A stretch of DNA of 49,209 bases, filler included, from Bipalium vagum (lineage: Eukaryota), in NCBI GenBank assembly GCA_037834085.1. It is 2 parts of 2 records of this genome, joined end to end, with 100 filler letters (N's around TTAATTAATTAA, not from the genome) between each part and the next. Parts side by side here need not be neighbours in the genome. Positions count along the whole stretch, not along the records: positions 1 to 27,508 come from JBBMKC010088242.1; 1 more part is not named here. One strand, written 5' to 3'. Of the stretch, positions 1 to 49,209 are shown piece after piece. Each line of letters opens with the position of its first letter. The stretch's first letter is position 1. Below the pieces are notes generated by a model. It saw nothing but the letters and a program-made list of their open reading frames with translations, had not been told where the DNA came from and did no database searches. Made by a program: the position numbers and the translations under genes.

Positions 1-720
1 TTATAATACTTTTTTTGTTTAGATTTTTCAAAATCTGCTCTTCACTTTTTCTCATATACTTATTCTTTTTCAAATACATTTCTGTTGCTTAATTTAAAAT
101 ATTGATCTTGTCATCAACTATACTACCCTTCATTTCCACATTATTCAATATAGTTTCTATTTTTTCTATTTTAGCTTTCAATTTGACTGGATTGATTGTT
201 GTCTTTATTCCATGATTTGGTCCATATTTAAGAATTTTTAGTTCCTCTTTTGATAATTGAATGTTTGAGAGATTAATGACTGTATTTTCTACATTAAACT
301 CATTATAACCTTTTTTATTCATTAGATCTTTTAATTTCTTTAAATGTTTAGATCTGACTTATTTAATTTTGTATTTTGATTCTTCAATGATACAACTGAT
401 AAATATTTTGAACCAATTGTCACCAGTTAATTTGAACAATTCTTGCCTGATATTGAATAATTTGCACATTATCGTTTTCCTTTCTATTCTCAGTTCCTCT
501 ATTCTTCTATTCAATCATTTCTTGCGAACTTGCAACCGATCTTCAATTGTTAATAAATCTGATATTTTCAATTTACTAATGAATTTTGGTGTTAATTTGC
601 GAAATCGACATTCGATTAAAAATCTAAGTGCAAATTGTTTTTTTCCAATTTTAAATAATTCTTTCTGTATTCCAAATAAGCGTTCACAGCGTTATCATTT
701 AATAATTTTAATCTAGTGAA
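1..720 (-). mobile_element. Penelope-like retroelement, N-terminal ORF region (decayed; runs off window start)
   Basis: Minus frame reads FLIECRFRKLTPKFI...KHLKKLKDL...VINLSNIQLSKEELKILKYGPNHGI, matching the FLxxC/PKF and VxNLSxxxLxxxExxxLxxGxNF motifs upstream of Penelope-like RT. Two in-frame stops. Confidence 0.7.
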
Positions 721-1189
721 CAATTATTTTTTAAGTACACGCTTTTTAAAAAACATTTTTGAACACGCAAAATTTTATATATATATCAAGACTTTGTAGG
801 TTTTTCGAGATAAAAATTATTTTTTTATTTTAAAATTACAAAAAAAATTATCCATAATGTTCTTTAATACACAGAGTGTTTAAAAAGTCCTTTCGGAGTT
901 TTTATAATATGTAATATCAACAGAAAATTATTTTATTGAGTTTATTTTGCTAAAATCTGCATCAAGAGTATTATTATTTTATGAAATTAGAAGATAATGC
1001 GAGTGAGAATCCAAAAGAAAAGAAACATTAGTAATAAAAAAAAATAGTTGTACTATTAATTTAAAAGTTTATAATATTTAAAACATTAATTTAATATAAG
1101 TGTAAAATATTAAGTATTCTTTTTGAAATAACTTTAATATTTATTTTAAAAATGAAAACATATTTTGAAGGCTGTAAATCCTGCTGAAA

Positions 1190-1560
1190 TGGTATTATTA
1201 GTACCTGTTTGTACTCATTTTTATTTTCTTTTAATTTTGAATCGCTTTCGTCACTTTATTTGTCATTAATTTTCAGATCTTTTCAATATATTTCTACCTT
1301 GATATGCGTCCTTTGTTAACCTTTCTTTAATAATGTCCAGCTGTTTATCTATTTCTTTATAGTTTGATTTTAGTGAGCATACTCTGAATTAAACTTTTTA
1401 TTAAGCCACTTTTATATTTTTCTTTGCAGAAACTATTGTTTAAAGTATATACTGTCCTGTATCCGTATCTTTTCTATATATATATACTGGTCTTTTTTTG
1501 TTCCCTTTCTCTTTCATAAGATCTAGAAATGGCACTGTTTTCGTCTGATATTTTTCTAAA
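1190..1560 (-). mobile_element. Penelope-like RT C-terminal (thumb) fragment
   Basis: Minus strand gives PFLDL...IYRK/DTDTGQY...NNSFCKEKYKSGLIKSLIQ with frameshifts, resembling the PLE motif LPFLD...VYRKPTxTGxYL..xS.HP..HK.SVIRSL. Confidence 0.65.
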
Positions 1561-1649
1561 GATATGATTTATTAATTCTTTTAACTTAATATTTAATTAA
1601 TAGAAAAATGTTATACAGAATATACATATCAATATGATGATAAACTTGA

Positions 1650-1660
1650 TAATAATAATA

Positions 1661-1694
<34 letters not shown>
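1650..1694. repeat. (AAT)n/(ATT)n microsatellite
   Basis: Directly visible trinucleotide run. Confidence 0.9.
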
Positions 1695-1695
<1 letters not shown>

Positions 1696-2109
1696 GAAAA
1701 TAATATTTTAGAAGAATGAAATTGTAGATTTTAAAATGTAACCAAAGATATAATAAAAGATGTTATAAATAGGAATAAGTTAGAAATAAGTTAGATTGAA
1801 AATCCTATTGATGATTTAGATGTTGTTAATTTTAATTTTTTTAAATGTGTTAAAGAAACAACTTGAAACAAAGATTAAAAAGGATTAAACTTAAAACTCG
1901 ATTTAATTTCGAAACTTATAAAATAATTTTATAAACAATTTGTTAAGATCCTATAAAGATTTAAATCTCAATTAAAAGAAATATTATATTTAGCATTTTT
2001 ACAACGAAATTTTTGTTTATATATATAAAAATTAAAATCTAAATAGTAATTATTTTATTTAAATCTTATTAATCTAAGTCATTTTCTAATATTAAAATAA
2101 TAAATAATT

Positions 2110-3340
2110 CCTCAAACGGATAAAAGAAACGATATTATCAAGGAAATCAGGCTAACGGTGTCTGGGTTATATGTGGTATCGAACGGATTCAGAAGAAAAA
2201 TGTATTTTTTTTATTGTGGTACTTGATCATTCAACCGATTCCTTAGCAAAAATATTAGGTGTATGAATAAACAACCGGAATTTTTTGAAGAAATAATTAA
2301 GAAGAAAAAACTAAAGTTAATAATATTTATTATATGAGTTAAACACATTTTTGTTAGAAGTATTTTCCATCATTTACTACTACTTGCACCCATCTTTCAG
2401 GAAGGCTACGGATTTAATTTTGAAAAAATTCCTGATTTTTTAAGGATATCCAAGAATTGAGCCATTTTATGGTGTCATCATAAGAACAAATCGGCTGGTC
2501 ACTATGCGACATGGAACGGAATATTGTGATAATCCAAAAGAGCTATATCTGGGGAGTACGGCGGGTGAAATAATATGTAAAATTGTTGAATCAATCATGC
2601 ACAGATACACAAACGACGTTCTACGTCTCTCTGTCTCAATTAATATGGCACCAATTTTCCTAGTTTCTGAATTTCTGAAAGTGTTTGGCCAGAGTAAAAC
2701 GATCGACTCCCAAGCATATTGACATTTGGTCTTGCGTTTAACATGAATCTTGGCTGAGCTAATCTTAAATTCTTCATCATCAAACTTTTTTGGGCGCCCA
2801 AATCGATCATCATTTTTGAACCGATGAAACCATTCAAAACATTGTGTTTTTGACAAAGCATCTTTCTCATATATTCACTCTAATAAAAGGTGACTCTCTG
2901 CAGCAGTCTTCTTAAAGGAAAAGTACCCTAACAAAACTTCCCGCAAATTCTGCTTTTTTCTTCATTTTTCAAGATTTTGCAATGTAGATTAACTAAAGAA
3001 GAATTTTTAAACATATCATTCTGACATTTAAATTTGATAGACAAATATTAATATTTTAAAATAACATATTATTTGTAAAATAAATTAAATTTCATGTCAG
3101 GATCAATATTCTATACTGATATCTGAAAATGAAAACGAATACTAACATGAGACCGTTAATCATCCCAAGTCATTAAAAACCCCCAATAAATTGGTTCAAT
3201 ATAAATACAATTGAAGGATCTTGGAACGGTCTCAAAATGCAATTAAAACTCAGAAATTAAACAGACAAATATGAAAATTACATCTTGAAAGTAATCTTGG
3301 TGAGGTTAGATAAAGAAGTAATATTTTGCTATTGAAGGTG
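2110..3340 (+). mobile_element. Merlin (IS1016/IS1595-like) transposase relic, split by a mariner insertion
   Basis: 2110-2254 reads YYQGNQANGVWVICGIER...DHSTDSLAKI. It resumes at about 3084 with IKFHV/GSIFYTD...HETVNH...NINTIEGSWNGLK. These match the Merlin motifs WVFGGIER, GSxIxTD, HxTVNHS and TNxIExxW. Confidence 0.75.
2255..3080 (-). mobile_element. mariner relic (Mos1/mauritiana-like), internally deleted
   Basis: TA then TTAGGTGTATGAATAAACAACCGG TIR-like end at 2255. Minus strand KKTAAESH...SKTQCFEWFHRFKN..RFGRPKKFDDEE. Opposite TIR not found. Confidence 0.75.
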
Positions 3341-3383
3341 ATAAAAAATTAAATTCTGGAAACTTTTTTCTCTAAATAATAAC

Positions 3384-3509
3384 TATTAGATAATAATTTA
3401 AATTATTTGTTTATATAATTGATTCTTGATAAATAAACAGTTTTTAAAAAGTAGTTTAGTGTTTTGCATTTAATGAATAATTTAGGGGAAGAATCCATTC
3501 AACCTATCA
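3384..3509 (+). repeat. 5' LTR
   Basis: Direct repeat of 7321-7446 with about 9 substitutions. Starts TA (mutated TG) and ends CA. Confidence 0.95.
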
Positions 3510-3518
3510 TGGCGACCA
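3510..3518 (+). other. Primer-binding site (probably tRNA-Arg)
   Basis: TGGCGACCA directly after the 5' LTR, complementary to a tRNA 3' end ...UGGUCGCCA. The tRNA identity is inferred from memory. Confidence 0.7.
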
Positions 3519-3639
3519 TACCTACATCATTACTGGAAAGATTCATTCCAGAGACTTTTCAGATTATGATTCAGAAGATGATTCATCCAGACCAGAAGAA
3601 TCATATATCAGGGAAAGACTCAGAGTTTGAAGAATGACT

Positions 3640-4020
3640 TCGCTTGGCCTTCGCACATCCAAAAGTGAATTTTAGACAAGGAGAAGAAGATTTCGAAGTA
3701 TTTTTCAATAAGGCCGAAGAATTGGTGGAGAGGATATTAGCACTGAAGTTAGATAAGAAATTCCTTCTCGTCGAATTGTTACAAAAAGGTCAAAGAAGAA
3801 ATCAGACTTCAAAAGATATCAGACCAGATAGCGGACCATCAAGGAAACTATTAAAGTTGTTTCCGAAATGCGTAGAGAAGAAGAGAAGATAGGCACAGTC
3901 AGAAAGAAAAGAACGAATATTTCATGGATGCGGAAGAATAGGTCACATCCGAAGAACTTGCCCAACACACAAAATGTTTCAAATGTGGGAGTTTTGGTCA
4001 TGTCTAAACATACTGTGGCA
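3640..4020 (+). pseudogene. gag remnant with two CCHC zinc knuckles
   Basis: GCGRIGHIRRTC and CFKCGSFGHV*TYC in shifted frames at about 3920-4016. Confidence 0.7.
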
Positions 4021-4224
4021 CAGAATCAGGAATGTTGGATTTGTTAGAAAAGAAAGAGTTCATGGAATGAGCAGAAATGGAAAAATTATCAACAGCTTAG
4101 GAGAAGAAATTTGGAAACACCAGGTTTCGGACGATTACAGGAAAAACATGGGTGAACGTAGAGATATTGAAGATGAAGACCCAAAAGTTCGGGCTCCATC
4201 AGATGGGGAGGTGATTGGAGCCAT

Positions 4225-7200
4225 GTGTTGACGTCTGAGGACCATTCCCAAACCGTAGCCAGTGGGTACAAGAAGGTGCGAAGCAAAGTTTTAAAATTTC
4301 TTAAAGGAGCATGGCAGGAGGGACAGACAACACAGGGTATTGGTGCAATTGGAGTAAAAAGAAGATCAGAAATAACATTTGACAAAATGGATGGAAGACC
4401 AGGCATGTCTATAAGAATTAATGGCCAAAAATATGAATGTTTGTTGGATACGGGAGCGAAAGTAAATGTCTTGAGCCGAAGAGTTTATGAATCCCCCGGA
4501 GACATCAAATTAGAACAAACAGATGAACATCTTCGGTGCGAAAACAATAGCAGATTAAATATCTTAGGGAGCATCATGACGACTGTACAAGTAGATGAGA
4601 AAATAGAAAAAATTCGTTTCATAGTTGCAGATACAGTTGTTCCTCACGTGATTTTAGGTATTAATCTTTTGGCAAAATTTGATTTAGAGTTGAAGTGGAA
4701 GAAGACCATGAAAGAAGAAGACAATGAAAGAAAAAATCTGTGCACAATTGAAGCTAGATTTGGAAGAATTATAAACAGTGAGAAACGCTTTCATCGGGCA
4801 ATGAATGTGTTAAAGATTGACAAAAACAAGAAACTCGTCAGGTTAGTGAAGATATATGAGAATGTGTTCATGGCAGATAATTCGGATATCGAGTGCACAC
4901 ATCTGGTAAAACACAGAATTCAAACTACTACTATTTCAATTCAAACTACTATTACAGAATTCAAACTACTATTATTAATGTAAAACCTTAGCGACAGCCG
5001 GTTCATTTAGAAGAAAAGATCAATGAGACAATGAAGAACCTACTCGAAAATAATATCATTTGTAGATTCAACTCAGCGTGGAACTCTCCTATGGTCTGTA
5101 TTTGGAAAAAGGAAAAGAAGGATATCAGGATTTGTCTAAATTTCAGACAACTAAATGCAGTAACTGTTAGACCAACGTTCCCGATGCCAATACTGAAGAA
5201 ATGATGGATAGACTTGGGGGATCAAAATATTTTTCCTCAATCAATTTGGGAAACGCTTACTACCTGGTCGAACTTGACAGGGAGTTCCAAGAAAAAACGG
5301 CATTTTCAACGAGGGAAGGACAATTTTGTTTCAACGGAATGTCAATCGGTATTAAAGCAGCTTATGACAAAAGTGCTAAAATACGTTGATCATTCAATGG
5401 TTTATCTTGATATTTTAATTTTTACTGGCAGTATTGAAGAAAATTATGTGGTATTAGAAAAGGTTCTCAACAAAAAACTGAAAGCAGGATTGAAAATAAG
5501 CCCATAAAAGTGTAAGCTTTTTAGATCAGAAATCAAATTTCTAGGATATGATTAACCAGTAGGGCGTTCAGACGGATCCGGCAAAAATTGAGGCTATTCA
5601 GACATTTGAGATACCAAAATGTGTCAAAACAATGAGAATTTTTTTAGGAATTTTGCAATTATTATCGTCGCTTTATAAAGGGATATGCCGACATTTCGAG
5701 ACCATTGGAACAATTGTGCGGAACAACAGAAAAGAAAATCATATGGTCTGATAAGTGTGAACAAGCGTTTCAGAATTTAAAAACAGCTTTAAATAACACA
5801 CCTGTGTTAAGATTTCCAGATTTGAAGCAGTAGTTTTTTTGGACACAGATGCTAGTTCTGACGCAATTGGGGCTGTGTTGTCTCAAAAAGATGAATTCGG
5901 CAAGGAATTTGTAGTGGCATATGGTTCACATTTAATGAGCAAACATAAAGTTGGTTATTGCATCACTCGCAAGAAATTACTGGCGATGTATTACTTTGTA
6001 GTTATTTCAGGCACTACTTGTGCGGAAAACGATTTACATTAAGGTCGAACCATAAAGCTATTGCTTTTTTAATGGTTTCAAAGAAACCGATAACCCCACA
6101 ATTTCAGAATTGGTTAAACTTTTTGAGTGGATTGGACATAAAATTCGAATACAGGCGTGGTAGTGAACACAACAATGCAGATTCAATGTCAAGAACAAAA
6201 TGTGATCAATGCATTCAATGTCAAATTAGACATGAGGACGCAAAGACATCAAAAAATACAGTAAGATCAATCAATATTCTAAACCCAATGTTAAACAACC
6301 ATGATGAATGTGTTTCAAATAATTATAATGATAGCTCAAAGATAAACCCATTGGGTGGTAAAAAACATGAATCCCGGCGAACAAACAAAGAGAATTATTA
6401 TGTCGGTTCATGAAATTTTGACACACGCGGGTGCAGAGAAAGTAGTTTCATATTTGTGTCATAATTTCGATATGCCACGCATGTTTGAATATGTTAGAGA
6501 GGTTATTGACGGTTGGGAGGACTGCAAAAGAACCAAAACCATGACGATAAAAGTAAAATAACAAACTATTGCGATACATTCATCAGAGAAATTTGAAAAA
6601 ATATTTGTTGATGTGTGTGGACCCTTTGCAGTGACCAGAGATGGAAAGAGGTATATTTTAGGTATTATTGATCATTTCAGTCGATACATAAAACTAATGC
6701 CAATTGCAAGACAAGACGAGCAAACTATATGTAAAGCCTTAAAAGAAAAGTGGATTTTGATATTTGGAGCTCCAAAGGAAATACACGTCGACAATGGAAG
6801 AAGTTTTCTATCAGCACAAATGAAGACGCTTGCAACCCATGTCAAAGCAGTTCTAAGTGTATCAAGTTCTTATCATCATATCAGCAACGGAATGATAGAG
6901 AGACAATTCCGCACAGTAAGAGAGATGCTGATGGCGTCTCAAAAGTCAAGAAAAGGTGAAACGTGGGCCTCAATACTTCCAGATATCGAATTTACTATAA
7001 ATGCTACGGTGCAGAAAACAACAGTTAGGAGTCCAGCGGAAATTATATTCGGAAAGAAAATATTTCGTTGAAGAGTGGTATGGCAAAGATAACACATATT
7101 CAAATGATCAATATACAGCGGCAGAAAAAACAAAAGGGATTTTCGATATTGGAGAAAAAGTATTGATAAAAGCTGAAAATAGAAGAAAAATGAACAATCG

Positions 7201-7249
7201 TTTTTTGGGACCATTCACAGTGATAGAAAAAATACATCCAAGAACATAA
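4225..7249 (+). pseudogene. pol (protease-RT-RNaseH-integrase), multiple frameshifts and stops
   Basis: LLDTGA protease; SAWNSP, RICLNFRQLN, KTAFST and YLD-ILIF (YxDD has lost one Asp) in RT; TDASSDAIGAVLSQ and HNNADSMSR in RNase H; IDHFSR, VDNGRSF, NGMIER and GPF in integrase. Confidence 0.92.
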
Positions 7250-7320
7250 AATTCGAGATGAGCTAGGTCGAACTCTTCAGAGTAATGTGGAGAAGATGCG
7301 AAAACTTTTATTGAGGAGGA

Positions 7321-7446
7321 TGTTAGATAATAATTTTAAGTATTTTTTTATATAATTTATTTTTGATAAATAAACAGTGTTTAAAAAGTATTTTAGTGTT
7401 TTGCATTTAATGAATAATTTAGGGGAAGAATCCATTCAACTTATCA
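7321..7446 (+). repeat. 3' LTR
   Basis: TG...CA ends, preceded by polypurine tract 7313-7320 and followed by TSD ATAAC. Confidence 0.95.
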
Positions 7447-7699
7447 ATAACTATAGCCTTAAAATAAAATCTTATAAAATTTTGATTTTTAAAAATATTT
7501 TATAAAAAATGAAATGAAAATAATAGAACCATTTGTGAAACAATTTTATCAAAATATTTTATATAAGATATAATCATTCTATTCTATTCTAGATCTACAT
7601 AAATCTAATTGAGAAGGTTTTTCAAAACCTAAATCATATATAAAGATTTAAATTGCATGATTTTAAAATGATTTGTTTAAAAATTCATAGTTTTTCAAG

Positions 7700-8340
7700 A
7701 ACATAATATTTATTATGAACATGTTATTTTTTACAATAGGAACCTCTTTTTAATGAAATTTTATATAAACACCTTCTGTAAGATTTAAACAAATTTGTGA
7801 ATTTTGTACGTTGGAATTGATTAATGTCGTCCACAACATGTTTCAGTTTTGTAGTTAATTCATTGACATTTTGAAATTGAGCGCCGTATAGACCTGGTCT
7901 GAATTTAATTTCTAAATGTATTCTGCACTCTTCAAATCAGGAATTTTAGCTATCCAACTTAAAATCTTAATGTCACTGGATTTCACAGATTTTTTAAGTT
8001 TGTGAACAGGAGAATTATCTTGTAATCAAAAATCTGTGCCAAAATTTAATTTTAACATTGACACAGTACTTGTTCTTAACAACTCTATATATGCAACTCA
8101 ATTAAATTTTCCTTTGATAACATTGTAAGACAAATACGCCATCTGGCAATGTCATCATCGTAACCATAATTTCGCCACCCCTGCATTGTCGGTACTGTCA
8201 ACAAATAAATTCATTTTTGAGACATATGCTCGTCGATCATCCGGGGTATCCAGACTAAATGGTTTTCCGTCAGTTAAATCTGTTTTTTGCCATACATGAT
8301 TCCACTTCTTTTAATGTGTCTTTGAATAGTCCATAAAGAA
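7700..8340 (-). mobile_element. Tc1/Tc3-like transposase relic
   Basis: Minus strand TDGKPFSLDTPD (cf. SDEKKFNLDGPD), RQCRGGEIMV, QDNSPVH and ILSWIAKIPDL (cf. WPARSPDL). Confidence 0.65.
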
Positions 8341-8799
8341 ATATTCAAACCACATTCAATTTTTAATTTATTTGCATTTACCTTACTATTTCTATCTTTC
8401 AAATATTGCTCCAAGGTTTTCTTAGGTAATCTGAAAGTATTTCATCAAAACCAACTACAACTAAAACTCAAAAAGAAAACTAAAACCAAAAAACATCATG
8501 CCATATCTATCACCAAAATAAATATAAATATTGTTCTGAGCAATAATCAGATTAAAAATTACCATTGATGATTCTGTTAATTCCTTTTTCTTTTTGATAT
8601 TGGCTATTCCTACTTTCACACAATTAATAATGCCATACATCTTTTATCTGACATTAAAAAAAGAATTTTTCATTCATAAAGCTTAAGGGAAATAGCTAAG
8701 AATATTGAAGAAAACAATAGTTATGAAAGTAGGATAAAATTTTTGCTAAAATGTCTTTTTTTAGAGTACAGTTCAAATACAGCAAAAGTTGACTGCCTA

Positions 8800-9400
8800 C
8801 TAGAAATGTATTTCGAAAAATCGTAAAACTTAAAAGAAGCTGCTTCCGACCTCAACATAAAATACCATACCACGTAGAGAATCATCAATGAGTTAAAGAA
8901 AAGTTCTCCTTAAGGTAAAAAACCCACTGAAGGATAAATAGAATCTTACTTCGAATAGAAGAGATTATAAGTTACAATCCAGATTACTCGCTGAAACTGA
9001 TTAAAAAAAGCATTGGAAACCACAAATCAACCGCTTCCAATAGCTATTTCAACAACACTGTTTTACTGTAAAGAACTAACATCGTGAACTGGAATATGTG
9101 AATTGTGAGGTTTCTATACAGAAAAAAACCTATGCATTATAATGCAATGAAAAATTCCCCGTTAATTATGAGAATATCATTTTTGTTGATGAATCGCCAT
9201 TTAACCTGCACTTGCAAAGGTAGCAGACACGTTCCAAAAAAGATACAAGAACAAATATAATTGTCCCTAATGTAAGAGGACGAAATATTTCTCTTATTGC
9301 AAGTATCGGAATTTCTGGTACGTATTATCAAAAGATTATTGATAAAATTACTGTAAATGGTGACATTTTCTCATATTATTTGAGACTTATACATGAATCT
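8800..9400 (+). mobile_element. IS630/Tc1-like (DDE_3-type) transposase relic
   Basis: NIIFVDESPFNLHLQR...IVPNVRGRNISLIASIGISG...TVNGDIFS, preceded by HTH-like LKEAASDLNIKYHT. Confidence 0.7.
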
Positions 9401-10034
9401 AAAGGATGTGTATGGTTCCGGAAATGTATCACGTTAGATAATTAAATATTCACTATATTCTAAATAAATTTTGGATAAATTCTACAACAGATTAATAACT
9501 TTACCATTTATTAAAAATTTGAATTATATGCCCAAAGTAAGACAAACATTTCATTAAAAAAATCAAAAATGAATTGAGTACTTCATTCAAAATTTATTTA
9601 AAAACATAATACTAAAAGTCAACGTCACATTCCATCGCCAATTACTTTCCAAAATTATGATATTAACTAAATTCGAAAAATAACTTAATATTTGTCATTA
9701 ATTTATTTCTTAAATTATCGAACCATAACAAATTCTCATTTACATATTTCCAAAACGTGAAGTATAAACGTTTGATCTTGTTTCTAGGCCAACACGAAAT
9801 TATTTATTATTACTCTTAAAACTTAACATTCTCCAATTGATTGCTTAATACAAAAGTTCATAAGTTATATATTTATCAAGAATATTAAAATATTTAAATA
9901 AAAAAAAATATTTAAAAATTAACTCAATTGGTAAAATTCAAATTTCTGATTATCGAAATTAAATGGTTAAAAACTCTTAATGTTTTGTTAACCTTTTTGC
10001 GTATATATATATATCCAAAAATTCAAAATGCAAT

Positions 10035-10040
10035 TTTATT
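10035..10040 (-). promoter_or_regulatory. Candidate polyadenylation signal of hnRNP L
   Basis: AATAAA on minus strand about 100 nt after the predicted last acceptor. AATAAA is common in this AT-rich DNA. Confidence 0.4.
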
Positions 10041-10138
10041 TGTACGAATAACAAACGTGTATATGACGTAACATTTATAATGTAACTGATGTATTTGCAA
10101 TGCCAATAATGTTCAGCATGTGTTCCTGCCTTGTGTGT

Positions 10139-10482
10139 CTAAAATTGAAAAATTTTATTTCTTGTGTTCAGAAGGTTTTGTAGTTATTTAATAAATATAT
10201 TTACCTAATGCATTGAATAGTCCACTTTGTCCGATTTTAAAGTGATAACTTGATTATTTGATATAAATGTATACATTAAAATCAGATAATCAATAATCTT
10301 AAGTGTATATTGAAGGTTTAATTCTGTTGCTCAATATGAACAAACATAAAATGTGATCAATATCACTGATTTTATTGTTATTATTGAAAATTTCATTCGT
10401 AAATAAATCAAAATGTCAAATGAAAAATTTAAACGAACAAAATGGACAGGTTCAAAGCATTGGTTGTTTATTCTCAACTCAC
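10139..10482 (-). other. Predicted 3'-UTR intron(s) of hnRNP L with alternative donors
   Basis: Stop TAG is directly followed by GTGAGT (10482). Second donor AG|GTAAAT at 10204. Pyrimidine-rich acceptor TTTTTCAATTTTAG ends at 10139. Confidence 0.6.
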
Positions 10483-12269
10483 CTAAAATCTGCGTTCAGT
10501 ATTTCTACGACGATAAGGACTATCATTACTGTCGTCATTAGTAGTTCTCGGTGCATTTTGCCTAATGGGACTCTCAGAAAAGCTTAATTTCAATTGATAA
10601 GGAAACTTTGTTCCCTCATTATTTATCATAATGTGATTGCACAAAGCAAGAGCATTGGTTGCGTCTTCGACGCTTGTCCATTGTAACAGACCTGATGAAG
10701 ACTTTTCTCGATTAGTTAATTGTAAAAATTCCGGTGGTTCTACGGCGTTATATTTATTAAACTCGGTCTGAATCATATCTAAAGTAAAATTCGGTGGTGC
10801 ATTCCAGTAGTTAATGGTTTTCGATGGCGGAAACACGCGATTTTTTTCTGCTACTTCCGGTGTGCTAAAACGATTTTCTCGACATTTTTTGTAATCCTTA
10901 AAGGAATCCGATCCATCTGGTAACTTAAAAGGATTGGGAACATCAATTATTACTGATTGTTTCGATATTTGAAACTGTAATGTTTTGCCAAAGAGAGTTT
11001 TATTGTGTAATAAATTTATCATGCGGTCAACAAAACCTATGTCGCTCATTTGAACCATAGCCGACCCCTCTTTGCTTTTTAGAAATTTTATTTTCATTAC
11101 GTTTCCATAAATACAAAACAGATTAAAAAGAATATCGCAATTTGTCGAGTCGAGATTGAGCCCGTAAACCATGGCAACCGCGGGACCAGAACCAAAATTC
11201 CTATCTACCATTGAATTATGACCGTAATCGTCTTCATAATTGATGTCGCGATGAATATTTTTATTTAACGGAACCATCCTACCAGAATAGTCTCGAACAT
11301 CTTCGTAATATCGTGACTCTCTATTATCAGCACCACCACGACTGTACAAGCCATTAAACGATTCTTCTCTACGATCTGGCATTTCGTAATCACGACTCAT
11401 TGGTGCTCTCGAGTGTATATTCGATCTATTAGGCAGACCCAGCAAAGAATGTGATGAACGTAATTCTAAGTTTTGAGCTTCAAAGTCAAAACTATCTTCT
11501 GAATTTTCAATAACATTAACACGGTTTGTTGTTGCATATTCAATTTTCAATGTGCAACAACCAGAATATATATCAGCACCATTTAAATTACGTTTCACCT
11601 TTACTGCATCTTCGATTGACACAAATTCCACAAGTGCCTTCAGAAATTAAATACGAAATCAAGAAATCAATGAACGGAAGAATACAAAGAAAACCATACC
11701 TGTATAAATGATGCCTTTCTGTTAATGAAAATCCGAACAACCCTACCATGGGGTTTACAAATTTTATGCAGAACATCCACGGTAATAGGATATATAGCAT
11801 CATAAATAAAAAATATCAAAACTTTATTATTGGTGGGCAATGATTCATTTGGCATCCGAGTCCTTTTATTAACATGTTCAGAAGTACTAAAGTTAACTTT
11901 TGCTGGTCTATTTGCAATACAAATAAAGTCATTGCGAAACCTAAATTTTTATTGAATTTGGAAATTATACTAATTAACTACAACCTTTTCACAACTTCTT
12001 GTGCTGAACTAAGAAGTTCATATTCTACTAAAGCTTGGCGTTTTTTAGGAATCATTGCGATTTCTCTAATTATTCCAAATTTTTCCAAGGCTCGACATAC
12101 ATCAATTTCAAGAGTATGCTCTCCTAACTCTCTAATGTGGATTACTTTAGATGGTTGAATATCTTCCCAATCTTCTGGTCTAGACCTTTTGCGATTGAAA
12201 TTATCCTATAATGATTGAATAGTTATGCGAATAAGAAATCCTAAACAATTTCACTTAATTACTTACCAT
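10483..12269 (-). CDS. HNRNPL: Heterogeneous nuclear ribonucleoprotein L (4 RRMs, 539 aa). Exons 12269-12267, 12205-11985, 11940-11700, 11637-10483
   Basis: RRM1 PSKVIHIRELG...MIPKKRQALVEY; RRM2 NKVL...YPITVDVLHKIC...NGADIYSGCCTLKIEYA; RRM3 MVYGLN...FNLFCIYGNVMKIKFLKSKEGSAMVQM; RRM4 PPSKTINYWNAP...ALALCNH...PYQLKLSFS. Three GT-AG introns (61, 44, 62 nt) restore one open frame of 1620 nt. Confidence 0.93.
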
Positions 12270-12659
12270 ATTTTATATTTTGTTGATATTTTTAAAAATT
12301 AATGTAGTAAAACAATATCTAGTTCAATTAAAGTACTTTTAATAATCATAATATTAAAAAAATTAATTTTATAATATTTTTAATTGAATTAAACCTTTAT
12401 TTCTAAATATATAGAATTATTTGAAAATAAGAATAAGAGATTAGTATTGACTTGTATTATATTCTCGTATTTTTTAAGCTTTTAAATTTACCTATTTTAA
12501 GTCTTAAGAACTATAGTATTACAAGTAAATATTTTTAAAACATTTTAAGAATAAAAAGTTTTATTAACAATCCACAAAATATTTATTGCTTATTTGATTT
12601 TTATTTTATTAAAATAATTTAACTTTAATTAAAAATAAAAGGAAAGAGAGAAAAGTATA

Positions 12660-14225
12660 TAGGGTCGGAAATAATTTAGTGACACATTACAAAAGTTACT
12701 AAAATCGATATTTTAAAGATTTTGTAGTCTTAATAATGTCAGATAAATGTGTGTTTTTAGAGTATCTGAATGAATGTTTCGTTTAAAATAATAAAAATTA
12801 TAAAAAATACTTGGCAATCAATATAATTTGAGTAATATACCAAATATGTCAGAAATTTAAATTTGGTGACACTTCAAAATGTAACCAGAATTTTATGGTT
12901 TAATTAATCATGATTCCAAGGCAAATGATTATATTTCTTGAAATACTTTATAAATAACGTTTAATATTTACAATGATGTTCTTTAATCTTCACAACTGTC
13001 TTTAATCGCTGAGGAATTGACTAGTGCAAATTACTAATCACTTTTGTTGGAATATCGTTCCATAATTTGAGGGACATTACATAAATCTTCGGATCACATT
13101 ATATTGAATTCAAAATAACAGTTGTCTTCAATATGAATCACATTTCTGATGATATTGATGTCATGTGAATGCGGTGTTCAGTCACTAAAAAGACAATCTT
13201 TTTCAGTTTCAGATACGAAATTTTAGATTGCAACGTATGACAGAGTTTACCATCTTTTATGAAGACGAAGTCGCTTACATACATATTCTGTAGTCCTTCT
13301 TCCAATACTATTTGATAAGCAGTTGAATCCAATTACAATGGTTACTAATGAGTATTATACTGCAGTCACCTCTTATGGCCCTCCATATCAAAATAGATTT
13401 GAACTGTCTCGGATATTTTAAAGGGTATATTTGGGGTCAAATCTATGCCAACGTGGTCTTCTCACATACCGGTTATAAGATGAACTGATTTCAATGCGAC
13501 ATTCATCAGAAAAATAATATTTTTCCATTGTTCACTATCCCAATTGTTGTAGGTCTTGTACCACAAAACATGTCTTTTCATATTACGGTTACCAATGAAC
13601 GTTTTGCACTCAGCAATTCTTCCTGGAAGTCCCGATCTGTTTAGATACGATTGTATAGTTCTTATAGTAACACTTCTATTAAGTCCACTTTCGTTGAAGA
13701 CTTCAGCAGCAGTGAGAAATTGATTCTTCTTAAGAGTGCGATTTAGAAAACGTGTCTCCCTTTCCGATAAATTTTTTGGTCGACGAAATCTCTTTTTATG
13801 TGATATTAACCCAGTCTTTTGGATTTTCACCCAGACCTTTCTGTCACTTGTCCGATTAATATTGAGAACCTTACATTGATTCATATTTTAACTATTTCTA
13901 AAAAAAATATTATAAATTATTAAATTAAACATATTAAATTGCATTTTAAAAAAGTTACATTAAAAAATGTAATATTTAGAAATATATTAACTTACATAAT
14001 AAATGTATACAAAATTTGAATAAGTTGTAAAAAATTATTAAATGAAATAATTATTTAGCTTATTTTAACATATATTAATACGAATGCAGCGTTAATTAAA
14101 TATCATATCTACATTTCCAGGCTATCATAATATCCATTTGAAAAAAGTTATAAAGCTTTTATTTGACTAAAAATTGTTAATTATATTACTTTTTAAAAAG
14201 TGTTACTAACTTATTTCTTACCCTG
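12660..14225 (-). mobile_element. Tc1-like transposon with both TIRs, TA TSD and defective transposase (about 13884-12960)
   Basis: TA|TAGGGTCGGAAATAATTTAGTGACAC versus TA|CAGGGTAAGAAATAAGTTAGTAACAC (reverse complement of right end). ORFs with RPKNLSERETRFL, SVTIRTIQSYL, WKNIIF(SDE) and MDSTAYQIVLEE. Confidence 0.88.
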
Positions 14226-16582
14226 TATTCCATATATTAAGAGAGCTTTTAAAACCTAAATTAAGACCAATTATATTAATCTCTTAAGAAATTGAATATT
14301 ACTCTCATTTATAAAATCATTAGGTTAAAAAATAGTTTATCTGATATCAATCAGTCTATATGAAACCTAAACCAGTATTTATAGTAATTATTTAAGTAAA
14401 TTCAAAACCTATTTATCGAGATTAAATAATGCATTGAGTATTAAAATCCGCTTAAGAATATGTAGTTCTGTCTACTATCTAATTACCAAACACAGGACTA
14501 AGTGGAGAAGAATAAGTTGGAGGGCGCGATTTTAATGTAATTTTTTAGTAAAAATTACAGCAACCCGAATTTCACAAATATTTATTTAAACTTTCAAACT
14601 CTTTTTTTAGTTTTATTTCATTCAAAACTAAAACCTCGAATTTAAGAAATTTATGGAAATTCTTGACTAGTTTAAAGATAAGATTATTTGATTCTAGAAT
14701 GGCTGGCAGAAAGAGGACTTAGAGTATTTATTTAGATTTTTATTATTGTTGTCTTAATAAATATACTTGTTTAAGAATGTATATATGATTATTTAATAAT
14801 TTATTATTTAAAAAAATCACCATAAAAGGTCAAATTTTTATAGCTAATTAAACTGTGTTAAAAATAAAAAAATAAAGAAAGACTCAAATTATAATTGACA
14901 GTTATAAATCATTAATTGGGTTGGTTCATAAATTCTTTGAAAGCCTTGATTATAAAAATATATCCGAGGAAATATTGCTTTCCATTCTGATTTACAAGCA
15001 ACTATTAAACCTTCTCAAGTTAAGTCCTTATATTTTGATAAATCTTATTAAAGCTTCATTTATCTTTGAAAGGAATTTAAAAATATTATATTTTCTTCAT
15101 TGCACGAACTATTGCTCACTGAAAATGAATTTTCGAATAATTCTTTCTTTGTTATAATTTCTATATATCGCTAAAAATTTTAATTTTGAGTAATCTGTAA
15201 ATTTTATCTTATTTCTCGACAGATATTAAAATCCCTTACAAACACCTATACATTTTGTAGTTTTGATATCTTACTAAAGTACTAATGTAGTTTTTTTCTC
15301 AGGGAATTCGCCAATTTTGTTAGTAATGGAAATTTTTTTTCTGTATCGTAAAGTAAAACTAAAATAAATGTTTTTTAATTACTTATTAAATTTACTTATA
15401 TTATATCTCATTATAATAGCTCATCTTTTATTATTTGAGAAATCTTATATTGACAATCGCTTTCATTTAATTTAATTAAAATCAACAACCAACAGGCACA
15501 GGCGTAAGACACACAAACACGTCTCAGTCCCCAACGAATCTGTCCGGCTGTTGGACTCCCTGCCACTCTCCCAGTCTCAACACCACTACACGCAACAGTC
15601 AATAATATTGTGGGTAACAGGTATATTGGTAAGCTTAAGTTAAAATTGATAAATTTGTACCTATTTGATTTTATGCAAAATTATTTAAAGTTAAAAATAT
15701 TTTCTAAAGTATTTTTATTCGTAAATGTCTTCGGTAGCATATTAATATTTCCCAGATAGTAATAGTGTAAAAAATATAGTCTATATTGATTGTATGTATC
15801 AGTCATTTATTGAGTACATTAGCGATCTAAGCTTGAAAATTATTCAGGCCAAAAATAATAAAATACAAAAATGTATTTTTAAGGTGTATAAATTTCTAAT
15901 GTCAATTTATAAAATTTTATATAAACATTGTTGATAGTTGAACATTTTACAAGTTAAACGTGTAGGACAAATTACATCTAGAAACCAAGAAAAGCTCAGC
16001 ATAAAGAATCCGATAAATAATATTTTGTCTGGAGAAAACGAAAAAAGAATGATATATTTAAATAAAAATTTTATATACTTTAGTAAATGCTAACTTTAGT
16101 GTTATTTTATATATTTAATTTTATTATTTATTAGTTATATTCAATTAATATATATTTTATAATATAATCAAATAATAATATATTATTACATATTAAAAAT
16201 GTCTTTCAATAAATAAAGCAAAAAAAGAAAATGTCATAAAGCAAAAAAAAATTTATTGAAACTTTAAACATAAGGTAGCAATAATACAGATCCAAATTAA
16301 TGATGAAACTTAATATTAACAAATTTTTTTATAAAGAATGTCCTATGTTGCTTATATTTAATGATTTTGATGTTCTTACTGACAAAAACATTAATATGTT
16401 CAATTGTTTCATGGCTATTGTTATTAAATGTTATTGGTGCATAAGGAATATTGAATGCCATAATATCTGCCTCTATTAAAAATAAAATTATAATAATGAG
16501 TTCATCAGTGTAAAGATATGATTATAACTACAAAGTTTGTATGTAATTTAAAACTAATGTATTAATTAAAGATTTAAAAGTA

Positions 16583-16985
16583 TAGGGTGTTTCAAATAAA
16601 AAATGACTTTTATCGATAAAAAAGTTAAAAATATATCGAAAGAATTTTTAAAAAAATCTAATAAAGCTTTTAAAATAAAATTTAAGATAATTATAATTAA
16701 TAAAGTTATAAATTTTAGTAATTAATATTTTACTGAAGAAACAAAGCTTGTTTAAATATCACCAAATCAAGTGGCGAATTTGAAAAAAATTCAAAAGACT
16801 AAAAACACAGTTATTGAAAATTCTGTTATATCTAAAGATATTGCAATCACTAACAATCAGAATAACAACAATATTAATTTTAAAACTTGTTCTCATCTAA
16901 CATTTTTAGTAAGATTAATTTCAGAAAACCTAAAATAGAAGAAAAAACTTATTTTTTATAAGTCATTTTTACTAATAATTCCCTT
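16583..16985. mobile_element. Possible Tc1/mariner-type MITE
   Basis: Left TAGGGTGTTTCAAATAAAAAATGACTT versus right (reverse complement) AAGGGAATTATTAGTAAAAATGACTT. No coding content. Confidence 0.35.
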
Positions 16986-17685
16986 TGAAATTAAGCTTTT
17001 TTTAATAAATAATTAAAATAAAAATAATTTTTAAAAAATATAATTGGTTGAATGAAGTCTGTAGATAATATATAAAGAAGAATCGAAAATTTAAATGATA
17101 ATTGAATAATTGAAAAAAATTGCAAGAAGAAAAGTGCAGAAAGAAAGTAAGTTTTAGAAGAATTCAAATGAGAGAGTTGAAAATAAAATTGACAAGGTGA
17201 TAAGATATTTAATTCAGATTAAATAAACGTTTTTATGTAATCCTTCAACTTAATTTTCTAAATAGTTCTTAAAATATTGAATCTAGTAAATATGGTTAAA
17301 ATACTAAAGATAAGCTAAATATTATTAAATACATAATTAAGTAAGCTAAATAATTAATAAGTTTAAATAATTATCAAAATTCTTAATAAATATAAAAAAA
17401 TTGTCATTTAAAGACAAGTTTTAAAAATAATAAATTATACTGATTATAAATAATGATTATTAAAAATGTTTATTTTCTTTTCTGATTTAGAAATATGAGT
17501 AAATATTACTTAATTAATCATTGTTTCTTTCGTCTAAGAAATGAATTTTATTAATGATTTTATAAATTAGGTTTTTTCTTAGATATTTTACTTTCAATGA
17601 TTTATTATTATGCATAATACTGTAAACAGTTAATTTCTGAATCAAATAATTATATATTTTTTTCATTTTGGTGAAATAGACTTTG

Positions 17686-17687
<2 letters not shown>

Positions 17688-17725
<38 letters not shown>
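17688..17725. repeat. (AT)n microsatellite
   Basis: Directly visible. It explains the spurious YIYIYI ORF. Confidence 0.95.
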
Positions 17726-17730
<5 letters not shown>

Positions 17731-19438
17731 TATACAAATTGATCGATTTTCATATTTTTACGTATCATAAAATATTAATTATTTATAGTAAAAATTTTCA
17801 ATTCTAATTTATTAAAAATATTTAATGATTTTATAATTCAGAATTAAGCAATAGTGGACAAAAATCTCTTAACATAATATACAAACATTTTATTTTAATC
17901 ACTGTCAAATTTATTTATTTCAATTTCGGACCTTCATTAATAATACAAGGGGTTCCTTGAGTTCACAGCTTCATTTCCTCTGGGAAATGAAAATAACTGT
18001 TATTGATTCAATGATGACATCAACTCTAAATTGATGGTTTATGATTTTTATTTTTAATTTAATACGTTTTTTGGTTTGTTTAATTTTTAATTAATGCTTT
18101 TTCATATTTTCATTTCAAATATTGTTCAGGTAATACTAATAAAAAAAGACTATTACTAATACTAATCCATCAAATAATAGTGAAATTGATTTTGATCCTG
18201 AAACTGTACTCATTATCTTTCATTCTGGAGTCTCAAATGTTTTAATATTTTCTTTGGTTTTTAAATATAGATTGATTTTGTATTAATAAGAGTAAATATT
18301 CGGGGAGGAGGACATCATGCGTTTGAACCATAAATATTCATTGAGAATTAATCAATTATAATTTTTAATTAAGAATTTTTGAACTAATAATTTATTTTGA
18401 TTTTGAAAATTTTTATATTTTTAAAGTCGTTGAAAAATACAACTTATCACATTTAACCTCAGTTTTCTACACCATGTACTGAAAGAAAAATTAACAAAAT
18501 AATTTTTATAAATATATTATAATTATTCATTTTATATCTTTTATTCCATATTGTGTGAAAGAGCAAAGAAAAGAGCCTGTCTAAAATTTTTAAATTATTC
18601 TTTTTTTTCATTTTTTCTTAGTAATCGTACAATTTTTTATTTATAATACAAGATGAAAGATTTTTATAATAGTAATTTAATAATATTCTTATTAGATTTT
18701 TTTGAAGATAGTAATTAATTTCTCGTCCATATCACATCATATATCATTGAGAAAATTAAGCTTTATGGGAATTACTTTTTCACAAGGATATAAAGTAAAA
18801 TGCAGAGGTAGGAGCTTTAGTTAGCCAACACATAATTAAATAAAATTTTTAAAGATTTTTATTCTATTAACCACAATTTATTAAAATTATTTTCAATTGA
18901 TATATAATAAGATTATCAACATTTCTATTAATTCGCAAAAATTCTTCTTTAAAGTAGGTACAGAGGAATAAAGGACACTGATGTTTCAAAACTATAAAAT
19001 ATGAAATTATCAATTACTTCAATATTTTTTTATTTATATTTTAAATATATAATCAATACCAGTAATCTATATACATTTAATTAATAAATAGTATATCTAT
19101 TTATTAATTTTTTATTTATTCATTGATTGAATGAAAAATGATTTTTTTCTATTTTACTCCTTATATATTATATATAATATATTCTTTACTTTATTTTTAT
19201 ATAGTTTTCCTTAATTTAATAAATTTACTTATAATCTTAATTTTATTTAAAAGCTTCACTTTTTTTTATAATTAATATTAATAAAGTTAAATAAAAAACT
19301 ACACAGGACTTTTGTTAAAACTGTTTAGTATAATATGAGAGAAATAAATCGACTTCAATGAAAAAATCAATAATTATAAAAGAAAAATTAAACAAAGGCT
19401 TTTATAGATCGTAAAATAATTAAGTATCTAAATGATAT

Positions 19439-22400
19439 TTATTCTGCGTTTTCAACTATTTTAACATGTTCACATTTGAAGACGTTTCTGTACGACTTTA
19501 GGGACATCATAATTTGTAAATTAGCAGATCCTGTGATCTTCTCATTTTGATTTATCAGTTGAGATTGATATTCCCGACGAATATTTGAACAGAAATTCTG
19601 AAAAAAACGTATGTTTTAAATCAGTCAATAATAAATTTTAATGTTTACAACCTGTTGTAATTTTTATATTGCTTATTATATTAAGTGTGGTACTTGTGCA
19701 TTAATTCACCACATATTTACCAAAATCTACATTTAAAAATTTTTTAATCTATGAATTTGTGATTGTTTTGGTTATGGATTTTAAAAATTTATCAGCAAAT
19801 GAGGTAAGAGACAAAGAAGGTAGTGTGTGATTCTTGCAAGAATGAGTAATACTTCACAATTTGCGATGTTGTAGAAACAATCACACAATGAATCTATTCT
19901 TAACTACCACAACAGTGGGTTTTTGTTTGGAAACAGGTGAGTGTTTTTTGTTTAATGTACATAATAGAACTACAGCAGCACTGATTCCATTCAATATTGA
20001 TTTAATAAGGCCTGGAACTAGAGTATTTTCTGACCAATGAAGTGCGTATGCCTATATTGGGGCATTTCCTGGTTTTGGATTTATACATAAAACTTTTTAT
20101 CATTCTATCTAACCCATTAACTGGTGCCAATACCCAGAGAATAGAAATGACTTGGAAAGCTGCAAAAGAACAAAATAAAAGGTATAACGGAATGTATCAT
20201 AGGATTTTTAATTCGTAAATGTGCAAGTTTATGTAGAGGATTGGCATAAAAATTGGAAATCTGTTTGATACAATTTTGGAAGATATAGTACAATTTTGAC
20301 CTCCTACTCGATATATTATTGTTATATATACTTTGAAACTTGGTAAATTTGCGGTAAATTAAAGCACAAGAATCTAAGAGTGTTTTAATTTTAAAGAATC
20401 TCTCAGGGACTGAATAAGTAATGTCCAGACATGAAAATGCTTGATTGCATTCTACAGGGTATACAGTTAAGAATATCTTATTTTTAGCTCAGAACATCAT
20501 CACGTTACGTTCTCTTGTTGTTGTTCCTTTCGATAGTGAACGGCCTATTTCACTCGATGATTCATAAGGACCCTAAAACTCTCTATTACTAGAAAGATGG
20601 AGCAAAGTGGTGAACAGCGATGGACAAAATGTATAACTTGTTTTAAAATAAAAGTTTATTTATCCGAAAATATTTTCAAGTTAATGCCAGAAAATAATAA
20701 TTTTATTTGATGAAAATATAGAAGTAAAATACTCATAAAAAACCAAGAATATAATATTAAAAAAATGTTTATTATTCATTGGTTTTGTAATAAGAATATT
20801 TCATGCCACTGAAGCTGAAATTTATATTAAAAATATTTCATTTTCTATATCAAATGAAAATACAAAAAAACCTTTTCGTTACATTGGAAGAATTTCGTCA
20901 TTTGATACGATTTTAACTTATTTTTTTTATATTTAACAAAAGGAAATATTTGAAGCAATTCTAAAGTAATAAATGAAAATTGGAACATTTAATATTAAAA
21001 TGGTTAATATTTAACGATATAAAAGTTTAATGAAGTGGAAGAAAAAAATAATTTCACAATAAAGTTTTCAATTATATTATTTTTTGTAACAGCTTACTGA
21101 CTAAAATTTCTGAATTGATTTAAAAATTCAGAAAATATTCATACAAATGTTTTATTTGAATATATAATAAATATTTAATTTTAATTATTTATTATTTTTA
21201 ATTAATAATAATAATAATAAAAATTAATAATTTATTTGAATATGTATATAATAAATAGTAACTTTAATATTAATTATAAATAACAAAATTATTTTTATTA
21301 TACTCAATTTTTAATTTTGCAAACAGTGAAAAAGTAAATTAAAAAATCTTTGTTAAGAAACGGAAAATCAGTTTTCCATATATAGAAGATTTCATTATGA
21401 TCCAAACATGCTATTGTTCATATAAATATGATATGCTTTTCTTTTGTTTTAAGTTTCGGTAAAATCATACTTCCTCATTTTGGAAAGTGAAACATCAATC
21501 AGGTTGCTCAGCTGAATTTTATTTATTAATGTCAATGTATTCAATATTGTATTATTTCTTAACTGTTATGTAAAATAACTATTTAAGATTTTGAGCACTT
21601 ATTTTTCTTTGCAATATTTTCGTTCATTATTTATTATTAAATTCAATATAAAAGTGACAACAATTCAAAACATTGATTTTAGATTAAGTAAATGCAGTTT
21701 TAAAAACTTTATAAAAATTTATTTTTTAATTTTTTTTATCAGTTGAGATCTGTGTTTATTAATATTTTTTATCAGTTATTATAGTTGAAAAATTTTCTAA
21801 ATTTTTAATTTAATATAAGTAAATTTTAATTTATATAATTATTATTTTGCAACTTAAAAGATTGAAATATATTCTAATTTGTATTTGTTTGTTTTAATAT
21901 AAAATGAAGTTTTAAATATATTTTATGATAAAAATAATTAAAATTTTACTTTGTCGAAATAATTATCTTTCACAAATTTCTATTAAAATTATTTTAAAAA
22001 ATAAAAAGTATAAAAATTTCTATTAAAATTAATTAAAATCAAAACAATTTAAAATTAATGAATAAATAAAACAAATACATTTTTCTAATTCTTAAATGTT
22101 TCTTTTATTTTTAAATTAATTAAGATAAATTTTTTAAAATTAAATATTTTGTAAATTATATAAATTTTGAAGAATTATTAATAATAAATTAATAAATTAT
22201 TTACAAAATCCTAATATTATTTTGTTTTATTGAAGTAATATTTTTTCGAAATTTTAAAAAAATTAAAATAAAGTCTAATATTGAAAAAAATTTGATAAAA
22301 TGTTTTTTTTAAAACATAAATTTTAGAAAATTTAACAATTTTCGTTATTTATTGAAAAATTTATAAAAGTAATTTTACCTGTGCCAATCTTATAAACATA

Positions 22401-23693
22401 ATTTGCATAGCTGAATAGTTCAAATTTGGAAGAACGTGTTCTTTAGGATAGGCCACTTTTTGTACACTATCATAAGCCAGTTCTAACATTTGGAAGGTCA
22501 TTACCGACTTAACCGCATCGGAATTGAGTTCTTTGATATCAGATAAATATTTGGAATCAAGAAAGGGTTTCATCTTAGTTAACGTTGTCATTGTAAATGA
22601 TGATTAACATTTCTTACCAAATCATATTCACTTAAAGTTCTATAAGTGATATTGGAAGAATTCTCCATTTTAACACAATTTGCAGAATAGTAAGAAGCTA
22701 AATCCAAATGGTCGTTTAATTATTAAAATTTAATATATAATTATAATAATGAGAATATTAAATTAATTAAGGGGTGCACAAATTTAATTTAAAAATTCAC
22801 AAGGAAAGTCTTTTTTAGTATTAATAGTAACAGTTAATTTAAAGTTTAATATTTAAGTGAAAGTTTGAACTTTTACTAATAATGTCTTCTTCATGTTTTC
22901 CCAAATAATTACTAAGATATTAATTTTCATAAAAAAGTCAAACAAACCAATCATTCATAATTAATTTTAATTTAAATTATTTATTTTATGAAATTAAAAT
23001 ATTTAGTATTTTAACAAGTTATAATTTTCTAATAGTTTCACCTTTAAAAATCGTATTGATCTAGCAAAAATTCACAACAGATTAAACATTTTAAATACAG
23101 ATATTCAACGCAATTTACAAGACAACAATTTTTATTTATTTATTATAATATTAATTTATTTATGAGTATTTATTATATTTTTTTATTTAGTTATTAATAA
23201 AACAATATTTATTTAAGTCTTTTTGATAACTGAATATCATTGAATAAAAGTATGTTAAGGCTGTAAATGATTCAACTGATCCGTACCCAAACCCTTCACT
23301 GATGATTGAGATCCTATTCTCATACAAATAACTAACACAAAAAAATCTATAAATAATCACACAATTCCTTTATTCTGCTAAAACAAATTATAATAATCAT
23401 ATTATCACTCAGCAAAACAAAAATTAATCAAATCACTATAGAAAAATAACTATAACATTTCGGAAAATAATCGAGAAATAGCAGTTTAAACTCAAATGAA
23501 AATGATAATCAGAATTGAATTAAATGATTAATAAAATAAAAGAAAACAAAACAAAAATTTAAGAATTTTAACCGATTAGAGTAAAAAAAGTTAAAAATTA
23601 CCCTCAACAGTAATTCAAACCCATATGGTTCGCTTGAATACAAATGAACTCCACAGGATCAAAGTTTAATCCTGTTGCAATATACGTAAACAG
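19439..23693 (-). CDS. Divergent neprilysin/M13 peptidase-like gene, 3' portion. Exons 23693-23602 (tentative), 23331-23231, 22697-22618, 22573-22379, 19597-19439
   Basis: Spliced C-terminus LELAYDSV...VLPNLNYSAMQIMFIRLAQ|NFCSNIRREYQ...YRNVFKC matches M13 LxxAY...LPGLxxxxxQLFFxxFAQxWCxxxRxE...FxxAFxC. Splice phases are compatible. 5' exons were not found. Confidence 0.65.
19689..20374 (+). mobile_element. Merlin element, internally deleted, with imperfect TIRs, inside last intron of M13-like gene
   Basis: TIRs GGTACTTGTGCATTAATTCACCACATATTTACCAA and (reverse complement) GATTCTTGTGCTTTAATTTACCGCAAATTTACCAA. Protein QQWVF..ETGECFLFNVHNRTTAALIP..IRPGTRVFSDQ*SAY..PLTGANTQRIEMTWK. Confidence 0.85.
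20480..20640 (+). mobile_element. mariner C-terminal scrap
   Basis: LERWSKVVNSDGQ resembles the mariner C-terminus LPERWEKVVASDGxY. Confidence 0.45.
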
Positions 23694-25769
23694 CTATTAT
23701 ACTGGTTAAAAAAATATTGGATTCATCAGAAAAAATGTTAATGGAATTTTCTGACAATTAGACAAAAGTTGAAATAAAGATTTTCAAATAATGTCAAAAA
23801 ATAACTTCTCATATAAAATTTTTATAAAAAAATTCAAGGCCAAAAACCAAAAATTTTTACTTTCCCAAAGCGCTCATTTGACTAAAACATCTTACACAAG
23901 CTCTTCAAATCAGATCGTTTGATATTTTTATTTCCAAAAATGTTTCAAAATAACCCTTCAAAATAAGATACTTCAAAATTATCTCGAGTCAATCGTGACT
24001 ATATCTTGAGAGAAATATGAAATAATTTTTAATATTTTGAAATCATTTTTGCTCATATTATAATAAAATAATAATTTCAGTTCCTTTTCTGTTGACTATT
24101 ATATTATTAATTGATTACAAATATAAAATTTTATTATTATTATTATATTGTTATTTTTATTATCAGATTCTTTTTTGCTTTTTACCTGATTTTCATATAT
24201 GACCGTTTTAGTAACTTAACGTTCAATCCCTGGGTAAATCAAAAAATATAGGACTTAAGATAAGAATTTAAGATGAAAGTTTCATTGAAGAGGGTGGATT
24301 TATATTTTTTTAGATTGAGAACAATGTGCTTTCTCTAATCTGAAACCTTAAGAAACGAAGATTGATAATGACATTTTTTGTCATCAATGTTTGCTTATTT
24401 AGTGTTTAAAATTGAATAAGAATTCTATGTATGCTAGATCTACTCAGAAATAAATTAGTTTTTGAGCTGCAAAACAATTTTCTTTTATTTTGGTACATAT
24501 GCTTCCAGTCGATTTTAAGACTGTCTTTGGATTACTGAATAAAACCACAGCATGTTTGACGGCCGTCTTCTTTCACAAGTGTTATCGATTAATCACCATC
24601 GGACATGTATGTGAAATTTGTTGAAAATTGAATGTGCCATTCTCTAATTTCTCTTACTAATATTCTGCAGTAGACCAAACCAAAATATTTTTTCTGCACA
24701 CATTACGAATTTCCTAAATTGCTTATTTGACTTTGATTAAAATAAAATGTCACTAGGTGGCAGATAGGGTGTTTTAGATCAACTTAACAACAATTTTCAA
24801 AGCTGTAAAATTTAAATAAAAATAAAATGAAAAATTTAGTACAGCCGAAAAAGGTCTTACAAATAATTGTATTTGATATTAAATAAATATGATACCTCAA
24901 AACAAAACCATAAAATAATAAAACCAGGAAAAATTAAATTACAACCATAATTAATAAGACAAGTATTATAAAATGTAATAATTTTAAATAAAATAATTTA
25001 ATAATCTTTAAAATATGTAGAAATTAAGGGTACAATAAATCGGATTTTCCATGGTTTGACAATTAAAAATTGCTTTGAATATTTCGATTTTTTTGGACAA
25101 AAGTAAGGATTAAGAAAACGTATAGAATTCAAAACCGAAGGTTGTTAATATATATATATATATTTTAACTCTTATTATTTCTATGTTCTCAGCACTGCCA
25201 CTAATACCGAATATTTGATAAATAACTGCACTTTTTGAAATATTACTACTTTGGTCTGCTCAGTTTGAATGAGTGGTTATTTACAATAATTTTTGTTCTT
25301 GTTATTGATGTTGATTTTCAAACCTAAGATTTATAAAAAAATATATAAAAATTTTTATATTGAAAATAAATTGAAATTTTTATAAATAATTACTCATAAA
25401 TATTCATGAAAATATTTTCGAAAGGAGAAATAAATGTCATCGAAACAATATCTTCTAAAACATAAATAAATGAAATTGAAGTTAAATATAAATAATTTTT
25501 TTTCTCTTCTAATAAATTGTACTAAGTTATGCTGGATTGGTAAATATGTTTGTGGTCTTGAGATTAAACCAAAAATTTATATTGATACGTTTTTGATGAG
25601 TTATACTCTCATCATAGTTAATAAGTCATTTCAAAAGTAATGTCGTTTTTTATAATTAATATTAATTTGAATGTATATTTGTTTTACTGTAGGAAATCAT
25701 TGGTAATTTGGTGATTTTATGAAATATACGTAATTAATAATTTTTTATTTTAGAAATTTAATAACAAAT

Positions 25770-26837
25770 AAAATAACAAATGAGGACCACATGCGCAATT
25801 GCATGCTGTAGAATTTAACCATGGGAAACGGCACCAGAAGCAATAAAGTCATTAAACAAAATCTATCCAGATACTCTCGATCTGAGGAAATGTCAGAGGT
25901 GGTTTAGACGGTTCAAAGACGGAAATTTTGATTTACGAGATGCCCCTAGATATGTATCCTATCAAGGCTGCTGTAGAAGAAAATCTACCTCAAACTTCGG
26001 ATGACTTGAGTAATAAACTCAATTATGATAGAGAAAAAATTCGTCAAAATTTTGCATGATATGGAGAAAGCGAAAAACAAGTAGAACAGGAATATAGGCA
26101 TGGCACAAACTTACCGAAAAACACAAAAATCAGCTTTTTTCGATTTGCAAAATTGTTAATTTTAAGACAGAATAATGAAGACTTCCTGGATCGCATTATA
26201 ACTGGTGACGAAAAGCATCTTATGTATGAAAACTCTAGTCGTAAAAGGCAATGGATTTCACCTGACCAATCATCTGAATTCATCACAAAGCCAAATATTC
26301 ATGGAAGAAAAGTTTTGCTATGTGTTTGATAATGTGCTTGTGGTATCATTCATTTCGAGTTGCTCCAACATGGTCAAACAATAACCGCAGATGTTTATTG
26401 TGCCAAGGTAGGAAGATTAAAAGTTAAAATTGAAGTTAGGTTTCTAGCTTTGGCAAAGAGAAAAATAACCATTTTTCCTCAGGATAACGCGCAACCGTGA
26501 ATCTCAAAGAAATCACTCCAAAAAATTAAGGAGTTTGACAGGGAACATTTACCTCACCTCCATGACATTGTTTTATTCGATTACTACTTGTTCCGGTCAA
26601 TGGAACATTTTTTAGTCGGTAAAAAGTTTAATTCTTATGAAGCTGCTATGGCTATGTACAAGCTTTTCGATTCCAGGAGGGAAAAATTTTACAAGGCTGG
26701 TATAATGAAATTATAATTTAAATGGAGTGACATTGTTGAACATAATGATTATTAAGTTTGTGATTAATATGTATTTTACGTTAATGTTTTATCATCACAC
26801 TTTTTGTAAAAATATATTATTTTTGAGACAACCTAAT
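25770..26837 (+). mobile_element. mariner relic
   Basis: CQRWFRRFKDGNFDLRDAPR, FLDRIITGDEKHLMYEN, KPNIHGRKVLLCV, QDNAQP and DYYLFRSME. TIR-like end ...TTTTGAGACAACCTAATA. Confidence 0.88.
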
Positions 26838-26929
26838 ATAAATAATTTGGTCTTTCAACTAATCAATTTCACGTTTGTAGAACTCAAGTAGTTATTGACA
26901 AAATGAGCCAATGTAGCTACTTATGGAAT

Positions 26930-27400
26930 GCAAAATTTGTGAATTTTTTTCCATTCAAGGAATTATCCAGCAACCGAAATAATGTGTATACAATTTAAGA
27001 GCACAAAGATGTAGGTAAGAAATCCCACTGAAGAACAAACATTAATGAAAAATCATTGAGGCCTGGAATTGTCATGTCGTAAACAATATCATTACGATTT
27101 TATAATTTTAGACTCTATGTGTTGGATTGTTACACTTGGTTAATTGAGAATATTACATATCCTAATTACTTTTTGACCAAATGGCAAGAACTAGTAATAA
27201 ATAATATCTTCAATAATACCATCAAAGTAAAATTATGGTCTTATTGAGATTTATTCTTGGTCTGATGATAATTTTGGTCTCTGATCATTCAGAAAAAATA
27301 ATCTTTTGTGAACAATATTTTCGTAGACGATCAATTTTTCATCACTGGTAACAAACTTCAAGAACTGATAGTTCTCTTTACCATTTAAGCATCCAGTTCA
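26930..27400 (-). mobile_element. mariner relic (highly decayed)
   Basis: Minus strand KFVTSDEKLIVYENIVHKR at about 27360-27305. Confidence 0.55.
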
Positions 27401-27508
27401 ACAGTAAAATACGTGTCAACAAGTTAGCTAATGATGTATCTAAAAATTGAGTTGGAAAACTAATACAAATGTGCTCAGATAACTTTTTACCGTTGTGTGT
27501 GATATATA

Positions 27509-27608
27509 NNNNNNNNNNNNNNNNNNNNNNNNNNNNNNNNNNNNNNNNNNNNTTAATTAATTAANNNNNNNNNNNNNNNNNNNNNNNNNNNNNNNNNNNN
27601 NNNNNNNN
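27509..27608. other. Assembly gap with artificial six-frame-stop linker
   Basis: 44 N + TTAATTAATTAA (27553-27564) + 44 N = exactly 100 bp. Confidence 0.95.
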
Positions 27609-27881
27609 ATCATTATTTTAATTATTTAATATTATTAACTTTCAGAAATAATCATTCTTAATATAATGCTTATTTTCATTAACTAATTAAATTTTTATTA
27701 TTATTATTTTAATTAATTATTATTATTTATATATATTCAAAAAATATTAATTATTATTTTAATTAATTTTAAAAAATATTTTCTTAGTGTTAGTATTGTG
27801 ATTCTTATTATTTTAATTACTTATTTATAATTTCAATAAATAATCATTATTAATTTAATTATTTTTCATTAATTAAATATA

Positions 27882-29031
27882 TCAGGTTGTGTAGTATGAA
27901 ATTTGTAAAATGAAAAACAGTTTATTAATAAATTACAAATAAAAGAAACTATGCTATTCATCAAAATAGGTACCCATGTTGTCTACACATTTTTGCCATT
28001 TAATCGATTTGAATTGTTTTCCACCGAAAAAAGTTGTCCAAATTTCGAAAGAAATAGTAATCAGTGGGAGCTACGTCTGGTGAGTATGGTGGATGATTAA
28101 GAAGTTCCAACTCCAACTCCTCTATTTTTACACACTCATTTTCGCCGTGTGTGGTTTAGCATTATCCTGCAATAAAATAAGAGTTGATCTATTGATTAAT
28201 TTTGGCTGTCTTATTTTAATTTTTTCACCATTTCGTCCAATGACTTACAAAACACTTTTGCTGTGATCGATGAGCCCGGTTTCAAGAATTCATAATGAAT
28301 CACATCTGCAATACTCCACCAAACACTCACCATCAGTTTCTTTTCATGGATATTAGGCTTTGGACTGTGTTTCGGTGGTTCATCTTTGTCCAACCACTGT
28401 GAAGAGCGTTTGCGGTTGTCATATCTTATCCATTTTTCGTCACAAGTCACAATAAGATTCAAAAATGGATCAGATTTTTGACGAGAAAGGAACATCAAAC
28501 AGGCTTGAAAACGCTTTTTGTTTTGCATTCAGTTCATGAGGAACCCATTTATCTAATTTTTTCACCTTTTCTATTTGATTTATATGATCTAAAATAGTTT
28601 TTTTGATGACACCAAACTTTACAGACAATTCCTGGGCAATGATCATCTTTAATTTGTCGTTGCACACCTTTGATTTTGAAGGTTAAAATTATCCTTACGA
28701 AATTTTGAAAACCAATTGGAAACTGTTTGTTGTGTATTTAAATGAGTCCGAAATACTGCATTAATGTTTTCAGCTGTCTGCGATGCCGTTGTTTTGCGCA
28801 AAAACTCATATTTCATAATTAACGCGTATTTCCGATATATCCATTTTTAATAAAAATGATTAATTTAAACAATTGATTTATACTTTATCAGATTAAGATG
28901 ATATTTTCAAACAAAACAGATATATAATTTACCAACGCAAAAAACAGAATGGTAAAATATCAAGCCAATAACAAATAAGCAATTAAAGTTGGCAATTTCA
29001 TTACCTACAAATCTCATACTACACAACCTGA
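27882..29031 (-). mobile_element. mariner (cecropia/Hsmar1-like) with near-perfect TIRs and TA TSD; defective transposase
   Basis: TA|TCAGGTTGTGTAGTATGA(A/G)ATTTGTA at both ends. Motifs WVPHEL, IVTCDEKWIRYDN, KKLMVSVWW, QDNAKPH, HPPYSPDVAPTDYY. Confidence 0.95.
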
Positions 29032-30559
29032 TAGTTAAAAATATTTTTATTATTATTACAAAATATTAATTATTATTTTCATTAATTTAATTAAGTTAAA
29101 AATTTATTTATTATTAGTAGTAGTAGTATAATTATGACTATTATCATTTTAATTATTAATTATTATCATAATGAAAAAAGTTTTCATTGTTTTAATTTCT
29201 ATTTTCCTAATTTAATATATTTCTAGGAAAAAAACCCTTTATCAAATTCTGCCAATCTATCTCATTCATCAAAGTCTGATATGGCGAAAACATTTCAAAG
29301 TTGATATCGAATCTCTATGGATTAAAATAAGTTACGAATTAAAACAAAAAATTAAAAAATTGCTGAAAATTGTCTGAATATTATTTGAAGATATGGAAAA
29401 GGGAAATGTTTAACTTTGCTTGAACCACTTAGGCCCATTGATTGACAGACAGGAGAAAACTTTCAAAAATATGTTAAGAGCCAGATAAATTAATTTTGAA
29501 CGTAATTAATTGCCTTTTGGAAAATTATGAAATAAAACTTTTAATATTCCCACTGATGTATGATGAAAAGAATATTTTTTGTTAGTTCGATGCGGAAATT
29601 ATTATTTATATTTTAATTTTTTAAAATATTTTATTCTTTATTTTAAACTATGTGCCTTAAAATTTTTGAACACGTTCATTTTTTTGAATTAATTTTTAGA
29701 TGTAATTAAATTTGATTGAATTTTATAAATTATGTATTACGTTAAAACAAAAGTTCGTATCGTTTTATAATTGAAAATCAAATATAAGCTTAAGTATAAT
29801 TATAAGCTTAATTATGCCGATTGCGACATCACTTGTGTTAATATTTACAGTGACCAATCTCACCAAAGATCTGACTCAAAAATCTTTTAGTTGCTTTCTT
29901 TCATTAACACCTAAGTCTAAAGTTCTTATTATTATAAAATCGTAATACAATGTACAATATCATAAGTCACAATGTGTCAATTAATATCTCAGGGTATACA
30001 ACAAAATATCAGTACGTCGTAGTCATATCACAATTCAGTCTCTTGACCTACAATAAATATCAGAGACCTTAATTTATATGTTATATGAAATCGTATTCGC
30101 ATTAAAATGATAAAATCAAATGACTAAATTAACAAAAATATTTTAAGAATTATATTTGTTAATAAAATTAAAAAATCAACTCTTCACAGATTTTTAAAGA
30201 TAAATTTAGAAACACCACAATGAGTTGAGATTAATTTTAAAAGAAAATCTACTGCTCTTCAGCTCAGAGGTCCTGCAGAAAATCAACTCACCGTTCAACT
30301 TAATATGTGAACTGGAAATTTAAAAAGTTGATATGGAGTGAAGAAAACAAAATCTTTATTTGATCTTAGAGTTTAGCGCCCTCATATTTATTTATTTATA
30401 ATATAATCACAATCAGAAATCACAAAATTTCTGTCAAGATTAAATCTTACTTTAAATGAATACACGGTAACTGATTAGTAAACCGAATTGATATTGCAGA
30501 CGTAGGTTTTTTCTTTGATATTTTTTGAATAATATATGATTGTAATCATTGATTCATAG

Positions 30560-30790
30560 TATATGTATGTCACTAATTGTAGTTTATAATATAATAATGT
30601 AATGTTGATAGCTTTTACAAGATGTTTTGTACCTTACTTTCCATTTTTGGAAAAAAAATGTCAGTATAATAGACCTGAATAAATAGACATCCGAGGATTC
30701 TAATTCGAGTGGATATAATGGGCAAAATGATTGTTTCCCTCTTAGCTCAGCAATTTTCACCGATTACATCTTTTATTTAATCAAAACATA
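30560..30790 (-). mobile_element. mariner scrap
   Basis: PLYPLELESSDVYLFRSI resembles PPYSPDLAPSDYYLFRSL. Confidence 0.45.
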
Positions 30791-30905
30791 TTCAGCATTT
30801 CACTTTTTATATTATAGAATTTTTATTATAATATTGTTAAACAATCTTTGAGTATAAAAATTTGGAATTTTTACAAAAAAATATTTAACAATTTTAATAT
30901 AATAA

Positions 30906-30906
<1 letters not shown>

Positions 30907-30950
<44 letters not shown>
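30907..30950. repeat. (ATT)n microsatellite
   Basis: Directly visible. Confidence 0.95.
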
Positions 30951-31846
30951 TTATACATTTAATAACCATAATAAACAGAGGTTAAGATAAATGTAAAATT
31001 AAAATTATTAAAACCCAGACTACTTTTATCATAAAAAATCATTTATTCAACTGAGACATCCTTGCAAACCCCTTACTTGAATCTGAGAACTTTATAATAA
31101 ACTTTAAAATTAGATTTGTTTTAATTCTTAAACTTTTCACATTCTTCATTTTCATTATTAACTGAGCTGAACATCGCATTATTTTACTTTCATAAGCAAT
31201 AATTGATATTGATTTCCTCAAATATAAAAGGAAACGAAGTCGCCCGGTTGATTCTTTCAAATTCCTTTTGATTCCCTTAATCGATTAGCAACGAAAAGAA
31301 AAAGTATCATAAAATGTCAGCTAAAACATCGAATGAGAAAGACGAGGATAAAAGATATTGTTTAGCTTGGTCGATTAATTATTAGCAAGAAAATAATTCT
31401 GAAGGCTCCCGAAAAATAAAGTCGGAAATCAATAATCAACGACTCTTTCAGAATTTGGAGGTCGGTTTTAAACATTCTTTTATGTTTTAAGAATAAGTGC
31501 TTGGTGTAAATATCCACTCTTTCCACACTTTGTACCTTACACGATTTATGAAGATCTTACCTTGTCTTCTTAGAGGTAAAATCATATTGGGATACTCTTT
31601 CTGAAAACAGTAATCATGTAGACTTTGGATGTATTATTATTATTATTATTACTATTATGTGAATACTTAAACCTTAAATATTTTCTAGATTTTAATTTCA
31701 AAATTCACTAATATTCCTCTTTTCTTGTTTCTATGACTTTTCTTTTGTTTGAGTAAATCAAAAAAATAATTAAATAAAATTTAATATTAATAAAATTAAT
31801 ATTTTAATAGTAACCAAGCAAGTTATTATCTGATTCAAAATCTTAT

Positions 31847-32539
31847 TGTTAAATAAGCAACAAAATAAACAAGTTTTAGAGGTTGAAGGTTTATTAAAAC
31901 ACAACAGCGCTTATCAAATTAATAATGTCTTAAATTGCAATGCAAAATGTGAATTTTGTCCATCCCTGGTACAGTTCACAACTGTGCCGATCCCAATATA
32001 TCACAATGTCTCCACGAATGTTTCCAACCTTTATTCTACTTCCTCACAATAACAATGACAAATAAAGAAATATAACAAATAATAGAAATAAAGTAAGGTA
32101 GAACAAAATAAATATATTAATTTCTCTTACAAAAATCAAACAAAATTAATTTGTGTTTATTTTAGTTCGGTATTTTTGAATGTTGCCCGGGTCTACTTAA
32201 TGACCTGTCAACTCTCAAAGCTCAATAGGAACCCGAACACAATCCATTATATTAGCAATATATTACTCACCACTGAAATTAGCACAGCTGAATAAATTTA
32301 TTATTCACAACTGACTCAACTTATTTTTTGAAAATGTCTGCTTTCCAAGTTTAACAGCCAATTTATAGCTTAACTATAGTTAACTCCTTAAAACTGAAAG
32401 CTTATTGGCTTTTCTCGTTTCAACACAACCATTCGACTTCAATTACCTATTGATGATTTTATCTTTCTGACTCCTAGTGAACCAAGCACTAAGTAAAGTG
32501 GTCAGTATTGATTTGCAAATAATCGAAATGAGTCTCACA
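31847..32539 (-). mobile_element. Candidate solo LTR
   Basis: Less AT-rich noncoding block with TG...CA ends. AATAAA about 40 nt from the minus-strand 3' end, followed by a T/G-rich U5-like tail. Flanks CTTAT/TTTAC are only 3/5 identical. Confidence 0.4.
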
Positions 32540-33239
32540 TTTACCTGTATATAAAATAATGTACTTTATAACTCGCCTACAATGTTAAAATTTTCTTACA
32601 CTATATTTTATAACCTCAAAAGAACCAAGAATATTATCCATTCCGTCTAATCTGAATTTTTTCTTTCTAATTTAAACAATTTGACTTATTACAATAACAC
32701 ATTTTGTTTTACTTCTATATATATTTTCAGATGTAATACAATCCATATAATAAAAAATATTTGAAAAATAATAACTTTATTAATTTTAAATTCTTTGAAT
32801 CAAATCTTTTTTTAAAACATTAAATTACATACATGAGTTTTTAAGACTTCTACAAATACAAAAAATTTTTAATTTCTTTTCTGTATAAAAGTATTATATA
32901 TATAATTTACAAATATATTTATTTTAACATTAAAATAGATGAAATCCATTGCTCTATTTTGTAAAGTTCTGAATCTTCAAATATTAAGAATCGAGATTCA
33001 GATGATATAGGGAGGACCCTTTTCCTTATAATGCCAATAAAATTAAATTGTATCTGATTTCAACTAATATTCTCTTTTAATTATATATTACTTATAATTA
33101 CAAGAAGAAAAATAAGTCTCATTATTTAAAATGTTATTTTCGACATATTTTTAAACTACCGAATCATAAATTAAGAACCTGATTCACTGTGTTAGTCATC
33201 GCCAGGCTATTATTTTTCGATATCATTTCGATATTCATT

Positions 33240-34374
33240 TTAGATGAAATAAATTTCGGATTTTAGATAGACGTTAAATTTCAATTTAACTGTATTTTAA
33301 GTAAAATAATCATTGTTTTAGAAATATTAAAAGATAATCGGTGGATACATGTTTCAATCAGTAAGTTAATTTTATAGATTGTTTTGCTTAGTTTTTTTAT
33401 TTCTCAGTTCTAGAAATGGAAGATTGTAACACACATCTCATGTTTATTTTACTCTTTTATTATCGGGAAAAAATGCATCACAAGCTTGCAAACAAATGTG
33501 AAGTGTGTGGTGAGAATGTATTGATAAACACCAATGTCTTTTAAATTCAGAAGAAAATTTTTTTAATAAAAGATAAGCAACAATCTAGTCGTACACTAAA
33601 TGTAAGTGACTGAAATAAAAGATTTAAATCAATAATTGTTGACAAAAACCAAACTGTGACACTAAAAGGAAGCTCAGTATATCACTTGCAACCATCGAAA
33701 GGCATATCAAACATATGACTACGTGAAAGAGCTTCTTACTAACTTAAGAAAAGTGATATTAGACAATCATTAGAATTCTGAGATTTGCTTGTCAAAAGCA
33801 ACGAAAATAACCCATTTTGAAAAAAATAGTGACTGGCACTGAAACATCAATTTGTAAGTCATGTGAAGTAGTGCATAATTCCATCAATGCTTTTGATGGG
33901 CTTATCAGGGAATCATGTACTTCGAAACTGTGTCAATCATTCAAAGGATATTTACATTGATCAGTTGACAAAATTGAATACGCAAGTCCAAATCGACAAA
34001 CTGTTAAGACTTTTTTTCACAAATGTAATATGAAATTTTTTTTGTCCAAATTATTGAACTTTGGTTAGAAAGTATAGTCGTATCTACCATATACAGATAT
34101 CTACCATAGTCCAGATCTCAATCCTTCCGATTACTATTTGTTTCGCTCTGTGAAAAATTCTTAAATGGTAAAATTTTGCTAATGATGATGACGTAAAAAT
34201 TAGGGATAAATCCAAGAGGTTTTGTACACGAGAAATGTTTATGCTTCCTGGTAGATGGCAACAATTCCCTTTAACAATGAATAAATTATAACTTAATCAA
34301 AATGAATATTTTATTAAGTTTTATTTCTTTGGTTTCTACAGAAGAATTGGCAATTATTTTTCTTACCAACCCAA
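33240..34374 (+). mobile_element. mariner relic (mellifera-like)
   Basis: MEDCNTHLMFILLFYYR..NASQACKQM, KIVTGTETSI and SPDLNPSDYYLFRS. TIR-like end AATTATTTTTCTTACCAACCCAAT. Confidence 0.75.
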
Positions 34375-34772
34375 TGTTTACTTCAAACAAAATTTATGTT
34401 AAAGATGTTTTCTGATTCACTTAATAACTTAAATAAATAAATCATCCTAATTTTTAAAAACCCTCAAAATTAGATTAATTTAATAACTTTTTTTATTTAT
34501 AAATTTGTAAATATATTTCATATTTATCAATTTGAAGTTGTGCTCTAAAAATATTCTCACATTGTGCTTCTTGTCTTGAAGATTGAAAATACCATTCATA
34601 TAATGATAAAAAATGATCAAACGTTTAGGACCCGTTAATAAAACCATACATATTTCCATAGATCTCAAACACGGTCCCTTTACCCCTTTCATTTCACCAA
34701 TTCCAGATATTAGACTTAAGAATTTATTTGAAACTTACATGATTACTAAAAAGTTTCAAATATCTTAGAATA

Positions 34773-37700
34773 CTAATTATTCTGAATAAAAGAATCATTT
34801 TCCGTTTTCCCTGCCGCCTTTTGGCCAAGGATTTCTTGAAAAGAAGCATTCATGAAAACTTCGACTGCAATTTCTGCAGATCCATCGGTTTTGGATAATT
34901 CTTCCTGGATTCTGGAAATCAGTTCCTCGTGGGTTAGCTCATTAGCTAATTGGATCCATTTATTTGCCTCCTCTTCCAAATTGTCTTTAATTTGTTGTAA
35001 CCGCGTGTCACTCTTTTCTAATTGCATTCTTTCGGCTTTGCTCCTAAATTAAAGAAATCCAACCTCACAATGGGCATCATAAATAAATGATCTAAACAAA
35101 CATTGGGCTGGAACTCAGCAACTTTTGTCGAGTGTTTTTCAATTGCAAATATAAATGGTCTCTTTGAATGTAAATGGCATTATATTGACTTTGCAAGTTG
35201 CTACAATAAAAATATAATTAAATTTATATAATATTATATATCATATTATCAAGTAACCAAGAAAATTAATGTGGGTTTTGTATGACTATATTAAAAACAA
35301 AATAAAGAATAATGAACTTAAATTAAATTTTATTCATTAAAACAATCCCCATCACAATCAATAACACTTCCAACGAGAAACAAGTTTAGAAATACCATCT
35401 TTATAGAATGTAGAGTATTTTGAAGTGAAAAAATTACTAACTTCCACTTGGATAGTATCTATGATTTTTCAACATGTTTCGTCACTTACATAAGACATTT
35501 TGGCTAACTCGTGGAAGGACAGTTTCAATTTTCCTTTATTTTTTTAACTCTTTGTCATTAATGCTTGAAGTCTCCCAAGATGATGTGCATCTTTAAGTGA
35601 CTCATCACCGTTCAAAAATTTTGCAAACCATGTCTTGGATTTTTCACCTTTAAGGCATCATCTCCAAGCGCTAGAAGCGTTGGACCCCAGTTTGAATTGA
35701 TATGGTAACACACATATCTAATCACATTTTTATCAATAACCATTTTGGATTTGAATGAAATTTATAAATTTTAATATTAGGTTGTTTAGAAATGAATTTC
35801 GTTTTTTGACTTTTAAATTTTCAAATAGAAATTTTCAAGTAAGACTAAAGTTTATTAAGCAAAATATGCACCATTAGCTTGAATACTTTTAGTCCAACGA
35901 GACACAAGTTTCTTTATGCCACTATCATAAAATTTCTGTGTTCTGGAAGCGATGAAGTTGTTGAAGGTATTTTAATTGTTCAACTTGTTCAATTTTTGTA
36001 GGGTCAATTGTGCAACATGCGGCCGAGCATTGTCGTGCAATAGAATAGCTCTCTTTCTATTGACCAAAACTGGTTGATGCTCTTTAAATTTCAAGTGCAT
36101 TTCTTCAATTTGCCTACAGTATAACTCTGCCGTAATTGATTCTCCTGGTTTCAAGAAGCTGTGATGAATTAGACCACGTGCAGACCACCAAACAGTTACC
36201 ATCAGTTTCTTTTGGTATAACTTCGGCTTGCAAAATGCTTCGGAGTTTGATCATGGTTCAACCATTTGCTGACCACCGTCTGTTGTCGTACATTATCCAC
36301 TTCTCATCTGTCGTCACAATCCGGTCGAGAAAAGGATCATTACTGTTGCGCAAAATTTGAGAAGACGCAAGTTCAAACCGTCGATTTTTCAGATTTTCGT
36401 TTAGGTCTTGTGGGACCCACTTGTCGAGCTTTTTGGACTTCCCAATTTTTTTCAGATGGGTCGAAATTGCTCCAATTGTTACACCTAACTCTTTTGCTAG
36501 GTCTCTAACTGTGGTACGTGGATTCGCCTCCACCAATGCTTTCAATTCATCATTATTGATTGAACTCCTTCAACCACAACCCTCTTTATCTTCGAGTGTC
36601 TCGTCTCCTTCGCTAAATCTTTTGAACCAACGCGTTCGATAGTCGTTCCTTCGCCAAATGCTAGGTTGATGTTTCAACCTCCTTCTGCTGCTCTGTGACT
36701 CAGCTTAAATTCATGTAAGTAAATTGTACGTAATTGATTATTTTCCATGTTACCTTAAAACATTAAAAATAATGTTATTTAAAATTAAATAATTACAAAA
36801 TGCTTACAAAATATAATTTAAATTTCACGCTTTAAAATGATATATAAAATATATTAAAACAACACAAAATTATGGTAAAATATAATTTGAAAATACATTA
36901 ATTTAAAAATGAATATTAAATATTAATATTATTATTATAATTATATTATTATTATATTAAAATTAATCAATTTTTAAAATTTAATTGTAAAGCTTAGGGA
37001 TCTTGGAATATTAAGAATTTGTTTTTGAAATAATATAAAATTTTATATAAATCTTTCACTATTTTCCCTTTAATTGTCAACGCAGTAAACTCTTAAAATT
37101 TGTAAAACTATTCGACATTTCTCTAAAAAAAAATTGGTGCTTTAAATAACTTGAAAGCTGTTGACAAGGCCTCATTTTCTTCTCTTAATTTTTGAGCTTC
37201 TGCTGAGACTTTTTGGAACTTATCGTCGACTAAATCGAACTGGTTTTTGGGGACAACATCAGCGTATAGTGCTTCCAAAGTCACTATCTTTTGATTTGCA
37301 CTTGCCAACTTAATTTTGGATTGCCTAAAGAAAAGTAATAAATTATATTCCATGATGTAGCCCATTCTCTAACTCATATCCCCATCGTAGTTTGACAGGG
37401 TCTTCTTTTTGTTCCTCTAAATCGGTGGCTTTGGCTAAGCGCTCCATTTCTTTTAATTTTGATCTCAAATCATTGAGATCGTTTATTAAAATTTTTCTGG
37501 CGTCTGCTTCGTTTCGACAAAGCAAATTTTGAGATTCCAATTCTTCAACTAAACGCTTGAGCTACAAGTTTTGAAAAGCTTTATTAATTTCTGGGAAATA
37601 TTCGTATTAGAAAAATGGATACTTCGCACTTCAGAGTCTCTAATTCGGAAGTCAAATTCCCAACTTCCATTGAGAGTTTGTTTTTAACATTTCTCAATTC

Positions 37701-40700
37701 GGTTATCTCTTTTGATTCTTTCTTTCGAATTGCCATTAATCTTTGATCGTATTCGTGAGACAATGTCCAAAGGAGCTCCTTTAGAGAATGGAATTAAACA
37801 GATAAAAACTAAAATCAAAATAACTTTCATAGGTTCAACTCTTCTCAGTTCAGATCTGAAATAATCGATATTCATTTCATATTCTCTCTTTATTGAAGAT
37901 AACAGTGGTCTGTATGACTTCAGAGCCTGAATAAGCCATTCAAAAGCTTCACAATGTATCTGCAATCGACGTGGATCCGGCTTTACTTCCGTTACTTTAC
38001 TATTTATAAGTTCATTTTTGACATAACTTTCCAAAAATTCCAAAAACTTTGGTTTGGGCACTAGGTTTGGCAGCTCTACAATAAAATTGGGAAAATAGAT
38101 TTTTAAAGGATTTTCTGTTTAGATAATTACTTTTAAAATTTTCCTTAAAAATTATGTAACCTCTTTAACCTTATCATAACCTTTGATAAGATTCCTGTAA
38201 CTTTACCATGTCTTTCAAAAGTCAAAACGGTGAATTTAATGGATTATTATACAGAAACCAACATTTTAATTAAAATCATCATAAATTTTCTGGCAAAAGG
38301 ATTTATCAGGATTTACATTATCAGCTTAACAACTTAAAACAAAATTCATTACTTGCTTACACAATTTCGTGTATCGTTCAATGATTATGATTGGACAATT
38401 AATTTGTTAATCGTGATGTTCTTTCTTTAATTAACAATTATTGAAAATAAATATATTTTTTGAAATAAAAATTAATGAACAATATATTTTGCGTAATTAA
38501 TAGACAAGCTACATCTAAAAAATACAAATTATGATTAAATAAAAAGAGGTAACGTAGTTTAATTATTTATGTTTTATATAATTTTTCAAAATGAAGTAGT
38601 GATCAACAAGTAATAATAAACATTTTACTATTTTCAATTTTAATTATTCAGTCCAATTGGGGTCAGAAGTTGAATATTAAGAAAATAATATTAAAAATTT
38701 TTGACATTGATCTCTATATTTTTTTGGAAATATCCAAATATGTTCATTAAAAGCTTAAAAGTTTTATTTTAGAAAACTAAAAAACACCTGCGTAAAAAAA
38801 TTGATTTTTTTCTGAAAAAATAATTGAGAAACTTTTCCAGGAATTATTGATATTTTCACTGATATCGTTCATTTATTTGATTTATAAATTTTGAAAACAT
38901 CATCATTTAGTGTTTTGCAAACACTTAATGATTAAAAACAATATCAAAATATGATACCGAAAAATGTTTTCAGTTTATTTCAATATAAAAATTGGTTGAA
39001 ATTCGGTTTGGTTCCATTTTGTTTAAACGGGTTGTTTTGAATTTAAGGATCATGAATTTTGAAACGCTTTAATAAATTTTTATAACTTATTTTATCCAAT
39101 ATACTGTTATTAATAAAACACTAATGAAAACTGAAGAAATAACACCCAACAAAATTTAACCAACATAAATCTATTCTGTAGCAAGATAATATAGCTTTTA
39201 AGTAAACCCTATTACGATATCTTATAGATTAAATCTTAATTTTTCGTACCAAATCGTCTCACAGGCCTAATTTTGACCAATTCTTATTCAAACATGATAC
39301 TCAATTTATGAAGGAACAAATTTTAACAGCCAGTAAACAAAAATGATGTCCAGGATTTCTTTGAGACTGTAAGTTTGGTTTAAGATTAATTTAAGTTAAT
39401 AGACAATAATTTTTTTTTTAATGTAATATCGATTAGCTTAATAATTTTATCAGTCATTTACGTCATAATATACATGTATTTAATTCAAAATTTTCGGTTT
39501 GTAGTAAGAGAGATAAGATTTTTGTTTCAATTAATTTGCATAAGGATGTATATTATAAAATATCAAAGTTTTGGAAAAGTCAATATATTTAATTAAAAAA
39601 ATTAATATTTTAATAATAATAGCTATAATCGCTATTTTAGACCAACCGCTTGTCCATTTTTAAATACTGAATTTACTGAGGATATTAATATTTCCAAAAT
39701 ATATCAACTTTTCTCAGAGTCATAATAAGCTAATAGTTATAATTTATTTTTCTACATTAATATTTAATATAATATTGAAATTAATGTCTTCATTTCAAGA
39801 AACATATTTTAATTAAAAATTATTTTTTAATTATATTTTTATGTAAACTTCCTAATGGTTTTATTCATCAAAAATAAAAATAAATTAATTTTTTAGATTT
39901 ATTTTAATTTTCATTTAATTATACGAATTTCTTTCAAACTATATATATATATGGCAGAATATGATCTGCAATAACAGCTGCTAGTGTTCTTATGTATCAC
40001 ATGGAAAGGAGCTCTTTAAATAGCCAAATGGCTTAAAGGGCCTTAATCAATTTCAGTAAAAACTTTTATTTCTCCCATGACATAAGAAATGAAGAAAATA
40101 ATAATAATAATTTCAAAAGTTGTTCTGTCTTTAAGTCATAAAATCATTATTATAAAAGTTAATTTTATGATGACAGTAAAAGGAATAAATTTTTATTTAT
40201 ATTCTGAATTAGGAAATAAGTGAAAAAACAGTGAATATTCATTTCAATTTTCGAAAGCAATTCATTATTTATACTTCAGAATAAAGAAAAGATCGAAAGA
40301 AAAAAAATAATATTTTAATTAATATTAATAATATAAATTAATATTTGTCTTTTTATGTGAAAGGTCTTGGTAGTTTCACTTTGGTGATTGAAAATTTCAC
40401 CATAAAAACTCTGTTTCGATATCAAGGCGTCATAATTGAGAAAAAATGGAATAAAATAATTCCGGTACGGAGATTAAAGAAAATATAATTATTAAGAAAT
40501 GAAAATGTAGATTGTAAAGGCTCATTTCACAAAAACACTCATTTCGGATTGGGTTCATACACAAAATTGTTCAAGAAAGTATTTTTTTACAATAATAATA
40601 TTATTGTAAAAAATGAAGAAATAATAAATTATAAAGAAAATAATGAAAATAGCAGTAAATTAAGAATAAGAGATATCAATGCTCTTATTCCAAAAAAATT

Positions 40701-43700
40701 GATTTATTGTTCAGAAAATAAAAGATATAATAAAATGTTTGACCATTTAAAACTTATTTTTCGGCAAATAACAAAATATTATTAACTTTTTTTAACATGT
40801 TTAAAGCAAAATAAATTTTGGACTTTGTTTTAATTTTTCAAAATAATCATAAATAATATCAATCATTTAAAACTTCAAATTTTAATGACTAAGCAGTTAT
40901 CTAGTTCTGTTCAAACGGTTCTACTCTCCAATTAAGAAAGTTTTTTTTTAAAAATGAGAAATTTATTCATTTTGGAATCGTTTCATTGGAATCGTGTAGT
41001 CCCTTTGGTATCTGATAGGGCTGTGTAAGTGAAATCAGATGAGGATTTCTGTGAAGAAATGTAAAGAAGCGTAAGTTGAGGAACGTTCAAAGTGGAAATT
41101 TTGAATGTTTCTGGTGGTGGTATTCGAGATATTAATATTATTTTTTCTACATTGGGGTTATTGTTAACTATTAGAACAATAGTACAGTTTTAATGGTTTA
41201 ATAATAATTTAATATTAAACATTAGTTCTTATCAGAAAAACCTCATTTTGTAAATTGGAGAAAATAGTTTAATGTAAGAACAATGTACATATACCAAAAA
41301 CTCTTATGATTCAGTGATATAATTAACATATGATGATAGAGACATTGTCAAGCTCGAAAGAGGTCTTTAGAATTAATATAAGAATGAGAACAGTAAGACT
41401 ACTCAAAATTATTTTGAGTGTAATCGTGACATTATAAAGTAACCTTATTGAGATAAGAAGAAAATTCTGTTTTCTCATCCCAGACTATTTTTATTAGATA
41501 GTAATAATATTTATAATCGATAAAAATACTTTAAGTACTAGATTCATGTTCATCGAACACTTTTATATGATGATTGTTGGTCACCAATATTTGCGAGTAC
41601 GGATATAACCTTCCACTGCTATGTGCCGGCCAGCTGTCAAGATATCTGGAGGGGACCTAAAAAGTAAAGTCGTGAAGTGTTTGGTTAGAATGAAAATGGC
41701 AGATTTTTATAATTCGCCATTGTTTACATAACGTCTTTGTAACTCAAGACAAAATCCATCAAAAATCTTATGGAAATCTCAAGAATAACGACAGCAGAAT
41801 AAAAAAATTGAGAAAAAAAGGTTTTCGTTGTTTTCATACTAACTTTAAAACTTATAAAAAGAAAACTATTGCCATTTAATCGTTATACAATCATGGTTAA
41901 TATAAGAAGTGATTCGAAGAATTAGTTTGTTTGAATTTTTTTAAATAAGGACCTCGCGCCTAGATTAACAATTATTAAATGTTTTTAATTTAAAGTTTTT
42001 AAAAATTATAATGTTACGTTTTTTAAATTTTAAATAAATGTTGGTTAATTTTTAAAAAGTTAATTTAATTTTAATAAAAGGTGAGGTCCATGTTGAAAAG
42101 TTTGTTTGGCTAATCGGATTTAATGAAATATATTATTATTGTTTCGACTTTGAATTCTTATTTACAAATGACTACGCAAGAATATAACTGTGAACATATA
42201 TTATTATCCTATGGAAATATAATCCTTTAATTCCAATATCAGTATCTGGTAATCCTTCAGTTAAGCGGCGTAAAATAATTACCACTAAGATATTTGAATA
42301 AAATCTGTATGAAATATAAAAATATCAAATTCAAAACGTTCTGACTAGTAAGACTACAAATAAAAACGAAAACGCCATACACCACATTAATTCATAAAGG
42401 TGCGACCTGAAGAAGGCCTCAGGTGTGCGCAAATGTTTTTTACCTCTCTTAACTGAAGGATTACCCAATATCTTTTCCGAGACTATTTGAAAAATATAAG
42501 ACTTGTTGAACGTCCATACTGGTTTTGATTTCTTTTGTTTATCCACATTGTTATAAAACTGATAATATTAATGATACAATTACATGATGATTTCACACTT
42601 GACCGAATTTCTCTCTTAAGTTACACCTTAAAACTCTTCTGAAAAGCCAGGGGATATTTTCATACAAAAACTGTTAGATTTAAACTTTTGCGTAAATGAA
42701 GAAATTTAACTTTAATAATATTTAAACTGAGAATTAAGCAATCCTGTCAATCATTTGTCATACATTTGATAGTTATCCCACATTATTCAGTTTTGAGTGG
42801 TCATTAAACCATCTTTTAGAAGATGGGAACAACCAATTGGTAAGTCATTTGATATCTTCTGATATAAATTGACAGAAGACAATTAAGGTGAAATGGGAGT
42901 AACTTATAATTGAGCTATAAGACAACACTATCAGGAAATCTTAAACAGTCAATAAAGTATACCCTTATGTAATAAGAATTATAAATAAACAATTTTCACT
43001 GAATTTGAGAAAACCACTTGCGCTCTTTGTAGCTCTTCATGTGACATGTTAAATTACGAAACATACCGTTTTCTCGAAGTTTTCTTAATGATATGGGAAC
43101 ATTTTTTGATTTCCTTCAAATATATTTTCAGAACTTTATGGTAATATTATCACATTTCGGAGAATTTTGAAACTTTCTTTCAATGATCATACGTTTCTTG
43201 AAGTCTTTACCATCTTTTCGCACTGTCGTTTTGTTGCAATTTGAAGAATTTTAAATTCTTCATTTTCCATATAATTGTGCAAAATTTATTTCTTTTTATT
43301 GACACATTGGTTGCCAGACTCAATCGGCTCACGCGAACACCAGTGGCTAATACTGTTCGTTTCTATATTTATAGCGTTATAAATACGATTGGATGTCTCA
43401 GAAAAGCTTACTTTGGTCTCCTAACTATAATAATTAAATGCAAGTTGTTAATTTCAACTGAAAATTATATAACGGGAATAACTGAACTGGAGTCATTGTT
43501 TTAAACTTATTTTGAACAATAATTTGGTTAACAAAATTGACCTTTTAATATATTTTTGAACATTTACTATGATTGTCAATAAGATTTAAGTAATATTATA
43601 CAGGTAAGTCTTTTAATTATCCTAATTTTAACCGTTGATCTTTTGTTTCCAAAGTCTTTTTATATCCAAAAGACTGACAAAAGTAACCATATCTTTAACT

Positions 43701-44362
43701 TCTCACAAAATGAAAGTTAAGCTTGATATAATTTTTAAAACTACGAAACCTGAGAATTTTCTTTAATTTTCATGATCACTCATTAATTAAGGATTCAAGT
43801 AATAAACCAAAAATTATTTCTAAAGAACATTACTTGCTTATGGATGAATGCGGGGTTTATCATTTGTTCGTTGTTTATAGAATAGTACTTTGGGGGATCC
43901 TGAAAGTTGCCGGTAAAGATCGTAAGTATTATTATCAATAAATTTACTTGAACCAGTGAACTTTGTTTTGGATTTCCAGACATTTTAACTAAATATTGAT
44001 TTAATAATTAATTTTAAATCGATTCTTATGACATCATTTAATTATTTGTATATTATAGATTATTTATACAAAGAACATTCTACAAATATTTCGCAACCAA
44101 CTTTGACATGTTTAATAATTGTAATAAAAATTAAATTAATTTTATTAAAATTATTTTAGCAGATGTACTTAAAAATAATTTATTATTATTTATTATTATT
44201 TTTATTATTATTTATTATTTTTATTATTATTTTTATTATTTTTTTTATTATTAATTTTATTATTATTTTTATTATTATCATATTATTCTTATTACGAGTC
44301 AATATTAGACAATGGTACCTTGATTAATGACCGCCTTTACCTGCGACTGCACCAGATACCAT
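34773..44362 (-). CDS. TSNAXIP1: Translin-associated factor X-interacting protein 1-like (about 428 aa). Exons 44362(44403)-44341, 43988-43948, 43899-43834, 41656-41539, 38075-37825, 37778-37623, 37561-37374, 37324-37151, 35043-34773
   Basis: Motifs LDSWPAHSSG, VPKPKFLEFLE, RLQIHCEAFE...YRPLLSSIKREYE, EADARKILINDLNDLR, EDPVKL...DVVP (26-aa spacing as in the recalled vertebrate protein), KWIQLA. All junctions are GT-AG and phase-consistent. First and last exons are less certain. Confidence 0.82.
35235..35760 (-). mobile_element. mariner relic, internally deleted, in TSNAXIP1 intron
   Basis: N-terminal YQFKLGSNAS...TWFAKFLNGDESLKD joined to C-terminal FFTSKYSTFYKDGISKLVSRW..IDCDG. Confidence 0.7.
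35777..36900 (-). mobile_element. mariner (cecropia/Hsmar1-like) relic in TSNAXIP1 intron
   Basis: TIR TTAGGTTGTTTAGAAATGAATTTCG. Motifs MENNQLRTIYLHEFKL, KWVPQDL, FLDRIVTTDEKWIMYDN, HDNARPH. The YSPDL segment is deleted. Confidence 0.9.
42248..42465 (-). mobile_element. 218-bp non-autonomous Merlin element
   Basis: Perfect 18-bp TIR GGTAATCCTTCAGTTAAG (extends imperfectly to about 28 bp). 8-bp TSD CAGTATCT/CAATATCT. Internal FFRSHLYELMW resembles the Merlin C-terminal SYLxEFMWR. Confidence 0.8.
44180..44290. repeat. Compound (TTA/TTTTA)n low-complexity tract
   Basis: Directly visible. Confidence 0.9.
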
Positions 44363-44648
44363 TTTCGCCTCAAATAACGATACATGCTTAAAATAGTGAC
44401 CTTCTGTAAATACAAAAAATGAACTTAAAGAAAATTAAATACCATTTTATAAATAAAAAGCCTAACAATTTTTTTTATTTTTAAGATTTAACGAATTGAA
44501 TTTTTTTAATTGTAGTTTATGAGAAAAAAAGCTTTGATTAACGACGGACACAGTGAAACAGATTTCCGTCTTTAATTAAGTTAAGTTAAGTTGTTTTCCA
44601 AATAATTTTTCATTTTATCAAAAATTTATCTTTACTGTTTATTAAAAT

Positions 44649-45010
44649 CAGGGATTGAAACCGGTTTAGAACCGAATTAGAAAATCCGTAAACCGTACAT
44701 GTTGAATGACCAAAACCGAACCGGATAATGAATTTTTTAACCAAAATAGAATGAATATGCAGTTTGTTTAAATATTCTCTTTTGGTGTATAATTCAATTT
44801 TTATCAATTACCGTCAATTAATTGAGGTTTACCATTTTTGTTATTTCTAGTTTAACCCAAAATGACAAAAGATTTCAAGAATCACGCATTGTTCGAAAAA
44901 TTGGAATATAACACACAAGCTCGAAAAGGTTCATGCTGTAATTGTAGTTTTGTCAACATTAAAAACCGCCAGGAAAATTTAATGAGGCAATTTTATTTAA
45001 AGACATTTTT
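44649..45010 (+). mobile_element. Possible hAT element 5' end
   Basis: CAGGGATTGAAACCGG terminus, several AACCG subterminal repeats, and a short ORF MTKDFK...SCCNC...NLMRQ resembling a decayed BED finger. Confidence 0.45.
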
Positions 45011-45706
45011 ACAATGACGCCCATTGTTCTTAGGTTATTAATATCTTTCGATCCTAAACTCATGGTCCACAGTAACCAACCTCATGTTTTTAAAAAAAGA
45101 GTATTTAGATAAAAAATAGCATTGTACATTTTGAAACAAAAATAATAATTTTTAACCTTCGTGATAGATCTGTTTTATTATTTAAAAAGGACACTTTAAT
45201 TATTGGAAACCCAATTCCGAACTGGAGATCCATTTCCGTGATATGAGCTAATTTATTACTTCATCCAAATCCGTTTATCTTTCCAATTAGTGAAAGTCTA
45301 TTACCAATAGTTGGTATAACTCCAAATCATTATTCCACCAAGTTATTCCCAACGTTTCTCAACAGTCAAAAGGACCAATTGAATGGTGGATAATTAAAAT
45401 ACAATAAAAATTGTTTTCAACGAATTTTTCTGAAAATATTTCTCCCACGTTTATGAAGTCCTCAGCAAACTTAGCTGTAATTATTTCATTATAAATTTAT
45501 GAAGTAATTAATAATTAGACAATTTTTTATTTACGTGGCGCCACTTTATCCCATTGATTGCCCAAGAATAATTTTCAAAAAAATTTAATAATTTATATTT
45601 CACGAAATTAATTTATTTCATTTTAATTATTGCATATTTAATATTTTTTTATTTATGTATTCATTAATTATTTATAATATTTAGTTATAATATTTTTATT
45701 AATAAA

Positions 45707-45730
45707 AATAATAATGATAAGTATGATAAA

Positions 45731-45765
<35 letters not shown>
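45707..45765. repeat. (AAT)n microsatellite
   Basis: Directly visible. Confidence 0.95.
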
Positions 45766-45767
<2 letters not shown>

Positions 45768-48700
45768 TTACAGAGAGCACAGATCTTACAAATTTCTTAA
45801 TGAAATAACGTTATTGACAGTTCAATCAATTTTCAACTACCCCAGGATTCTTATTTTGAATTTGATGTTAATTTTTGATGTTTGAATGTGTGATACTTTT
45901 TCAATATATGAAAAATACCTTTTGTAAACATTCTTCTGAATGTACAAAAATTAGTAGTGTTTCTGATAAATCTAATTAATAAAACAAGAAAATAACTTCA
46001 AAAAAAATTTATTTTATTTATAATATTTATCAGAGGGTGAGTGGAAAGTCCTTTTGCTATTTTAATTAGCAATAGAAAATCAGCAATCATTCCGTTGGTA
46101 TTGATATAATGATTTTTACATAGTTAACTGTATATTAATTATTTCAAGAATTATCAAAGAAAATCTTTAGTTTTAATTACTTGATTATTTTAAAATAAAT
46201 AAATATCTATTCAGTTCATGATGTTTTTTTAAAAAATATTTACTATTTAGGCATTTATTAATAATAATATTAATATTAATAAATGAAATAAGTAATAAAA
46301 TATATGCAATAAAAAAGATTTTTAACAATAAATTCTTTAAACATTTAAAAAAAATAGGAAAATATCATCAACACCTTTAAACTATTTCTTATCCATATTC
46401 ATTTAATTTGCATTTATTTTTATTTACGTAGAATATTTTTACTTATTTTATTATTATATTATTTATATTTTATTTACTTATTTTAAGATGTGATTTTAAT
46501 ATTATTAAAATTTTAAATTAGAGTAATTGACAATTGTTGAACTGATTTTTGCAAAATAAACTACGATTGTTTTTTTAATATTATAATTATTGTAACATCT
46601 TCACTATTGAATACACTATTTTCATAAATTCCGGTTTCGTGTGTTAACAAAAATCGTGTCATAATTTGTAAATTAATTCGCGAAATTCCACCTCTAATTG
46701 CAGGCTCAAATTATGAGGTTATGAAGGCAGCGCTCAGTACAAGGGAGAAATTGTAAACAAATTAAGATAAAATTATTAAAAAAAAATAATAAAAATATAT
46801 AATCGTAATAATAAACAGTGTTTAGTGACAAGGTGATATTAATTTTTAATTTTTCAGTTTTATTAAAATTACTTAGTGAAATATTTATGAATTCGTTGGA
46901 TATCCAACATGACTAAATAATAAAGATTATTATGTAAATTATTTACAGTAATATTTATTTATTTATCATTTTCTCAATTCAGGAAACATAAAAATACAAA
47001 AAGATTTATAACAAATCTTTCAAAATCATCACATATTTGCCCATGAAATGTTATATATATTAACAAATTGACATTATTGATATTATTGAAATTATTGTTA
47101 AACACATTTGTTTATTTAAATTCTTTTTTGCGTATATTTGAGATATGAATAAATAATTATTAATGGTTGTTAAATTTTATCATAACAAAAAATAAACTTT
47201 GTATTTTCTCCAAAAGACATGATGTCAGGAAAAAATATTCTGGTTGTCATTCTTTTCCATTTTAAAAGGATCGTAATACAGAATTAACAGATGTCCAGTG
47301 ATATAATTAAATCATATATCTGCTACTGATGCACGATAAGGTAACTTTTGTGTGGAAAATGCAGTTAAAGATTTTACAGGATGAAGTGGTACATGATCCA
47401 TTAACTACTTTCTTGTTTCTGGTTTAAAGTTTTAGATTTTCGTGTTCATCATAAGTTACCACATTAAAAGCAATGTAAAAGTGAAAATCTAGAGAAGAGT
47501 ACTTTATTAATTAATTTAAATCCATAAAAATTGATAGCTAAAAAAGATAAGTTTATTCAAAAGGCATCACATTGATTTATTATTGAATAAATAATAAAAT
47601 AATCTCAAGTGAAAAACACAGTGGTTGGACAAGTTTGGAGCTTTAGGAATCATTAAAAAAGAAAGGATTTATCCTTGCTGCCTGTATGTCAGTCTACCGT
47701 AGGAATTAGGAACATGGTGTTCCAAAAAATTGTGATGAGCAACTTTTTGTCAATAGGAGTAAACCTGATCCAAAGTTGAACAAATTACAGTGCTCATAAA
47801 AAGTCTGTTCACCTCCAATAAAAAATACAACTTTTGATATGTATTTCGATTTATTTAAAAATATTTGTTTAAATATTTAGTTATTGATAAATTATTTAAA
47901 TAATGTAAGTTATTAAAATATATTTTTCAATGATATGTATGAAATAAAATGTAATTTTATGATTTTTGAGCAATATCCGCGCACTATACAGTGGAAAAAT
48001 TAAAGGGTCTTGGATAAGAAATTATTGATCATCAACCGATTCAAATGGTGAATATTTCATTGATTAAATGTTCGTTATTCTACTTTCAGATCTATAGGTT
48101 GCAAATTTCATATGTACACCATTACATTTTTCTTTAAAATTTTTATAAAGAATTTATTTTTAGACGAATTATTTTCTGAATTTATTATATTATGATATTA
48201 TTAAAAATTATTTATTTCAATGTATAATTTTAAAGACTATTTACTACTTTAAAAATCCTTTCTGTAATACTTTACCGAATATTTCATACGAGTTTTTCAA
48301 TCCTTTTTTTCTTATTACCAATTAATAAAATATTAATTAATCAGTATCTTAATTAATTTTTTTATAATACTTTTTAAACCTTATTTCAATAAAAAGTTAA
48401 TGAAACAAATCTGGATGTAAACCAAAGTGATCAAATGCCAAATTATTCTATTAAAAATATAGCCAAAGGTGAAATCAAATATTGTCAATTTCCATTAGGA
48501 CGTAATGAATGAATTGGATAATCGTAAATGATAATTAGTGAAAATGATATCATCCCCCATTGCAGTATCCGCCAAGTGGGCATTACGAGCAATTCTTAAT
48601 AGACGAAGATTCATTTCTAATGTAAAACACTATATTACGCAGATATTTTTTGTTTTAATTCATATGTATGCGCATAACAATCAAATATGAAAATTTTATC

Positions 48701-49209
48701 ATATTGGAACATTTATACTTTCAGTTTCCCGGAGAAAGCATTTCAGTTAATAAACACTGAAGTAATTTATTATTATACACAAAAATCTGGACGAGTAAAA
48801 GTTTTGATGAAATAGATTTATTTAAAATAAATGAACAAAAAAGGAAACACTTATAATATTAATGACATTTTAATTTTGTGCAGTAATGTACAATATTAGG
48901 TCTACAAATTGAAAAGGTACCTATTTAGTGAATGGCTTTAAAGTCACTATTAAATCCCTTTTTTGTAAATAGTGTAAGTGTTTTGGTTTGACGCTTACTG
49001 CGAGATCTAATCTCGAAAATATAAAAATGCTAACACTATTAATATAGGTTAGAACTGGGATCACCAACTACGTCAAAGGTAGTGTAACAAATAGGTGTTC
49101 TAAGATACGAAAAAGTACAATTAAAATAACTGAGATGACACGTATTTTGTTTACAAAAATATATTTTGTATAACAATTACAAATCTTTATATCACAGTTA
49201 TTATAATAT

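Follow-up and report, generated by a model that had tools for sequence, protein, structure and literature searches.

How is the 3' end of an hnRNP L-like gene of the flatworm Bipalium vagum built, in which the stop codon runs directly into a consensus splice donor, and might this arrangement let the protein feed back on its own mRNA? The window, that is, the whole stretch of DNA analysed, comprises 49,209 nucleotides with filler; the gene lies on the minus strand of its first piece of 27,508 bases, which also provided the background for motif counts. The gene model rests on protein comparisons made exon by exon, and the 3' regions of the gene and of a paralogue were compared by local alignments with shuffle controls, intron lengths differing between the paralogues. 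Conservation is thus read from two sequences, the gene and its paralogue, plus one protein. The coordinates of all features are collected in Table 1.

Table 1. Features of the hnRNP L-like gene and its 3' end (positions along the window)
Feature	Positions	Strand	Basis
Coding exon 2	11985..12205	-	sequence; tblastn match 12205-11984, 82% identical to P0002
Coding exon 3	11700..11940	-	sequence; tblastn match to P0002 11942-11808
Last coding exon: end of RRM2, RRM3, RRM4, low-complexity C-terminus, stop TAG 10485-10483	10483..11637	-	ORF, Pfam, relatives
Putative terminal intron, 344 nt, acceptor TTTTTCAATTTTAG	10139..10482	-	motif positions; same donor and acceptor in paralogue
AATAAA inside the intron, 10 nt past the stop	10467..10472	-	hexamer position
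Inner acceptor motif CAACAG	10324..10329	-	motif position
Imperfect hairpin, within the proposed cassette	10244..10298	-	self inverted match 10250-10293, 86%
Inner donor motif AG/GTAAAT (GT 10204-10203), 66 nt before the acceptor, AG/GT fusion	10199..10206	-	7/8 consensus
CA-rich terminal exon; 3' limit approximate (conservation ends)	10017..10138	-	paralogue alignment, ACA count
Open frame in the terminal exon, 20 codons and TAA	10075..10137	-	matches P0002 C-terminal tail
Second AG, CAG/GAACAC, 13 nt inside the terminal exon; candidate acceptor	10126..10127	-	conserved in paralogue; tail frame phase 0

Going by its predicted protein, the gene is a member of the hnRNP L / PTB family of RRM proteins, with PTB-type RRMs in the hnRNP L order. 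The minus-strand ORF 11631..10483 encodes 382 aa, in which Pfam finds RRM_5 (E 2.5e-37), RRM_10 (E 1.7e-10) and RRM_1 (E 5.3e-9), RRM_8 being weak (20.1 bits vs a cut-off of 26.2). Among named proteins, hnRNP L of flatworms comes closest, at about 43% identity, and all the named matches, from flatworms, molluscs and arthropods, are annotated as hnRNP L or hnRNP L-like, with 36-55% identity in local alignments. The protein P0002, deposited for a relative, matches the last coding exon over 11640-10528 (tblastn; 68% identity over the big exon). Exon 3 holds an in-frame internal GT at 11822-11821, where P0002 is without 41 RRM2 residues, and an ATG at 12269-12267 adjoins the 61-nt intron upstream of exon 2. 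The coding introns measure 61, 44 and 62 nt, and their true donors can be weak (GTTGTA, GTATGG). In the single sequencing run that covers the locus, 100% of the sampled words are present, those of introns among them, so that the run is probably of DNA.

According to the original prediction, the stop codon is fused to a consensus donor (TAG/GTGAGT) at 10482, from which an intron would be spliced to an acceptor at 10139. The fusion is confirmed and its frame is right: the in-frame TAG of the 382-aa RRM ORF is followed at once by GTGAGT at 10482-10477 on the minus strand. In the 27,508-base piece each strand has a single GTGAGT, and a stop followed by GTRAGT is found only once in all, at 10485-10477; the fusion is therefore not a background motif. 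TTTTAG, by comparison, is counted 56 times in the same piece (both strands). With the donor 0 nt downstream of TAG and the acceptor at 10139, the arrangement fits, on sequence alone, a stop-codon-proximal 3'-UTR intron, which at 344 nt would be five to eight times longer than the coding introns of the gene.

Support for this intron comes from a paralogue in the same genome (G000:C60963), 63% identical at the amino acid level. Its last coding exon also ends in TAG/GTGAGT, and its terminal intron (2884-3300 of L004, 417 nt) closes with a T-rich acceptor tract almost identical to that of the gene, and then ACA. The synonymous sites of the pair are saturated, identity over the 382 codons of the last coding exon being 59% for all nucleotides and 39% (0.387) for third positions, yet donor, TAG stop, acceptor tract and downstream exon are common to both genes. 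The acceptor and downstream exon align with a local score of 52 (200 shuffles: mean 21.6, sd 3.0, maximum 38); the intron bodies are not alignable between the paralogues (score 23 vs 23.6 +/- 2.8 in shuffles). P0002, moreover, connects the same two sites. In a third hnRNP L-like gene, more distantly related, the stop is TGA and no donor follows. The outer intron 10482-10139 is very likely genuine and is predicted to be removed from the mRNA. It is very unlikely that there is no splicing at all and that the mRNA ends in, or runs through, the apparent intron, GTGAGT being a U1 site or fortuitous and the conserved block a non-exon element. The AATAAA that the original prediction had placed near 10470 is present (10472-10467), as such an early end would have it, but it is not conserved, the nearest such hexamer of the paralogue intron being an ATTAAA about 80 nt past the stop; and the joint conservation of TAG/GTGAGT and of the pyrimidine tract with its AG, around a fully diverged intervening sequence, counts against this explanation, as does the junction in P0002.

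Within the intron, donors 10482 and 10204 were proposed to compete for the acceptor at 10139, with or without a cassette exon, such that use of the inner donor would leave a junction about 120-280 nt past the stop and lead to NMD and negative feedback. Every motif of this scheme is found on the minus strand where it had been placed (10204..10139 is 66 nt, 10482..10139 is 344 nt, and 10323..10205 is 119 nt); the inner donor has 7/8 consensus positions, the 66-nt intron is indeed typical in size when set beside the coding introns, and where introns are generally short, as in this genome, 66 nt may be more readily defined than 344 nt. The combination of 3'-UTR splicing and NMD is, besides, a known autoregulatory route, described for hnRNP A1 and hnRNP D/DL (PMC7547044). 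Against it stands the comparison with the paralogue, which leaves the switch unsupported: the intron body is unaligned and not conserved, unlike known poison exons, and the paralogue is without any internal site at 7/8 or more, its best donor-like site reaching only 6/8 at a different distance (195 nt). Donor-like sites, defined as AG/GTRAGT matches at at least 7/8 positions, number 11 on the minus strand of the piece, and 0.11 would be expected by chance in the 278 nt between the two donors. CAACAG at 10324, a motif with 17 copies in the piece (both strands), has a poor pyrimidine tract and fails the filter of at least 9/14 pyrimidines upstream, which three other AGs pass; and EJC-dependent NMD in this animal is an assumption. 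No conserved alternative exon or site that would give a junction >50 nt past the stop was found against the paralogue by a scan that sees strong sites, and because the true donors of this gene can be weak, weak inner donors may have escaped the scan. Among the papers listed by literature searches, none dealt with the splicing of hnRNP L in flatworms, which is not proof of absence. Taken together, the NMD switch is quite unlikely.

The hairpin inside the proposed cassette has an MFE of -13.3 kcal/mol (z -2.6), and 3/200 shuffles fold as well. The inner donor might alternatively serve recursive splicing, the fused AG/GT at 10205/10204 allowing the removal of 278 nt and then of 66 nt with the same final product. 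An acceptor-like TTAG abutting GTAAAT and the unusual length of the terminal intron agree with it, but the pyrimidine tract is modest (9/14) and no fused site exists in the 417-nt intron of the paralogue; recursive splicing is very improbable.

The terminal exon is the most constrained part of the locus. In the alignment to its counterpart in the paralogue, 93/127 columns are identical, which exceeds the conservation of the coding sequence, and third positions in the frame of a possible tail (see below) are identical in 14/20 codons (P = 0.005 against 0.387). The constraint therefore acts on the RNA or DNA sequence and not on a peptide alone. The exon is unusually rich in ACA/CA, with 10 ACA in 122 nt (mean of the piece 2.0; 0.3% of 2,739 windows reach 10), and so is that of the paralogue, with 15 in 171 nt (mean 3.2; 1.7% of 404 windows reach 15); an AATAAA lies near its end, at 10040-10035. 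That the conserved block derives from a repeat or transposon was considered and rejected, since a DNA search of the 440-Mb assembly gave only the block itself and its own inverted repeat. A search of Rfam with 9925-10600 gave no match, and the two terminal exons share a weak consensus fold (-3.5 kcal/mol, 9 pairs, 0 compensatory changes), as is expected for a single-stranded protein-binding site. The preference of hnRNP L is for CA-rich RNA (PMC7547044); by its composition, binding of hnRNP L would be the most likely function of the exon. Judged by the paralogue comparison, there is a real conserved 3'-end module at this hnRNP L-like gene.

Whether the terminal exon is plain UTR, as the original prediction had it, is another matter: in this genome it would be 3' UTR, but as the most constrained part of the locus, and read as coding in the deposited protein of a relative, it is not captured by that term. 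There are several hints that the exon might somewhere be translated, and these count against a pure-UTR model. P0002 (UniParc UPI00060E7393) runs from the penultimate residue of the ORF straight into a tail that matches 10140-10078 (tblastn, 14/21 identical, E 3.6e-4 in a 6.7-kb search space) and stops at the same place as this frame. In the paralogue comparison, identity is 50/60 before the TAA and 36/57 after it, with differences distributed 2/2/6 by codon position (identities 18/20, 18/20 and 14/20); the indels, read off the alignment, are multiples of three; the tail frame of the paralogue is in phase with its own TAG, and phase 0 would be reached here as well through the conserved CAG at 10126. 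The exon might therefore (also) encode an alternative tail of 20 residues, up to the TAA at 10077-10075, the fusion toggling between a tail-less and a tailed protein. This reading is unlikely. TAG is the last codon before the donor in both genes of this genome, splicing to the 10139 acceptor puts the tail frame at +1 to the stop, and an enumeration of GT-AG, GC-AG and AT-AC introns found no plausible in-frame route into the tail from upstream of the stop, the closest candidates starting from weak donors (GC at 10561, GT at 10508 and 10511 with a poor acceptor). Third positions are conserved far beyond those of the true coding sequence, and P0002, for which only a UniParc id is at hand and whose RRM2 is short of 41 residues, may be a gene model and not a transcript. 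A protein-fragment word search with its C-terminal part of 122 aa gave 2 candidates, 0 of them at E <= 1e-5.

Two ways of reconciling frame and stop were rejected. One T fewer in the four-T run before the stop would bring the GTGAGT donor into phase with the tail, but an assembly error at this place is disfavoured by the paralogue, which has TAG/GTGAGT without the homopolymer, and by the protein P0001, which ends likewise, in the same two residues and stop as the 382-aa ORF. Nor is TAG a general sense codon: three hnRNP L-like ORFs, 387, 471 and 582 codons long, contain 0 in frame. A dual use of the exon, as CA-rich RNA element and as alternative tail, could be reached through an unconventional cut 7 nt upstream of the canonical donor, the same heptamer ending both exon and intron, or through recoding of the junction UAG, which comes after a run of four U, with the tail exactly +1 and that of the paralogue in frame with UAG. 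Highly improbable as it is, if true it would mean that both paralogues have conserved a stop/donor fusion that toggles between two forms of the protein.

The reading preferred here, to which I assign a probability of roughly 55%, is that the stop-fused terminal intron and the constrained CA-rich UTR exon form a putative hnRNP L-type platform for feedback. The donor fused to the stop would place an exon-exon junction at the very end of the reading frame, and splicing would append some 120 nt of terminal exon, from 10138 to about 10017 and with the AATAAA at 10040, which would serve as 3' UTR in this genome. Being CA/ACA-rich and unstructured, and strongly constrained at the nucleotide level, this exon may act as an RNA element bound by hnRNP L-type proteins, namely the gene's own product and that of the paralogue, whose level would in turn influence, by auto- and cross-regulation, either how the terminal intron is removed or what becomes of the mRNA. 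The broad idea of a feedback at the 3' end, which was part of the original prediction, thereby gains indirect support from the conserved CA-rich exon; the specific NMD switch does not. The direction of any feedback through the exon is inferred, and it counts against the model that a junction at the stop codon gives decay nothing obvious to act on.

Should the module work as proposed, hnRNP L feedback via its own CA-rich RNA would predate or parallel the vertebrate poison exon, with a different build, i.e. a stop-fused intron and a terminal exon that is itself the binding site. The module also offers a test object of about 470 nt for several questions: how animals with short introns deal with a long terminal one, whether introns abutting stop codons are regulatory, and whether flatworm NMD reads junctions. 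For annotation it is a warning, for nowhere in the locus is constraint stronger than in this 'UTR' exon, which the deposited protein of a relative reads as coding.

Four known systems invite comparison. RRM and mRNA-binding genes are over-represented among those with an intron <50 nt past the stop; 167 of these introns are conserved between vertebrates as far apart as zebrafish and human, and the NMD-sensitive ones lie mainly at least 36 nt from the stop (PMC7310861). The flatworm gene resembles these vertebrate cases in encoding an RRM protein, in the distance of its putative intron from the stop and in the conservation of that position between related genes; it differs in that the distance is 0 nt, the stop being the last codon of the exon, and in the organism, a flatworm.

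Human hnRNP L autoregulates by including its own stop-containing exon (PMC6885243, citing Rossbach et al. 2009). Here the likeness lies in the protein family, in a CA-rich cis element as the presumed handle and in the presence of two paralogues which could cross-regulate. The vertebrate device, however, is an internal poison cassette exon, whereas the flatworm gene is without a conserved cassette, and what is CA-rich and conserved there lies past the stop, in the form of the terminal exon itself. Likewise, the feedback proposed here would share with hnRNP A1 and hnRNP D/DL (PMC7547044) its route via 3'-UTR splicing in an hnRNP gene. Their junctions, however, lie >50 nt past the stop, while the well-supported junction of the flatworm is at the stop, and their NMD geometry could be reached here only via the unsupported inner donor.

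Finally, hnRNP L bound near stop codons shields mRNAs from NMD (PMC7407380). As in this shielding by hnRNP L and PTBP1, a CA-rich cluster would, after splicing, directly follow the termination codon, and by analogy hnRNP L might shield the flatworm mRNA at its terminal exon; but shielding is described for long human 3' UTRs, that of the flatworm would be about 120 nt, and the feedback would then be positive, not negative.

The hnRNP L-like gene was modelled by reading its exons off the sequence and comparing each of them singly with P0002, one of two unnamed deposited proteins that are the nearest relatives of the product, and database searches were run for each exon apart. The last coding exon holds an open frame of 382 residues matching RRM_5 (E 2.5e-37) and RRM_10 (E 1.7e-10); among named proteins, hnRNP L of parasitic flatworms comes nearest (about 43% identity), and the two unnamed proteins are nearer still (P0001 70%, P0002 67%). 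An in-frame GT follows N-N-K codons in exon 3 (11821-11822, minus strand), and P0002 lacks 41 residues, half of RRM2, exactly from this GT at 11822 to the normal exon end; the GT could serve as an alternative 5' splice site by which part of RRM2 is lost, or the gap in P0002 could be an artefact of its gene model. With its 272,664 contigs the assembly amounts to 440.8 Mb; the piece bearing the gene is one entire contig. It also carries retroelement remains at 6613-7249 on the plus strand (integrase core rve, E 4e-12, then a weak Tf2-1-type SH3 match below cut-off). A Tc1/Tc3-type transposase HTH fragment (13465-13884, minus strand; E 1.6e-4, below the Pfam cut-off) lies about 1.2 kb before the ATG of the hnRNP L gene, on its upstream side.

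Features of the hnRNP L-like gene and of its 3' end, in positions of the whole stretch
Feature	Position	Strand	Basis	Remark
Start codon ATG	12269-12267	minus	sequence reading	61-nt intron next
Coding exon	12205-11985	minus	sequence reading and exon match to P0002	44-nt intron next
Coding exon 3	11940-11700	minus	sequence reading and exon match to P0002	62-nt intron next
Large last coding exon	11637-10483	minus	sequence reading and exon match to P0002	
In-frame stop TAG	10485-10483	minus		adjoins GTGAGT at 10482
AATAAA	10472	minus	sequence	
CAACAG	ends 10324	minus	sequence	
Inner donor AG/GTAAAT	10204	minus	sequence	
Acceptor TTTTTCAATTTTAG	ends 10139	minus	sequence	

All motifs of the original prediction were recovered at their positions. 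The fusion of stop codon and donor is not background: in the 27,508 bases of the piece each strand has a single GTGAGT, and the only stop directly before a GTRAGT is the gene's own. A protein search of the same genome returned a paralogue (63% identity over 366 residues; locus L004, 1501-3470, on contig C60963), whose last coding exon likewise ends TAG/GTGAGT; its terminal intron is 417 nt long and closes at L004 position 3300, the G of the acceptor, on a T-rich tract and AG near-identical to those of the gene, then ACA, followed by a homologous and CA-rich terminal exon. From the acceptor downstream, the two genes align with a local score of 52, against a mean of 21.6 (sd 3.0, maximum 38) in 200 shuffles, whereas the intron bodies score 23 against 23.6 +/- 2.8. 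Conservation of donor, acceptor and next exon, together with divergence of the body between them, is the signature of a genuine intron, and the predicted intron from the 10482 donor to the 10139 acceptor is thus very probably real. A third, distant hnRNP L-like gene (31% identity; L005, 897-2645, on contig C199518), with a frame of 582 codons open in one piece, ends in TGA without an adjoining donor, so that the device is specific to the gene and its paralogue. Within the terminal intron, an imperfect hairpin (10244-10298, minus strand; MFE -13.3 kcal/mol, z -2.6), corresponding to a self inverted match of 86% at 10250-10293, was not found in the paralogue.

The exon behind this intron is unusually constrained. 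Across the last coding exon 236 of 382 aligned residues are identical, with 59% nucleotide and 39% third-position identity, synonymous sites being essentially saturated between the paralogues; in the terminal exon, 93 of 127 aligned columns are identical, and 79 of 102 when the count is confined to the first 150 columns of the alignment. At about 10017, a little past an AATAAA at 10040-10035, the similarity tails off, which sets the exon at about 120 nt. The block is not a repeat, has no match in Rfam and shows no conserved fold. It is exceptionally rich in ACA/CA: its 122 nt contain 10 ACA where the mean is 2.0 (0.3% of 2,739 windows reach 10), and in the paralogue 171 nt contain 15 where the mean is 3.2 (1.7% of 404 windows). 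When it sits near stop codons, hnRNP L is reported in PMC7407380 to protect mRNAs from NMD. The exon reads most simply as a putative platform to which the product of the gene itself and that of the paralogue would bind.

The same block could instead be coding, for P0002 (521 aa, UniParc UPI00060E7393) goes on past the large exon without a break into a 20-residue tail. This tail matches the frame 10137-10078 at 14 of 21 residues, counting the codon over the acceptor; its last ten residues are all identical and its stop coincides (E 3.6e-4 in a 6.7-kb search space). P0001, by contrast, shares the final two residues and the stop of the gene's ORF. Identity between the paralogues is 50/60 up to the TAA against 36/57 after it, differences in the tail frame fall 2/2/6 by codon position, and the alignment indels, read by eye, are multiples of three. 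Against this, the last codon before the donor is TAG in both genes, and TAG is not a general sense codon, being absent in frame from three long ORFs; third positions of the tail frame are identical at 14 of 20 against the 39% coding background (P = 0.005); and P0002 may itself be a gene model and also has an incomplete RRM2. Splicing to 10139 would leave the tail frame at +1 with respect to TAG, and when all GT-AG, GC-AG and AT-AC introns were listed no convincing in-frame route led into it from upstream of the stop, the nearest candidates being a weak GC donor (10561) and two weak GT donors (10508, 10511) paired with a poor acceptor. One heptamer terminates both the coding exon and the terminal intron, and cutting 7 bases before the canonical donor would bring the tail into frame, but with an AT...AG intron. 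The paralogue's tail frame is in phase with its TAG and open for 51 codons, and the gene would acquire that phase through a conserved CAG/ 13 nt inside the exon (AG at 10127-10126). Given the evidence against coding, translation of the tail in Bipalium vagum is a minority possibility, and a rather improbable one. Separately, the frame continuing directly from the junction (10138-9977, minus strand; GC roughly 25-30%) is open for 53 codons, which would happen by chance at about 0.01 if, as a rough guess, some 9% of codons were stops; it differs from the conserved tail frame over most of its length.

The original prediction placed an NMD switch within the intron, with the donor at 10204, with or without a cassette exon at 10323-10205, leaving a junction 119 or about 280 nt downstream of the stop. 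Its geometry is as described, and the 66-nt inner intron has the native size of this gene's introns, which 344 nt has not. Taken singly, though, the inner signals are weak: 11 minus-strand sites match AG/GTRAGT at 7 or more of 8 positions, which predicts 0.11 for the 278 nt in question, or about one such donor by chance in nine stretches of that length; CAACAG occurs 17 times in the piece, and the copy at 10324 fails a simple test for a pyrimidine tract, which three other AGs pass. The paralogue's intron has no internal donor-like site at 7/8 or better (the best is 6/8, 195 nt from the acceptor) and no equivalent of the inner elements, and the would-be cassette is unconserved, unlike known poison exons. 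Some genuine donors of the gene are themselves weak (GTTGTA, GTATGG), so that weak alternatives could escape such scans. Apart from the intron size, nothing in the comparison with one paralogue and two proteins supports the switch. The fused AG/GT at 10205/10204 could also be a recursive splice site, but it is absent from the paralogue.

The reading I favour, at a probability of roughly 0.55 as a whole, infers splicing, hnRNP L binding and the sign of feedback from the anatomy, conservation and composition of the module. Removal of the terminal intron would place the conserved CA-rich exon directly behind the stop codon and supply the poly(A) signal; hnRNP L-type proteins would bind that exon, whether in the pre-mRNA, just past the 3' splice site, or in the mRNA, and their binding would adjust how the intron is removed or what becomes of the message.

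Among the leading matches of literature searches on flatworms, nothing concerned hnRNP L. Human hnRNP L has, in the account of PMC6885243, an internal poison exon, whereas the locus here has no conserved cassette. By its sequence it belongs with the stop-proximal 3'-UTR introns known from RNA-binding protein genes of vertebrates, described in PMC7310861 as common, enriched in RRM-protein genes and NMD-sensitive in part only, mostly at 36 nt or more from the stop. A junction 0 nt from the stop, as predicted here, should be silent for NMD. Among the closest known systems are hnRNP A1 and D/DL, with their 3'-UTR-based autoregulation.
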